From Gammaproteobacteria bacterium (GTDB lineage: Bacteria > Pseudomonadota > Gammaproteobacteria > Eutrophobiales > Eutrophobiaceae), in assembly GCA_965205405.1 (NCBI GenBank), contig OZ242169.1, positions 136,896 through 200,895 on the forward strand: 64,000 nucleotides of DNA, read 5' to 3'. Positions 1-64,000 of the stretch are shown here, one piece after another. Position 1 is the first letter of the stretch, and every line of letters begins with the position of its first letter. Under the pieces are notes generated by a model, which made no database searches, was not told the DNA's origin, and was given only the letters and a program-made list of their open reading frames with translations. The translations under genes and the position numbers were made by a program.

Positions 1-51
1 CGATGTGTTATAGTTGTCTCCCATCTTGACCTGATATTTGCGCTGAATTCG

Positions 52-1590
52 ATGAGTGAAGAAATACTCATTAATGTCACTCCCCATGAGACCCGCGTAG
101 CGGTAGTCGAAAACGGGGTACTGCAGGACGTTCATATTGAAAGGACCCGCAAACGCGGCCTGGTGGGAAATATAACAAAAGGGCGCGTGTACCGGGTGTT
201 GCCGGGCATGCAGTCGGCCTTTGTCGACATCGGCCTGGAACGCACCGGCTTTTTACATGTCTCAGACCTGGTTGAGACCGTCGAGGGCCTGGAAGTGGAG
301 TCTGTTGCCGGTGCGCTTGCAGTGAATTCCATTGACACCTTGTTGACCGAAGGTCAGGAATTGCTGGTGCAGGTCGTGAAAGACCCGATCGGCGCCAAGG
401 GCGCCCGCCTCACCACCCGTATTTCCATTCCGTCCCGCTACCTGGTATTCATTCCGAACCACGCCATTATCGGTGTCTCGCAACGTATAGAGGATGAAGC
501 GGAGCGGGAACGTTTACGCCAGGCAATCGCCCATTACCAGTCCGACGTCCAATCCCTGGCGCTGGGGGGGGGCGGCACTGCCGTGTTACATACCATGAAG
601 CCGGAAACGGCCAAGGACGGTTTCATAATAAGAACGGCGGCGGAAGGCGCGGCCGAGGAGGAACTGCACAGGGACATGGACTTCCTGCTCAAGCTGTGGG
701 GTTCGATATCCATCCGCGCAAAAAACACGTTTGCACCCGCCTTGATCCATGAGGACTTGCCCCTGGTGATACGCACTATGCGCGATTTGATTCATGGCGA
801 GGTTGAAAAAATACGCATCGATTCCAAGGAAACCTACAAGAGGGTGATGGAGTTCAGCAAACATTTCATCCCTGATTTCCTGGGCAGGATCGAATACTAC
901 TCCGGTGAACGACCCGTACTGGATCTGTATTCCATAGAGGATGAACTGCAAAAATCCCTGGACCGCAAGGTGCAGTTGAAATCCGGCGGCCACCTTGTCA
1001 TTGACCAGACCGAGGCGATGACGACCATAGACGTCAATACCGGCGCCTTCGTGGGTCACCGGAACCTTGAAGAAACCATTTACAAGACCAACCAGGAAGC
1101 TGCCCACGCCATAGCCAAACAACTGCGCCTGCGCAACCTGGGCGGTATCATCATCATAGATTTTATCGACATGCAGGAGCAGGAGCACGCCCGCCAAGTA
1201 CTCCGTACACTGGAAAAGCGCGTCGAGAAAGATCATTCCAAAGTCACCATCAGTGAATTCACGTCACTTGGCCTGGTGCAACTCACGCGCAAGCGCACCC
1301 GGGAAAGTCTTGAACAAATCCTGTGCGAACATTGTCCAACATGTAACGGCAGGGGCACCATGAAGACGCCGGAAACCGTCTGCTACGAAATATTCCGGGA
1401 AATCCTGCGCGAAGTCCGGCAGTTTGACGGCAGTAAGCTGCTGGTAATAGCGGCGCAGACCATCGTCGATATGCTGACGGACGAAGAGTCTGCCAGCGTG
1501 GCGGAATTGGAGGAATTTATCGGCAGGCCGATTACCTTTCAGGTTGAACCACTATATATAAGGGAACAGTATGACATTGTGTTGCTTTAG
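52..1590 (+). CDS. rng: Ribonuclease G (RNase E/G family)
   Basis: N-terminus MSEEILINVTPHETRVAVVENG, S1 domain GNIxKGRVxRVLPGMQSAFVDIG, catalytic DVNTG and IIIDFIDM motifs, CxxC Zn-link; 512 aa; upstream of yhdP. Confidence 0.97.
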   Translation: MSEEILINVTPHETRVAVVENGVLQDVHIERTRKRGLVGNITKGRVYRVLPGMQSAFVDIGLERTGFLHVSDLVETVEGLEVESVAGALAVNSIDTLLTEGQELLVQVVKDPIGAKGARLTTRISIPSRYLVFIPNHAIIGVSQRIEDEAERERLRQAIAHYQSDVQSLALGGGGTAVLHTMKPETAKDGFIIRTAAEGAAEEELHRDMDFLLKLWGSISIRAKNTFAPALIHEDLPLVIRTMRDLIHGEVEKIRIDSKETYKRVMEFSKHFIPDFLGRIEYYSGERPVLDLYSIEDELQKSLDRKVQLKSGGHLVIDQTEAMTTIDVNTGAFVGHRNLEETIYKTNQEAAHAIAKQLRLRNLGGIIIIDFIDMQEQEHARQVLRTLEKRVEKDHSKVTISEFTSLGLVQLTRKRTRESLEQILCEHCPTCNGRGTMKTPETVCYEIFREILREVRQFDGSKLLVIAAQTIVDMLTDEESASVAELEEFIGRPITFQVEPLYIREQYDIVLL

Positions 1591-1601
1591 CCGACCGGCC
1601 C

Positions 1602-4600
1602 ATGTCCCGTAGAATTAACGAGAGACTATATCACGCTACCCTATCACGCTACCCTATATCTCGTCGGCGCGGTTGTCCTGTTAGCGGCAATAGCGATTAC
1701 CGGGGTGCGCCTGGCCCTGCCGGGTATCAGCCAGTATAAAGGTGTCATCGAGACCTGGACCGGCCAGTACATGGGACAGACCGTCAGCGTCGATTCGATC
1801 AGCGCGGAGTGGCAAGGGTGGATTCCCAGCCTGTCGCTCAGGGGAGTCCAGTTGCGCAGTCAGGACGGCACGAAAAAAATCGGCAGTTTTGATGCTGCAA
1901 AACTGGAAATAGACCCGCTTGTTTCTTTATGGAAACTTCAACCGGTACCCAAACGGATTGTAATTTCAGGCCTGCGCGTGTCAGTCTCGCGCCTGCCCGA
2001 CGGGGCATTGCTGGTCGAGGAAATCAATATCGGTCGGACGGACAACGAACAGGAAAACGAGTTCGTCAAATGGTTGTTCGGGCAGGACCGGATAGAGGTC
2101 CAGGAAACCAGCGTCACCTGGATTGATCATAAACACCGCCAGGCACCCATCCATTTCACCGATGTCAGCCTGGCTATACAGACGGACGGCGTCAGGTCCC
2201 AGGTGACGGGAGAGTTGAGTCTCCCGGGTAAATACGGCGAGAAGATGAGTATTGCCCTTGATGCGACCGGCGAACTCTGGTCTTCCGACTGGTCTGGGGA
2301 GATGTACGCTGCAGCCACGCATATCAACCCTGACAGCTGGTACCGGGAATTTCGCCCTGAGCAGTTCACGCCTGCCGGAGGCAGCGCCGACCTGGAACTC
2401 TGGAGCAGTTGGGAGGAGGCAAAACCTGTCGAGGTACAGGGACGGCTGACGTACCATGATTTTGTCGTATTGTCCGCCGCCGCGACCCTCAACGTCAGCG
2501 AACTGGCAGGACGCTTCAAGGGTAAAAAACTACCGGACAAGGACTGGCATTTCTCCCTGAACCTGGACCGTATGGTGTCGGAAAACGGCAGTTGGCCGGC
2601 TGCAAACCTTGAGTTCGTCATCCCGACAAAATCAGAACGCCGGCACGCACTGAGTTTCGATTACCTGAACCTGGCCGACCTCATGCCATTAGCTGCAGGC
2701 ATGGAAGCCGTCCCCGGAGCAGTCAGACGCATCCTCGATACGGCATCAATCCGGAGCGAATTGCTCGATGGTCTGATCATCTATGACCAGCGCACTGACT
2801 CAGTGGAACCCCTGGTTTACGATTTCTATTTCAGGAATCTTGCCGCGGGTATGGGTCCCGGCCAGCCGGGAGTCAATATCCTGTCGGGCAGGTTGCGGGG
2901 ATCGACCAGTCTGGTTCGCGTTACCATGGACGGGACAAGCGGACAGTTCGGCATTCCGGATCTGTACAGCAACCAACTCCTGTTTGACCGTATGGACGGT
3001 ACGCTTTCCTGGTCGCAAACGGTGCGCGGCTGGGAACTGCATACGGACTATTTTTACGTGGAAAACAATGACATGTCCCTGACAGTCAAGGGAGGATTCG
3101 AAACAGACGAGGCGCATTCATCACCGTATCTCGACCTGGTTGCCGAAATACGCAGCGAGCGGCTGGAAAACATGTTCAGCTATATGCCGTACACGGATAA
3201 ATTCAGGATCAGGGAGTGGATGGAGCGGTCCCTGCACGCGGGATACGTGGATTCAGCCGTAGCCGCCATCCGCGGTTATGCAGATGAATTCCCGTTCAGG
3301 AACTACAACGGCCAGATGCGGGGTGTGGTAAACCTGTCGCACAGCATTGTCGAATACTCTCCTCACTGGCCCATCGTAGATAATGTTGACACAGAGATCC
3401 TGTTTGATAATGAAGTTATGACGGCGAACATCCGCACCGGCAGCGTATTCGACGCGGAAATCACTAGCGCTACCGGCATCATCCATGACCTGACCAGGCG
3501 GCCCAAGGTGGTGATCCTCGAGGGAAATGTCAGGGGGCCGGAAAAAGACCTGGAATTGTTTATCTCACAGAGCCCGCTGGCGCAGGACAGGATAATAAAA
3601 TATGCCAACCAGTCCCTGGTAGCAGGCCATTTCGATATGGATCTGGACATGAGCCTCCCGATAAGGGCACCGCAACTGCAATCCGTCATCGCTGGAAAGC
3701 TCAAGCTGGAGGAGGCGAAGCTGGTCTCGGACGCCGGCAGCGTGGAGCTTGAGCAGGTAAACGGGACGATCGACTTTACCCGGGAATCCGTTTTCGGACG
3801 CGACCTTGCTGCCCGGTTTGCAGGACAACCGGTATCGTTGAGCATGTCCGGCTCCAAAAACAGCCCGAATAAGCCACCCGCTTTCACAATAAAGGGGCGT
3901 TCAACAGATAAGTTTATTATCGAACAAATCGTTGATCGTTTCCCCGGTGCGGCGTATTTTGCCGCCAGGCTGGGGGAACGCATATCCGGGTCTACAGACT
4001 GGCAAGCCCGGTTTACCTTCGAACAGAATGCTGAGGGGTTGGTTCAAAACCTTGTAATCTCTTCGGATTTATACGGGCTGTCGCTGGATCTGCCGAAACC
4101 GCTCTGGAAACCGACCTACGCCAGAAGAATACTGACCGCCAGTAAAACGTTGCTGGAAACAACGCCGACCGAATTAAAATTTGAGGGAGGCGTCTACGCA
4201 AAGCTCCACCCCGGACGGGAGAACAGACTCCAGGGGCTGGACGTCTTCCTCGGAAGCGGCTTGCAGACGGAGACCACAGGCGCCGGGGTAAATCTGTCGG
4301 GGTACATGGAAAAACTGCACCTGGATGAATGGCGCGACGCCATCGCCTTTTTCGCAGCTGAACAGAAACCTGCAGGCCGTAAGCAGGGAGATGAAACCGG
4401 TTTCTTCGACTCGGCAAATATCAACATGGAACTGGAAACAGGTCTGTTGAATGGCTTCAATCAATCATTCAGTAACAGCAGTCTGCAGGCGAGCCGGATC
4501 AAAGGAAATTGGCGAATTGCCATACAGGGGGAGAACCTGGAAGGCGAAATCTACCTGCCCCGGGATCCGTCCCTGGAAGACAGGGTAGAGGTCAACCTTG

Positions 4601-5535
4601 ATAAACTGGTCATCAGTAAAGTCGAGGACGATAATGTCACAGGCAAGGCAGACCCGAAAACCCTTCCTGCTCTAAAGGCTGTCATAGCCGATCTGACCTA
4701 CGGGGACTACCAGCTCGGCAGCATGCAGCTTACGGCTACTCCAATCGCCAACGGACTGTCCTTCGAGGAAATTGAGTTTGCGAAACCGGAAATGACAATC
4801 AACGGAACCGGAGTCTGGGAAAAATCGTACAACACGAACAAGTCAAACTTCGATATTCATGTGAAAGGTGACAAATTCCAAAAGATGCTCGATACCTTCG
4901 GCTATGATGCAACGGCCATAAAAGCCGGGAAAACTGAGATATTCATAGACGCCGGCTGGGAAGGCTCACCGGATAATTTTTCACTGGACAAACTGACCGG
5001 CACCTTCGATATCAAGGTAAAAAAGGGTCGGCTTCTGGAGGTATCTCCGTCGGCGGGAAGATTGTTCGGTTTACTGAGTATCCAGACCCTGCCCAGGAGG
5101 TTGACGCTGGACTTTACCGATTTATTCGGCAAGGGTCTGGCGTTTGATAAAATAACGGGAAGTTTCAATATCACCAACGGCAACGCCTATACCAATGATC
5201 TGCACCTGACCGGGCCCAGCGCCGACGTGCTGATCAGCGGCAGAACCGGGTTGAGTGACCAGGATTATGACCAACTCGTCACCGTTACCCCACAGTTTGC
5301 CGACAATCTGCCCATCGCCAGCGCCCTGCTGGGTCCGGTAGGGATCGGAGTCGGCGCCGTGCTGTACCTGGCCGGCAACATGTTCGAGTCAATCAATGAC
5401 AACATCGATAAAATGCTCCGCTACCAGTACACGATCACCGGCAACTGGCACAATCCAAAAATAGAAAAGCTGAAAGATCCCCCTGATGACAAGCAGGTAA
5501 AAGCCCCGTCCACAGCACAACCTATTTACCCTTGA
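1602..5535 (+). CDS. yhdP: YhdP/AsmA2-family envelope lipid-transport protein; the 5' end is frameshifted by a 13-bp duplication (long open frame 1705-5535)
   Basis: 1276-aa ORF directly after rng with C-terminal [37 protein letters not shown] motif. Removing one TATCACGCTACCC copy puts ATG 1602 in frame and restores an N-terminal TM anchor. Confidence 0.88.
1629..1654. repeat. Perfect 13-bp tandem duplication (TATCACGCTACCC x2)
   Basis: Read directly at 1629-1641 and 1642-1654. Confidence 0.95.
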
Positions 5536-5542
5536 AGGGCCA

Positions 5543-6628
5543 GTGGGAACTGAGAAAATCATTGTCGGGGTGTCCGGTGGAGTCGACTCCTCAGTGGCCG
5601 CGTTGCTGCTGCTTGAGCAGGGCTACGAGGTGGAAGCCCTGTTTATGAAGAACTGGGATGAAACCGATGAAACCGGCAGTTGCATCTGGGAAGCCGACGT
5701 GGAAGACGCCCTGGCGGTATGCGAAAAACTCCGCATCAGACTGAACACCGTTGACCTGTCCGAAGCTTACTGGCACCAGGTATTTCAGCAGTTCCTGAAC
5801 GAATACAGCCGCGGCCGCACCCCCAACCCCGACATTTTATGTAACCAGGAGATCAAGTTTCACGCCTTTCTCGAACACGCCGCGTCACTGGATGCCAGCC
5901 GGATTGCAACGGGGCATTATGCGGCCATTCAACAACATGAAGGCCAATATCTCCTCTGCAAAGGCGCCGATCTGAACAAGGACCAGAGTTACTTCCTGTG
6001 CCGGCTGAACCAGGCGCAGTTAGCTCAAAGCCTGTTCCCGCTGGGCGCCTTGAAAAAGCCTGAGGTGCGCGCCCTGGCAAAAAAACACGGGCTGGCCACC
6101 CACGATAAAAAAGACAGCACCGGAATCTGTTTTATCGGTGAACGCCCGTTCCGCGACTTTCTCAGTCATTACCTCCCCGTACAAACCGGCCCTGTGCGCA
6201 GCATCGACGGTGCGGACATAGGGGAACACACGGGGATTCACTTCTATACCCTGGGCCAGCGCCAGGGACTGGGCATCGGCGGAGTGAAAGGTTACCCGGA
6301 AAAACCCTGGTACGTGGTCGCAAAAGACGTCAAAAATAATGTGCTTACGGTTGCCCAGGGACATGATCACCCGGCCCTGTTCAGCCGCGGCATGGTAGCT
6401 GCAAACCTGAACTGGATAGCGGGAACGCCGACCCTTCCCCTTGATTGCACCGTAAAAACTCGCTACCGCCAGGCTGATCAGGACTGTACCATTGAGAATA
6501 TAGCCGATGACAGGGTCAGGGTAAATTTCGCCCGGCCACAACGAGCAGTCACCCCGGGTCAATATGCGGTTTTTTATGAGCGCAACCTGTGCCTGGGCGG
6601 CGGAGTCATCGAAACTGCCCTGACTTGA
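5543..6628 (+). CDS. mnmA: tRNA-specific 2-thiouridylase MnmA
   Basis: SGGVDS PP-loop, [49 protein letters not shown]; GTG start. Confidence 0.97.
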
Positions 6629-6639
6629 TTAGAAAAAAA

Positions 6640-6664
6640 GGGGACAGATTTGAAATCTGTCCCC
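6640..6664. repeat. REP-like palindrome GGGGACAGATTTgAAATCTGTCCCC (family II)
   Basis: Perfect 12-bp inverted arms between convergent mnmA and MATE genes; related copies at 20131-20204, 36633-36656 and 52401-52561. Confidence 0.85.
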
Positions 6665-6696
6665 AGCCGCGCTTATTAAGCATTGTGTCCCCAGAA

Positions 6697-7980
6697 TTAT
6701 GTAATCCAGTGCGCGGCTGCGCGGTAATACCAGAGCAGGCTCAATGCGCGGGCCAGGAAAAATACCATCAGGGCCAGCCATAAACCGTGGTTGCCCAAAC
6801 CTCCAAGCAGGTACCAGCATGGAAGATAGACGATGAACGTGGAAAACAACATGCCGTTTCTGAGTTCCCTGCCCCGGGTAGCGCCGATGAAAATTCCATC
6901 CAGCAGAAAACACCAGACGGAAACGACCGGTGAGACTATCATCCAGGGTAAATAAAGATACGCAGTTTCCCTGACGGGCGCGATATCCGTCATCAGGTTT
7001 ACCAACCAGGTTCCGGCGAGAATAAACAGCAGTGAGTACAGGAATGCAACGCCGCCCCCCCAGGCCATCACCGAACGGACGGACTCATGAAATTGCTTAT
7101 GGTCTTTTGCTCCAACAGCCTTGCCGACCAGGGCTTCGGCGGCATTGGCAAAGCCGTCCAGACCCAGAGCCACCAGCATCTGAAAGTTCAACAGGATGGC
7201 ATTAGCCGCCAGGATCAGTTCACCCTGGTTTGCGCCCTGCCTGGTAAAAAAAGCAAATACGGAGATCAGGCATAAGGTCCTTAAAAAGATGTTCTGGTTC
7301 AATACCAGCAAGGCGGTAAAATCCTTCACGTCAAAGATAACCGACCTGCGCCAGTGTCCGGCATGGCGTTTTAATTCTCCATAAATGAACACACCCGCAA
7401 GAGCACAGCCGGAGAACTGCGATATGACGGAGGCCAGGGCGACGCCGCGCACGTCCATGTTCAGCCCAAACACGAAAATAAAATCGAGAACAATATTGAG
7501 AACGCCGATCAACAAGGTGACATAAAACGTGGCCCGGGCATTTTGCATACCCAATAACCAGCCGACATAAGTCATGTTCAGTAATACGGCCGGCGCGCCC
7601 CACACGGACCAGTAGAAATATATCTCGGCGTTACGCTTGACGTCCGGGCTGCCGCCGATAAGGTCGAGCCCCAGAGTAATTATGGGGGTCTGGAACAACA
7701 GGATGAAAACAGCAATGATCACGCCGAGGAAGCAACTGTGCAACAGGGCAGACCTGAGACGGTCGTGATTGGCGTCGCCCTTGAGCTGGGCAATGATGCC
7801 TACCGTCCCCATACGGAGAAAACCCATCCCCCAGTACAGGAAATTGAAAATTACCGCTGCCACCGCTACCGCGCCGATATAAGCCGGCGTTTCCAGGTGC
7901 CCGACCACTGCCGTATCGACCATGCCCTGCAGGGCAACAGTCAGATTGGACAGGATTAACGGCCCCGCCAGCCGCAGCAT
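6697..7980 (-). CDS. dinF: MATE-family efflux transporter (DinF-like)
   Basis: LSNLTVALQGMVDTAVVGHL, FLYWGMGFLRMGT and LDGFANAAEALVG motifs; about 12 TM segments. Confidence 0.85.
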   Translation of the reverse strand: MLRLAGPLILSNLTVALQGMVDTAVVGHLETPAYIGAVAVAAVIFNFLYWGMGFLRMGTVGIIAQLKGDANHDRLRSALLHSCFLGVIIAVFILLFQTPIITLGLDLIGGSPDVKRNAEIYFYWSVWGAPAVLLNMTYVGWLLGMQNARATFYVTLLIGVLNIVLDFIFVFGLNMDVRGVALASVISQFSGCALAGVFIYGELKRHAGHWRRSVIFDVKDFTALLVLNQNIFLRTLCLISVFAFFTRQGANQGELILAANAILLNFQMLVALGLDGFANAAEALVGKAVGAKDHKQFHESVRSVMAWGGGVAFLYSLLFILAGTWLVNLMTDIAPVRETAYLYLPWMIVSPVVSVWCFLLDGIFIGATRGRELRNGMLFSTFIVYLPCWYLLGGLGNHGLWLALMVFFLARALSLLWYYRAAAHWIT

Positions 7981-7988
7981 ACGATTGT

Positions 7989-8591
7989 TCAGTCTGTTGT
8001 CCCGCCCCAGGCGCCGAAATAAAAGTGATCGCTGACGGGATTACGTTGCCTGGGGGCAAACTCCCGTTCCTTTGATGCCTCCGGTACATCCTCCTTGGCC
8101 AGCTGATAGCCGATGGCGATCATGGACATTGGCGTATAGCCGTCCGGTATGCCAAATACCTGCCTGGATTGGTCTGCGTCGAATCCTCCCATCTGGTGCA
8201 CCATGAGGCCAAGGTCGGTGGCCTGTACACATAAACTCATGCCGGCGGCGCCGGTGTCGTATTGCGCCCACCTGTTTGGTTCGCCGTTATGTTTGAAGCG
8301 CTCCGCTGCTACTGCCAGGATGAGGACGGGCACATTCTGCGCCCAGGCGCGATTACCCTCGACCAGGCAGTCGAGGGCAGTATGCCATGCCGCCTCGTCC
8401 CTGGATCGGTCACAGATGACGTATTGCCAGGGCTGTGCGCCGTAACAGGACGGAGACCATCTGGCTGCTTCTATACAAGCCTTCAGCTTTTCTGCTTCAA
8501 CGGGGCGGCTGGTGTCAAAAGCCACGCCGCTCCAACGCCGCGCCAGCGTGTCGTTGATGGGAACTCCCGCAACCGCTTTTTTTTCAAACAT
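7989..8591 (-). CDS. Nitroreductase family protein
   Basis: RRWSGVAFD, EAARWSPSCYGAQPW, YDTGAA, LMVHQMGGFD motifs; 200 aa. Confidence 0.9.
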   Translation of the reverse strand: MFEKKAVAGVPINDTLARRWSGVAFDTSRPVEAEKLKACIEAARWSPSCYGAQPWQYVICDRSRDEAAWHTALDCLVEGNRAWAQNVPVLILAVAAERFKHNGEPNRWAQYDTGAAGMSLCVQATDLGLMVHQMGGFDADQSRQVFGIPDGYTPMSMIAIGYQLAKEDVPEASKEREFAPRQRNPVSDHFYFGAWGGTTD

Positions 8592-8688
8592 AGTAGTTTT
8601 CCTGTGTTAATAGGGAATTAGTTATCATTATATCGGTTACGCCGGCTGTTGGCACGGAATCAGGCCGGCCCCGGGCATTCCTGCAAAA

Positions 8689-9861
8689 TCAATCCCGGCG
8701 CATGCGATCGGAGGTTGAAATGGGTGTGCGATAGCGCAGGACCACGATACAGGAGGAAACCAGAAAAGTTATTATTGTCGCCAACTGGATGAGGTATGAG
8801 GTGTCTTGCCGGATAAAATGCGCCTCAACCGCCAACACCGCGATCAGGAAGGAAAACTCGCTTATCTGTCCCAGCCTGTAGCCAACTTCCCTGGAAATTG
8901 CCCGTTTTTCCCGGGCCTTGACGAACAGCTTCTCAAAAATAAAGGGCTTGATGATCAGGGCGCAGGCAGCAAGAGCGAGCGCCGGCAGGATGATTTGCGA
9001 GATAACATCCAGGTTAAAGCTGGCGCCCATTGAGAAGAAAAACAGCACCAGGAAGAAATCCCGTAACGGTTTTAATTTCATAGTGATAAACAGCGCAATG
9101 GGGCTGGACGCAAGGGTTATCCCGGCGATAAAAGCGCCGATCTCGCGGGACAGGCCCAGCATGACGGCCACCTCTGCGATTGCCAGGCACCAGGCAATCG
9201 CCAGCAAAAATATATATTCGTGGATTTGGTCAAACCGGTTGATCAACCTGACGATAACGAAACGTTCAAAGAACCAGGAAATAAAGATCAACAACGGCAA
9301 CGTCAGTAATTGCATGGAGATATCAACAAGTATATTGTCGTTTTTCCCGTATCCCTGCAACATCAGTAAAATAATAATCGCAACCAGGTCCTGGATTAAC
9401 AATACACTGATGATAATCTGTCCCGTATGGCGATGGTGCAACGCGGTCGTGGGCAACAGCTTCACGCCGATAATGGTGCTGGAGAACATCATGATGGAAC
9501 CAATCAACAGCGCCTCGGGCAACGGGTAGCTGAAACCATAGGCAATAGCGAACCCTGCCATAAAAAATATAACTGAACTCAGTAATGTCACCCACAACGC
9601 CTCACCCAGCATTTTCCATAATTCCTGGGGAAACAGGTCCAGTCCGAGCAGGTAAAGCAGAAAAACAATGCCGATATGCGATATATCGGCAATTAGTTCG
9701 GGATCATCAATCAGGCCCATGCCCCAGGGACCCAGTATGACGCCAAGGACGATATAGGCAACGATCACGGCCTGGCGTGTGTATAACGCCAGGGTGGCGA
9801 GTATCGCGGCGCCGGTAAAAATCAGGAAGATTGAAAATTCGATACCGGGAGCAGTCGTCAT
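8689..9861 (-). CDS. CPA2-family cation:proton antiporter (no cytoplasmic KTN domain)
   Basis: Very hydrophobic 390 aa with SSTIIGVKLL, LLIQDLVAII, GAFIAGITLA, LRDFFLVLFF and QISEFSF motifs. Confidence 0.85.
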   Translation of the reverse strand: MTTAPGIEFSIFLIFTGAAILATLALYTRQAVIVAYIVLGVILGPWGMGLIDDPELIADISHIGIVFLLYLLGLDLFPQELWKMLGEALWVTLLSSVIFFMAGFAIAYGFSYPLPEALLIGSIMMFSSTIIGVKLLPTTALHHRHTGQIIISVLLIQDLVAIIILLMLQGYGKNDNILVDISMQLLTLPLLIFISWFFERFVIVRLINRFDQIHEYIFLLAIAWCLAIAEVAVMLGLSREIGAFIAGITLASSPIALFITMKLKPLRDFFLVLFFFSMGASFNLDVISQIILPALALAACALIIKPFIFEKLFVKAREKRAISREVGYRLGQISEFSFLIAVLAVEAHFIRQDTSYLIQLATIITFLVSSCIVVLRYRTPISTSDRMRRD

Positions 9862-9918
9862 GGGATATAAAATACCATGATTATCTGTAGATTACGCCGA
9901 TGAGTGCAAATTTGTTAT

Positions 9919-10059
9919 GCCACAGAGGACACAGAGATCACAGAGTAAATCAAAGATATTTTAATATGTACGGGTGGCCTGTATGTTAATCACTTGGTGT
10001 CACCAGGCTACGCAAAAGTATTAAACCCTTAACTCTGTGGTCTCTGTGTCCTCTGTGGC
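9919..10059. repeat. MITE/REP-like element with (CACAGAG)3 inverted arms (family III)
   Basis: GCCACAGAGGACACAGAGATCACAGAG at 9919-9945 and its near-perfect inverse at 10033-10059; same left arm at 40135. Confidence 0.85.
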
Positions 10060-10068
10060 TATAATAAG

Positions 10069-11379
10069 TCATCCGCGTTCAACTGCGTCACCTGTGGAGT
10101 TTTTCATCAGGTAGATAATCAGCAATAACGCCGGCGCTCCCAGCAAGCCGGCATACAGGAAGAAGTACGCATAACCGGCGGCCTCAACTACGATACCGGA
10201 AAAACCGCCGATAATTTTTGCCGGCAGGGTCATCAGGGATGAAAACAAGGCGTATTGTGTGGCGGTATAAGTGGTATTGGTCAGGCTGGAAAGGTAAGCG
10301 ATGAAGGCAGCGGTGGCAAAACCGCCGCTCAGATTGTCAACGCTGATCACGATTGCCAGGTTGACGAGGTCGGGGGCGCTGACGGCCAGCCAGACAAAGA
10401 ATAAGTTGGTGATGGGCACCAGTATCGCGCCCAGCAGCAACGGCTTGTAAATCCCGTAACGCAAGACGAATATCCCGCCTAATCCGGCGCCGAGGATGGT
10501 CATGAAAAATCCGAACACCTTGGTGACATTGGCAATCTCGATCTTGCTGAAACCCAGGTCCAGGTAAAACGGGTTGGCCATAACACCCATGGTGATATCG
10601 CTGAGCCGGAAGGTGCCGATAAGCAGCAGGATCAGCAGGGCCAATAACCCGTTTCTCTTGAAGAATTCGACAAACGGGCTGATCACTGCACCGGTGAACC
10701 AGGCGGCCAGCCGGGCAATACGACCCCCGTCTTTATCCAGGCCCAGTTTGTGCGCCAGTTCAGTTTCCAATTGCCCGGCAGACTCAGAGGCCGGGTGGGC
10801 GGGTTCAGCAATGATCAGAGTCGTTATCATGCCTATGCCCATCAGACAGGCCATGCTGAAATAGGCGTATTGCCAGGTCTGGGCCGCGGCAATATAAAAC
10901 GCGCCGGCGCCGGCAACGAGCAGCGCCACCCGGTAACCGAACACATAGCTGGCTGCCATCGCCCCCTGCAATAATTTATCTACCGCCTCAATACGATAAG
11001 CATCGATAGTAATATCCTGGGTCGCCGATCCGAATGCGACCAGCAGCGCAAACAGCGCGAGTTGCTGTAACTGTGACTGCGGGTCGGACAAGGCCATGCC
11101 TGCCAGACCTAACGCGATCAGGAGCTGGGCAGACAACATCCATGAGCGCCTTTTACCCATCCGGTCGGTCAGGATAAAAATCGGCGCCCGGTCAACCACC
11201 GGCGCCCAGAACACCTTGATCGAGTAGGTAATGCCAATCCAGCTGAAGAAACCGATAGTAGATAACGCCAGCCCGGAATCCCGCAGCCAGGCAGACAAGG
11301 TTGAAAATACCAGGAGAAACGGCAACCCCGCGGAAAACCCGAGGAAACTCATGCTGATGATGCGGGGTCGGCCGTACAC
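10069..11379 (-). CDS. ampG: AmpG-family muropeptide MFS transporter
   Basis: FLGFSAGLPFLLVFSTLSAWL, KVFWAPVVD, GKRRSW, SATQDITIDAYRIE and ATQYALFSSL motifs. The frame is open upstream to about 11430. Confidence 0.9.
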   Translation of the reverse strand: MYGRPRIISMSFLGFSAGLPFLLVFSTLSAWLRDSGLALSTIGFFSWIGITYSIKVFWAPVVDRAPIFILTDRMGKRRSWMLSAQLLIALGLAGMALSDPQSQLQQLALFALLVAFGSATQDITIDAYRIEAVDKLLQGAMAASYVFGYRVALLVAGAGAFYIAAAQTWQYAYFSMACLMGIGMITTLIIAEPAHPASESAGQLETELAHKLGLDKDGGRIARLAAWFTGAVISPFVEFFKRNGLLALLILLLIGTFRLSDITMGVMANPFYLDLGFSKIEIANVTKVFGFFMTILGAGLGGIFVLRYGIYKPLLLGAILVPITNLFFVWLAVSAPDLVNLAIVISVDNLSGGFATAAFIAYLSSLTNTTYTATQYALFSSLMTLPAKIIGGFSGIVVEAAGYAYFFLYAGLLGAPALLLIIYLMKNSTGDAVERG

Positions 11380-11425
11380 CGCCAGCGCAGCGCGCCAATC
11401 CCTGTTGGTATTACCGATAATACCG

Positions 11426-13129
11426 CTAATCGTTCAGTTCCTCTTCCGACATGTGGTGGCGTGGATGGACCGGGCGCATGAGGGCATTGCTTACCAGTGC
11501 GATGGCCAGCAGCAGGGCCATCAGATACATGGTGCCGTTATACAGGTTGGTAGTCGGGTCGACCGTACCGGCCGGGGCGATATCCATCAAGCTGGCAATC
11601 GTCACGGTCTTTGCCTGCACCAGTGCCGGCAACTGATCGATGCCGGCGCCGAATGCCTCGGCAAAGGCAGCCGGATCGATTTTCGTAACCAGGTCGTCAA
11701 TAGCCCTGGTGACGGCGCTTTCCCGCAGTGAGGTAATGGCCAGAGGACCCAGCACGCCGGCGGTACTCCAGGCAGTCAACAGGCGGCCGTGAATACCCCC
11801 GACGTATTTCGTCCCGAAAATATCCGCCAGGTAGGCCGGGATAGTGGCGAAGCCGCCGCCGTACATGGTAAAAATGATCATGGTGGCGGCGTAGAAATAC
11901 ACCAGCCAGACCACCGCGGGACTGACACTGACCTGCTGGGCGGTATACGGGATGGAGCAATAAAGCAGAATACCCAGCGCAAAGAATATCCAGTAAGTAT
12001 TGCGCCGCCCGATGTAATCCGAGGTGCTGGCCCAGATAAACCGCCCTATCATGTTGAATACGCTGATCATGACGACGTAGGTCGCGGCAAACGCGCCGTC
12101 AACGATATGCGGCAGGGTCGTGCCGAATATCTCCGTCATCATGGTCTTGGCCACGCCCAGCACGCCGATGCCGGCGGTAACGTTAAAACAGAGCACGATC
12201 CATAACTGGTAAAACTGCCGTGTTTTCAGGGCCTGGTCAATATCCACATGGTTGCGTGTCATCATCTTCTTTTCCGCATGGGCCTCATCCGGAGGGGTCC
12301 AGCCTGCCGGCTGCCAGCCCTGCGCGGGAAGCCGATAGGAGAACGCCGCGATCATCATGATGACAAAATAAATCACGCCCATGGTGAAGAACGTCGCGGC
12401 AACACCAACTGAACCGGTGCCCACCAGGTACACGCCCTCCGGTCCCGGCATCACCATCTGCGCCAGCTCATTGGCGCCGACAACGACTACTTCACGCAAT
12501 TCCCCGCTGACTTCCACGAAACGCCGCCCTGCCCTGGTAACCAGTTCAAGGTCGGCAACCGCGCCCAGATACTCGGGGGCCTTATAGTAAAACCGGATAA
12601 ATAATTCCTTCAATGGCGCGCCGATCATGGCGCCGCCGCCGAAACCCATTATCGCCATCCCTGCGGCCATGCCGCGCCGGTCCGGGAACCAGCGGATCAA
12701 CGTGCTGACGGGTGAGACATAACCCAGGCCCAGGCCGCACCCCCCCAGCACGCCGTAGCCCAGGTATAACAACCATAACTGGTGGGTGACGATGCCGACT
12801 CCGCCGACGATGAATCCGCCGCCCCAACAGCAGGCCGATACCACGCCCACCATGCGCGGACCCACCTGTTCCAGCCACCTGCCGGCGATAGCTGCCGCCA
12901 GCCCCAGGAACACGATCGACACGGTAAATATCCACACGACGCTCTTCAGGGACCAGTCATCGGCGGCGCTCACCACCACGCCGATCTGCTTGATCAGGGC
13001 GGGATTGAAGATGCTCCAGGCATATACCGAACCGATACAAAGATGAATGCCCAGGGCTGCCGGGACGATCAACCAGCGATTGAATCCAGGTTTTGCGATA
13101 ATATGTTGCTTGGACAGGATGCCCGCCAT
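11426..13129 (-). CDS. OFA (oxalate/formate antiporter) family MFS transporter, long variant
   Basis: IGSVYAWSIF, GYVSPVSTLIRWFPDRRGMAAGMAIMGFGGG, YGGGFATIPAYLADIFG and IHGRLLTAWS motifs. Confidence 0.88.
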   Translation of the reverse strand: MAGILSKQHIIAKPGFNRWLIVPAALGIHLCIGSVYAWSIFNPALIKQIGVVVSAADDWSLKSVVWIFTVSIVFLGLAAAIAGRWLEQVGPRMVGVVSACCWGGGFIVGGVGIVTHQLWLLYLGYGVLGGCGLGLGYVSPVSTLIRWFPDRRGMAAGMAIMGFGGGAMIGAPLKELFIRFYYKAPEYLGAVADLELVTRAGRRFVEVSGELREVVVVGANELAQMVMPGPEGVYLVGTGSVGVAATFFTMGVIYFVIMMIAAFSYRLPAQGWQPAGWTPPDEAHAEKKMMTRNHVDIDQALKTRQFYQLWIVLCFNVTAGIGVLGVAKTMMTEIFGTTLPHIVDGAFAATYVVMISVFNMIGRFIWASTSDYIGRRNTYWIFFALGILLYCSIPYTAQQVSVSPAVVWLVYFYAATMIIFTMYGGGFATIPAYLADIFGTKYVGGIHGRLLTAWSTAGVLGPLAITSLRESAVTRAIDDLVTKIDPAAFAEAFGAGIDQLPALVQAKTVTIASLMDIAPAGTVDPTTNLYNGTMYLMALLLAIALVSNALMRPVHPRHHMSEEELND

Positions 13130-13261
13130 GTTGTCTCCTTATTTATTTTAACCACTCTAAGTTCTTTGTTTACTTCCCAACTGTCATCATGCTCCGCCTG
13201 GTCAGGAAATCCGTGGGGCTATTGTAACGTGAAAAGCAATGTGGATAGCAATGAGTTAGCG

Positions 13262-14137
13262 TCACCGCTGTTGACCCTGAATATACTCCCTCTTCAACTT
13301 CTCAATAAACACCATTTGTTCCGACTTTATCAACTCCTTGTCAACGTCGTCGGCAAAACGACTGATATAATCTCCCCCCTGTGGAAATTTCTTCCATTTA
13401 TTTCCCGTGGAAAACGCAAAAACGTCGGCGCTCCGTATATCCAGTTTCACCTTCCCGTCTGATAAATCACCCAGATGCCCGGCAATGCTTGATATAGCCT
13501 TTTTCCTGGGTTGGTCCACCCGCTCGAATTCCAATACGCGAAAGATATCGTTTGCCTGCTCATAAGTATAACCAACCGATTTAACCCTGTTCAGGTATCC
13601 CATCATCATGCCGAAAAGCAACCGCGCAGATACCGGATTCAAGTAGTCCTTACTGCCAACGTCAAAGACTGTGTGGATGACAGCAGGCTGTATACCTTTA
13701 TCAACGGACACATGGCACAACAAAAGCACACTGTCCTGAAAATAGATATACCCGATCATTGATCCCAGGGAAATAATGTCTTCACCGGTAGAATCCGCGG
13801 TCATATTCAGGCGGGCATTGATGGAAATGCCGGATACGCCCTGGTAGCCGCCCTGAGTAATCAGTATGTCCCCTAACTTTATTTTGTTAACGAGGCTGGG
13901 GCTGATAGCCAGGATTGATTCAAGACGTTGACTCTGGGACTGTGACAGTGCTTTGCGTTGTTCCCAGCTCAATTCGGAAACCGCTGCAAAAACTGTTTTC
14001 CCTATCTGGCCGGCCGTATCCTGGTTTGGGAATACTGCATAGAATATTTCGCAATCAGGGTTTGAAAATTTGTCTGCGGCGGCAAAAACAGATATTGGAA
14101 AAAGAAAAAGAAAGCTTATTCTTGCCAGGCTGGACAT
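13262..14137 (-). CDS. Hypothetical secreted protein
   Basis: 291-aa ORF with a signal-peptide-like N-terminus (…FLFLFPISVFA-AA) that fills the gap between TBDR and OFA on the same strand; no motif recognised. Confidence 0.65.
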   Translation of the reverse strand: MSSLARISFLFLFPISVFAAADKFSNPDCEIFYAVFPNQDTAGQIGKTVFAAVSELSWEQRKALSQSQSQRLESILAISPSLVNKIKLGDILITQGGYQGVSGISINARLNMTADSTGEDIISLGSMIGYIYFQDSVLLLCHVSVDKGIQPAVIHTVFDVGSKDYLNPVSARLLFGMMMGYLNRVKSVGYTYEQANDIFRVLEFERVDQPRKKAISSIAGHLGDLSDGKVKLDIRSADVFAFSTGNKWKKFPQGGDYISRFADDVDKELIKSEQMVFIEKLKREYIQGQQR

Positions 14138-14215
14138 TATCTATTACAAACGTACAAAAACAACTGCGCTATTGGTTTCATGGATCAATAGCGCAGTCAG
14201 AACTCGGGTTCTCTA

Positions 14216-16693
14216 TCAGTAACTGAAACTTGTCCTCAGGTAAATGAAGCGGCCATTAACGCCGATCGGTGAGAGAACATCGTATGGCAGATTGCCAAAA
14301 TAGCTGATGTCGAATATCGATTCGTCAGGGTATTCATCAAACAGGTTGTTACCCCCGGCTGAAACACGCCAGTTATCAGTAATTGCATATCCAATATCGG
14401 CATCAACAGACCACTCGGCGCCATAGACCTGCTGTGGCTCAAAACCACCGCCGAAGTCAAATATACGTTCGGTTTTGCCGAAACGCGTTGCTCTCACCAG
14501 GGCGGAAATGGTTTCGTTGGACCATGAACCTGTGAGAATCAGCTTGTCTTCGGGCGCTGCCGTTTCATAGGTATTCTGCTCTTCGATACCGATAATCACC
14601 CGGTTCGGATTATTGACTATATCGGTCTCGGTGTTGTTGTACGCAGCCGAGAGACTCCAGCCCTCGTGCCTGTAGGCTGCAACCACGTCAAAGCCGGTGG
14701 TTTCCGTATCTGCAACATTGGTAAAAAACCGGACCCCGCCAACACCGGGTACACCGTCTACAGGTATATTCTGAGAGAGTGCAATACGATCATCGATATC
14801 TACTTCGAAGTAATCAAAGGTCAGGCTGAGACCGCTGTCATGGAACCAGGTAAAACCGACGCTTATACTCAGTGATTCTTCAGCATCAAGAGCCTCCGCC
14901 CCATTCTCCCGGGCCATAGGATCAGTCACGGGCAGACTCAATGTTCTTACCAGCGCACCACCGGTACCATAACTGGTCGACGTACCGGTAAAAAAGGCCT
15001 GTGCGAGAGATGGCGCCCGGAATCCGGTACTGACACTTCCTCGAATGGCGAAGCCCGGGAACAGTTCATACCGAGCCGCAGCCTTACCATTAACCGTATC
15101 GCCGAAATCATCGTAATCTTCAAATCTGCCTGCTACCGAGAACAGAAGATCTTCGGTAATATCAAACTCCAGGTCGACATAAGCCGAATAGGAAAATCTG
15201 TCTTCATCGACTTCATCGGAAGGCTGCAATCCTGCACCGCTCTGGGCTCCGATCCTGGCCGTATCACTATTACCGAAGGTGACACAGACCGTACAGGCTA
15301 CGGCGGTCCCTGCGATATAGGATTCCGGGTCACCTGCCTTTGTGCTGTAATCCTCAAAACGAAACTCCAGGCCTGCCGCGGCATTTACCGGGATGGCGCC
15401 GAATTCCATCCCTTTGGAAACATCAAGATTCAGCACAGTCTGCGAATATTCATATTCGCCCCGGTAAAATTCAGTCGGACTCGCAGCGCCCAGCGATGAA
15501 TTAATGGTGTTCTTTACACCATCGGAAAACTCGTTGAAACCGTGTACTACGCTCGCATCAATCATCCAGCCGCCGGACAACTCGCCGGTTATACCGCCGG
15601 CAACGGAGAAGTCTGTGATATCTGCATCACTTATCGGCACAAACCCGTTGGGATATACCGAAGCTACGTTATTTGCGCTGACCGGATAACGAAAGAAAGT
15701 GTAGCCTTCTCCGTCACGCGCCGAGTAACTGCCAAAACTGTATAACTCAAATCCTGAACTCAAATCGAAACCGGCGTTATACATCAGGTTTATATCACTT
15801 GATTCACCATCGCCTTCACGATAGTTTCGCATACCTGCCAGGGCATCATTCGGGGCGGCTTCCGGTGTCCCGCTGGAAGGGATAGGCGCGATGAATTCAG
15901 CAAAGCCAATCGTCGGTAGCTGGTCGAAACTCGACCGGTTAGTCGACGATCTGTCACGGTATTCCGCACTGAGGTTAAGGTAGCCGTTTGCGAAAGAAAA
16001 CCCATGGTTTGCACTGACAGTCACTGTTTGTCCGTCTGTGATATCCTCATCAACCGGTTTCAGATCAGTGACATGGCCACCATACGAAACCGAGAGATTA
16101 CCCCCTTCAGCATTATCTTTCAGGACGATGTTAATGACTCCGGCAATGGCATCCGAACCGTACTGGGCTGCTGCGCCATCCCGTAATACTTCAATGCGCT
16201 CAATCGCACTGGTGGGGATATTATTAAAATCCACTGCTGCACTGCCTCTGCCTATCTTCGATTCAGTACTGATGACCGAATTGACATGACGTCGCTTTCC
16301 ATTAACCAGAACCAGCACCTGATCAGGACTTAAACCCCTTAATTGCGCTGATCTGACAATATCGGTCTGACCGGAGTTGGATTGGCGCGGCATGCTGAAA
16401 GAAGCAACGGCAGCCTGTAACAAGCCACCCAGTTCGCCGCCAATATTGGGCGATCTGACCAGGTCATCAGCAGTAATGATATCCACCGGGACCAGGCTGT
16501 CTTCAATACCGCGGGCCTGAGAACGAGTGCCGATGGTAACGATTTCTTCAAGCTCGTTATCTGCAGCAGGCCGGGATTCCTGTGCAACCGGCTGAAATGT
16601 ATAGATATTCAGTGATAATATGGTAATAACAGGAAGCGTTATCAGTCTATTCAATAACTTCATTTTATTCACTCCTGAAAGTTTCTTGAGCAA
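14216..16693 (-). CDS. TonB-dependent receptor
   Basis: TonB box-like LEEIVTIGTR, plug motif LRGLSPDQVLVLVNGKRRH…IERIEVLRDGAAAQYGSDAIAGVINIVLK, C-terminal GRFIYLRTSFSY. True start is probably the second Met. Confidence 0.93.
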   Translation of the reverse strand: MLKKLSGVNKMKLLNRLITLPVITILSLNIYTFQPVAQESRPAADNELEEIVTIGTRSQARGIEDSLVPVDIITADDLVRSPNIGGELGGLLQAAVASFSMPRQSNSGQTDIVRSAQLRGLSPDQVLVLVNGKRRHVNSVISTESKIGRGSAAVDFNNIPTSAIERIEVLRDGAAAQYGSDAIAGVINIVLKDNAEGGNLSVSYGGHVTDLKPVDEDITDGQTVTVSANHGFSFANGYLNLSAEYRDRSSTNRSSFDQLPTIGFAEFIAPIPSSGTPEAAPNDALAGMRNYREGDGESSDINLMYNAGFDLSSGFELYSFGSYSARDGEGYTFFRYPVSANNVASVYPNGFVPISDADITDFSVAGGITGELSGGWMIDASVVHGFNEFSDGVKNTINSSLGAASPTEFYRGEYEYSQTVLNLDVSKGMEFGAIPVNAAAGLEFRFEDYSTKAGDPESYIAGTAVACTVCVTFGNSDTARIGAQSGAGLQPSDEVDEDRFSYSAYVDLEFDITEDLLFSVAGRFEDYDDFGDTVNGKAAARYELFPGFAIRGSVSTGFRAPSLAQAFFTGTSTSYGTGGALVRTLSLPVTDPMARENGAEALDAEESLSISVGFTWFHDSGLSLTFDYFEVDIDDRIALSQNIPVDGVPGVGGVRFFTNVADTETTGFDVVAAYRHEGWSLSAAYNNTETDIVNNPNRVIIGIEEQNTYETAAPEDKLILTGSWSNETISALVRATRFGKTERIFDFGGGFEPQQVYGAEWSVDADIGYAITDNWRVSAGGNNLFDEYPDESIFDISYFGNLPYDVLSPIGVNGRFIYLRTSFSY

Positions 16694-16740
16694 TGCCTGG
16701 AGATGGCACCATTCTACATAATATGAGGAATGTTATCCAC

Positions 16741-16767
16741 TGGATGCCGGGTCAAGCCCGGCATGAC
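16741..16767. repeat. REP-like GTCAT[G/T]CC…GG[C/A]ATCCA hairpin (family IV)
   Basis: TGGATGCCGGGTCAAGCCCGGCATGAC; related hairpins at 41197-41223 and 44039-44065. Confidence 0.7.
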
Positions 16768-16880
16768 GTCGGAGCGTCGGGACGTCATGACGTCAGGGCG
16801 GCGGGGTGTCGGGGTGTCGGGGCGGCGGCGGGGCTATACTGGTCTGACCCTGGAAGTAATTATTTGCTATACTGTCGAAC

Positions 16881-17879
16881 ATGAAACACGGAGACATATT
16901 AGTCGACAATTTCGGCCGAACGGTGGACTACGTCCGTATCTCGGTAACGGATCGTTGCGACTTCCGTTGCGTGTACTGCATGGACGAAGAAATGCAGTTC
17001 GTTCCCAGGGCCAAATTGCTGTCCCTGGAAGAAATTTCGGTGATCGCCCGGGCTTTTACCGAGCTGGGTGTCAGCAAGATACGCATCACCGGCGGCGAAC
17101 CGTTAATCAGGCGGAACATCACCAAGTTATTCTACGATATTGGTGAACTGGAAGGCTTGAAGGAGCTGACTCTCACCACCAATGGTTCGCAATTACCGAA
17201 ACTGGCAGGCGAACTGAAAGAAGCCGGCGTCAAACGCATCAACATCAGCCTGGACTCGCTCGACCCGGATAAATTCAGGCAGCTGACCCGCGTGGGGGAA
17301 CTGGACAAGGTGCTCGCCGGTATTGACGCTGCCCTGGCAACCGGGTTTAAAAAAATCAAGATCAACTCCGTCATTCTGAAAAACCGCAATGATGATGAAA
17401 TTCCGGACCTGGTCGGGTTTGCCGCGGCGCGCGGCATGGACATCAGCTTCATCGAAGAAATGCCTCTTGGCGTTATCGGCGACCATGACCGCGCCGAGGC
17501 CTATTATTCGAGTGACGAGATCAGGGCTGACCTGGAACAACGCTATACCCTGTTGCCGACCACCGAGACGACCGGCGGTCCGTCACGCTACTATAAGATT
17601 GTTGAAACCAATACCAAGGTAGGCTTCATTTCGCCCCACAGCCATAACTTCTGCGACAGTTGCAACCGGGTCAGGCTCACTTGCGAGGGTCGCCTGCTGC
17701 TCTGTCTCGGCCAGGAACATTCCGTGGACTTGCGCCAGGTCATCCGGTCCCATCCCGGTGACATGGACAAGTTGAAACAGGCATTGCGCGCGTCCATGGC
17801 CATCAAACCCAAGGGACATGAATTCGATCTCTCAGCCAAACCCGTCATTTTCCGTCATATGAATATGACGGGAGGGTGA
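16881..17879 (+). CDS. moaA: GTP 3',8-cyclase MoaA (radical SAM)
   Basis: RISVTDRCDFRCVYCM, RITGGEP, FCDSCNRVRLT and C-terminal MTGG. Confidence 0.97.
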   Translation: MKHGDILVDNFGRTVDYVRISVTDRCDFRCVYCMDEEMQFVPRAKLLSLEEISVIARAFTELGVSKIRITGGEPLIRRNITKLFYDIGELEGLKELTLTTNGSQLPKLAGELKEAGVKRINISLDSLDPDKFRQLTRVGELDKVLAGIDAALATGFKKIKINSVILKNRNDDEIPDLVGFAAARGMDISFIEEMPLGVIGDHDRAEAYYSSDEIRADLEQRYTLLPTTETTGGPSRYYKIVETNTKVGFISPHSHNFCDSCNRVRLTCEGRLLLCLGQEHSVDLRQVIRSHPGDMDKLKQALRASMAIKPKGHEFDLSAKPVIFRHMNMTGG

Positions 17880-18059
17880 GCCGGAATCAAAAAAAGACAC
17901 TTAACGTGTCTTTTTTGATGTGCGCCATCCGTGGCACACACCCTGCGGGCGCCCTTTGAGCGTCCAAATCTGCTCCGGGCAGATTTGTCACGGCGAACGA
18001 CACAACAAGGATGTTGTGGCTGGGGTTTAACGAAATTGCTGAAGTCGCACCAGGGATGG
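17874..18059 (+). repeat. About 186-bp multi-hairpin dispersed repeat, copy 1 (family V)
   Basis: About 88% identical by hand alignment to the reverse complement of 23193-23377; begins GGGTGAGCC inside the last moaA codons. Confidence 0.88.
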
Positions 18060-18132
18060 TTACTCAATACTTTATAAGCTTGATAAACTCAAGACATCAA
18101 TATGATATTCCCGGCGAACACAGTATCAAGTT

Positions 18133-18999
18133 ATGAATAATTCATTATGTCGCCGGCCGGCGATGACGAATGCCGGTGTCGAGCCTACCATTGCTGTCGA
18201 TGCGGTTGACGAGTTCCGGAATATCCGGGAAATGTACATCGCTGATGAACGACCGCTTACCATCTACGTTGACAGCTACGAGATCGTCACCCTGATGACA
18301 CTCGGAAAAACTCCCGAATTACTGACCCTTGGGTACCTGAAAAACCAGGGCATCGTTGAGGACATCAACGAAATCCGCTCGGTACAGGTAGATTGGGAGG
18401 TGAATGCCGCAGCGGTGACCACCTACTCGGAAAGGGACGATTGGAAAGATCGGCTGGGACCGAGAATAGTGACTACGGGTTGCGGCCAGGGGACGGTGTA
18501 CGGCAATATCCTGGAGCAGATAGACCAGATAGAGTTGCACGCGACGCGGCTCAAACAATCGGATATCTATGCCCTGCTGAAAAACCTGGCCAGCTATAAT
18601 GACGTCTACAAAAGCGCCGGCGCCGTGCATGGCTGCGCCTTGTGCAGCGGAACGGGAGTAGCCATTTTTATTGAGGACGTGGGTCGACACAATGCCGTCG
18701 ACGCTATCGCCGGACAAATGTGGCTTGATGGCATACCCGGCCATGACAAGTTGTTTTACACCACCGGCCGGTTGACTTCGGAGATGGTGCTGAAAGTGGC
18801 GCAAATGGGTATTCCGGCTCTGTTATCCCGTTCGGGCATCACCCAGATGGGCCTGAAACTTGCCATGGATTTTGGCGTTATCCTGTTTTCCCGTGCCAAA
18901 GGGAAGCACTTCCTTGTCTATCACGGCGCTGAGCACATTGATTTTGATGTGTCACTGCCACCGAAGCGCGCAGTTGCAAACCTGAAAAGCGCCGGCTGA
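18133..18999 (+). CDS. fdhD: Formate dehydrogenase accessory sulfurtransferase FdhD
   Basis: ERPLTIYVD…TLMTLG, TTGCGQGT, GAVHGCAL, EDVGRHNAVD and TTGRLTSEMVLK motifs. Confidence 0.93.
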   Translation: MNNSLCRRPAMTNAGVEPTIAVDAVDEFRNIREMYIADERPLTIYVDSYEIVTLMTLGKTPELLTLGYLKNQGIVEDINEIRSVQVDWEVNAAAVTTYSERDDWKDRLGPRIVTTGCGQGTVYGNILEQIDQIELHATRLKQSDIYALLKNLASYNDVYKSAGAVHGCALCSGTGVAIFIEDVGRHNAVDAIAGQMWLDGIPGHDKLFYTTGRLTSEMVLKVAQMGIPALLSRSGITQMGLKLAMDFGVILFSRAKGKHFLVYHGAEHIDFDVSLPPKRAVANLKSAG

Positions 19000-19018
19000 A
19001 AACTCTGCGGATCACAAG

Positions 19019-19612
19019 GTGCCGAAAACCGAGATTACCGGCGTTATCCTGGCCGGAGGCGAAGCAAGGCGCATGGGCGGTGGCGACAAAGGGCTGGTGG
19101 ATTTATGCGGCAAACCGTTGGTCGAGCATGCACTGGCCGCTTTATCCCCCCAGGTTAACGCGATCATCATCAATGCAAACCGCAACCATGACCGCTATGG
19201 CGCCTATGGCTACCCCGTCATAGCTGATAGCAGGCAGGGTTTTCAAGGACCCCTGGCCGGCATGTTGAGTTGCCTTGAGGCAGCAAAGACGGAGTTTATG
19301 GTTTCGGCCCCCTGCGATTCGCCGTTGCTTCCGGATGACCTGGTGGCACGCTTGTTCAGGCAACTGAGCGATGATGAGGCGGAAATCAGCGTCGCCCATA
19401 ACGGTGACAGAATGCAGCCGGTGTTTACGCTCATGCCGATCTCCCTGGCCCCTTCCATGCAGGCGTTTCTTGATGGCGGCGGTCGCAAGATAGACCGGTG
19501 GTTCGAGCAACACAAGCTGGCCGTGACTGATTTTTCCGATAAACCGGAGTGCTTCAGGAATATCAATAACCCGGCTGACCTGGCGCAGATGGAGGCGCGG
19601 TTGGATGCCTGA
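19019..19612 (+). CDS. mobA: Molybdenum cofactor guanylyltransferase MobA
   Basis: ILAGGEARRMGGGDKG, GPLAG, PCDSP and NINNPADL motifs. Confidence 0.96.
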   Translation: MPKTEITGVILAGGEARRMGGGDKGLVDLCGKPLVEHALAALSPQVNAIIINANRNHDRYGAYGYPVIADSRQGFQGPLAGMLSCLEAAKTEFMVSAPCDSPLLPDDLVARLFRQLSDDEAEISVAHNGDRMQPVFTLMPISLAPSMQAFLDGGGRKIDRWFEQHKLAVTDFSDKPECFRNINNPADLAQMEARLDA

Positions 19613-20144
19613 ACTCCCGGATATTCCTTTGATCGGCTTCGCCGCCTACAGCGGCACCGGAAAGACAACCCTGCTGGTCAACCTGCTGGGTATTTTCATC
19701 TCCCGAAACCTGCGCGTGGGGGTAATCAAGCATGCCCACCACACCTTTGAGATCGATTATCCGGGGAAAGACAGTTATGAACTGCGCAAGGCCGGCGCCA
19801 GCCAGGTATTGATCGGGTCGAAAAAGCGCTGGGCGCTGCTGGTCGAAAACCGGGATGACGATGACAAACCGCTGGAATATCATATCAGGAACCTGGACCT
19901 GGAAAACCTGGACCTGATCCTGGTTGAAGGGTTCAAGCCCGAAGTCATCCCCAAGATAGAGCTGCATCGTCCGAGTCTGGGGCGTGACTTCCTGTATCCG
20001 GGTGATGAGAGTATCATAGCGATTGCGACTGATGCCGAGTTATCCGTCGATACTGAATTACCGATTCTGGACATGAATAATCCACAACAAATCGCGCATT
20101 TTATTATTGACCGTTACAATTTGGGAGAAAGGGGACAGATTTGA
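19605..20144 (+). CDS. mobB: MGD biosynthesis protein MobB
   Basis: AYSGTGKTTL P-loop, IKHAHH, GKDSYELRKAGA and LVEGFK motifs. Confidence 0.95.
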   Translation: MPELPDIPLIGFAAYSGTGKTTLLVNLLGIFISRNLRVGVIKHAHHTFEIDYPGKDSYELRKAGASQVLIGSKKRWALLVENRDDDDKPLEYHIRNLDLENLDLILVEGFKPEVIPKIELHRPSLGRDFLYPGDESIIAIATDAELSVDTELPILDMNNPQQIAHFIIDRYNLGERGQI

Positions 20145-20204
20145 ACATCGTGAACACCGGGGACAGATTTAAATCTTTCCCAGCATTGCCATAATTCTGT
20201 CCCC
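20131..20204. repeat. Family II REP arms (GGGGACAGATTT x2 plus an inverted arm)
   Basis: Arms at 20131, 20159 and 20195-20204; the first encodes the mobB end (RGQI-stop). Confidence 0.75.
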
Positions 20205-20219
20205 GGTATTATTGATACA

Positions 20220-21479
20220 ATGAAGATTGAGAAAGATCCCAGTTGCAGGAATGACTTTGACCCGAAGTCACTGTCGGCTGATGCTGCGCTGGAGCAGATA
20301 AAGTCCGGAGCCGCCCGCATCAAAGGGATTGAAAAAATCGCTATTCGCGAGGCGCTGAACCGGATATTGGCCGAAGATATCCGTTCCCACATAAACGTAC
20401 CTACCGGCACCAACTCCGCCATGGACGGTTACGCGGTCAACAGCGGGGATATTCCTTCCAGCGGCAATGCCGAGTTGCATGTGTCGGGTACTGCCTGGGC
20501 GGGCAAACCCTATGACGGCAAGTTAACCGCCGGAAGCTGCGTGCGCATCATGACCGGGGCGATCATGCCGGAAGGCGCCGATACCGTGATCATCCAGGAA
20601 GACGTGCAGGTCACCGGCTCCGGCATAATCATCGACGGCGCCACCAGGAAAGGCGATAACGTACGCCAGGCAGGTGAAGACATTGCCGCCGGCGACCTCA
20701 TACTGACCAGAGGCAGACGCTTGAATCCTGCAGATATCGGCTTGATTGCCTCGCTCGGCATTGCCGAGGTGTGCGTGGTACGGCGCTTGCGGGTAGCGTT
20801 CTTTTCAACGGGGGATGAATTGCGCTCTATCGGGGAAACCCTGAGTGACGGCGCCATTTATGACAGCAACCGCTATACCTTGTACGGCATGCTGGAACGG
20901 ATGGGCGCCGATATTATTGACATGGGCGTTATAAAAGATGATCGGGATGCCCTGGAAGAGGCTTTTTCCATTGCTGCCGCCAATGCCGACGTCCTGATCA
21001 CTTCGGGCGGCGTATCCGTGGGCGAGGCGGATTACATCAAGGAAATACTGGCTAAACTGGGGAAGGTGGACTTCTGGAAAGTAGCCATCAAACCCGGCCG
21101 ACCGCTTGCATTCGGCCAGGTAGGCAATGCCCTCTTTTTCGGTCTGCCGGGCAATCCCGTTTCCGTGATGGTCACCTTTTACGAATTCGTTCAGCCGGCA
21201 TTACGGAAAATGATCGGGGAAGACGACGCCGGTGTGCTGTCCTTGAAAGCACGCTGTGATTCCAAACTGAAGAAACGCCCGGGCAGGGTTGAATACCAGC
21301 GCGGCATTCTGCAAAGAGACGAGGACGGGGACCTCGTGGTGGTGAAGACCGGCGCCCAGGGTTCCGGCATCCTGCGTTCAATGTCGCAGGCAAACTGTTT
21401 TATCATCCTGCCTATAGCTTCAAGCGGCGTGGAACCGGGAGAATTCGTCGATATACAACCTTTCTCCGGCCTGGTTTGA
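20220..21479 (+). CDS. moeA: Molybdopterin molybdo/tungstotransferase MoeA
   Basis: SAMDGYAV, RIMTGA, STGDEL, TSGGVSVGEADY, KPGRP, GLPGNPVS and QGSG motifs. Confidence 0.96.
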   Translation: MKIEKDPSCRNDFDPKSLSADAALEQIKSGAARIKGIEKIAIREALNRILAEDIRSHINVPTGTNSAMDGYAVNSGDIPSSGNAELHVSGTAWAGKPYDGKLTAGSCVRIMTGAIMPEGADTVIIQEDVQVTGSGIIIDGATRKGDNVRQAGEDIAAGDLILTRGRRLNPADIGLIASLGIAEVCVVRRLRVAFFSTGDELRSIGETLSDGAIYDSNRYTLYGMLERMGADIIDMGVIKDDRDALEEAFSIAAANADVLITSGGVSVGEADYIKEILAKLGKVDFWKVAIKPGRPLAFGQVGNALFFGLPGNPVSVMVTFYEFVQPALRKMIGEDDAGVLSLKARCDSKLKKRPGRVEYQRGILQRDEDGDLVVVKTGAQGSGILRSMSQANCFIILPIASSGVEPGEFVDIQPFSGLV

Positions 21480-21510
21480 CTGGATTCCGGCGCATGCCGC
21501 GATATTTGGG

Positions 21511-21595
21511 ATATTTGGGGTCAGAGTAAAAATACAATCCCTCTGGTATGTGGTGCTGAATTATCGCTAAGTATTTTTACTCTGACCCCAAATAT
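21511..21595. repeat. 85-bp MITE/REPIN-like element (family I): 25-bp TIR ATATTTGGGGTCAGAGTAAAAATAC with a 35-bp core
   Basis: Perfect inverted arms at 21511-21535 and 21571-21595. Confidence 0.9.
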
Positions 21596-21638
21596 GCAGT
21601 GAAATAATACGCCACCTTCGGTGGCACATTTTTAGTTT

Positions 21639-22568
21639 TCACAACTCGATATCCATACCGTCGTAAGACACCTCCCAGCCTGCTGCTTCAACCGTCTTGC
21701 GTTCTGCACTGTTGGCAAACAGGATCGGGTTGGTCGTATTGATATGGATAAAGATTTTTCTTCTTATCCCCAGGTCTTTCAACGCCGCAAGGGTGCCCTG
21801 TTCTCCCGAGACGCTGATATGCCCCATGCGCTGGCCTGTTTTTATCCCCACGCCATCGCGGATCATCTCATCATCCACCCATAAGGTGCCGTCGAAGAAA
21901 ATCAGGTCGGCGCCGCTAATCCTCTCAGCCAGTTCCGGCGTCACCCGGGCGCAGGCAGGCATGTAGTAAAAGGACTTCCCGTTGTTTGTATCTTCGACGT
22001 ACAGGGCAATCGTGTCTTCATCTACTGAGCCGAAATCCTTTCCTTTGCTCTCGTCTTCGAGCCATAGGGCCACCTTGCCCGGTACGGCGAAAGGTGTGAT
22101 CCGTATATCCATGGAACTGCCGTCCGGTTTCAGCAAGTCGAGGGGCTCATTCAACACTATATGCTCCCGGCTGACGAATTTCGGGTTCAACACGTTAAAA
22201 ATTGAATTGGCTTGAAGCACGCCCAGCACTCTTTGCGTAGCATAAATTCGCAAGGGCTGTGATTCGCGCAAATTCAACAGCCCTGCCACGTGGTCCACGT
22301 CGGCATTGGTCAGTACCGCCCCCATAATGGGACTGTGGCGCAGGTCTTTTTTCGGATGCAGGATATCATTATCATTGATTTGCTGACGCAGGTCCGGGGA
22401 AGCATTGAACAGGTACCAATCCTCTCCATCGGCGCTGATAGCAATGGACGACTGAGTCCGCTGCGGCGCAGCCGGGTCATCCAGCCGGGCTCGTCTGCTA
22501 TTCGGATGGTTACAATTCCACTGTGGATAACCGCCGCCCGCGGCAGCGCCTAGTACCCTGATTTGCAT
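21639..22568 (-). CDS. pqqB: PQQ biosynthesis protein PqqB
   Basis: VLGAAAGGGYPQWNCN, RTQSSIA, NASPDLRQQI, LTNADVDHVAGLLNLRE, GQRMGH and FIHINTTNPI motifs. Confidence 0.96.
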   Translation of the reverse strand: MQIRVLGAAAGGGYPQWNCNHPNSRRARLDDPAAPQRTQSSIAISADGEDWYLFNASPDLRQQINDNDILHPKKDLRHSPIMGAVLTNADVDHVAGLLNLRESQPLRIYATQRVLGVLQANSIFNVLNPKFVSREHIVLNEPLDLLKPDGSSMDIRITPFAVPGKVALWLEDESKGKDFGSVDEDTIALYVEDTNNGKSFYYMPACARVTPELAERISGADLIFFDGTLWVDDEMIRDGVGIKTGQRMGHISVSGEQGTLAALKDLGIRRKIFIHINTTNPILFANSAERKTVEAAGWEVSYDGMDIEL

Positions 22569-22612
22569 TGTGCAAACTCCTCTTGATATTCTAAATTTGT
22601 GCTGACAAGTTA

Positions 22613-22717
22613 ATATTTGGGGTCAGAGTAAAATATTTGGGGTCAGAGTAAAAATACTTAACTATGATCCCGCATACCTGACCAAGAGGACTGTATTTTT
22701 ACTCTGACCCCAAATAT
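22613..22717. repeat. Family I element with an extra stuttered left arm
   Basis: Arms at 22633-22657 and 22693-22717 (35-bp core), partial arm at 22613-22632; touches the moaE stop. Confidence 0.9.
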
Positions 22718-23160
22718 TAAGTCGAATAACCTGAGGTATTCCGATCAACCCAGCGTTCTCCGTTTTTGACGGACTCTTTTTTCCAGAACGGCGCTCTGTG
22801 TTTCAAATCCTCGATAATGAAACGGGTCGCGTCCATGGCGTCACCCCGATGGGCTGCCCAGGTAGCGATCAGCACGATGTCATCGCCTATATCAATGTCA
22901 CCGGTACGGTGCAGGACCAGAATATCCAGTACGGGCCATTGTTTTTTTGCTTGCGTGCAGATCTCGTTCAGGTGTTTTTCAGTCATGCCCGGATAATGCT
23001 CCAGGGACATGCTACGGACTTCCTCGCCTTCGTTGTAATCCCGCATCGTGCCGATAAATATACAGTTTGCGCCGGATTTTCCCGGGCTTTCGGGTAACGC
23101 CTGGTAGTCCTTTAGTTCCGTCAGGGCATCGAAAGGCGCCGGTCTTAATTGTATTTGCAT
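22717..23160 (-). CDS. moaE: Molybdopterin synthase catalytic subunit MoaE
   Basis: FIGTMRD, LEHYPGMTEK, LHRTGD, AHRGDA and LKHRAPFWKKE motifs. Start set at MQIQL (23160) because the longer ORF runs into repeat family V. Confidence 0.93.
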   Translation of the reverse strand: MQIQLRPAPFDALTELKDYQALPESPGKSGANCIFIGTMRDYNEGEEVRSMSLEHYPGMTEKHLNEICTQAKKQWPVLDILVLHRTGDIDIGDDIVLIATWAAHRGDAMDATRFIIEDLKHRAPFWKKESVKNGERWVDRNTSGYST

Positions 23161-23192
23161 GATGATTGTCTCAATCGGGTGTTGATGACATG

Positions 23193-23377
23193 CCATCCCT
23201 GGCGCCACTTCAATATCTTCGATAATCCCCAGCCACAACATCCTTGTTGTGGCGTTCGCCGGGACAAATCTGCCTGGAGCAGATTTGGACGCTCAGAGAG
23301 CGCCCGCAGGGTGAGCGCCAAGGAAGGCGCACATCTAACAGACACGTTAAGTGTCTGTTTCTGTTTCCGGCTCACCC
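23193..23377 (-). repeat. Family V multi-hairpin repeat, copy 2
   Basis: Homologous to 17874-18059; begins GGGTGAGCC in the last moaD codons and lies between moaD and moaE. Confidence 0.88.
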
Positions 23378-23605
23378 CCCTGTAACCGGAGGGAAAAACG
23401 CGACTTCATCTCCCTCCAACAATTCGGGGTCGCCTTTTACATGTTCCATGTTGACGGCTACAAGCAGTGCGCTCGGCATTGCCTCGCCCCCGGAGGTTAT
23501 CCGCCAGACGTCCGAAACCCTCAGGCCGGATGTATATTCCACCTGATCCTCTGCGCGCCCCATTTCCTCACGGATACGGGCAAAAAACTTGACTTTTATA
23601 AACAT
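23372..23605 (-). CDS. moaD: Molybdopterin synthase sulfur carrier MoaD
   Basis: 77 aa, VKFFARIRE…VAVN…GDEVAFFPPVTGG. Confidence 0.95.
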   Translation of the reverse strand: MFIKVKFFARIREEMGRAEDQVEYTSGLRVSDVWRITSGGEAMPSALLVAVNMEHVKGDPELLEGDEVAFFPPVTGG

Positions 23606-23707
23606 TGTACTGACCCTTGCGTGTCTACCTGACCGGTTTTGGTGTATTATATGGGAATTCCAGCCCTGCCTGTAAGCATTTTTTTGGAAACCGTATTTTG
23701 GATCCTC

Positions 23708-24181
23708 ATGTCAGAATTAACACATTTCAATGAAACCGGGGAGGCGCAGATGGTTGACGTCGGCGCCAAGGACGCGACCCATCGCGTTGCCGTAGCCGAA
23801 GGGATAATCAGGATGCAGGACAAAACCCTGGCCCTGATCATGGAGGGAGGTCACAAGAAGGGAGACGTGCTGGGAATCGCCAGGGTCGCCGGTATCATGG
23901 CAGCAAAGAAAACCGCGGAACTCATTCCGCTCTGCCATCCACTCGTCATCAGCCATATCGACATCGGTCTTGCGCCCAAGCCTGACCAGGGCGCCGTTTA
24001 CTGTCAGGCCCGGGTAGAGACCATCGGTCCGACCGGCGTTGAAATGGAGGCATTAAATAGCGTCCAGGTTACCCTGCTCACGATCTATGACATGTGCAAA
24101 GCCGTTGACCGGGGCATGAGCATCGAATTTGTCAGACTCCTGAAAAAATCAGGGGGAAAATCCGGCGACTGGGACAGATAA
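23708..24181 (+). CDS. moaC: Cyclic pyranopterin monophosphate synthase MoaC
   Basis: [43 protein letters not shown] and TGVEMEAL motifs; start moved to the ATG at 23708. Confidence 0.96.
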
Positions 24182-24210
24182 CTCAGCGGCTTCTGCTAAT
24201 TTCACCCAGA

Positions 24211-24306
24211 GGGTTTTGGGGGTTGTTTGTCCGTGACTAGCGCCAGGGACGAGCGCGGGACGGGCCAGGGATGGCCCTCGGAACGGACAAACAACCCCCA
24301 AAACCC
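24211..24306. repeat. 96-bp element with perfect 24-bp inverted arms and internal GCCAGGGA(T/C)G hairpins
   Basis: GGGTTTTGGGGGTTGTTTGTCCGT (24211-24234) and its exact inverse (24283-24306) between convergent moaC and the dehydratase gene. Confidence 0.85.
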
Positions 24307-24331
24307 GGTTAGCGGGAACTGCTGAAGATGA

Positions 24332-24721
24332 CTAGTTATACTTGATATATTTAAATCTTTGATCGTCCGGCGTGCCGTCCAGTGCGCTGTCGTCTTCCAG
24401 TCCCGGTTGCCACATTAATACTTCTTCAATCTTCTTTGCCAGTTCGAAGTCCTTGTCGGTCACCCCTTTTGCCGCGTGGTTCATCAATTTGACGATGACA
24501 AAAGCATAGCTTGCCGTCAGGTCGGGATGATGCCAGGCCGCCTCGGCCAGGTGGCCGACCGTATTGATTACCATCAGTGTAGCTTTCCAGCCGCTGGTCT
24601 TGTACTTGCGCCGAATCCAGCCGCCTTCGTAATACCAATGCGGCAATTCATCCTTGAGTCGTTGTTCTATCTCGTCCACCTCATAGGGGGCATCTTTTGT
24701 TTCTTTACGCCACTTTGCCAT
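24332..24721 (-). CDS. Pterin-4a-carbinolamine dehydratase (PcbD-like, C1-cluster type)
   Basis: AEAAWHHPDL…KLMNHAAKGVTDKDFELA motif; sits in the methanopterin-type cluster. Confidence 0.88.
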   Translation of the reverse strand: MAKWRKETKDAPYEVDEIEQRLKDELPHWYYEGGWIRRKYKTSGWKATLMVINTVGHLAEAAWHHPDLTASYAFVIVKLMNHAAKGVTDKDFELAKKIEEVLMWQPGLEDDSALDGTPDDQRFKYIKYN

Positions 24722-24763
24722 AGTTTTTCCCCGGTAGTAAATTTGAAAGACTGTTTATTTATA

Positions 24764-25483
24764 TTACACCAAATCGTTCGCCGACATTTGACAGGTTGGG
24801 ATGGGCGTTTCGGGGATCAATTTTCTGATCCCGGCGACTTTCACCCTGTCAATCTGCATATTACGCTTATGTTGTTTACATAATGCACCGCGAAAACCCA
24901 GGTAGTCCGGGTTGACGCGCAGCAAGGGCGGAATATCCTCGCGGGTGAGTGAACCCGCCAGGCCGGTAATGAGCCCTGCCTGCCTGGCGTCAGTGACGAA
25001 TTCCGACAGTGTTTCATCGTCCAACTTCTCCCGCAAGTTTCCGCTGGCCTTCTCACAGGTATCCAGCATCACTCCCGTGATGCCTGTGTGCTTCAGTCGC
25101 TGAAAGTCGATATCAAGGGGAGAGAACTCGGCAAAAAAGACCAGCACAATCCGGATCTGCCTGTCTGTGAGTCTGTTAAAAGCGGACAAGGCAAACGGGG
25201 ATATGGATGTATCAAATACGCCCACCTTGACAATATCGACTCCGCAGGCGTGCATCCTCGTGACGGCGGTCTCCAGTCCGGCGGCATAGCTCGGCAGGTC
25301 GCCGATAGTCGCACTGAGTGTGGTTCTATTGCCTATCAGCGCCGCGATCGAGCGTACGTTATCTTCGTCCAGCGCGCCCAGCGCACCTTTGTTCGGATCT
25401 TTCAAATCTATCACGTCCACCCCCAGGAAGCGGACCTGGCGCGCTTCATCCACAGATGAGACGCTGGCAAGGAAGCCCGTCAT
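24764..25483 (-). CDS. mfnB: (5-formylfuran-3-yl)methyl phosphate synthase MfnB-like (DUF556/Orf22)
   Basis: LASVSSVDEA, DVIDLKDPNKGALGAL, IVKVG, GVMLDT, GLAGSL and DYLGFRGALC motifs. Confidence 0.85.
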   Translation of the reverse strand: MTGFLASVSSVDEARQVRFLGVDVIDLKDPNKGALGALDEDNVRSIAALIGNRTTLSATIGDLPSYAAGLETAVTRMHACGVDIVKVGVFDTSISPFALSAFNRLTDRQIRIVLVFFAEFSPLDIDFQRLKHTGITGVMLDTCEKASGNLREKLDDETLSEFVTDARQAGLITGLAGSLTREDIPPLLRVNPDYLGFRGALCKQHKRNMQIDRVKVAGIRKLIPETPIPTCQMSANDLV

Positions 25484-25504
25484 AGGTTAGTCATCTCATT
25501 TGAA

Positions 25505-26056
25505 CTAAGAGTAATAGTCATCAACCTTTTCCATCAGCCATTGCCAGGCTGTCCGTTCTTTTTCACCGGCGGTCTTTTTGATGGCGATGCCCAGGTATTT
25601 CAGTTCCGAACGTATTTTTTCTTCCGGTAACATGTGCAACCGGCTTACCAGGATAGCCGCTTCGACCACCGCGGCCTGGGCGCGGTTGAAACCATTATAG
25701 GGCCTATGGTCGGCGGCATACACAGGCCGGCAGGTAAAAACCGGGCGCAACTCATCGTCTTCCCGACCCTCTACCCTGACTTCAACGTGGGAAAGAGCGG
25801 CAGCGAGTCGTTTACAAGCAATCCGTGATGCATCCACCACCGGCCATTCATGCCGGCCGGTTAAACACCCGGCAAAGATCATGACATCGGTAGTTGCGTT
25901 AATCACTGCCACACCGGAGTCTACCAGGTTATCCAGGGTCCTTGACGGCTTGAACGGTGCGATAAGGAATTTGTCATTTTCATGACGGATACCCATGGGC
26001 GCGATGTGGGCAGTCCCGTCCGGGTTCATTGTGGTTATGACCGTTTCGTAAATCAT
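25505..26056 (-). CDS. DUF447 family protein (Orf19-like, methanopterin C1 cluster)
   Basis: MIYETVITT…HIAPMG…PFKPSRTLDNL, FNRAQAAVVEAAILVSRL and IAIKKTAG motifs. Confidence 0.85.
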   Translation of the reverse strand: MIYETVITTMNPDGTAHIAPMGIRHENDKFLIAPFKPSRTLDNLVDSGVAVINATTDVMIFAGCLTGRHEWPVVDASRIACKRLAAALSHVEVRVEGREDDELRPVFTCRPVYAADHRPYNGFNRAQAAVVEAAILVSRLHMLPEEKIRSELKYLGIAIKKTAGEKERTAWQWLMEKVDDYYS

Positions 26057-27504
26057 CGGGGCTTGCGTGTCTTTGCCTGTAAGGTTGTGCCTGCGGGCTT
26101 ATAGTCCCCGGTATTTCCACTCTTCAGATTATGCGCGGATTTTGTCCGGCGTTCCAGTTCATCTCCCGCTTCGGGAACGACCGTTACCCCCCAATCCAGT
26201 TCTTCGTCCTGGACGTAACGCTTGCCGAGTTTCAGGGCCGTCTCGGCCTTTGCCAGTTCAACACCCATGTAAAACGCATGAGGGGCATCCTGCTCCAGTA
26301 ATTCCAGTAGCGGGAATAACTCATAGGGTCCCTGCCCGGTAACCAGGCCGTCCCGGTTAAACACATGAATACCCTCAGGCGTTATTTCCACCCTGTAACT
26401 GGGGTCCTTGATCTGTTCGGCCAGTTCCCTGATCTCGTCAAGATTATAGGGAAACGGTTTACGCGAGTGGGTTGCCAGCAAGCCGCCGTCAATGCCCTTG
26501 GGAAGTCCTTCGTCCTGTTTTGCCGCATACATTATCCGTCTGGCCAGATCCAGTTCACGCACCACGGAACAGGCATGGGGGCTGACTTCCGTCGCCAGTA
26601 CATGGTTGATATCAAGCTCCGATATAATTCCGCACAGCATGACATTAATTCCGCTGGTATCCGCCTCAGTCAATTCGGTGAGGTTGCCGGTTCCCATCAT
26701 GATCTCGATGTCGGGATATTTTTCCCTCAAGGCCTGATAGCGGATAATGGAGGCGGTAAATCCGAAGTGGACAGGGTCCAGGATACTATCGGCAATAAAC
26801 GGCTTATCCTGCGCCTTGAAGCTGTCTATCAGCCGGTACAAAGAAGCCATGTCAGTGTGCTGCTCCGGGATCAGGACGGGGATGGCGGCCGTTTCCTGCG
26901 CTATCCAGGCACTGCTTTCATGCAGACTCAGCAGGTAATCAGCGCCCGCTTTAGCGCCGCGCAGCAACTCATCCTGTTCCAGGGAATCGACACTGACCGT
27001 ATAATCGGCGTCATGTAGAGCCTGCACAGCTTCTTCCAGGTGCGGGAAAGGCGTATCCGGCAGGCAGCCTACGTCAATCACGTCGGCGCCGTCTCTTTTG
27101 TATGCGGCTGCCCTGGCGAGGATGGCGTCAATACTGATCAGGGGGGCTTCCACGATCTCGGCAAAAATCCCGACACTGTGTTTGTCCAGGCTGACCGGTT
27201 TGCTGACGCGTCCGAAAAAAACGGGCAAATCCTTTACATCCACAGTGCCGCGCCGGACCGGTATACCCAGTTCCTCACCCAGTGAATCCAGGTTACCCCG
27301 GCACAGACCCGGGACAATGATTCGGTCTACCCCGTCAAGGTTATCCAGCCGTCGTCTAATCATCTGTGCAGTCATTAACGCGGCCACACTGACACCGATA
27401 TTCCTGATTTGATAGCTGAATTCCACCGGTTGCATGGCGTCAAGGACACGTTGCAACCGTTTTTCCGCCAGTTTGCCGGTAAGAAAGAGAATGTGTTCGG
27501 TCAT
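26053..27504 (-). CDS. Dihydropteroate synthase-related protein with N-terminal DUF6513-like domain (Orf20-like)
   Basis: ILFLTGKLAE, VAALMT, GADVIDVGC, VSVDS, DSILDPVHFGF, GNLTELTEAD and HAFYMGVELAKAE motifs. Confidence 0.85.
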   Translation of the reverse strand: MTEHILFLTGKLAEKRLQRVLDAMQPVEFSYQIRNIGVSVAALMTAQMIRRRLDNLDGVDRIIVPGLCRGNLDSLGEELGIPVRRGTVDVKDLPVFFGRVSKPVSLDKHSVGIFAEIVEAPLISIDAILARAAAYKRDGADVIDVGCLPDTPFPHLEEAVQALHDADYTVSVDSLEQDELLRGAKAGADYLLSLHESSAWIAQETAAIPVLIPEQHTDMASLYRLIDSFKAQDKPFIADSILDPVHFGFTASIIRYQALREKYPDIEIMMGTGNLTELTEADTSGINVMLCGIISELDINHVLATEVSPHACSVVRELDLARRIMYAAKQDEGLPKGIDGGLLATHSRKPFPYNLDEIRELAEQIKDPSYRVEITPEGIHVFNRDGLVTGQGPYELFPLLELLEQDAPHAFYMGVELAKAETALKLGKRYVQDEELDWGVTVVPEAGDELERRTKSAHNLKSGNTGDYKPAGTTLQAKTRKPR

Positions 27505-27518
27505 GTATTATGTGATTT

Positions 27519-27818
27519 ATCCGCAGATTACGCAGATTAACATCAATTCAGGACACCCATCAATTCAGGATATCAATTCAGGACATCCATTAATTCAACA
27601 AAGCCAGGGGATATGCAATTTATGGGTGTCCCAAATTATGCCTTAATTCAGGACACCCATTAATTCAGGACACCCATTAATTCAACAAAGCCAGGGGATA
27701 TGCAATTTATGGGTGTCCCAAATTATGTTCCGTGCAATTTATGGGTGTCCCAAATTATGCTTCCCAAATTATGTTCCGTCAATTCCGGCGATTATGTTCC
27801 CCCTGTGGCCTCTGTGGC
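27519..27818. repeat. Stuttered array of AATTCAGGACACCCAT / ATGGGTGTCCCAAATT arms with two duplicated 50-bp units
   Basis: TAATTCAACAAAGCCAGGGGATATGCAATTTATGGGTGTCCCAAATTATG at 27591-27640 and 27678-27727, plus multiple partial arms. Confidence 0.85.
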
Positions 27819-28023
27819 AGAACAAAATATCGGCAGTTGGTTTATATGAACCAGTATGGCTGTCAGATTGCGTGACAAGTACTGTGATTTACTTGGGATT
27901 AATATCCTATAAACCAGATAACTTATTGTTTTATAACGTTCAGATTTATTTATCTCAGATAATTGTCAGGTCTGGCATAATTATCGCTCTATTATTTCAG
28001 AGATGATAAAAAACGAGACATAA

Positions 28024-28761
28024 ATGGGTATTGCAGAACCGTGGAGCAGGCAAGAGTTTGAACAACATTTGCGTGACAAGGAGAAATATTATCATATTCA
28101 TCATCCGTTCCATGTGTTGATGAATTCCGGAAAACTGGAAAAGCCTGCCATAAAGGGTTGGGTGGCCAACCGGTTTTACTACCAGACCAGCATCCCCGTG
28201 AAGGACGCCGCTATCATGGCCAACTGCCGCGATCGCGACGTAAGACGCCAATGGGTACAACGCATTATCGATCATGACGGTCAGCAAGGCGAAGACGGAG
28301 GCATAGAAGCCTGGCTGCAACTGGGTGAGGCCGTGGGTCTGAGCAGGGCTGACCTGCTGTCGGAACAGCACGTACTGCCCGGGGTACGTTTCGCCATAGA
28401 CGCCTATTACAACTTTGCCCGCACGGCCACCTGGCAGGAAGCGGCCTGCTCATCCCTCACTGAATTGTTTGCGCCCAAAATTCACCAGAAGAGATTGGAC
28501 AACTGGCCGCAGCATTACACCTGGATAGACGCCAAAGGCTATAACTATTTCCGCAAAAGACTGAGCGAGGCAAGACGGGACGTTCAACATGGCCTGGACG
28601 TTACACTGGATTATTTCAAGACCCGGGCAGAGCAGGAGCGGGCCTTGAATATACTGCAACTGAAACTGGATATACTCTGGACCATGCTGGACGCCATGTG
28701 GATGGCCTATATCGAAAACAAGCCGCCTTATCACTGTGTTGAGGGATATTTGGGGTCATGA
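28024..28761 (+). CDS. pqqC: Pyrroloquinoline-quinone synthase PqqC
   Basis: [41 protein letters not shown] and SSLTELFAP motifs. Confidence 0.97.
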
Positions 28762-28882
28762 GGGATATTTGGGGTCAGAGTAAGATATTTGGGGTCAGAG
28801 TAAAAATACTCAACAAGAAACAAGCGCCACCTGATAACCTGACTGTATTTTTACTCTGACCCCAAATATCCAACCCCAAATA
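28746..28882. repeat. Family I element with stuttered partial arms on both sides
   Basis: Arms at 28785-28809 and 28845-28869 (35-bp core); partial arms at 28746, 28765 and after 28870. Confidence 0.9.
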
Positions 28883-28892
28883 TCCAAATATA

Positions 28893-29159
28893 ATGAACCA
28901 TATACCTGAAATTGCCCCGACCTTCCGGTTTCAGTGGGAGGAAGTTCAGGATTGCTATGTTATCCTGTACCCGGAAGGCATGGTGAAACTCAGTGGCAGC
29001 GCCGGCGAGATCATGAAACGCTGTGACGGTGAAAAAAATATTGATGACATCATCGCCGAACTCAAAACCGCATTCCCCGGTGTTGAACTGGAGGATGACG
29101 TTCATAACTTTATAGAAAATGCGAGGAATAATGGCTGGATCAGATTCAAATCAAAGTAA
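28893..29159 (+). CDS. pqqD: PqqA-binding chaperone PqqD
   Basis: [36 protein letters not shown] motif; 88 aa between pqqC and pqqE. Confidence 0.95.
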
Positions 29160-30279
29160 GCCTCTGTGGATGCTGGCCGAGCTGACTTATCGGTGCCCGT
29201 TGCAGTGTCCTTACTGTTCCAACCCCGTGGAAATTGCCAGGTATAAGAATGAGCTTGCCACTGAAGACTGGATCAGGGTCATGCAACAGGCGCGTAAAAT
29301 GGGAGCGACCCAGTTGGGCTTCTCCGGCGGCGAACCCCTGGTGCGCAAAGACCTGGAAGAGTTGATCAGTGAGGCCCGGGGACTTGGTTATTACACCAAC
29401 CTGATCACGTCCGGGGTGGGCATGGACGAGGCCCGGGTAAAAGCTTTCAAGGAGGCAGGCCTGGACCATATCCAGATCAGCTTCCAGGCCAGTAATGAAG
29501 AATTGAACAATTATCTCGGCGGCACTAAAAGTTTCAAGCACAAACAGGAGATGGCCAGGGTGGTGAAGGCGTTTGAATACCCCATGGTGCTGAATATCGT
29601 GCTGCATCGGAAGAACGTCGACCAGATACGGGATATTCTGGATATGACCGTGGAGTTGAACGCCGATTATGTGGAACTGGCCAGCACTCAGTACTACGGC
29701 TGGTCCCGGGTCAATATTGATCAGTTATTGCCGACCAGGGAGCAACTCGCCAGGGCGGAAATCGTAGCAAAGGAATACCAGGAAAAGATGAAGGGCAAGA
29801 TGAAAATCATCTATGTCATCCCGGATTACTTCGAGAACCGGCCCAAAGCCTGTATGAACGGCTGGGGCTCGATCTTCCTGACTATTGCTCCTGACGGCAG
29901 CGCCCTTCCCTGCCACGCCGCCGCCCAGTTGCCCGGACTGGAATTTCCCAATGTGAGAGATCACAGTATTGAACATATCTGGAATGACTCCGATGCCTTT
30001 AATAAATTCCGCGGGTTCGACTGGATGCAGGAGCCCTGCAGAAGCTGCCCGGAAAAGGAAAAAGACTTCGGCGGCTGCCGCTGCCAGGCTTATATGCTGA
30101 CCGGGGACGCTACCAATGCCGATCCGGTCTGTGATAAATCCACCCACCATGGGCAATTACACGCCGACGTGGAACGCATAGGCCGGCTATCCGGCACGAA
30201 AGAATTCGAAAGCAAACCCCTGATATTCCGTAACATGAAAAACTCCAAGGAGATCCTGAGAGGCGGCGTTACGGCCTGA
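29131..30279 (+). CDS. pqqE: PqqA peptide cyclase PqqE (radical SAM/SPASM)
   Basis: [37 protein letters not shown] and DFGGCRCQA motifs; start set at the ATG at 29131 (GAGGA RBS). Confidence 0.97.
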
Positions 30280-30282
30280 ACA

Positions 30283-30395
30283 GGACATTTGGGACATTTG
30301 GGGTCAGAGTAAAAATACCCTAATAGAAACAAGCTCCACCTACCAGCCTGACGGTATTTTTACTCTGACCCCAAATGTCCTGACCCCAAATGTCC
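30283..30395. repeat. Family I element with stuttered arms
   Basis: Arms at 30294-30318 and 30354-30378 (35-bp core); overlaps the folP 3' end. Confidence 0.9.
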
Positions 30396-31220
30396 CTGTC
30401 TGCTGCGCAGCGCCCAGGCTACATCCAGGGCCTGGCGGTTTTCCTTTATGTCGTGTACGCGGAAAATATTGACTCCGGCAAAGACGCCTATGGCCGTGGT
30501 GGCGCAGGTTGCTCCTACCAGTTCGCTGTAGCTGGTTATGTCACAAATTGAGCCCATGAAGCGTTTTCGGCTGGCTCCCAACAAAACCTTGTAACCGGAT
30601 TCCGTGAAACTGCTCAGGTTCATGATGATATCCAGGTTGTCATGTTTGGATTTGCCAAATCCGATGCCCGGATCGATCACCAGGTTCTCCTGCATGACGC
30701 CTGCATCCCGGGCAAGCGCGGCGCGCTTCAGCAGAAAAGATCTGATTTCAGCCACGACGTCGGCATAGTGCGGATTGACCTGCATGGTGCTGGGAGTGCC
30801 CTGCATGTGCATGATTATATAAGGTACCCCGGCTTCGGCGACCAGCCTGAACATGCCGGGATCATCCTGCCCCGCCGAGATATCATTGATGATGGCCGCT
30901 CCCTGCTCCAGTGCAGCGCCGGCAACAATGGTCGAGGTCGTATCAATACTGACGGGAATGTCTGCAGGAAGCTCCTGTTGCAGTTGCTTAATGATCGGTA
31001 TGACGCGGCCCAGTTGTTGCTCTACCGGTACCCGGTCTGCGCCCGGACGGGTGGATTCTCCACCAATGTCTATAATATCCGCTCCCTGCTGCACCATCTC
31101 ATGCACGCGGGACAATGCGCTGGTAAAATCCTGATGTAAGCCGGCATCGGAAAAGCTGTCGGGGGTCACGTTGAGGACACCCATGAGTAGTGGTTTGGAG
31201 CCGCTATCAGCCAGGTTCAT
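30360..31220 (-). CDS. folP: Dihydropteroate synthase FolP
   Basis: MGVLNVTPDSFSD, IIDIGGESTRPGA, SIDT, INDISA, MHMQGTP, DPGIGFGK, SRKRF and FRVHD motifs; C-terminal GHLGSGHLGSE comes from the repeat. Confidence 0.95.
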   Translation of the reverse strand: MNLADSGSKPLLMGVLNVTPDSFSDAGLHQDFTSALSRVHEMVQQGADIIDIGGESTRPGADRVPVEQQLGRVIPIIKQLQQELPADIPVSIDTTSTIVAGAALEQGAAIINDISAGQDDPGMFRLVAEAGVPYIIMHMQGTPSTMQVNPHYADVVAEIRSFLLKRAALARDAGVMQENLVIDPGIGFGKSKHDNLDIIMNLSSFTESGYKVLLGASRKRFMGSICDITSYSELVGATCATTAIGVFAGVNIFRVHDIKENRQALDVAWALRSRQGHLGSGHLGSE

Positions 31221-32164
31221 CTTAACCTTTTCGCCATCTCATCGGTGGCAGTCACCAGGGCATCCACCATGACAGACTCACCCGCCAGGTGCCCCCCCTC
31301 TTTGACTATCACCAGTTCAGAATCAGGAAGCGCCTGGTGTAATGACCAGGATGAATCCAGGGTACAGGTCAGGTCCCGGCGTCCGTGGATGATCCTGATT
31401 GGCACGGACGGGAGTTGCGCCGCATTATCCAGGATCTGGTTCTCCGCGATAAAGTACCGGTGTTTGGCATAATGGGTTTCTATCAGCACTTCATGGACGG
31501 TCTTGTCAACGTTGCCCGGTGTATACTCCACCCCCGGCAGCAGGTAAGTGACGATCCGTCCCGCCCATTTTGACCAGGCCAGGGCGGCCGCTTCCCGGAT
31601 TTTTCTGTCGGCGCCATGGACACGGGCATGATAGGCGGAAATGAGATCATCTCTTTCAAGCGCCGGTATGATTTCCGTAAACTCCTTCCAGTAGTCGGGA
31701 AAGATCATGCTCGCGCCTGATTTGCCGAACCAGTCCAGGTCTTTTTTCCGGGCCAGGAACGCGCCGCGCAGGATCATGGCCGAAACCCGGGAAGGATGCG
31801 ATTGCGCGTATAATAATGCCAGGGTTGCGCCCCAGGACCCGCCGAATACAAGCCATTTGTCTATGCCCAGGTGATCTCTTATGCGTTCGATGTCCTGCAG
31901 CAGTTCCGGAGTTGAATTGTTTTTAGTCTCACCGTCCGGCTTCGAGCGGTGGCAGCCGCGCTGGTCAAATAGAACCACCCGGTATTTTTTGGGATTGAAG
32001 TAACGCCGGTGGTTCTCATTACAACCTGATCCGGGGCCACCATGAAGAAATATCACCGGAATACCATTACGGCTGCCCGCCTCCTCAACGTAGATGGTAT
32101 GAACCTGATCTACCTTCAGACGATAGCTCTGTGACGCTTCAATTTCAGGGTATAACTCTCGCAT
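31217..32164 (-). CDS. pip: Proline iminopeptidase (S33)
   Basis: MRELYPEI start, FLHGGPGSG, FDQRGC, VFGGSWGATL, ILRG and IIHGRRD motifs. Confidence 0.93.
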   Translation of the reverse strand: MRELYPEIEASQSYRLKVDQVHTIYVEEAGSRNGIPVIFLHGGPGSGCNENHRRYFNPKKYRVVLFDQRGCHRSKPDGETKNNSTPELLQDIERIRDHLGIDKWLVFGGSWGATLALLYAQSHPSRVSAMILRGAFLARKKDLDWFGKSGASMIFPDYWKEFTEIIPALERDDLISAYHARVHGADRKIREAAALAWSKWAGRIVTYLLPGVEYTPGNVDKTVHEVLIETHYAKHRYFIAENQILDNAAQLPSVPIRIIHGRRDLTCTLDSSWSLHQALPDSELVIVKEGGHLAGESVMVDALVTATDEMAKRLR

Positions 32165-32236
32165 GGCTGTACGGGATTTGGCTGACTTGCGCCTGAATAA
32201 CTGCACCGGGATATAGTGCCAGGGATGGAACTTCAA

Positions 32237-32321
32237 ATATTTGGGGTCAGAGTAAAAATACGTTCAAGTTGGCAGGTGATCCCAGATAATAGTTGAGTAT
32301 TTTTACTCTGACCCCAAATAT
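32237..32321. repeat. Family I element
   Basis: Arms at 32237-32261 and 32297-32321; 35-bp core. Confidence 0.9.
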
Positions 32322-32329
32322 TCTTACGT

Positions 32330-33285
32330 TTAGATTTCACCCAGGAGCTGTTCTCTCTTCTGTTCATATTCCTCGGCGCTGATCAGTTCCTTATCACGCA
32401 GTTCCTGCAAGGTCAACAGTCTCTGCTCAATTGTCTGGGTTGAATTCCCTTCGGTTGAGGATTTCATCTCCTTGCGCATCTTAGCCAGTTCCAGACGCAT
32501 CTCCCGTCTATCCCGCGCCATCTTAGCCGCCTCGGCCTGCATTGCCGCACTGGTCACGGGTTCCTGCGGCGCCTGTTCCGCCTTTTCAGCAAGGTACACC
32601 GATGCCGCCTGTTCCAGGTCTATTTCTAATCCAGTCGCGGCGTGATTTTTTGCCATCAACGTGAGGCTCAACGCCGGCCCTGGCAACTACGGAACCCTTA
32701 AAACCGACGGATTTGGACCGGCGGCCATGTCTGAAGTACTGCTTTGTATCCGTTACGCCATGGCTCCTTTCAACTGTTTCCTTGAACCTGTCGCCTTCAT
32801 GATCATAATCTCCGATGATGACATGCAGCTTGCCATCCAGGTAGAAAACACGCCCTCCCGTATAACCCCTGTTCTGAATGACCAGATATTTCTTTTCCGA
32901 ACGGGCCAGCACAAAGACGATGTCCTGGTCCGTCCTTGCCGTGGATAAGCCTGTGGCGATAAATTGCCCAAGCAGGCGGGCCTGTTGCAGGGAAAACAAA
33001 TTCTTGAGTTGTTTTTTCTTGAAGAACCCCCCGCCGCTCCAGGCTTCGATTCCTTCGAGCGCGCTGGTGACCTGGTTGGACATCCAATCGCACCGGGTGC
33101 TGGTTCGGCGGTGTCACATCCTTTTTGGACTGGTCCTGATCGGTCAGCCGGATATACAGGTTGGAACCGGATTTCCACAGGACTTCATCGTTCGAGCCGA
33201 AGTTGGGCAATAAATCAGCCTGGATAATACCTGCACACAACAGCAGAAGCAGATACAGGATGCCGGTTTTTGTAAATCTTCTCAT
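32330..33285 (-). pseudogene. Secreted SHOCT-domain protein split by two +1 frameshifts (or sequencing errors)
   Basis: Three consecutive ORF pieces (signal peptide; central domain; C-terminal IEQRLLTLQELRDKELISAEEYEQKREQLL SHOCT) join after removing single extra bases near 33080 and 32625. Confidence 0.75.
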
Positions 33286-33355
33286 AAGATTGGTTAAGAG
33301 TGAGTCCTAAACACCTTGACTGAAGCAATTATAGAATAATCCGAAGGCCAAAACA

Positions 33356-33380
33356 AAAAGGCGCACAAGGTGCGCCTTTT
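33356..33380 (-). terminator. Intrinsic terminator downstream of the porin gene
   Basis: AAAAGGCGCAC-AAG-GTGCGCCTTTT hairpin followed by a T-run on the minus strand, about 35 bp after the porin stop. Confidence 0.75.
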
Positions 33381-33413
33381 CGCCGGGTCTCGAAGACCCT
33401 GCTTAATACAGAC

Positions 33414-34677
33414 TTACCAGAGCAGGAACCCGCCGATGGAGAAGGTATCGACGTCATCCTGACCGAGCGTGTCGTTACTGTAATTGCCGTATTCAGCAAT
33501 AACCTTCAACCAGGAATTGACGTCATGGTAGACGCCCACGGTCCACAGATCACCTTGCAGTTCAGAAATACCATACGTGGCATCACCATCCTGTTTTGAC
33601 TCACCGTAGCCGCCGCCGATCTTGGTGGTGCCGTTGAAGGTGTAGCTGGCTTGTACGTAGAAGCCGTCGTTATCGGCTTCCTTCGGCACAACCGTTGGCA
33701 TTACATCCGAAACCACCCAGTACACCGGTGTTGAACAGCAGGGTATCCCAGCGCTTCGCCGCTATAGTACTGACCGGTCACACTGAATCCCTGGGCTGAG
33801 ACCTGGGCGCCGACATTCCAGCCTACGGACTCAACATCACCTCCGGCCATACCCGCACTTGGTGGCATGCCTTCAAACACCTGCAGGGTTGTCGGGTCAT
33901 CATCTACACCAAGAGACGCTGCAACAGGCAAAATCTCCTGCTCCTGCCAGAGGAAACCGGCCCAGCCACTGAAGCTGCCGCCCTCGAAAGCGGAGTTGAA
34001 AGTGGCTTCGGCCTGGAACTGTGGGGTATCAGTTTCGGAAGCCATGGCAGGCGCCGCCACCCGGTTCCTGCGGGTCAAAGATACCTACGGACAACTGGAA
34101 ACCGTTCATGTCCGGAGTCTGGTAGACAAAGCGGGTACGGAAATCGGGATAGACGTAGCCATAGCCGATACGACCCAGAGCCTGGTGCCGCCGCCATCGG
34201 GACCACCATAACCCATACCGAAACAAGGTGAGGTCTTTCAAAATGGCCTGACGCCCGAACAGTGCCAGGGTGCGGCCTACGCTGATGGTGCCGAAATCAC
34301 CGGACACGTTGAAGAACACTTCACGCATATCGATATTCGAAGTCGTTCCAAACAGACCCGATTTATTCAAGCGGCTGCCCTTCTCAGCTGGAACTGTCCA
34401 CCGCAAATGTGATCTGGCCGGTACCGGTCAGGCCGTTGACCTCAGGGGTCTTGACCACCATGGTATGGAAGGAAGGCAACAGGCCCTCGTTCAGGTGGGC
34501 ACTGTCTTCAGTACCGAAATCACTCTGTGTGTAGAACAGGTTGATAAAGCCGCCGTAGCTGACTTCCCAACCGTCCGCACCGCCCAGGACTACTGCCGCA
34601 TTGGTCGGCATGCTGAAAGCAGCTACCAGCACCAGAGTACTCAGTGTAGCCGCGAGCTTGGTTGTATATGTTTTCAT
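33414..34677 (-). pseudogene. Outer-membrane porin, fragmented by about 6 indels (or sequencing errors)
   Basis: Signal peptide, GLLP, MREVFFNVSGDFGTISVGR…RQAILKDLTL, GRIGYGYVYPDF and aromatic C-terminus (GGFLLW) are spread over four reading-frame pieces. Confidence 0.8.
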
Positions 34678-35002
34678 TATTCTCCTCCTCAGGAAAGGTA
34701 ATAAGCTAAAAGATACTTCGATTTCAATTATTAAAAATTCTTTGTCCTGGTTCCTAAGATCAACCTATTGGTACAAGGATATTGCATGATTGAAGAAATT
34801 GCAACATATTAAAGGCAATAATACAACACTTTTTTACAATTTTTTCTATTATTTATCATAAAGTTGTTTCTTTTATGCAACATTATTCCCGTCAAGACAA
34901 TACTTATAATAAAAATAGCGATTAATTCCTTGTTAAAACCACATTCAGGCTCATTCATCTACAGGTGGGACTTCGGTTAGTCTATGAGTTGCCATCCTTG
35001 GC

Positions 35003-35257
35003 TCACCCACCCGCTACCGGCGGCCATATTGCCAGGGTGTCTCCATCATTGAATACGGATTTGTTGCGGTCCTCAGGTTTTATATATACACCGTTCAACA
35101 GCACCAGGTGAGCCATTTCCCTCGGCACCTTGTACCTGTCGATGACTTCATAAGCGGTATTGTGTTCGGCTATTTCTATGATGAGTTTATTATCCTTGGT
35201 ATCAGGGGGAAGATAATCGGTTAAACCGGCGTAGAGCTTGAGTGTCAGCTTAAACAT
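35003..35257 (-). CDS. AOR-associated MoaD/ThiS-family sulfur carrier
   Basis: 84 aa, KLYAGLTDYLP…LVLLNG…GDTLAIWPPVAGG; last gene of the AOR operon. Confidence 0.9.
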   Translation of the reverse strand: MFKLTLKLYAGLTDYLPPDTKDNKLIIEIAEHNTAYEVIDRYKVPREMAHLVLLNGVYIKPEDRNKSVFNDGDTLAIWPPVAGG

Positions 35258-35340
35258 GCGTCAGAATGGCGACGTGGGGGCATGCGCCAGCGTGACGGCG
35301 TAGCCATGCGCGGTTGAGACGGTACAGCCGGTTAAACTAC

Positions 35341-36606
35341 TCAAAGCAGTGCGGCGTTGTGGCCGATTGACTGGGTTGCGCCGAGGTACGCTTCCATAAT
35401 CCTGGTCGGGTCGCTCAGCAGGTGTTCCTTCCATTTGCCCAGGTGCAACTTTGTCTGTATCAGGCCGCGCAAAACGCCGACGTGATTAGTCAGTCCCAAC
35501 GCCTGGGCGCCCACCAGCACGTCTTCCTGGAACTGCAGGCTGATATAGCGGTATCTTTCCGCATCCACCAGTTCAACGGACTCGCCGCCGTCGACACCCA
35601 TCCATAGACCATAAGAGGTGGAGACCAGTCCCATGGTATCCAGCACGTTCATATTGACACTGCCCTGGTGGCGGATATCCCGGCCGGACATGTTCATTGC
35701 CGCTATCCTGCCGTGGTCCGCGGCGGTAGGCTGGATGGCCTGTACGCTGTACTCGGCGGTGGAAAAATCCTTGCCCTGGCACACGTCACCGGCGGCGTAC
35801 ACGTCCGGGTGGCTGCTTTGCAGGCGGTCATTCACCAGCACGCCGAAGCCTGTCTCAATCCCGCTGCCTTCCAGAAACTGGATATTGGCACGCACACCGG
35901 TGGCGGAAATCACCACGTCGGCGCCCAAACGGTCGCCGTTGTCCAGTTGTACCGACAGTCTTGCGGCGCCATCCTGCTCAATTGCCTCAACCCGGGTAGA
36001 GGTCAGTACGTTGACGCCCTTGTCCAGGCACCACTGTTTGATCATATTCCCGGCAGTCTGGTCCATCATGCGCGGGACCATGCGGTCTTCCATTTCGATC
36101 ACCGTCAGGTTTACTCCGCGCGAAGCCAGCGACTCCAGGATGATGCAACCGATGAAACCCGCTCCCATCAGGATAACGTCGGATCCTTCAACGGCATTCT
36201 GCGCGATATTCCTGCCGTCCTCCAGGGTCCAGCAGGAATGTACGGCGGGCGAGTCCAGGCCCGGAATGGGGGGGCGGATAGGATGAGAACCTGTGGCAAT
36301 CAATAACTTATCGAAGTTGACCGTGGCGCCGTTTGCCAGCGCCAGGGTGTGGGCGTCGGGGTCCACCGACTCCACCCGGCCATGGATCACCTCAATGTTA
36401 TTGTCCGCATAATGCGTTGCGGACTTACGCAGGTAGGTGCCGACCTCATCAATATTATTAATGAGGTAGTACGGCAATGCCATGCGGGAATACGGCGGTT
36501 CTGTTTCGTCGCCTATGAGTTTTATCGAACAGGAGGCATCGTTTTTTCTGAGTGTCTCCGCTGCGATGACGCCGGCAGGCCCGGCCCCGATAATAACGTG
36601 TTGCAT
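35341..36606 (-). CDS. FAD/NAD(P)-dependent oxidoreductase (AorC-like subunit)
   Basis: IIGAGPAG, PYSR, LLIATGS, GAGFIG and VYAAGD motifs; directly follows the AOR catalytic gene. Confidence 0.88.
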   Translation of the reverse strand: MQHVIIGAGPAGVIAAETLRKNDASCSIKLIGDETEPPYSRMALPYYLINNIDEVGTYLRKSATHYADNNIEVIHGRVESVDPDAHTLALANGATVNFDKLLIATGSHPIRPPIPGLDSPAVHSCWTLEDGRNIAQNAVEGSDVILMGAGFIGCIILESLASRGVNLTVIEMEDRMVPRMMDQTAGNMIKQWCLDKGVNVLTSTRVEAIEQDGAARLSVQLDNGDRLGADVVISATGVRANIQFLEGSGIETGFGVLVNDRLQSSHPDVYAAGDVCQGKDFSTAEYSVQAIQPTAADHGRIAAMNMSGRDIRHQGSVNMNVLDTMGLVSTSYGLWMGVDGGESVELVDAERYRYISLQFQEDVLVGAQALGLTNHVGVLRGLIQTKLHLGKWKEHLLSDPTRIMEAYLGATQSIGHNAALL

Positions 36607-36632
36607 TGTTCAGTCTCTTTTTATGCTTGCTT

Positions 36633-36656
36633 GGGGACGGACTTAAGTCCGTCCCC
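36633..36656. repeat. Family II palindrome GGGGACGGACTTAAGTCCGTCCCC
   Basis: Perfect 24-bp palindrome between the aorB-like and aorC-like genes. Confidence 0.85.
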
Positions 36657-36675
36657 GGTGTCCCCGGACAAACTG

Positions 36676-38535
36676 TCAGCCCAGGCTCAGGCGCTGTCTG
36701 GTATCGTCAGTCGGTACCCCCTGCTTATCCCAGCCGCGCACCTCGTAGTATTTCGGCAGCATCTCGTGCAGGTTGTTGACCATGCCCTTGGCCGGTCCGG
36801 TCTTGGCCGGCTCCGTCAACATGCGTTTCGGCAACGTGTCGTCTGCCGCAGTCAGCCCTGCCGCGAGGTTGAATTCACGTTCCATGTTCCAGATACGCTC
36901 ACCCGCTTCCAGCATGGTCTCCGCGGTCCAGTCACCCTCACAAGCCGCAGCCACCTGGGGAGCAATATCTTCCAGGGTCCAGGCAAATGTGGTGAAGACG
37001 CACAAGCCGGACGAATCCACAATGGCGGTGGCGTCCTGGAAGGCCTTGACCAGTTCCGGCTTGCCCTCCGTCGACAACGGGTCGGTCTTTACCGGCAAGC
37101 CCATCACCTCGGATGATACGGTGTAACTGCGCAAATGACAGGCGCCGCGGTTGGACGTGGCGTAGGTCAGCCCCATCCCCTGGATGCCGCGGGGGTCGTA
37201 GGCCGGGAATTCCTGGCCTTTCACCGTCATCGACAGATCAGGATGACCGTATTTTTCACACAGGCGCTTGGAACCCATGCCCAGTTCCCGACCGAAACCT
37301 TCTCCCTTGCAGGTAACTTCGGTTGCCCAGGATAGCGCTTGCGCCGAACCGAACTTCAGTTCGACACCGCCTGTGTGCTCTTTGGTTATCACCCCCATCT
37401 CATACATTTCCATGGCGGCGGCAAGGGTGGAACCAAAGGAGATCGGATCAATCCCGTCCTCGTTACAGAGGAAATTCGCATAGGTCAGGGCATCTATGTC
37501 GTCAATGCCGGTATCCGAGCCCAGCGCCCAGGCTGCCTCGTATTCCAACCCGCCTGATGAACCCCAGTATTGCGGTTTGTTTTCAACAGTGAAGTGGCCT
37601 TGATCGATGGTGGATATGCGTCCGCAGGCGATAGTACAGCCCTGGCACGCGGCGTTGGTGACCAGGTTGGGTTTACCGTCACTTTCCCGCGGCTCGTGCA
37701 TGGCCTCGCCGGAAATCTTGCTGGAACCATCGAACTGGACGTCACGCATATTACGGGTCGGCATGGCGCCGACTTCGTTGATGACGTTCATCAATACGTT
37801 GGTGCCGTAGGTCGGCAGGCCCTGTCCGGTTACCGCGCTATCGGCCAGGACTTTCTTGCCGGCATTCACCGCCTGCATGAATGCGGCCGGGTCCTTGATG
37901 TTGCCTACGCCCTTGGTGCCCCTGACCGCGACTGCCTTGATGTTCTTGGACGCCATAACCGTACCGACGCCGGAACGGCCGGCAGCGCGATGCAGATCGT
38001 TCACGATCGCCGAGTACAGGCAGCCATTCTCGGCGCTGCGGCCGACGGCGGCAATACGTAACAACGGATCCTGGTATTTTTTGTGCAGCCACTCATCCGC
38101 CGCCCACACCGACTTGCCCCAGATCTCCTCCGCGGAGACTATATCAACCTTTTCATTTTCGATATAAATGTAAACGGGTTGCGGCGCTTTGCCTTCATAA
38201 ATAACCATATCGTAGCCGGCGGATTTCAACTCCGAACCGATGAAACCGCCGGAATTTGAACAGGCCACCGCGCCGGTCAGCGGGCTCTTGGTGACCACGG
38301 AATAGCGGCCGGCGGTGGATGCCATGGTGCCGGTCAGGGGACCCGTCGTCATAATCAGCTTGTTTTCGGGCGACAGGGCATCGCACATGGGGTCGATCTC
38401 TTCTGCCAGGTACTTGGTGGCAAGTCCGCGCTGGCCCAGGTAGAGCCGGGCCCATTCCATATTTAACGGTTCATTGCTGACGGAACCATCGGTCAGATTT
38501 ATTCGTAATACATTATTAGTCCAAGCCATTTTCAA
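36676..38535 (-). CDS. aorB: Tungsten-containing aldehyde oxidoreductase catalytic subunit (AOR/WOR family, AorB-like)
   Basis: KSPLTG…SNSGG, AAGRSGVGTVMASKNIKAV, CQGCTIAC, EYEAAW, DPISFG, AYDPRG, NRGACHL and YYEVRGWD motifs; 619 aa. Confidence 0.93.
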   Translation of the reverse strand: MKMAWTNNVLRINLTDGSVSNEPLNMEWARLYLGQRGLATKYLAEEIDPMCDALSPENKLIMTTGPLTGTMASTAGRYSVVTKSPLTGAVACSNSGGFIGSELKSAGYDMVIYEGKAPQPVYIYIENEKVDIVSAEEIWGKSVWAADEWLHKKYQDPLLRIAAVGRSAENGCLYSAIVNDLHRAAGRSGVGTVMASKNIKAVAVRGTKGVGNIKDPAAFMQAVNAGKKVLADSAVTGQGLPTYGTNVLMNVINEVGAMPTRNMRDVQFDGSSKISGEAMHEPRESDGKPNLVTNAACQGCTIACGRISTIDQGHFTVENKPQYWGSSGGLEYEAAWALGSDTGIDDIDALTYANFLCNEDGIDPISFGSTLAAAMEMYEMGVITKEHTGGVELKFGSAQALSWATEVTCKGEGFGRELGMGSKRLCEKYGHPDLSMTVKGQEFPAYDPRGIQGMGLTYATSNRGACHLRSYTVSSEVMGLPVKTDPLSTEGKPELVKAFQDATAIVDSSGLCVFTTFAWTLEDIAPQVAAACEGDWTAETMLEAGERIWNMEREFNLAAGLTAADDTLPKRMLTEPAKTGPAKGMVNNLHEMLPKYYEVRGWDKQGVPTDDTRQRLSLG

Positions 38536-38547
38536 CTTCCTCCCGTA

Positions 38548-39018
38548 TCAGTTGGCGCCGGCGCTCGCCGCAGCGTGGGCGCGCATCCGGTCAAGCCCGG
38601 TATGATCGGCATCGACGTAAGTAATGGCGGCCGTCGGGCAGGCTTTTGCACATTCGGGGTCGCCGCCGCACAAATCACATTTATACACAACCCTGGTGTC
38701 CTGGTTGTAGTTGACCGTCCCGAACGGACAGGCAATGGTGCACACCTTGCAACCGACGCAGACGTCAGCCAGCACGTCCTTGGAGCCGGTTTCCTCGTTC
38801 AGCACAATGGCTTCGACGGGACAGGCGTGCATGCACCAGGCCTCGCTGCACTGGGTGCAGGTATAGGGGACAAACCGGCCTTCCTCGTGGAAGGTAAACA
38901 CCTTGATGCGGGATTTGGAGGGATTGAATACCCCTTCCGCTTGATAAGAACAGGCCAGCTCACATTGCAGGCAACCGGTACACTTTTCCGGTTCAATCTG
39001 GAGTGATCTCAGCATCAC
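38548..39018 (-). CDS. aorA: Polyferredoxin 4Fe-4S subunit (AorA-like)
   Basis: Four Cys clusters (CTGCLQCELAC, CTQC…CMHACP, CVGCKVCTIACP, KCDLC…CAKACP). Confidence 0.92.
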   Translation of the reverse strand: MMLRSLQIEPEKCTGCLQCELACSYQAEGVFNPSKSRIKVFTFHEEGRFVPYTCTQCSEAWCMHACPVEAIVLNEETGSKDVLADVCVGCKVCTIACPFGTVNYNQDTRVVYKCDLCGGDPECAKACPTAAITYVDADHTGLDRMRAHAAASAGAN

Positions 39019-39342
39019 ATCCTCCTTTAGTTAAATAGTAGGAATAGCAATAAAAAATATAATACCAGCATTTCTGTAATAAGAAAGACTGGAAAATTCT
39101 TATACAAAATCGGGAAAGTGTCCCGAACTCACCACAACCGATTTTTCTTATAATAGGTTTATCCGGCTTCACCCTTAGTGGTATAGTCCATTAGCCACTT
39201 GTATAAACCACTCGCTAGAGGATACAGGAACAGATTGATGATGACAATATCCTGTAGCGGGAAATCTGCAACCGCGCATGCGCCGGAAACAGAACTATTT
39301 TATTCTTTGTAAGTCCAATTTCCAATGACAGGAAAATTATTT

Positions 39343-40134
39343 ATGAAAAGTATTGTTTTTATCATTCTCTGTCTTGCCTGGAGCGGTGCGGGAGCAACAG
39401 AAATCAGGATTGCGTTCATAGGTCCTGACAACAACAGCGCGTACAAAGGCGTTGAACAGGGTATCCACGAGGCGAACCTGCAAGGCCGGTTCCTGAGCCA
39501 GAGCTATTCCCTGCATAGGTTCAGCGGCGCGGATATGGACGCAATCGACCCGGCCGGGTTTATCGCCATTATCGTCTCCACGAATGCAGACGACCTGCAA
39601 CAGGCCGCGCGGCGCTTCACGGATCACGCAATCCTGAACGTGGCCGTACACGACGACGGGCTAAGGGAAGAATGCAGTGCAAATCTTCTTCACGTTATAC
39701 CCAGCAGGAAAATGCTGGCGGACGCCAAAGCCCAATGGTTGCAAAAATCGCCGGGCGACGAGATAAACGTTTCCGGCTGGCACCCTGATTTTGTGAAATT
39801 CGCCGCACGGGACCTGAATAAACGCTACAAGAAAAAGTTTTCCGAAGCCATGGACCAGTATGCCTGGGCCGGTTGGGCCGCGATCAAGATGGCCTCGGAT
39901 TCGGTGGCAAGGAAAGATTTAACCGACCCCGTCGCGCTGTTGAACCATCTTAAGACCGGATTGTCGTTTGACGGCCAGAAAGGCCTTGACATGGATTTCC
40001 GCGACACCGGGCAGTTGCGCCAGCTACTGCTTATTGCCGATACTGCCGGAGAACTGCTGGGCGAAGCGCCGGTCAGAGGCGTCGTCGCGCCTGACGACGT
40101 GGATAGCCTGGGTCTGGCTTCCTGTTATAATTGA
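39343..40134 (+). CDS. Periplasmic substrate-binding protein of the PQQ alcohol-dehydrogenase-associated type (short form)
   Basis: Signal peptide, GIHEANLQGRFL, GWHPDFVKFAARDLNKR and FDGQKG…FRDTGQLRQ motifs; directly upstream of the beta-propeller gene. An alternative start at 39325 is possible. Confidence 0.7.
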   Translation: MKSIVFIILCLAWSGAGATEIRIAFIGPDNNSAYKGVEQGIHEANLQGRFLSQSYSLHRFSGADMDAIDPAGFIAIIVSTNADDLQQAARRFTDHAILNVAVHDDGLREECSANLLHVIPSRKMLADAKAQWLQKSPGDEINVSGWHPDFVKFAARDLNKRYKKKFSEAMDQYAWAGWAAIKMASDSVARKDLTDPVALLNHLKTGLSFDGQKGLDMDFRDTGQLRQLLLIADTAGELLGEAPVRGVVAPDDVDSLGLASCYN

Positions 40135-40213
40135 GCCACAGAGGACACAGAGATCACAGAGAAAAGTCAGAAACAGCGGAGCTTTGCCCAGCAAGCTCTG
40201 TGCACTCTGTGGC
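40135..40213. repeat. Family III CACAGAG element
   Basis: GCCACAGAGGACACAGAGATCACAGAG starts right after the SBP stop; partial inverse CTCTGTGCACTCTGTGGC at 40196-40213. Confidence 0.8.
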
Positions 40214-40242
40214 TAAATTCATATTTAATTTAGGAGTAACCG

Positions 40243-41193
40243 ATGAAACATCTCATTACTGTCAGCGTAATCTTTCTGGCCGGCATTCAGCTTGCCTATG
40301 CTGCCAGCGGCCGTATCTTTGTCACCAATGAGCGGAGTAACAATATCTCCGTCATAGACGGCGCCTCGCTGGAAATCGAAAAAACCATTGAAGTCGGCGA
40401 CCGCCCCAGAGGGATCGGCATCTCACCCGATGGCACTGAGTTATATGTCGCGGTCAGTGAAGAAAGCGTCATCGCGGTTATCGACTTGAAGACACTGGAA
40501 CTACTGCGGAAATTCAAGGCCGGGTCCGACCCGGAAACCTTCGCGGTGCACCCGAATGGAAATATCTATATCTCCAACGAGGATGATGCAAAGGCAACTG
40601 TCTTTAATCCTGTCACGGGTGAACAGATAGCGGAGATCCAGGTGGGCCTGGAGCCGGAGGGCGTAGCTATTTCCCCCGATGGCAAGTACGTGATAGTCAC
40701 CAGTGAGTCGACCAACATGCTGCACGTCATACAGGTGCCCGAGCACACCATTGTCGCCAACATCCTGGTCGGCGCCAGGCCGCGCGCTGCCGTATTCACT
40801 AATGACGGCAGCCTGGCATTCGCCACTTCCGAGATTAGTGGCGAGGTCAAAAAGATCGACATGGTGAGCCACGAAATTATTGCGGTGAAGAAAATTGCGG
40901 ACGAAAAGGCCAAGCCCAAGGACGTGATCCTGAATAAGGATGAAACCAAGCTTTACGTAGCAGGCGGCCGGGCCAACCAGGTAATCGTCCTGAACGCTGA
41001 TACGATGGAATTCATCAAGGGGATTCCGGTAGGAAAACGAGTCTGGGGACTGGCAATCTCAAAGGACGGCAGCCGGGTGTTCAGCACCAATGGCGTCAGC
41101 GGCACCGTTTCCGTTATCGACACCGGGAAGGACGAGGTCATCAAGACTATTGAGGTCGGCAAGTTCCCCTGGGGTGTGGTGATTGACGACTAG
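40243..41193 (+). CDS. PQQ-dependent catabolism-associated YVTN beta-propeller protein
   Basis: Signal peptide and repeated VTNE…ISVID / G.RPRG / G.EPEGV / VG.RVWG blades ending GKFPWGVVI. Confidence 0.85.
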   Translation: MKHLITVSVIFLAGIQLAYAASGRIFVTNERSNNISVIDGASLEIEKTIEVGDRPRGIGISPDGTELYVAVSEESVIAVIDLKTLELLRKFKAGSDPETFAVHPNGNIYISNEDDAKATVFNPVTGEQIAEIQVGLEPEGVAISPDGKYVIVTSESTNMLHVIQVPEHTIVANILVGARPRAAVFTNDGSLAFATSEISGEVKKIDMVSHEIIAVKKIADEKAKPKDVILNKDETKLYVAGGRANQVIVLNADTMEFIKGIPVGKRVWGLAISKDGSRVFSTNGVSGTVSVIDTGKDEVIKTIEVGKFPWGVVIDD

Positions 41194-41196
41194 ATA

Positions 41197-41312
41197 GTCC
41201 ATTCCTGCGCAAGCAGGAATCCATAAATAATAAATGGGGTCAGAGTAAAAATACCGGCATTGATCGGTACTGTTAACTCTTGCTGTGTATTTTTACTCTG
41301 ACCCCATTTATT
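41197..41312. repeat. Family IV hairpin (41197-41223) next to a family I element (32-bp core)
   Basis: ATTCCTGCGCAAGCAGGAATCCA, then TGGGGTCAGAGTAAAAATAC (41235-41254) with its inverse at 41287-41306. Confidence 0.85.
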
Positions 41313-41319
41313 CCAGTCT

Positions 41320-42141
41320 TTATTCAGGTTTTGTAAACTTCATTGTCATCCTGTCGCTCTCTCCGATAGACGCATACTTTTCACGATCCTGATCCTTCAT
41401 CCTGTAGGTGGGCGGTAAAGTCCAGACGCCTTTTTCATAGTCCTTGGTATCCCTGGGATTCGCATTGATCTCCGCCTTATCGACAAACTCAAGCCCGGCC
41501 TGTTGCGCCAGGCGGATGACTTCGGCCTCGGGCACATAACCCTGTTTTGACCATTGCTTGCCGACCATGTGTTCCTCGCCCCTGTGGGTTACCAGACCCA
41601 GTATGCCTCCCGGTTTGAGTACTTTGTATATCGCAGCAAAAACCTGGTCCGCCGTATCGTTATTCAGCCAGTTATGGACATTGCGAAAGGTCAAAACCAT
41701 GTCCGCCTGGCCTTCCGGTTGTAGTACCGGTTTGTTCGGAGGCGCAAATTCAAACATATTGACTTTGCCGTATATCTCCGGATCAGACGCCAACTTGTCC
41801 GCATATTTTTTGTAGCTACGGCGGTAGTATTCAATCTCGGATTCACTGTCGTAGCTTCCCACGTAGAATTTCCCGTTATCTCTTAAGTAAGGCGCCAGTA
41901 TTTCGGAATACCAGCCGCCTGAGCCCGGGGATATTTCGACCACCGTCAGGTCATTGCGGATACCAAACCAGTCAAGAGTCTTTGCCGGGTTGCGGTACTG
42001 GTTGCGCGACTTATAGGCATCTGAACGGTGGTCGCCGTTGGCGAGCGCCATAAGTTGGTCAACATTGTCAGCGGTAACCACCTGGCTCGCAGGCAGGCCC
42101 AGGACCGCAATTAATATGAACAGATATTGGTTCAGCTTCAT
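41320..42141 (-). CDS. Periplasmic class I SAM-dependent methyltransferase-like protein (COG4798 type)
   Basis: Signal peptide, RNQYRNPAKTL…VVEISPGSGGWYSEILAP, DMVLTFRNVHNW and IGESDRMTMKF motifs. Confidence 0.85.
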   Translation of the reverse strand: MKLNQYLFILIAVLGLPASQVVTADNVDQLMALANGDHRSDAYKSRNQYRNPAKTLDWFGIRNDLTVVEISPGSGGWYSEILAPYLRDNGKFYVGSYDSESEIEYYRRSYKKYADKLASDPEIYGKVNMFEFAPPNKPVLQPEGQADMVLTFRNVHNWLNNDTADQVFAAIYKVLKPGGILGLVTHRGEEHMVGKQWSKQGYVPEAEVIRLAQQAGLEFVDKAEINANPRDTKDYEKGVWTLPPTYRMKDQDREKYASIGESDRMTMKFTKPE

Positions 42142-42212
42142 CTCTCATTCCCTCCGTTATACCGGTTAATGCGTATATGTTACCCTGTCTTCCGATTGTT
42201 GGAAAATATCAA

Positions 42213-42986
42213 ATGAAACAAACAGCCGTCATAACGGGAGCCGGCGCCGGCATCGGCAAGGCCTGTGCACGATACTTTGCAAAACAGGGTTATCGCGTTG
42301 TTGTGACGGATATCGATCCGGACCGCGCCGCAAAGACGACTGCTGAAATCAACGAGGCAGGAGGGGATGCTATCGGCATAACCGGTGATATATCCGCTGA
42401 GGCGACTGCACTGGAAATCAGGGAAAAAACCCTTGGCGCATGGGGGCGGATAGACGTGCTGGTCGCCAACGCGGGGATACAAACCGGCGGCAGCCTGCTC
42501 GACACCGGGGAGCGGGACTGGGACAAGGTGATTGCCGTCAACCTGAAAGGCGTGGCGCATTCCTGCAAATCGATCCTGCCGGCCATGAGGGAACAACAAT
42601 ACGGGGCGATTGTTATCGTCTCCTCAGTGAATGCCTCGGTCGGATCGGCCGGCATGGCCATGTATGACGCAAGCAAGGCCGCAGTGCTGGCGCTGATGCG
42701 CAATCTGGCGGTTGAAAACGGCGAGTATGGCATCAGGGTGAATGCCGTCGCGCCGGGCGCGACGCTAACCGATTATCACCTGCAACGGGCGGCAACCCGG
42801 GGAATGACTGCAGAGCAACTACGCGAGGCCACTCAGGGCTACGGCCTGCTAGGCCGCGCCGCGGAACCGGAAGAGATTGCCCGCGCCATCTGTTTCCTGG
42901 CTTCGGATCAAGCGTCTTTCATTACCGGCCAGACATTGTTCGTGGACGGCGGCTTTTCGGTCACCAGCAATCGCCAGCTCGCCTGA
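42213..42986 (+). CDS. Short-chain dehydrogenase/reductase (SDR)
   Basis: TGAGAGIG, NAG, YDASK and IRVNAVAPG motifs; start at the ATG at 42213. Confidence 0.93.
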   Translation: MKQTAVITGAGAGIGKACARYFAKQGYRVVVTDIDPDRAAKTTAEINEAGGDAIGITGDISAEATALEIREKTLGAWGRIDVLVANAGIQTGGSLLDTGERDWDKVIAVNLKGVAHSCKSILPAMREQQYGAIVIVSSVNASVGSAGMAMYDASKAAVLALMRNLAVENGEYGIRVNAVAPGATLTDYHLQRAATRGMTAEQLREATQGYGLLGRAAEPEEIARAICFLASDQASFITGQTLFVDGGFSVTSNRQLA

Positions 42987-42998
42987 GGCACCATAACC

Positions 42999-43988
42999 AT
43001 GCCGGACAGAATTAAATGGGGTATTCTGGGGACCGGTCGCATAGCCGGAAAGTTTGCCGTTGCCTTAAACAATCTCGAGGATGCCCAACTGTACGGGGTA
43101 GGCTCCAGATCCGAAGAGAATGCTGCCGCGTTTTCCGATGAATATTCGGTGCCGAAACGTTTTCATGATTATAAGAGTCTGGCCGCCGACCCTGATATTG
43201 ACGTCGTATATATTGCCACTCCCCATTCCCTGCATAAGGAAAACTGCCTGATGTGTCTGGAGCATGGCAAAGCGGTGTTATGTGAGAAACCGTTCACCGT
43301 CAATGCCGCTGAAGCGTCTACGGTCATCAAGTTCGCCCGTGAACGGCGGCTTTTTCTCATGGAAGCGATGTGGACCCGTTTCATTCCCGCGGCGATTAAA
43401 TTAAAAGAGATTGTTGCGGGTAACGTCATCGGCGATATTCAGTATCTGTTTGCCGGCGGCGCAATCATACCCGATTTTGAACCGGATTTTTATGTGTTCA
43501 GAAGAGAACTGGGTGGCGGTGTGCTGCTCGATGCCGGCGTTTACCTGATTTCACTGGCATCCTGGCTGCTGGGCTACCCTGATAAAATCCAGTCCGTAGG
43601 CAGGTTGAACAGCCGCGGTGTCGACGATCACGATGCCCTCCTGCTGGAGTACAACTCCGGTGCCATTGCCAGCTTGTACGTCTCAATGCGCACCAAATAC
43701 CGCCCGGACATCACCGTCCTGGGCAGCAAGGGAAAGATTTATGTCCACCCGCCTTTGTTCTGTCCCAGCAAAATCACACTGAACCTGTTCGATGCGGAAG
43801 AAACCGAAATAAGCCTACCGTTCGATTCCAACGGCTATCAATTCGAGGTCATGGAAGTCAACCGCTGCATAAGAGAAGGAAAAACGGAAAGTGATGTCAT
43901 GCCGCTGGATGAGACACTGGCCATCATGCGGGTGATGGATGAGATACGGGAGCAGTTCGGCCTGAAATATCCGATGGAAGCATCCTGA
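42999..43988 (+). CDS. Gfo/Idh/MocA-family oxidoreductase
   Basis: WGILGTGRIA, VYIATPHSLH, LCEKP, MEAMWTRF and GGGVLLDAGVY motifs. Confidence 0.92.
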   Translation: MPDRIKWGILGTGRIAGKFAVALNNLEDAQLYGVGSRSEENAAAFSDEYSVPKRFHDYKSLAADPDIDVVYIATPHSLHKENCLMCLEHGKAVLCEKPFTVNAAEASTVIKFARERRLFLMEAMWTRFIPAAIKLKEIVAGNVIGDIQYLFAGGAIIPDFEPDFYVFRRELGGGVLLDAGVYLISLASWLLGYPDKIQSVGRLNSRGVDDHDALLLEYNSGAIASLYVSMRTKYRPDITVLGSKGKIYVHPPLFCPSKITLNLFDAEETEISLPFDSNGYQFEVMEVNRCIREGKTESDVMPLDETLAIMRVMDEIREQFGLKYPMEAS

Positions 43989-44022
43989 AGTGAGTATATA
44001 ATGTATTCGTTTCCAGGCTACC

Positions 44023-44065
44023 GTCATTCTGGCTTAGCGTCATTCTGGCGAATGCCAGAATCCAG
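44023..44065. repeat. Family IV hairpin GTCATTCTGGCGAATGCCAGAATCCAG with a stuttered partial copy
   Basis: Full copy at 44039-44065, partial at 44023-44033. Confidence 0.75.
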
Positions 44066-44091
44066 AGGGTAGCTTCCCGCAACAACATAAT

Positions 44092-44164
44092 GCCGGATTA
44101 GCTCAGTTGGTAGAGCGCCCGCCTTGTAAGCGGATGGTCGGCGGTTCGAATCCGTCATCCGGCA
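44092..44164 (+). tRNA. tRNA-Thr (anticodon TGT), CCA not encoded
   Basis: Cloverleaf: acceptor GCCGGAT/ATCCGGC, D-arm GCTC/GAGC, anticodon loop CT-TGT-AA, T-loop TTCGAAT; followed by A-TCA. Confidence 0.9.
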
Positions 44165-44238
44165 TCACTTATTAGTTTTATATATTCTCTTTACTTCCTT
44201 TATAGTACATATAACCATTTGTATATAATGGTTTTTTA

Positions 44239-44754
44239 GGTACTGACAACTTAACTCTTTTGGCCCAGTAGAAATTCATTGTTCGGAATCAAGCGACTGC
44301 TTTTGTCCATTGTCCAAAGGCATCTATCCTGAGTTTTTTGTAATGCTCAGCACGTACAAGATGTCGTCCAAGGTTGAAAAGATTGTAGACCGCTGCGTGG
44401 ACATTCAGAAATCGCTGAGCCTGCGCAGTTGACTTGAAGCGCCTCATCCCGCGTTCTCTGACTCTGGTCGGCTGATGAGATAATTCCTTTGCTGCCGCTC
44501 CATCACGGCGCGATTGTAGAAATACATCAATCACTTCACCCTCCTGGCAACCTGTTATTGGCATATGTGCTGTGTTATGGATAGTGTTCGGGATCAGCTC
44601 ACGCTGTGCCAGCAGGTCTTCAATATCCCGGTGGCTAAGATTGAATCGAAAGTAAAGCCAGACTGCATAACTAATGATATCGGGGGGAAACCGATGACGT
44701 TTATATGTATTCATTCCCGCATTATCCATTTTCGGGAGTTAATTTGTCAGTACC
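44239..44754 (-). mobile_element. IS6-family element, internally deleted and scrambled (516 bp)
   Basis: TIRs GGTACTGACAA(C/A)TTAACTC at both ends; transposase fragments HRFPPDIISYAVWLY and RVRERGMRRFKS. Confidence 0.9.
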
Positions 44755-44850
44755 CGCGGCGCATAGACGAATGACGGCAACCGGCGTGCGGGTTTCCAGA
44801 CGGGGAGGTGTGCAGGGTTGGACATGGCCAGTTGAAATCTGAATTTAATA

Positions 44851-44900
44851 GTCTCATAATAAGCTCAACTTTAGCTCATTTTAAGTTCAGCTATGGCTCA
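44851..44900. promoter_or_regulatory. Five NN(C/T)TCA direct repeats at exact 11-bp spacing upstream of the Fic gene
   Basis: GTCTCA 44851, AGCTCA 44862, AGCTCA 44873, AGTTCA 44884, GGCTCA 44895. Confidence 0.5.
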
Positions 44901-44959
44901 GGAGGCAGCTGTGACGGGCACCTCCCATGGACTGTTTCTTGAGCGCCTGGATACCGCAA

Positions 44960-46339
44960 ATGAAAAATATGACAAAAAGTGACGTGTCGAAGATCATCGT
45001 TGAGATAGTCAACGGTGCTGAGGACGGACTCAGCAGCACCGATATCCATCAGGCTTTAAAGCGAAGCCTGCGTGGCAAGGCCCCCAGTTACAGTACACTG
45101 AAAAGAAGACTGACCGAGCTTGTGGATGAGGGGATAATCATACACACTGGGAAGACCTGGACTGCAAAATACCGGCCGCTCGCCGAAACACCCGGGCAGG
45201 ACACCATCATTGGCGCTGCACCGTATATCCCCGTCTCAGACGAGAGCAAGGCGATCCGGGAGTATGTACGGCGCCCCATTCAGGGCCGGGAGCCCGTTGG
45301 TTACCGGCGGGAATTCCTGGAGGACTACATACCCAACCATACCGCCTACCTGCCGGATGACATCAGAGCGCATTTGCACAATATAGGAAAACTCAAAGAA
45401 TTGGGGCAGGCCACTGGCGGGACCTATCCGTCTGACTTGGTAAACAGGTTGCTGATAGACCTGTCCTGGGCGTCCAGCAGGCTGGAAGGCAACACCTATT
45501 CAATCCTGGAAACCCGGAACTTGATTGAAGCCGGTAAGGTCGCCGAAGGAAAAGACCACACCGAAACCACGATGATCCTGAATCACAAACGCGCTATAGA
45601 GATGTTAATCGGTGCCGCACAGGATATCGACTTCAACATGTACACAATTCTGAACCTGCACGGCCTTTTGTCAGATAATCTGCTGGGCGACCCGAACGAC
45701 AGTGGACGCCTGCGAAACAAGATTGTTGAGATAGGCGGCTCCGTTTACTTGCCGCTGGGATTCCCACAGCAGGTGGAGCAGTATTTCAGGATGATTCTGG
45801 ACAAGGTCAAGGATATAAAAGACCCGTTTGAGCAGTCTTTCTTCACTATGATGCATTTCCCGTACCTGCAACCGTTTACTGACGTCAACAAGCGGACCGC
45901 GCGACTGGCCGCCAACATCCCGCTGATCAAAAGCAGGCTGTGTCCGTTATCGTTCATAGATGTCCCAGACCGAGACTATATCGAAGGGATGCTCAGTGTG
46001 TACGAATTAACTCAAACCAGCCTGCTGCAGGATGTGTTCGTCTGGGCGTATGAGCGGTCATGTCGGCGCTACACCAACATCAAAGACCATGCTGCCGCAC
46101 CTGATCCGTTCCGACTGAAATACAGGCAACTGCTCGATTCAGTAGTAGGCCGCATCGTAAAGGATCAAATCACAGCCACTACACAATCCATTGCGAGCCT
46201 TACAGCAGGACGTATCCCTGATAAAGATGCCGACAGGTTCATTACGATGGTTGACGGCGAATTGCAGAATCTCCATGAAGGGAAGCTGGTCCAGTATCAT
46301 ATAAGTCTGCCTGAGTTTGAAGAATGGAAACAACTGTAA
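44960..46339 (+). CDS. Fic-family protein with N-terminal HTH region and non-canonical Fic motif
   Basis: LLIDLSWASSRLEGNTYS, TMILNHKRAIE and YLQPFTDVNKRTAR motifs; the ORF could start at 44927. Confidence 0.9.
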   Translation: MKNMTKSDVSKIIVEIVNGAEDGLSSTDIHQALKRSLRGKAPSYSTLKRRLTELVDEGIIIHTGKTWTAKYRPLAETPGQDTIIGAAPYIPVSDESKAIREYVRRPIQGREPVGYRREFLEDYIPNHTAYLPDDIRAHLHNIGKLKELGQATGGTYPSDLVNRLLIDLSWASSRLEGNTYSILETRNLIEAGKVAEGKDHTETTMILNHKRAIEMLIGAAQDIDFNMYTILNLHGLLSDNLLGDPNDSGRLRNKIVEIGGSVYLPLGFPQQVEQYFRMILDKVKDIKDPFEQSFFTMMHFPYLQPFTDVNKRTARLAANIPLIKSRLCPLSFIDVPDRDYIEGMLSVYELTQTSLLQDVFVWAYERSCRRYTNIKDHAAAPDPFRLKYRQLLDSVVGRIVKDQITATTQSIASLTAGRIPDKDADRFITMVDGELQNLHEGKLVQYHISLPEFEEWKQL

Positions 46340-46395
46340 TCGGCGTATCGACCTGATGGTGACGGCGCGTCATCCATACCATCAGGGCAAATACC

Positions 46396-47169
46396 GGTAC
46401 TGACAAATTAACTCCTGTGGCCCAGTAGAAAGTTGTCGTTCGGAATCAAGCAACAGCTATTGACCATTGTCCAAAGGCATCTGTCCTGAGTTTTCTATAA
46501 TGCTCAGCACATACAAGGTGCCGTCCAAGGTTGAAAAGATTGTACATCGCCGCGTGGATAGTCAGAAATCGCTGTGCCTGTGCTGTTGACTTGAAGCGTC
46601 TCATCCCGCGTTCTCTGACTCTGGTCAGCTGATGAGACAACTCCGCCCTATTGTTGGCATACTGTGTCGTGTTATGGATAGTGTTCGGGATCAACTCACG
46701 CTGTGCGACGCCATAGCTTCGCAATTTATCGGTTACAATTTGCCTGGGCTCTTCACCCTGTCTTCGCAGCAAGCGTATAAAGAATCGTTTAGCTGCTGCC
46801 CCATCACGGCGTGATTGTAGAAATACATCAACCACTTCACCATCCTGATCAACAGCTCGCCATAGATATTGTTGCTTGCCGTTTATCTTAACGAAGACTT
46901 CATCGATGTAGAATGTGTCTCCATAGCTTGTGTGTCGGCGCTTCAACCGCCTGGTATAAATCCGACCAAACTTGATACACCATAACCGGATGGATTCATA
47001 GCTGACGATTATTCCACGTTGTGCCAGCAGATCTTCAATATCCCGGTGGCTGAGATTAAATCGAAAGTAAAGTCAGACAGCGTAGCTGATGATAGCGGGT
47101 GGAAACCGGTGACGCTTGTATGTATTCATACCGGCATTATCCATTTTCGGGAGTTAAGTTGTCAGTACC
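46396..47169 (-). mobile_element. IS6-family element (774 bp); transposase has a nonsense mutation
   Basis: TIRs at 46396-46414 and 47151-47169; DDE-region motifs YIDEVFVKING…WRAVDQDG, IVTDKL and NNRAELSHQ; YAV-TGA where copy 1 has YAVW. Confidence 0.92.
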
Positions 47170-47559
47170 CTCGCGTGTATTGATTTCGACTTTTAGCCGA
47201 AGAGGCAATTGAGGAGAGCCTTCGGACACAAATCGGTAGTTGAAGGTGATGCGGGATTCGGTTTGTTTGTACTTCGGTTCACCCAACCACGGATTCAGAA
47301 CCTCGTTCAGTGCGGCCATGACCGGTCCCGCCGGTTCGGCGTTCACCTGGACAAGATCAATATCTTCAGAATACCTTGCCGGTGGCAAGTGGAGTTTAAA
47401 CAGGGCCGTCCCGCCTCGGAAAGCAAGCGCGCTGTGCAATACCTCATTCGAGAATATCTCTATGAGCGCGCGGCTGATGATGAGATCCTGCTCGACTTGC
47501 GCGTCATCAACCCACGGCGCTCGACCCCGCCACTCTGTGATGTAGTCGTACGGGATCAT
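47170..47559 (-). pseudogene. AbiEii/type IV TA nucleotidyltransferase toxin, 3'-truncated by IS6
   Basis: QVEQDLIISRAL, FRGGTAL and RYSEDIDL motifs; after KVEINTRE the frame runs into the IS TIR (GTDNLTPENG). Confidence 0.88.
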
Positions 47560-48371
47560 ATGTCCGGCTCCAGCTCTGCATTCACGACCAACTTCCAGTT
47601 GGGAGTACGGTGGCTGCCTGCGCCCTCATGCCCCGGCAGCAACATCGTATATGCGCGTGCTTGTTCGTGAACGTAGGCCTGGATATGATCGGCAGCGTCT
47701 GCCTGCTTGACCAATTCCAGGATGTAACCGAGCCGCTGGACCCAGGTGATGGGCGCCGTTATCGCAGCTGTTCTTAATGCTGCCGGGTCGATCTCGCTGG
47801 CGAGTTCAGACAGGATTGTCGCGACCTGGTCCAGCCCGCCGACATGTTCCGGGTAACCGACAAGGTCAAGCGCGGTCGCTTCTGGTGTCGAAACGCGGAG
47901 TTCGCCGCGCTCTGTATTGAACGAACGCACCAGTACTTCGTCAATCTTCTTTCGGGCGACGAATTTGATCCGCACTTTCCCGCAACGAATCGGTCTGCGA
48001 TTTCTTGCCAGGAAGATCTGGAATTCCTGTGGGCGTTGGTGGGCCGCCCCGTAGTATTGCGCGGCGGTCAGCAGGCCTGCGTAATAGTTCAGTCCCTTGT
48101 ACTTGATCAGGTCCGGAATGAACTGATCCGCGGGCAGACAGCCCAAGGACCGGTATTCCGGCGGGATGATGACGTAGAATCCGCGGGCGGGAGACGCAAT
48201 CTGCCCTTGTTTGGCGAGCCGATTCAAGGCCAGCTTGCAGGCGTCCGGTGAGACCTTCAGTGCTGCGCGCGCCTCTTCCGAGGTGAAGCTATAATGCCCC
48301 TTCGATGCCAGTTCCGTGATAAGAGCTTTGGCCGTAATGTGTTCCCTTAAATTGGGAGTTCTCCGGTCCAC
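47556..48371 (-). CDS. AbiEi-family type IV TA antitoxin/transcriptional regulator
   Basis: N-terminal wHTH-like region, RGFYVIIPPEY, YYAGLLTAAQYYGAAHQRPQEFQ, VSTPEATALDLV and QRLGYILE motifs; overlaps the toxin start by 4 nt. Confidence 0.87.
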   Translation of the reverse strand: MDRRTPNLREHITAKALITELASKGHYSFTSEEARAALKVSPDACKLALNRLAKQGQIASPARGFYVIIPPEYRSLGCLPADQFIPDLIKYKGLNYYAGLLTAAQYYGAAHQRPQEFQIFLARNRRPIRCGKVRIKFVARKKIDEVLVRSFNTERGELRVSTPEATALDLVGYPEHVGGLDQVATILSELASEIDPAALRTAAITAPITWVQRLGYILELVKQADAADHIQAYVHEQARAYTMLLPGHEGAGSHRTPNWKLVVNAELEPDI

Positions 48372-48443
48372 CAGCTTATCTAATAGTTCCAGAGTGCTCT
48401 GAAGTAGAAAAATCCGCCGTTAAAGCCGTTATGACAATAAGCT

Positions 48444-48944
48444 TCAATTAACCGTCAAAACTATGACGGCGCTGACCAGTCCCGCTTGCTCCTGGCCGGT
48501 TACGGTGATCTGCCCGGTATCAATGCCATGCAACCGCTGCAATCTGTCAAGCCATAGTATTACATTGTTAAACGGTACGTTTTCCAGCCAGACGCGCAAC
48601 TCGTTCCCGTCCCGGGGCTCAAATCGTTTGATGGAGATATCATGGTTTTGCGCGGCGCTCGTCAACATCGACAACAGTGATTCCTTCGTTACATTTTCCC
48701 CGACTTGCAGCGGTCGATTCAATACCCTGGCCCTGCTTTCATTCGCCTGCATCCATGCGAACAAACTCTGCCGTTGCCGATACTCCAGTGCTGCCTCGTC
48801 GGCAAACCGGTGGGCTGGTAACAGCATGCCGAAAGTGATTAACAGTGCCGTCAGTAACATCCCGGTGAGTATGAGCGCCCGGCGCAGCTTCAACGGTAAT
48901 TGGTTAAATAACTCAACCGACTGCCGAAAGCCGCGGCGCTCCAT
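48444..48944 (-). CDS. gspM: Type II secretion system protein M
   Basis: N-terminal TM, coiled region, LRVWLENVPFNNVILWLDRL; follows gspL. Confidence 0.82.
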   Translation of the reverse strand: MERRGFRQSVELFNQLPLKLRRALILTGMLLTALLITFGMLLPAHRFADEAALEYRQRQSLFAWMQANESRARVLNRPLQVGENVTKESLLSMLTSAAQNHDISIKRFEPRDGNELRVWLENVPFNNVILWLDRLQRLHGIDTGQITVTGQEQAGLVSAVIVLTVN

Positions 48945-48952
48945 ATTGGCCG

Positions 48953-50257
48953 TTACGCGTTCGTGATGCTGAGCCGTCCTTTTATCCATTGTTCTTCGTT
49001 ATTAACCGACAGGATCGTCACGTTCAGTGACCGGTTTTCAAGGCCCTGCTTGAGTTGGTCCAGCAGTTCTATATGTTTTACGTGAATATCCAGCCACAAG
49101 GTATTCTGCCGGCTGTCATAGCGCAATGATTGAATCTGCATCTCCGCCAGCTTCCCGGTCAGGCTGAGTTGCCGGCCCAGCATGCCCACCAGCATTAGAA
49201 ACCCGGTCTGCGGCTGCGCCTCCACGGCCTGCTTCAGGTGGTGTGCCATCTGTGTTCTGATGTTAACGATTTTGTTATCCTGCGGAAACAGGGAGCGGTA
49301 CAGGGCAATAGCCTGACTCTCCAACTGTGCAATCTCGTGCCTGAGGTAAAAACCCGTCGCCATATCGCTGACCACCTTCAATCCGATAACGATAAGTACG
49401 GCCGCTGCCGCCAGGCGCCGGTCGATCCTCAGTCTTCTGACCTTATCAATCTGGTACGGACCTTGTATTAAATCAGCGAGTCCCTTGTGCCTGGAGGTTT
49501 TATAGAATTCGTTCAAGTGGCGGCAAAGGTAATCGAAGGTATTATCAATCTTTTCCACCGTAACAGCGATGTCCCTGCCCTGCAGGAATGCCGTTGTGTC
49601 TGCTATCTCTGCATTAACCTGCATGTCGGCGCAAGCGCTTTCGGTCACTACAAATTTAACCTCGTCGGCAGGCAATTCTCCTGTTCCGGAGTTGCCCATA
49701 CAGCTTCTCAGAAACAATGCGATATTGTTCGTCTCCGTTTTCAAGGACGTAGCGCCGGTACTGATGATGGCGTATTTCTCATCGAACAGGACATGCCTTT
49801 CCGTCAGGGACAAAGCCGCCGCATAGGTGTCCGACAGCATGTGCCCGGGAGTAATGCCTTGCTCCTGCAACAGCGCCAGCCAGCTCCGTATACGCGCGTG
49901 ACTGGCCGCCATTACGGGGTATTGCCCGGCGCGCTCCCTGCCGCTGACGATGTGCATGTGTTCGACAGGTTCGGCAATCACTTCCTCCATCAGATAGGGC
50001 AATGTCTGCCTGAGATAGCGTTTTTGCCTGGCGGGGACGGTCAGTTTGCGGAATAAAATATCTTCACCAGGTGCTATGACGACAGTCTGCATACTCCGGG
50101 CAATAGGCCTCAGATCATCAAGCTGCTCAAGTACGGCATTGAATCCGCCATCCACTTTATTTCCGTCAAAGTCCAATACGGCCCAGTCCACCAGCGTGCC
50201 CCCGGCACCATGTGACCGGGAATTAATACGTAAATATAAGTTTGCTGTCCGGTTCAT
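48953..50257 (-). CDS. gspL: Type II secretion system protein L
   Basis: Actin-like N-domain (APGEDILFRKLTVP…LPYLMEEVIAEPVEHMH), NLxQG-like DLIQGPY before the TM, FPQDNKIVNIRTQM and LRYD motifs. Confidence 0.85.
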   Translation of the reverse strand: MNRTANLYLRINSRSHGAGGTLVDWAVLDFDGNKVDGGFNAVLEQLDDLRPIARSMQTVVIAPGEDILFRKLTVPARQKRYLRQTLPYLMEEVIAEPVEHMHIVSGRERAGQYPVMAASHARIRSWLALLQEQGITPGHMLSDTYAAALSLTERHVLFDEKYAIISTGATSLKTETNNIALFLRSCMGNSGTGELPADEVKFVVTESACADMQVNAEIADTTAFLQGRDIAVTVEKIDNTFDYLCRHLNEFYKTSRHKGLADLIQGPYQIDKVRRLRIDRRLAAAAVLIVIGLKVVSDMATGFYLRHEIAQLESQAIALYRSLFPQDNKIVNIRTQMAHHLKQAVEAQPQTGFLMLVGMLGRQLSLTGKLAEMQIQSLRYDSRQNTLWLDIHVKHIELLDQLKQGLENRSLNVTILSVNNEEQWIKGRLSITNA

Positions 50258-50430
50258 GTGTGCTTGTTATCCACGCTCTCCGGAATATAGTCGCCACCCC
50301 GGTCACGTGAGAGCATCCGTACCCGACCGGTTTCCGGATGACGGTATAATACGGTCATCAGGGACAGGGTCTGATCGGCAAATGTGGACCTTACGTACAC
50401 CATGAAGTAACGGCTCCTTGTCGTTACGTC
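50254..50430 (-). pseudogene. gspK: 3' remnant of type II secretion protein K
   Basis: TRSRYFMVYVRSTFADQTLSLMTVLYR…VRMLSRDRG resembles the GspK C-terminus; its stop overlaps the gspL ATG. Confidence 0.6.
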
Positions 50431-52045
50431 CGTGTCGGTCACGGCTTGCACGACCGGTTCGGGCGCGCTGTCGACGTTGACGGCAACAGGCGGCGGCAGC
50501 GTGCTCGGCAATAACCGTCCCATCATGGCCGCGCAGCAGGCCGCCCAGCGCCAGGATGTCCTGAGGTCCGGACGACACGCTGCCATAGGCAATGAGTTCC
50601 TCACCGATGCGCACCACCCCCGCCGCCGGGAACGCGTCGCGCAATGCCGCCGGGGTCGTGCCGGGGTACGGTTTGAGCCGCAGCGTGGTCGCCGCGGCGC
50701 TCAACTCGGCGTCCAGCACCCCGTAGTAGGTCGCCAGCAGGTCCGCCACGTGGCGCACCGCCAGGCTGCCCGGTATGGCGCCGAAGCGGGAATGACTGCC
50801 CAGCCCCACGCGCCGCGCCGCGGCCCGCAGGCCGGCATCATCCCCGCCGAAGTCCGACCCGACCCCCAGGCTGCCGTCCTCGAAGGCGCCCCAGTCGGAA
50901 TTCCGGTACACGGTCTGCCAGCCCAGGTCATTGGCCAGCGTCAACGCGCGGTCCAGGTTGGCGCTGCTCAAATCCGTGAACACCAGGTACGGCGCATTCG
51001 CCTGCTCCGCCTGCTTGCCCCAGACCTTGGATACAATCGGGTGCGGCAGCTCTTCCCCCGACCCGATGGCGCCGATGCGCGCCAGCACCGCGGCGTCCAT
51101 GGCGTCGCGCAATGACTCATCTCCCACAACCGCAGCGCGCCGGGACACCCCGAACAAGGCCACCTTCGACCCGACCAGTTGCCCATGTAGCGCCTGCTCA
51201 GCGTCCAGCGGCGCCACCGGCAGCGGCGCCTCAACGCCCACTGCCGACCAGGGTTTGAACACCCGTTCCACGCTGTAGTCCCGGGTGTAGGCCTGCAGCA
51301 GGCTGCCGAACGTGGCCGGCAGCGCCGCACACACGGCAAAACCATGACGGCATGCCCCGCCCTGCCCGGCGCCGCCCACGGCTTCGGCCTCAAGGCCCGT
51401 CTGCGGGTATTGCTGTGGCCAGCCGCCCAGGGTCCGGGCATTGACGCCGATAAGGCCGATGGCAAAATCCCGATCGCTCACCACTCCCACCGTCTCGCCG
51501 ACGTGCGCCGAGATGTCCGTGGCGAGCGGTCCCCACAATACCAGGCGGATGTCCTTGTCCTCAGGATTGGCAATCGCCGTCACCTCCAGCGTCGCATAGC
51601 CCGGCTTCTGCACCACCTCGACCGTGACCTCGATACGGTCGGCAAAGCGGAACAGGTAGCTGCCCCGGGCCGTCTCCCCTGCCTCCGCAGTCCGGGTCGT
51701 GTAGCGCCGGCTCTGCGGCCGGTAGTGGACCTCCGTGCCGGTCGAGACCGGCACATCGGGACTGTCCTCCACCACCAGGCTGAGCAGGTGGGTGGAGCGG
51801 CCGACTGCCCGGCGGTTCGCGCCGCCTGTGTCCCCTTCATACAAACCGGTTATCCGTCCCTCGGCGTTCAGGCTGAGGGTCAGGTCACCGGCCGTGAGGG
51901 TCTCACCGGGCGTCAGAGGGATGCCGATGCTGGGCGCGCCGAGCATGATGAAGAGGGCCGGGCCGGCCAGACAGCAGACGGCAAGCAGGCAGCGCAAGGC
52001 TTTGGGAGAACGGAAGAACGGGAAGAGAAGCGAGGCGGGACACAT
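50431..52045 (-). pseudogene. High-GC fragment of a large secreted protein (possibly carbohydrate-active), truncated and fused to gspK'
   Basis: Signal-like N-terminus, WGP…VGETVGVV…FAIG and VRIGEELIAY…RGHDGT..AEH segments; strong GC3 bias; frameshift near 50490 followed by the junction with the gspK tail. Confidence 0.55.
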
Positions 52046-52400
52046 GACGAATTGTCAATGATGGAGGTTGTTTAAAACGGCGGGGCGGATCCAGCGACGT
52101 TGCATAAACTCTCCCTTTGATACCGGTAAAGATGGAACGGAAATTGAACTCTCTTGCCCCATTGAAGCCTCCAGACCTGTTGTAATCCTAAGTCACATTC
52201 GACCTTCTGGAATCACCTTACGTGTATTTGTTATACAAAACATTATTTTAGTAGTAAACTATATGGTGAGTCAACGAATTTGTTCATTGTTGTTAGGAAC
52301 ACATAAACTGTCCGGTCCCGTATCGAGGTACGGGACAAGCATTATCATGTTGGTTTTTGGGAGTCATGATGAAGCGGACAGTGTGGTTACCGGTTCTCAT

Positions 52401-52561
52401 GGACGGATTTGAAATCCGTCCCCATAGCGCTCTCAACCCCCCAGTAGAGCGCGTCCCGGACTATCGCTCCGGGGTGGGGATGGATTTTAAATCCGTTATC
52501 GGTGGGCAACCCGCCGCGTGATGGGGCGGGTGGACTGGGGACGGATTTGAAATCCGTCCCC
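52401..52561. repeat. Three family II hairpins (GGACGGATTTgAAATCCGTCCC)
   Basis: Copies at 52401-52422, about 52476-52498 (degenerate) and 52537-52561. Confidence 0.82.
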
Positions 52562-52585
52562 AAAGCGCTCCGGGTGGAGAGGCGG

Positions 52586-54427
52586 TTACTGTGGGTTGTC
52601 GATGCCCTTGTCTTCTTCCAGGAGCATTGCGCTGCGTGGCGCAAGTTGTTTAATGGCGAACGTATCGGTAAAACGTCCCAGTTCCTGTGCAGACCAGACA
52701 TCGCGCAACTGCGCCGGACGTCGCAGTTTTATGGATACGTCAATCGGAGTTTCACCGCTGTTGAAGGCTGCGTAATATATCTTTTCCGGTTTCTCAATTG
52801 TCACAACGACATTGTCAATATCCTGGTAAACCGGAGCGCCGCCCGGCGGTTGCATTAAATCAAGTTTCCCCATTGTTTCCGGCGATAATAAAGTCAGATC
52901 ATCTCCTGACAGCAAAATACCTCCGGTCATGAAGATGCTCGTCCAGTGGTATTGAAGTTCCGAAGCGGATAATTCACCGGCAAACGTGTGCAGTCCCGCT
53001 TCTCCGGCAAGCAATACCGAGTCCGGGTCCACGTGCCACAATCGACCATTCTGCCAGGCGCGAAAAAGATTCTGACCAGATGTCATTTTGACTGATTTCC
53101 AGGTCGGATAGATGTCTTCCGAGCTTCTTGACCCCTCTATCAGGCCCAGCGAAGCCCAGTTTACGTGGTTGGCAGCGGTAATGAAGCTGTCTTCTCCCAT
53201 AGCTCGCCGGATTGCCGATAGCCCCTGCCGGTAGGCTTCAATCCTGGTCTTGTTCCCGTCATGGAGGCGGCCGCCATGCATCGCCGCCCAGAACAGCGCG
53301 TCCAGTTTATAATATTTAATTCCCCATTCATGACGCATAACACGAAAGAGATCCTCCAGGTATTCGGTGACGTGGGGATGGGTACAGTCGAGCACGTACC
53401 AGGGATCACCTCGACCAAACCCACCGAAGGTCACGAGGTCGGAGCGCAGCGGTTGGCCGTTATCATCCCTGATAAACCACTCGGGATGATATTGAAACAG
53501 GTGCGAGGTACTGTCTGCGATAAAAGGCGCTACCCAGAGGCCCGGTTCGAAGCCGCGTGCGCGAATCGCACCTGCCAGTTCGCCCAGAGAGGCCCCGAAT
53601 TCAGGGCGCGTCACCAGCCAGTCACCCATGTGTTCCTGGTAACCGTCATCTACCTGGATAATTCTGATCGGGGCAGGTATGGTCTTGAGTGTATCGACTA
53701 CTCTTGTTACCTGTTCGGCCGTCACTTCGTGCCCGAAAGATACCCAGGAGGACCAGCCGACGGGTGGGGAGGCTGATATGCGCGGTTTATGCTGAATACG
53801 GATAGCTTCGGCCAATGATTCCAAAAGTGAATTCCTGCCGGGTCCCATGGCAAACATAAATTCCTCCAGCCTCCACGTCTCACCCGGCAGCAGTGATATG
53901 CCTTCGGCCTCGAGAACAACAGAAATTTCACCGGAATGAAAGCGCATAATACCCTGGAAACGGCGGCAGGAAGTAAAGGCGAAAAGAACGGTCTCCGCCT
54001 GAGGTGGCGTCAACAGCGCCATGTTGTATACGGTAAGAGCGCCTTCAGCCTGCGGCAGCTTGTAGTGGTCCCTGTCAGTGTGCTCACCGATATCCACGGG
54101 TGCGCCCAGGCTGCCTCCCGTTTGCGACAGCATGGTAAAACCCTCACCATAGAGCGCAGTCTCAGGAGGCATTTGATGGAAAATACGGAATAAAACTATT
54201 TCCTCTATGCTGACCGGTACATCAGCCGTATTTTTCAAGGTGAAGCAGGCCGTATTTCCTGTCCAGGTACGTTCCAGGACGATTCTTTTTCTGTCAACGA
54301 AACCAGTCTGCCGCAGAATAATCTCATATCCGGTATTTTTAACCATATCAAGCGTGATATAGCCGGATGTGCTTTGAATTTGTGACGCGCTGGCTGCATT
54401 CACCTGCCCGGGATCATTTTGCAACAT
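52586..54427 (-). CDS. Glycoside hydrolase family 36 (alpha-galactosidase/alpha-GalNAcase-like)
   Basis: PVGWSSW, IQVDDGY, GLWVAPF, YYKLDA and RSSEDI motifs; no clear signal peptide. Confidence 0.88.
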   Translation of the reverse strand: MLQNDPGQVNAASASQIQSTSGYITLDMVKNTGYEIILRQTGFVDRKRIVLERTWTGNTACFTLKNTADVPVSIEEIVLFRIFHQMPPETALYGEGFTMLSQTGGSLGAPVDIGEHTDRDHYKLPQAEGALTVYNMALLTPPQAETVLFAFTSCRRFQGIMRFHSGEISVVLEAEGISLLPGETWRLEEFMFAMGPGRNSLLESLAEAIRIQHKPRISASPPVGWSSWVSFGHEVTAEQVTRVVDTLKTIPAPIRIIQVDDGYQEHMGDWLVTRPEFGASLGELAGAIRARGFEPGLWVAPFIADSTSHLFQYHPEWFIRDDNGQPLRSDLVTFGGFGRGDPWYVLDCTHPHVTEYLEDLFRVMRHEWGIKYYKLDALFWAAMHGGRLHDGNKTRIEAYRQGLSAIRRAMGEDSFITAANHVNWASLGLIEGSRSSEDIYPTWKSVKMTSGQNLFRAWQNGRLWHVDPDSVLLAGEAGLHTFAGELSASELQYHWTSIFMTGGILLSGDDLTLLSPETMGKLDLMQPPGGAPVYQDIDNVVVTIEKPEKIYYAAFNSGETPIDVSIKLRRPAQLRDVWSAQELGRFTDTFAIKQLAPRSAMLLEEDKGIDNPQ

Positions 54428-54545
54428 TTAACTCAACCAATATTATTATTCTGGTTACAACAATCATCCTGAAATAAGATAAGAAAAATATATCACCCGA
54501 TTCAAGTCCCTGTTTAGTTTGGTGATAATTGGTTGGTATTTTAAC

Positions 54546-56315
54546 TCATGACTTTAATCCTTGTGTTACAGCCTTGAATTTTTTATGAACTACCAAAGCC
54601 GCTACCAGGGTAACTAACGAATAAAGACCGGCCATTGACCAATTTCCGAACAAAGCATAGCCGGACGCAAATAACAGGCCAAAGATAAAGAGAACGCTGG
54701 CCGACCAGGCGATGGCATTATCCTTAAACCCGACATCCAGCGGCGCTATGTCGGTGATGCGGCGCACCCGGCTCCAGCCTGCCCCTTGTATGCGCATGCG
54801 TTTGTAGAATTCAACTGCTTGTGATGAGGGTCCATCCCGGGTCGTCAGATATGTGACGGCAATACATACCACTGTCGTCACTATGAAGTTAATCAGCATC
54901 CTGACGGCAAACCAGTCCTCGCCGGGCTGGTCCGGGAGCAGAATAAATAACAGGTTCCCGACTATGGCGGCCGTCGCCAGGGTGACTATCTCAGACCAGA
55001 TGTTGATACGCCACCAATACCAGCGGGCGATGAGCACAAAAGATATGCCTCCCCAGAAAACAAACAGGTATTTGTAGGCATCGAGCAGGCCTGTCAAGCG
55101 GGTGCCGATCAGGATTGCAATGACTATCAGCACGGCCATGGCACAGCGGGCAGCCGTAACGTAATGCCTCCTGTCACGTCCCGGCGCCAGGTAGGGCTGG
55201 TAGATGTCATTAATGATATAGGACGCTCCCCAGTTCATGTGCGTATCCAGGGTACTCATAAACGCCGCCAGCAGCGAGGCAACCATGATTCCCTTCAGAC
55301 CAATCGGCAAAAAGGCATCTATCATCTCCGGATAGGCCTGCTCCGCATCGGCCAGCGTCGGGAAATAGACCAGGGAGGCAACACCCACGATGATCCAGGG
55401 CCAACTGCGCAGTACGTAATTGCAAAAGCAATACCAGTATATACTCAGCATGGCGTCCTTCTCAGAACGGGTGGCAAACACCCGTTGCAGGTAAAAGCCG
55501 GTGCCCGGAGCGAGAAACAGCCAACTCACCGTAACAAGAATGAAAAACGTGGCCGTCTCCAGGTCCCAGCCGAACTCAGGAAACATGTTCAACTGTTCCA
55601 ATCGAAATTCCGGCACGGTCTGCAATTGTAACAACACCCCTCCCTTGGCGGACAGGTCAAGCCAGACGATGACCGCCAGGGCAATCGCGCCCACCATGGC
55701 CAGGGTAAACTGGATCAGGTCGGTATACACCACACCGTACAGACCAGAGAGTACGGTGTAGAGCAGCGCGCTGAATCCCAGCAGCGCCAGGAGAGCCAAA
55801 TCCGGGGTAACCGGGCCCAGCAGCGGCAACAGGAACAAAGGCTCCCGGGATAACCCCAGGATGACGGCCAGGATCTTCGACATGGCCAGGGTCACGGAGG
55901 CCATGATTATGCAGTTTACGAACACCCCGTCGAACAATGCCTTGAACATTCGCAGGCCGTGCATGGCCCTGCTTGTGTCATAACGCCTGCTGATGAACTC
56001 TATTTCCGTCAACACCCGTGAACGGCGCCAGAGCCGCGCAAAGAAAAAAACCGTTGCCAGTGTGCCCAGGACGCCTGCCCACATAATCCAGACCGCGTAA
56101 ATTCCTTCTTCCCGCACCGCGCCGGCCACCCATAGAGGCGTATCCGATGAGAACGTCGTGGCCACCATGGACGTCCCTGCTATGTACCAGGGCAGGGAAC
56201 GGCCGGCGACAAAAAAATCCGTCGTGCTGGCGGCCGCCCGTTTTACGAAATAAAAACCGATCAGCAGGGCTGCGCCCACATATAGGCCGACGATACTCCA
56301 GTCAATCCAGGTCAT
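54546..56315 (-). CDS. Sodium:solute symporter family transporter
   Basis: DFFVAGRSLPW…SMVATTFSSDTP, GLYGVVYTDLIQF, QRVFATRSEKDA and AAFMST motifs. Confidence 0.92.
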   Translation of the reverse strand: MTWIDWSIVGLYVGAALLIGFYFVKRAAASTTDFFVAGRSLPWYIAGTSMVATTFSSDTPLWVAGAVREEGIYAVWIMWAGVLGTLATVFFFARLWRRSRVLTEIEFISRRYDTSRAMHGLRMFKALFDGVFVNCIIMASVTLAMSKILAVILGLSREPLFLLPLLGPVTPDLALLALLGFSALLYTVLSGLYGVVYTDLIQFTLAMVGAIALAVIVWLDLSAKGGVLLQLQTVPEFRLEQLNMFPEFGWDLETATFFILVTVSWLFLAPGTGFYLQRVFATRSEKDAMLSIYWYCFCNYVLRSWPWIIVGVASLVYFPTLADAEQAYPEMIDAFLPIGLKGIMVASLLAAFMSTLDTHMNWGASYIINDIYQPYLAPGRDRRHYVTAARCAMAVLIVIAILIGTRLTGLLDAYKYLFVFWGGISFVLIARWYWWRINIWSEIVTLATAAIVGNLLFILLPDQPGEDWFAVRMLINFIVTTVVCIAVTYLTTRDGPSSQAVEFYKRMRIQGAGWSRVRRITDIAPLDVGFKDNAIAWSASVLFIFGLLFASGYALFGNWSMAGLYSLVTLVAALVVHKKFKAVTQGLKS

Positions 56316-56407
56316 GGTTGCTTACCGGGTCAGTTACAGTAAAAAGGCGGAATAGATATTCACTATTCCGCCGTCCCGTAAATTACCAAACGGAATATAC
56401 TGCCGTA

Positions 56408-59137
56408 TCAGAAGGATGCACGCACCCCGAATTCAACACGCGGGCCGACCGTTGCCAGGGACACCGGACGGTCCGGGCTGTCCGAATAGAGCTTTGTGTC
56501 TTCATCGGTCAGGTTCAGGCCGCTGACAAAAACGGTAAAATTATCATTGAAGAAATAGCTGAGCGACGCGTCCAGTTGACCATACTCGTCAACGTACTGC
56601 GTATTGCCGAATACGTCGGAGGGTAACAGTACGAATTCACTCCTGAACGACCAGGCCAGGCGCGCCTGGAATTTACCTTTTTCGTAATAGCCGGTCAGGT
56701 TGTAACTGTAGTCGGAGACCCCTGCAAACGGTATCTCCTGACCTTCGTTAGCCCCAGAGGTAAATTCCGCGGAGCTGTCAATCACCGTTGCATTGAGTAT
56801 ATAGCCGAAACCATTATCAAAGGCCTGCTGGTAACCGGACTCAAGACCAATGATTTCCGCTTCACCCTGGTTCAGGGGCTGGGTAACGCTGTTGAAGTTC
56901 ACGTCGAACAGAGTCACGTCAGTCGATGTGCTGCCACCGATAAACTCATCGATCTGTTTCCAGAAAGCCCCTATGTAGACGGCGCTGCTGTCAGCAAAAT
57001 ACCACTCCAGACCCAAATCATAGTTCATTGATTCATAGGCAACAAGCTCCGGGTTACCGGCTCTTGCAATCCGCTGGGTCGGGTTTGCGACCGAGAGACC
57101 GGGCCTTAAGTCATCAAAGGTCGGGCGAGTGAGCGATTTATTTGCGGAAAAACGCAGGAACAAGTCATCCTTTAATTCAAACCGCAGGTTCAGGCTGGGC
57201 AATACATTGATGTAATCACTGCCGACTGTCCACGGCACAATTTCCTCACCGAGAGCTACCACGCTGCCCAGCGTGGTGACCGGATCATTGTCGATCCTGA
57301 AAGGTTGATTATAGCCGGTGACATCCGTCTCCGTGCGCACAATCCTCACGCCCACGTTGCCAAGGTAAGGGATACTGCCGATCTCACCCTCCAGTTCCAG
57401 TTGCGCATAGGCCGCGAGGGTCTGCTCATCGGTCTTGTATGAATCCACCGGCTTATACTCTACGTCAAAACTGGAACCGGGGACATTGGCAAGAATGTAT
57501 GCCCTGGAACTGGGGATATCAGGAAAGGGCACCTGTCCGAAAGGATAAGAGCTATCACCGTCAAGGAAATTACCAACGCGGAACGTCTCGATACCGGCAG
57601 CAGGAATGTTACCCGTGAATACGTTAAACGTGGTGTAATCCTGCACTTCCTTGGTCCGGTCACGGTAGCGCACCCCTAATTTCACCCTTTCGGCAAATAC
57701 GGCGTCCAACCCAACCGAAAATTCACTGTCATCATTGTAGCGCTCAACCGAATCCGCATTCCGAGTTACATAGTTGGATATATCGGACAGGTCAGGGCCA
57801 CGGAAATTACCGACATCTACCTGTCCGCCACTGACCCGGACATCAAAAGTAGAACGCTCCGTAGTCTGCAGGCCATTACGCAAAAAGTTCTGTTCGCCCT
57901 CTGCCTTGGAGTAAGCTATGTCAAAGTTTAAATCAGCCCAATCCGACAGGGAAAAATCATAGTTCAGGCCGAGACCGAAGACCGTATCGTCAACCTGCTG
58001 AACATCCGTCAGCGCAAGAACGATGGAGTTCGCGGTAAAATCCGTTAATGTGCCATTATCATTGATCGCCGCATCCACCGTCACACTCCCATCGGGATTG
58101 GCAGCCATGCCAACAGTGCCGAATTCCATTGCTCTCCAACCGGCAACGGCGCCACAGCACTCCATGACCGCTGATTTCACGCCCGAGGTATCGATATTCC
58201 GTTCCGAGTAAAACACGTCCGCCGTCAACTCATGGCCGTCACCCACTTCCCACTGCAACGTACTGGCAAGGGTCAGGCGGTCACGGTCCTCAGAGAAACT
58301 CGCAGGTAAGGCGGCACTCGTCGTGACATAGTCCGACAGGTCCCCCACACCGTCCCCGTTAGTATCGAGCACGACTGCAGGCGGACAAAAACTGTCCGAG
58401 GTACACCAGCCGTAACTGTCATTATTGTCCTCCCGGATGTATCGTTCCGAGTAGGAGACACTGCCCAGCCAACCAAATGTTTCGTCCTCACTGACCCAAC
58501 TGAACAGGCCGGCAACAGTCGGCTCAACATCCTCGTTGAACATGCGATAAGCACCCTTGACAGAACCGACAATCTTGTTGCCGAGGTCAAGGGGCCGATG
58601 GGTATGAACGTCAACCACACCACCCATGCCGCCTTCAACGTGCTCTGCTGACGGGGATTTCACCACCTGGAGCGAATTGATGATGTCCGCAGGCAGGAGG
58701 TCGAAGTTGGTCTTACGGCCGGAGGTATCCTTCAGTCCGCCGTTGCGCGTTGCCTGCCGGGATTCGGTAGCACTCAGCATGGTGCGGCCGTTGACGGTGC
58801 TCCGAACAAACTTAGGACCCAGACCGCGGATGGAAACAAAGTCACCCTCCCCGCGGTTACGCTGGATGGCAACGCCTGCCACCCGCTGCAGGGCCTCTGC
58901 GATATTCGAGTCGGGTAATTTACCCACTTCCTCGGCGCTGATGGCATCGACAAAGTTCGTGCTGTCCTGCTTCACAGTCAATGACTCCTGCAGGGATTTC
59001 CTGATGCCCCTGACCACCACTTCTTCTATCACCTCAGCCGATTCCTGGCTGTAAACATTACCCGAGCCCAGAATAAAACCCGCCAGCAGCGTCGCGGGCA
59101 CCAGGGAAACTGTAAATATTCGCTTGTAAATAAACAT
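56408..59137 (-). CDS. TonB-dependent receptor (carbohydrate-locus type)
   Basis: IEEVVVRGIRKSL, DAISAEEVGKLPDSNIAEALQRVAGV, SIRGLGP, GGMGGVVDV and C-terminal GVRASF. Confidence 0.94.
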   Translation of the reverse strand: MFIYKRIFTVSLVPATLLAGFILGSGNVYSQESAEVIEEVVVRGIRKSLQESLTVKQDSTNFVDAISAEEVGKLPDSNIAEALQRVAGVAIQRNRGEGDFVSIRGLGPKFVRSTVNGRTMLSATESRQATRNGGLKDTSGRKTNFDLLPADIINSLQVVKSPSAEHVEGGMGGVVDVHTHRPLDLGNKIVGSVKGAYRMFNEDVEPTVAGLFSWVSEDETFGWLGSVSYSERYIREDNNDSYGWCTSDSFCPPAVVLDTNGDGVGDLSDYVTTSAALPASFSEDRDRLTLASTLQWEVGDGHELTADVFYSERNIDTSGVKSAVMECCGAVAGWRAMEFGTVGMAANPDGSVTVDAAINDNGTLTDFTANSIVLALTDVQQVDDTVFGLGLNYDFSLSDWADLNFDIAYSKAEGEQNFLRNGLQTTERSTFDVRVSGGQVDVGNFRGPDLSDISNYVTRNADSVERYNDDSEFSVGLDAVFAERVKLGVRYRDRTKEVQDYTTFNVFTGNIPAAGIETFRVGNFLDGDSSYPFGQVPFPDIPSSRAYILANVPGSSFDVEYKPVDSYKTDEQTLAAYAQLELEGEIGSIPYLGNVGVRIVRTETDVTGYNQPFRIDNDPVTTLGSVVALGEEIVPWTVGSDYINVLPSLNLRFELKDDLFLRFSANKSLTRPTFDDLRPGLSVANPTQRIARAGNPELVAYESMNYDLGLEWYFADSSAVYIGAFWKQIDEFIGGSTSTDVTLFDVNFNSVTQPLNQGEAEIIGLESGYQQAFDNGFGYILNATVIDSSAEFTSGANEGQEIPFAGVSDYSYNLTGYYEKGKFQARLAWSFRSEFVLLPSDVFGNTQYVDEYGQLDASLSYFFNDNFTVFVSGLNLTDEDTKLYSDSPDRPVSLATVGPRVEFGVRASF

Positions 59138-59324
59138 TACTATCTACCTCCTGACTAATTCAAGTTATCGCCCAGGAAGTATTACACAGGTATTTTTTAT
59201 ATGCAACACATTTTTATAAATAAAACAGTGAACCGAAAATTCGGATGTTTCAATGCGTATCAGTCCACATTCACAGTTTGAATAAAACGACCTGCCTGCC
59301 ATTGCATTATCGGTCGGCCCCATG

Positions 59325-59343
59325 GGGTTAAGTTGTCAGTACC
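59325..59343. mobile_element. Solo IS6 terminal inverted repeat
   Basis: GGGTTAAGTTGTCAGTACC is an 18/19 match to the TIR at 47151-47169 and supplies the nagB stop codon. Confidence 0.75.
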
Positions 59344-60112
59344 CCATGTTTTGTTCATGGACTCTTTTATAATAGAGTTTTAATTCCAGTTTCGAGGCTG
59401 CCGCTTCATCAATAAGGACAGTCGCCTTCCGGTGCAGTTGCAATACGGACGCGGGGCAAATGGAAGTAACCGGACCTTCAACCATTTTCTGAACTGCAGC
59501 CGATTTACTGTGCCCGGTTGCCATCAACAAAATCTGGCGCGCTTCCATGATCGTTGCGATACCCATCGTGATTGCAAGATGTGGTTGATTATCATACGGG
59601 CCGAACAACCTGGAGTTGTCAGATATGGTCTTGTCCGACAGGGTTTTGACGCGGGTACGGGAAGACAGGCTCGACGTTGGTTCATTAAACCCGATATGAC
59701 CGTTGCTGCCTATTCCCAGCACCTGCAGTTCGATGCCGCCGGCGGAGTAGATTTTGTCCTCGTACAAGCGGCTTACGGTTTCCGGATTTCCATATTCAGG
59801 GCACTCCGGCAGGTGGGTATTTTTATCATCTATATCCACATGATCAAACAGTTCACGCTTCATGTAACTGCGGTAACTCTGCGGATTGTCCGATGCCAGT
59901 CCCAGATATTCATCCAGGTTAAACGTGGTTACCTTTGTAAAACTGACATCACCTACCCGATAGTGGGAGATCAGTTTCCCGTACATGGCGATGGGCGTAC
60001 TACCGGTAGCCAGTCCCACCACTACATCCGGCATTTGCCTGATCAGGGTACAGAGTCGCCGGGCGCCTTCCTGAGCAACCATATCCGCATTTTTCAGGAT
60101 GATCACTTCCAC
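59336..60112 (-). CDS. nagB: Glucosamine-6-phosphate deaminase
   Basis: GLATGSTP, FNLDEY, LGIGSNGHIGFNEP, TMGIATI and CPASVLQLH motifs. Confidence 0.96.
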   Translation of the reverse strand: MEVIILKNADMVAQEGARRLCTLIRQMPDVVVGLATGSTPIAMYGKLISHYRVGDVSFTKVTTFNLDEYLGLASDNPQSYRSYMKRELFDHVDIDDKNTHLPECPEYGNPETVSRLYEDKIYSAGGIELQVLGIGSNGHIGFNEPTSSLSSRTRVKTLSDKTISDNSRLFGPYDNQPHLAITMGIATIMEARQILLMATGHSKSAAVQKMVEGPVTSICPASVLQLHRKATVLIDEAAASKLELKLYYKRVHEQNMGY

Positions 60113-60121
60113 TTTATTTAT

Positions 60122-60961
60122 TCATCCATACCTGCTGATGCGATTTATCACGTCATCAGTAAAATCGGAAAAAACGGCTTCCATGAAATCACTGTAGCTG
60201 ATATGTTCATTCAGCACGAGGCCGCTGAGATCCATCGCCAGGGTTATCGCCGAGGATTGATCAACAGTGTGTGATTGATCAAAGGTGGCATGGGCGGACT
60301 GGCGCCCCGGCAGGGCTTGATCATAACGCTTGGCTCCATGGATCTGGGACTCAAACACCCGGATTAATTTATTGAACAACTCGGCGTGTTCACTGATGTC
60401 CAGTCGTATCCGTTTCCCCTCCGGCAACCAATCCAGATCACGCCAGACCTCAATACCGTACACGTTTACCGGCCTTATTGCCTTCGGCAGCTTACGCAGC
60501 GCTTCCAACGCATGAATACATACGGCTATATGCGTCTCATGACGATCAGCCAGGTTATGTAAATAAACCGTGTCGGGATGGGCCAATGTCAGGTGGTCAA
60601 CCAGACATCTAACCAGTGACGGATTGATTCGACCTTTAATCTCATCGCTGTTGAAACCCAGTTGCGATACAGATGAATATTCACCCAATCGCGCGGCGCG
60701 TTGCTGCTCCGCCATACGGATAGCAATCATTTCCGCATCGGAAACGTTCCGGAAGGCCGGACCGCGGGGAGAGCCGGCGCCATTTGTCACCACAATACCG
60801 GTAAACCATTTATCGGTAACCTCGTAACAGCGACAGATGCCGTGAAATCCGATGATCTCGATGTCATCGGGATGGGCCGCTATTGCCATGTGCGTTGTAC
60901 GGGACAGGGCCTGTATTACAGTTACAGCGTCCGGAACATACGATTTAATATGACTGTTCAC
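60122..60961 (-). CDS. PIG-L/LmbE-family N-acetyl-sugar deacetylase
   Basis: AAHPDD metal motif, TNGAGSP, RMAEQQRAA and HNLADRHETH second motif. Confidence 0.85.
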   Translation of the reverse strand: MNSHIKSYVPDAVTVIQALSRTTHMAIAAHPDDIEIIGFHGICRCYEVTDKWFTGIVVTNGAGSPRGPAFRNVSDAEMIAIRMAEQQRAARLGEYSSVSQLGFNSDEIKGRINPSLVRCLVDHLTLAHPDTVYLHNLADRHETHIAVCIHALEALRKLPKAIRPVNVYGIEVWRDLDWLPEGKRIRLDISEHAELFNKLIRVFESQIHGAKRYDQALPGRQSAHATFDQSHTVDQSSAITLAMDLSGLVLNEHISYSDFMEAVFSDFTDDVINRISRYG

Positions 60962-60991
60962 CGGATAAAGAGGTAAATCCGAATCTATAAA

Positions 60992-61990
60992 TCAAAATTT
61001 ACTATACCTGCCATCAGGTTGCGGAAGCGTATTTCTGGCCAACTGCGCTGCAGCCAGCGCCGGCGACCAGACCGGGTCAGTCACCACCAGCTTGTTATTG
61101 GCGCGTTGCAGCCGGCTTTGCAAGGCACTGCGTAACGTAGTCATCTTTTCCAGGCAACTGCCGAACATCCCGATTTTGACTTGCTTATTCCTGAAACCTC
61201 CATCACGCCAGGTAGCCAGTGCCAGTCGGGCGAGTTCATCCGCCGCCTGTTCAATGATTTCGCAGGCGATACTGTCACCGGCCAGTGACGCCTCATAGAC
61301 GTGTCGGGCAAACGCGGCAATCTCAACGTACTCCTTGATGAGATATGGCGCTTCATCAATACTTTTCAATGAAAATACTTCCATGACTTTCCCGGCAAGT
61401 GAAGTATCTGATTCCATCCGTTTTGCCGCTCGTATTGCTCTGCGGATACCCATTAAACCGATATGGTATCCACTGCCCTCGTCCGACAGGATGTGCCCCA
61501 TACCACCTTTAACCACAGTCTTGCCCTCGGGGCCGACGGTAAATGACGCGGAACCTGTTCCGGAGATCAATGCAATAGCCGGATTTCCCCGGTCAATTCC
61601 ATACCAGGCTATGTACGCGTCATTGACCAACCGGATATTGTCCATAAAATTCAGGGAATACAGTTTATTCAACAAAGCGGTACTTAACCTGTCACCCGCG
61701 TCACTGATACCGGCCAGTCCCAACACGGCATTTATCCCAAGCCGTTCGGACCCTGAGATTTTTTGAACAAGATCATCGAAAATCATCTTCAGGTTCTCGA
61801 AGGTTGTATCAACTCCCGAAACTGCAACATTAGCGGACCTGCCGCCCATCTCATGTATCAGCCTGCCGTCATAATCAATGGCAACCGCACGCGTCTTTGT
61901 TCCGCCGCCGTCAATCCCGATAAAGACAGATATTCTGTTTCCTGTAATCGTATGTCTCACAGGGTCGGGTTGCTGTATTACCGATACCAT
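60992..61990 (-). CDS. BadF/BadG/BcrA/BcrD-type N-acetylglucosamine kinase
   Basis: IGIDGGGTKT, NDAYIA, ISGTGS and GGMGHILSDEGSGYHIG motifs. Confidence 0.87.
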   Translation of the reverse strand: MVSVIQQPDPVRHTITGNRISVFIGIDGGGTKTRAVAIDYDGRLIHEMGGRSANVAVSGVDTTFENLKMIFDDLVQKISGSERLGINAVLGLAGISDAGDRLSTALLNKLYSLNFMDNIRLVNDAYIAWYGIDRGNPAIALISGTGSASFTVGPEGKTVVKGGMGHILSDEGSGYHIGLMGIRRAIRAAKRMESDTSLAGKVMEVFSLKSIDEAPYLIKEYVEIAAFARHVYEASLAGDSIACEIIEQAADELARLALATWRDGGFRNKQVKIGMFGSCLEKMTTLRSALQSRLQRANNKLVVTDPVWSPALAAAQLARNTLPQPDGRYSKF

Positions 61991-62152
61991 AATCTCTGCT
62001 TGTGCGCGACAAACATATATTTTTTATATGAAATAGTATTTTATTTGTTGATTATAGCAGAATTGTCAAACCTCCTGTCAGGAACAGCCTCCGGGCAGAT
62101 AAACAAGTGTGGCAAGGGGGGGTGAGATACGATACGCTGCGCCGCGGCGCGG

Positions 62153-62596
62153 TTAACCCGGATTTGCCGGACCAATGACGCCCTTCTTTAAGATGATATT
62201 GCCGTAGAGCCGCTGCTCGCCGGTGGCTACCGCCGCATATGCCGTCCTGACCCGGGCATAAAAATCGAAACGCTCCAGTGTGCCGAACGTGATTTCAGTG
62301 TCTGATCCGGACCTGACAATACGCCGGAATTCCTTAACGATCTCCGGCGCCGCTGCCGGGTCACCGACCACCTGCATGGTATGGACCGGACATTCGACAT
62401 AGGTATCCAGCGGCATTACCGATATCACGGCCTCGAGTACCCTGGTCGCGGAAATGCCATCCATGCGGATCAGGCGTTGAGCATTGGTTTCGGCCGGATG
62501 GTTGGCGTCGACGATGGCGACCTCATCGCCGTGCCCCATCGCCCTCAATACTTTAAGCAACTCCGGGCCAAGTAAAGGGTCAAGATTTTTCAACAT
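62153..62596 (-). CDS. RbsD/FucU-family sugar mutarotase
   Basis: MLKNLDPLLGPELLKVLRAMGHGDEVAIVDANHP, LERFDFY and TGEQRLYGNIILKKGV motifs; start set at 62596. Confidence 0.92.
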   Translation of the reverse strand: MLKNLDPLLGPELLKVLRAMGHGDEVAIVDANHPAETNAQRLIRMDGISATRVLEAVISVMPLDTYVECPVHTMQVVGDPAAAPEIVKEFRRIVRSGSDTEITFGTLERFDFYARVRTAYAAVATGEQRLYGNIILKKGVIGPANPG

Positions 62597-63731
62597 TACG
62601 CAAACCGTAGCTGTCAAAGCGCTCCCAGGTGTCACTCATATCCACCACCCGGCCTGTCCTGCGGGATTCATCCAGTTTGATTGCCGTTAAACCTGCTTCC
62701 AGGGAATCAAGAATTGATACCGACAACGGAATACCTTTATGGAAGTGCTCGGCCAGGGCTTTGGCCATCTGCTGTTCCGCCCCGTAGTGTTTGGAAACAC
62801 TGTTATCATAATCGTAAGTCTTATCGATGCGTTTCCTGGAGGAAGGGGCATCGTGGACACGGTAGAATGAGCGCACGAAATCGCCTTCCGCCATGCCCCG
62901 GGTACCGATAACGCAAAAGCGGCGGAAGTTGTCCGGGACATTCAGGTTGGTGTGAAAACACAGGTTGGCGCCGTTCGCATATTCGATCAAGGCGGTCTGG
63001 TAGTCGATCAGGTCAGTCTCATCACCAAAAACGCGACCGTTACCCTGCCATAAGGATTTTCTTTCATGATATATACCGATTGACTCCAGGTCCCCGTTGG
63101 CAGGGGTAAATGTCTTCCGTCCGCCAAAACTCACCACCCGTTCGGGCCGGCTCCCCAGGAGTTCCTGGTAAAGATCAAGGTCGTGTATGCACTTCTCCAG
63201 CATGAATCCGCCCGAAAAGGCCTCGTTGCGCCGCCAGTCACGCATAAAAAATGCGCCGTGCTCAGGCGGGATATGTTCAGATGCCTCTATACTGGTGATC
63301 TCTCCCAATTCTCCTGCTTCCACCGTGCTCTGCAAATCCATATAAAGCGGCGCGTAGCGCAACACCATGCCGACAATGATCCGGGCCGTCTCATATTTTT
63401 TCAGCAACTCCAGCAACTCGAAGGTTTGCGCCTCGTTCGTCACCACGGGCTTTTCGGTAAAGATACGGACGCCCGCTTCCAGCCCGCTCCGGATCTGTTC
63501 CAGGTGCAGGTGATTCGGCGAGCCGATCATCAGCAGGTCGATGGATTCTTTGGCAAGCATCTCATCGAGATCCGCATAGCCCACGGACTCGACAGCGCGT
63601 TCCCGCAGGTAGGGCAGACATGACGGCGCCGGGTCTGCATAACTTACAAGTTCAAAGTCCGGTATGTACTGGCGCAACAAACAGGCCAGGTAACTCATGC
63701 GGTAACCCAGGCCGCAAAGACCAACTTTCAT
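62580..63731 (-). CDS. Gfo/Idh/MocA-family oxidoreductase (amino-sugar cluster type)
   Basis: GLGYRM, IGSPNHLH, FTEKP, GMVLRYAP and FMRDWRR…GGFMLEKCIHDLD motifs. Confidence 0.9.
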   Translation of the reverse strand: MKVGLCGLGYRMSYLACLLRQYIPDFELVSYADPAPSCLPYLRERAVESVGYADLDEMLAKESIDLLMIGSPNHLHLEQIRSGLEAGVRIFTEKPVVTNEAQTFELLELLKKYETARIIVGMVLRYAPLYMDLQSTVEAGELGEITSIEASEHIPPEHGAFFMRDWRRNEAFSGGFMLEKCIHDLDLYQELLGSRPERVVSFGGRKTFTPANGDLESIGIYHERKSLWQGNGRVFGDETDLIDYQTALIEYANGANLCFHTNLNVPDNFRRFCVIGTRGMAEGDFVRSFYRVHDAPSSRKRIDKTYDYDNSVSKHYGAEQQMAKALAEHFHKGIPLSVSILDSLEAGLTAIKLDESRRTGRVVDMSDTWERFDSYGLRNVEKS

Positions 63732-64000
63732 AATCTGTTATTCACCTGTGTATGGTTACGGCGTTATCCATCGAAATCAATTCCTGAACGACATCCAATT
63801 TAATATCGTCTCAGCTCGGAATGTTATCCTAATTATTTTATATAAGAAACAAAAATTATGATATGAAATTATTGCAGACTGTTTCTACATGCCAGGGCAA
63901 GCAATCCGGCATCCCGCCTGATTTCTGCCGATGGCTTCCCCTTCCTGTACGGCGAGAAACCGTCCCGGCCGTATGCCGGTTTCCTTTCCCTTCTCCAGGA

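Follow-up and report, generated by a model that had tools for sequence, protein, structure and literature searches.

Organization of the locus

Within the window, i.e., the whole stretch of 64,000 nucleotides that was analyzed, three genes encoding a sugar kinase, a protein of the PIG-L/LmbE fold, and a glucosamine-6-phosphate (GlcN-6-P) deaminase (NagB) follow each other closely. The initial annotation had read them in the order kinase, PIG-L deacetylase, nagB, and the open reading frames were indeed found exactly where it had placed them, all on the minus strand, with gaps of 30 bp between the kinase and PIG-L genes and of 9 bp between the PIG-L gene and nagB. The trio and its surroundings comprise the following features:

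52586-54427, minus strand: GH36-like glycosidase (weak Melibiase Pfam match), a neighbor of the trio
54546-56315, minus strand: sodium:solute symporter, 589 aa (PF00474)
56408-59137, minus strand: TonB-dependent receptor of the Xanthomonas/Caulobacter carbohydrate type (TIGR01782, 640 bits), directly downstream of nagB
59336-60112, minus strand: NagB, glucosamine-6-phosphate deaminase, 258 aa (TIGR00502, 288 bits)
60122-60961, minus strand: predicted PIG-L/LmbE-fold zinc deacetylase, 279 aa (PF02585), proposed GlcNAc-6-P deacetylase in place of NagA
60992-61990, minus strand: BadF/BadG-type (eukaryotic-NAGK-like) sugar kinase, 332 aa (PF01869, 99 bits), proposed GlcNAc 6-kinase
61991-62152, minus strand: upstream intergenic region of the trio, with the 13-mer CATATAAAAAATA at 62018-62030
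63885 onward (L010:1781-3286): metal-dependent amidohydrolase (Amidohydro_3), 501 aa, whose gene starts two genes upstream of the trio

The TonB-dependent receptor would probably provide outer membrane uptake for the locus. The symporter aligns along its whole length with a 589-aa SSF of another PIG-L locus (L096), whose gene directly follows nagB there (36% identity, E = 3e-107). It is a probable inner membrane amino sugar transporter, and both genes would belong to the locus. The best PDB match of the GH36-like glycosidase was a Thermotoga alpha-galactosidase (E = 5.5e-47), and no GH20 was found in the genome. The 13-mer CATATAAAAAATA recurs upstream of the receptor gene at 59191-59203, so that two of its four exact copies in the genome lie here; when one mismatch was allowed, it showed no enrichment over the control. 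As evidence, the shared 13-mer is weak. A scan for promoters and terminators gave counts no better than those in shuffled sequence, the sole clear terminator being a hairpin plus T run at 56372-56346, after the receptor gene.

The deaminase and the kinase

The deaminase scored 288.3 bits against TIGR00502, over the cut-off of 236.9 bits, and 327 bits against NF001684. It aligned with Vibrio NagB, its H139 and E144 corresponding to His143 and Glu148 (E. coli numbering), and its C terminus is 6 to 8 residues shorter than those of its nearest relatives. It also retains two residues of the allosteric site at which E. coli NagB binds GlcNAc-6-P, Arg158 and Lys160 (PMC4281351), which B. subtilis NagB lacks. 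Among the NagBs linked to PIG-L, these two residues are present in the Gram-negative ones and missing in the clostridial ones; they are also missing in the NagB-PIG-L fusions. Because this pattern tracks taxonomy, they lend weak support as reporters of GlcNAc-6-P.

The kinase matched the BadF/BadG/BcrA/BcrD ATPases (PF01869, 99 bits). Among the NCBIfam models, NagK_SO3507 (NF046058) matched best, with 92.7 bits, below the equivalog cut-off of 370; on these scores, it is a member of the PF01869 superfamily only and not a Shewanella-type NagK. The best PDB matches were the MurNAc/GlcNAc kinase MurK (8zo3, E = 8.5e-28) and human NAGK (2ch5, E = 2e-15). Compared with the sugar sites of MurK and NAGK (PMC10465942), the window kinase has the sugar-loop asparagine, but the aromatic residue that covers the N-acetyl group (Trp38 in NAGK, Phe34 in MurK) is replaced by Ala. 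As the same study states that GlcNAc specificity is not readable from structure, we derive no sugar specificity of the kinase from this comparison.

The PIG-L protein represents an uncharacterized subfamily

The PIG-L protein belongs to the PF02585 superfamily, with 45.1 bits over residues 25 to 148 (cut-off, 28.2). The motifs highlighted by the initial annotation were found intact, as AAHPDDIE at residues 28 to 35 and DRHETH at residues 139 to 144, and include the zinc/catalytic motifs (A/P)HxDD (AHPDD, 29 to 33) and HxxH (HETH, 141 to 144). In an alignment of 61 homologs, D32 and H144 were invariant, and H30, D33, and H141 were at least 90% conserved. The same 61 proteins share a subfamily-specific motif, GGKRYD...GRR.ANATF, in which K211 is near-invariant and R220 is invariant; these conserved basic residues would suit a phosphate group.

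An AF2 model of the protein (pLDDT 97.2) was predicted to adopt the Rossmann-like LmbE fold, with Foldseek probabilities of 1.00 to Dac, BC1534, BshB, TT1542, and MshB. The best matches were archaeal Dac (8bgo and 3wl4), BC1534 (2ixd), and BshB, with TM scores of 0.60 to 0.65. Against BshB1 (TIGR04001), the protein scored 27.9 bits with a cut-off of 182.5 and thus falls outside this equivalog. It has no amidohydrolase domain and belongs to NagA (TIGR00221) neither by sequence nor by fold; at most, it would be a functional analogue of NagA. It is a member of a compact, uncharacterized subfamily of ~280-aa proteins that is spread over many phyla and occurs in at least 583 of ~186,000 species genomes.

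NagA was not found in the genome or in its relatives

No NagA (TIGR00221) was found in the whole 3.47-Mb, single-contig, 97% complete genome, the best match reaching 25 bits (cut-off, 226). A search of 24 same-family genomes at E ≤ 1e-20 likewise gave no match. The concern of the initial annotation that a nagA just outside the window might serve the locus was not borne out: the amidohydrolase encoded at the edge of the window does not appear among the TIGR00221 matches and is unlinked to the trio in two sister genomes, its ortholog lying ~1.3 Mb from the trio in G061 and not adjoining it in G065. It falls in the D-aminoacylase family (PRK09061, 185 bits), and its neighbors, a D-Ser-dehydratase-like PLP enzyme, RidA, and IclR, match the OngB/OngC/OngD set, which degrades N-acetylglucosaminic acid (PMC9537276). 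By family and context, the protein is D-aminoacylase/OngB-like and not a NagA. Its relatives in the homology scan came mainly from Burkholderiales and MAGs, and none came from Pseudoalteromonas.

PIG-L and NagA are complementary among genomes

We sampled 201 Verrucomicrobiota genomes, each at least 90% complete, and used raw per-genome counts, which ignore kinship. PIG-L was present in 54 of them, about a quarter, and NagA in 132; both were found in 11 (2 of these over the NagA cut-off) and neither in 26. The anti-correlation with nagA that the initial annotation had proposed as a check was indeed seen in this phylum, with an odds ratio of 0.055 (Fisher P = 6e-16; n = 201, kinship ignored). 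The 11 genomes carrying both proteins count against replacement. Among the 146 genomes with NagB, 111 had NagA only, 18 had PIG-L only, 9 had both, and 8 had neither. In Acidobacteriota, NagA scored over the cut-off in 0 of 15 PIG-L-positive genomes (the unpublished G338 included) and in 33 of the 136 others (P = 0.04, kinship ignored). Because the same complementarity is expected if deacetylation comes first, it does not settle the order of the steps.

MurQ is rare in Verrucomicrobiota (22/201), and PIG-L occurs in 2 of the 3 genomes with MurQ and without NagA, about the base rate. Three PIG-L-positive genomes have no NagA match and carry either MurQ (G186 and G234) or a NagE-type PTS adjoining a MurQ-like gene (G040); judging from these genes, they would make GlcNAc-6-P without a kinase.

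PIG-L recurs beside kinases and deaminases

Within the genus, only 3 of 23 members (G000, G061, and G065) have a PIG-L ortholog. NagB is found in exactly these three, adjoining PIG-L, and the trio is the only block common to their loci. We extended the analysis to the neighborhoods of 80 PIG-L loci from more than 10 phyla. Across the subfamily, a sugar kinase gene almost always precedes PIG-L. Directly upstream of PIG-L, 57 of them harbor an unannotated ASKHA kinase-like gene of ~465 aa (K464), and some carry APH-type or PfkB kinases instead. A GlcN-6-P deaminase lies beside PIG-L in ~24 of the 80 loci, either as NagB or as a GlmS-isomerase/NagB-II-like SIS protein; scores against AgaS (TIGR02815) were only 27 to 30 bits. 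No NagA or MurQ was found within 8 kb of PIG-L in any of the 80 loci, and general clustering of the neighboring proteins revealed no recurrent glycosidase cluster.

Two fusions join PIG-L to a kinase. The first, P0125 (606 aa), combines a BadF-type kinase half and a PIG-L half that are 35% and 48% identical, respectively, to the window proteins; its locus, L096, has the gene order TonB-dependent receptor, GH20, kinase-PIG-L fusion, NagB, SSF, DeoR. In the second, K464 and PIG-L share a single 787-aa frame. The two fusions are independent. The NagB-PIG-L fusions, invoked by the initial annotation as support for a functional link, turned out to be a poor argument. In the fusion from Verrucomicrobiota (P0275), the PIG-L half has lost the His/Asp motif, and BLAST found no similarity between it and the window PIG-L. 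This half is probably noncatalytic, because it reads SPEPLDD and has no HxxH. P0275 adjoins a separate copy of the window-type PIG-L subfamily.

A putative NagA-independent route to fructose-6-phosphate

The absence of NagA, the co-occurrence with NagB, the conserved gene order, the kinase fusions, and the anti-correlation with nagA all support the initial proposal that PIG-L is a candidate non-orthologous GlcNAc(-6P) deacetylase. We consider it fairly probable that the trio forms a NagA-independent route from GlcNAc to fructose-6-phosphate in which the kinase acts first and PIG-L serves as the GlcNAc-6-P deacetylase. The sugar would probably be imported by the TonB-dependent receptor and the Na+ symporter encoded downstream, and the BadF-type kinase would convert imported GlcNAc to GlcNAc-6-P. 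The PIG-L zinc hydrolase would then release acetate to yield GlcN-6-P; by analogy to MshB and Dac, His30, Asp33, and His144 would coordinate the metal, and Asp32 would be the general base. NagB, in keeping with its family membership, would convert GlcN-6-P to fructose-6-phosphate and ammonia. The lack of GH20 in this genome counts against the route, as it leaves no obvious origin for the GlcNAc. The module appears to have been acquired as a block by 3 of the 23 sampled members of a NagA-less genus; across the module, the kinase and the deaminase would have been exchanged for non-orthologous versions, while PIG-L stayed constant.

Phosphorylation before deacetylation is the order that we favor. 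It is suggested, indirectly, by the gene order, the K211/R220 motif, the PIG-L-positive genomes without NagA that would make GlcNAc-6-P, and Arg158/Lys160 of NagB. The foremost alternative is a bypass as in Thermococcales, in which PIG-L would deacetylate GlcNAc to GlcN before the kinase makes GlcN-6-P for NagB, so that NagA would be unnecessary rather than replaced. Indeed, the nearest folds, Dac (8bgo and 3wl4) and BC1534 (2ixd), act on unphosphorylated GlcNAc or (GlcNAc)2, the known PIG-L substrates are all nonphosphorylated, and no enzyme of the family (MshB, BshB, Dac, PIG-L, or BtrD) is known to act on a sugar phosphate. Moreover, the BadF/NAGK-type family has broad hexokinases among its members (e.g., Sulfolobus 2e2n), the Ala of the window kinase replaces the NAGK and MurK aromatic residues over the N-acetyl group, and the anti-correlation with NagA fits this order equally well. 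However, the order kinase, PIG-L, deaminase is kept in nearly all loci, and no glycosidase cluster recurs among the neighbors of PIG-L, whereas the archaeal route includes an exo-beta-glucosaminidase. In addition, GlcNAc-6-P arising from MurQ or a NagE-type PTS would be unusable by a deacetylase restricted to GlcNAc, the conserved basic cluster is specific to this PIG-L subfamily, and NagB keeps the residues of its GlcNAc-6-P site. We thus regard deacetylation as the first step as rather unlikely.

We also considered that PIG-L might act on another N-acetyl compound, such as GalNAc(-6P), ManNAc(-6P), MurNAc, an alpha-GlcNAc glycoside, or a GlcNAc-thiol conjugate, with NagB as a mere downstream neighbor. 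GlcNAc-alpha-1-X conjugates are the substrates for which the family is known (MshB, BshB, and PIG-L), a weak similarity to BshB1 was detected, the glycosidase at the locus is GH36-like rather than GH20, GH20 is missing from the whole genome, and the varied kinases (APH type or PfkB) of some loci would also fit. Nevertheless, the similarity to BshB1 (28 bits) is far under the cut-off, and the deaminase partnering PIG-L is either NagB or NagB-II, each of which is specific for GlcN-6-P, rather than AgaS. Furthermore, the fusion locus L096 combines GH20 and NagB, and the complementary pattern is specifically with NagA. Such a substrate therefore seems improbable. Finally, although the edge amidohydrolase is encoded close to the trio, its D-aminoacylase family, its Ong-like neighbors, and its separation from the trio in the sister genomes make it very hard to believe that this protein, or an undetected and highly divergent NagA, is the GlcNAc-6-P deacetylase and that PIG-L is unrelated to the pathway.

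Comparison with known systems

The window PIG-L resembles NagA (EC 3.5.1.25) in the reaction and the pathway position proposed for it, between a GlcNAc kinase or PTS and NagB, and the two show a strongly complementary distribution, with both in only 11 of the 201 Verrucomicrobiota. However, NagA is an amidohydrolase TIM barrel and PIG-L/LmbE is Rossmann-like; the two share no sequence similarity, and their metal sites differ in architecture. With archaeal Dac of Pyrococcus and Thermococcus (8bgo, 3wl4, and 3we7), the window protein shares the fold (TM 0.60 to 0.65) and the HxDD and HxxH zinc motifs, and the Dac chitin route is likewise a NagA-independent amino sugar catabolism ending at GlcN-6-P deaminase. 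Nevertheless, identity in the structural alignment is only 17 to 20%, and the phmmer match (E = 0.18, 14.5 bits) does not place the two in one family. Dac acts on unphosphorylated (GlcNAc)2 or GlcNAc and is partnered by the glucosaminidase GlmA and an ADP-dependent kinase, whereas the PIG-L module, beside which no glycosidase cluster recurs, has an ASKHA-type kinase, sometimes fused, and its PIG-L subfamily has a C-terminal motif of its own. The LmbE enzymes BshB, MshB, and BC1534 share fold and catalytic residues with the window PIG-L, but its context is catabolic (kinase, deaminase, and transporters) and not one of thiol biosynthesis.

The NagB-PIG-L fusions (NF002557, "glucosamine-6-phosphate deaminase-like protein," ~650 aa) bring these two folds together as well and adjoin K464-PIG-L in Verrucomicrobiota, yet BLAST detected no similarity between their PIG-L half and the window protein, of which they are not orthologs. 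A parallel in kind is given by the non-orthologous displacements NagK-I/II and NagB-I/II in the GlcNAc catabolism of Shewanella and Xanthomonas (PMC5583593). In these cases as well, an unrelated family has taken over a pathway step, as was recognized from gene clustering and complementary phyletic patterns; however, we found no alternative described for the deacetylase step in the literature searched. Our search, which reached few subscription journals, found no report linking PIG-L/LmbE to nagB or to the replacement of nagA.

Implications

NagA is treated as an obligatory step in the catabolism of GlcNAc and peptidoglycan sugars, and its absence is read as an inability to use chitin, mucin, or cell wall amino sugars. 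We see about an even chance that the PIG-L subfamily is a long-missed second bacterial GlcNAc-6-P deacetylase, the first PIG-L enzyme with a sugar phosphate as its substrate and one physically coupled to its kinase, and that K464 is a new family of GlcNAc kinases. The physical coupling is suggested because PIG-L and a kinase are fused in two independent architectures. If this PIG-L subfamily does fill the NagA step, metabolic reconstructions would be wrong for a range of environmentally important lineages, namely Verrucomicrobiota, Acidobacteriota, Chloroflexota, Hydrogenedentota, many Clostridia, and some Gammaproteobacteria, and the PIG-L subfamily and the K464 kinase, both devoid of functional annotation, would gain a function.

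A kinase, a PIG-L protein and NagB in a lineage without NagA

The initial annotation had read the order kinase, PIG-L deacetylase, nagB at this locus, with AHPDD and HETH motifs in the middle protein, and ORF calling, profile matches and inspection of the residues bore this out:

60992-61990, minus strand: BadF/BadG-type ASKHA kinase, 332 aa (ORF call)
60122-60961, minus strand: PIG-L/LmbE protein, 279 aa (ORF call; AHPDD at residues 29-33, HETH at 141-144)
59336-60112, minus strand: NagB, 258 aa, above the TIGR00502 equivalog cut-off

The three genes are co-directional with intergenic gaps of 30 and 9 bp, and an AT-rich stretch of 160 bp precedes the kinase gene. The NagB C terminus is 6 to 8 residues short of its closest relatives in two genomes of the genus, G065 and G061 (window 59336-59360). 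The 13-mer CATATAAAAAATA occurs identically 5' of the kinase gene (62018-62030) and 5' of the TBDR gene (59191-59203), and is possibly a shared operator for both. It has four exact copies genome-wide, and allowing one mismatch revealed no enrichment in the genome.

The source genome is a single contig of 3.47 Mb, 97% complete, in which the best match to the NagA model TIGR00221 reached 25 bits (cut-off 226). The same model matched in 13 of 14 control genomes, above the cut-off in 8. No NagA was found at E≤1e-20 among 24 genomes of the same family. A nagA just beyond the window could have served the locus, but the gene at that edge, two genes upstream of the trio, encodes a 501-aa Amidohydro_3 protein (window 63885 onward past the end; L010:1781-3286) that is D-aminoacylase-like (PRK09061) and absent from the TIGR00221 matches. 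Its relative in G061 (73% identical) lies about 1.3 Mb away from the trio.

Within the genus, a PIG-L ortholog was present in 3 of 23 members (the window's genome, G061 and G065), and NagB was found in exactly the same three, adjoining PIG-L. In the window, the trio lies between FucU and TBDR-SSF-GH36; its neighbors in G065 are zwf-pgl-edd together with a NagC-like ROK regulator, and in G061 gspJKLM and two MFS genes. Because these surroundings differ, the trio enters this NagA-less lineage as one unit.

A separate PIG-L subfamily with a wide distribution

A word-indexed search recovered 3536 relatives, nearly all of 275 to 290 aa and sharing 45 to 50% identity across phyla. Among cluster representatives, searched exhaustively with HMMER, 294 matched at E≤1e-30, and at least 583 relatives were confirmed when one genome per species was scanned. 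No solved structure was related by sequence, the best being Dac (E = 0.18). The AlphaFold model (pLDDT 97, built on 61 homologs) had as Foldseek neighbors the archaeal diacetylchitobiose deacetylases, BC1534, BshB, TT1542 and MshB, at TM scores of 0.5 to 0.65 and 14 to 20% identity. The protein does not belong to the Dac, BshB or MshB groups. Beyond the catalytic residues, H135, E171, W173, W178, Q206 and R220 are invariant in the subfamily, which has a basic consensus motif of its own (GGKRYD...GRR.ANATF). The protein is a member of the PIG-L superfamily within a distinct subfamily; it would work like NagA but is certainly not a member of the NagA family.

Flanking enzymes are exchanged around a constant PIG-L gene

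ORF calling and clustering covered 80 loci (L011-L090) in Acidobacteriota, Verrucomicrobiota, Chloroflexota, Clostridia, Hydrogenedentota, Planctomycetota, Armatimonadota, Thermotogae and further groups. Directly 5' of PIG-L, 57 of the 80 carried K464, a kinase-like protein of about 465 aa (for example P0124, L085:5215-6609). K464 matched nothing in Pfam, NCBIfam or PDB, but it carries ASKHA motifs (DLGASD, NDGE, GSSEAGG) and is a candidate for a new family of sugar kinases. The window's genome lacks K464 and has the BadF kinase in that slot; some other loci have a PfkB or APH-type kinase instead. A GlcN-6-P deaminase adjoined PIG-L in about 24 of the 80 loci, either NagB or a SIS protein of about 346 aa whose highest scores are to the GlmS isomerase domain and to NagB-II. 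ROK repressors were frequent nearby, and neither NagA nor MurQ was ever found within 8 kb. Around an unchanging PIG-L gene, non-orthologous enzymes have thus replaced one another at both the kinase and the deaminase step, as expected if the PIG-L enzyme has GlcNAc(-6P) as its fixed substrate and GlcN(-6P) as its fixed product.

Two independent fusions join kinase and PIG-L. P0125 (606 aa) combines a BadF kinase and PIG-L, 35% and 48% identical to the respective window proteins, in the order TBDR, GH20 hexosaminidase, fusion, NagB, 589-aa SSF transporter, DeoR, a plain chito-oligosaccharide/GlcNAc locus. The SSF at this locus and the window's 589-aa SSF are 36% identical along their whole length, so the window TBDR and SSF are probably parts of the system. 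The second is a K464-PIG-L fusion in a single 787-aa frame (G173:C142:1218-3578, L182). The NagB-PIG-L fusions that the initial annotation had invoked as a functional link are a poor argument for one: in the verrucomicrobial copy P0275 (L019:4500-6410; also at L035, L039 and L070), BLAST finds no similarity between the PIG-L half and the window protein, and that half reads SPEPLDD and lacks HxxH. Instead of deacetylating, this degenerate half may bind a ligand or have a regulatory role. Such fusions adjoin K464-PIG-L in many Verrucomicrobiota.

PIG-L and NagA are anti-correlated

An anti-correlation with nagA had been proposed as a check and was found in two phyla, in genomes that are related to each other and include many MAGs. 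Among 201 Verrucomicrobiota at least 90% complete, 54 had a PIG-L ortholog (E≤1e-30), 132 a NagA-like gene (E≤1e-40), 11 both (2 of them with NagA above the curated cut-off) and 26 neither (odds ratio 0.055; Fisher p = 6e-16, which overstates the case because the genomes are related). The 146 NagB-positive genomes divided into NagA only (111), PIG-L only (18), both (9) and neither (8). In Acidobacteriota (n = 151), NagA was above the cut-off in 0 of 15 PIG-L-positive genomes versus 33 of 136 others (p = 0.04, a significance likewise overstated by kinship); the 15 include the unpublished genome G338, on which the count partly depends, and 3 of them have weaker NagA-like matches. A deaminase was adjacent in 14 of the first 50 PIG-L loci, and just 1 of those 14 genomes had NagA.

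Adjoining sugar-catabolism genes

Upstream of the trio, the DNA encodes:

62153-62635: FucU-like mutarotase
62580-63731: GFO/IDH/MocA oxidoreductase
63885-64000 and beyond (L010:1781-7984 = G000:C1:200780-206983): D-aminoacylase-like amidohydrolase, D-Ser-dehydratase-like PLP enzyme, SDR, GHL10-like protein, RidA, IclR
L010:7981-12024: fuconolactonase-like amidohydrolase_2, altronate/galactarate-type dehydratase, SDR, FAH-family hydrolase (genes of a non-phosphorylative L-fucose route)

The block from 63885 resembles, by enzyme type, the OngB, OngC, OngD and OngR set of the oxidised-chitin pathway, which converts N-acetylglucosaminic acid to KDG in Pseudoalteromonas (Jiang et al., PMC9537276). 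The oxidoreductase and the mutarotase could feed this block. With the listed GTG start at 62635, the FucU-like ORF shares 56 bp (62580-62635) with the end of the oxidoreductase gene; the true start of the ORF is probably further downstream, since the Pfam match starts at residue 17. The L010:7981-12024 region is a sugar-catabolism island.

Order of the steps

The complementarity with NagA fits two step orders alike: phosphorylation first, with PIG-L acting on GlcNAc-6-P, or deacetylation of free GlcNAc first, following the archaeal logic. To our knowledge, all characterized PIG-L enzymes act on non-phosphorylated substrates, and the closest folds act on free GlcNAc or chitobiose; both points speak for the archaeal order, which we nevertheless consider the less likely of the two. 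The sequence of the kinase gave no clear sign of which sugar it prefers. Phosphorylation first is favored on indirect grounds: the gene order kinase, PIG-L, deaminase is constant, the basic cluster is conserved and peculiar to the subfamily, no recurrent glycosidase partner appears among the neighbors in the 80 loci, and three PIG-L-positive genomes without a NagA match make GlcNAc-6-P without a kinase. Two of these, G186 and G234, carry MurQ. The third, a Polyangiaceae MAG (G040), has one cluster that joins a NagE-type PTS EIIBC (595 bits) with an 898-aa ORF and a MurQ-like etherase (genes 9681-14794 of L186, G040:C67:12000-31900), a route to GlcNAc-6-P that requires a deacetylase. Of the E. 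coli activator site for GlcNAc-6-P, the trio NagB also keeps Tyr121, Glu148, Ser151, Arg158 and Lys160; positions 158 and 160 are His and Val in the non-allosteric B. subtilis NagB. This adds slight support, but the pattern tracks taxonomy. PIG-L is thus probably a GlcNAc-6-P deacetylase.

Cases of non-orthologous displacement in the GlcNAc pathway have been described before for its kinase and its deaminase (PMC5583593), and our full-text literature search found no report of it at the deacetylase step. Both the pathway and the superfamily are known; the proposed assignment of this enzyme to this step would be undescribed and is well supported computationally.
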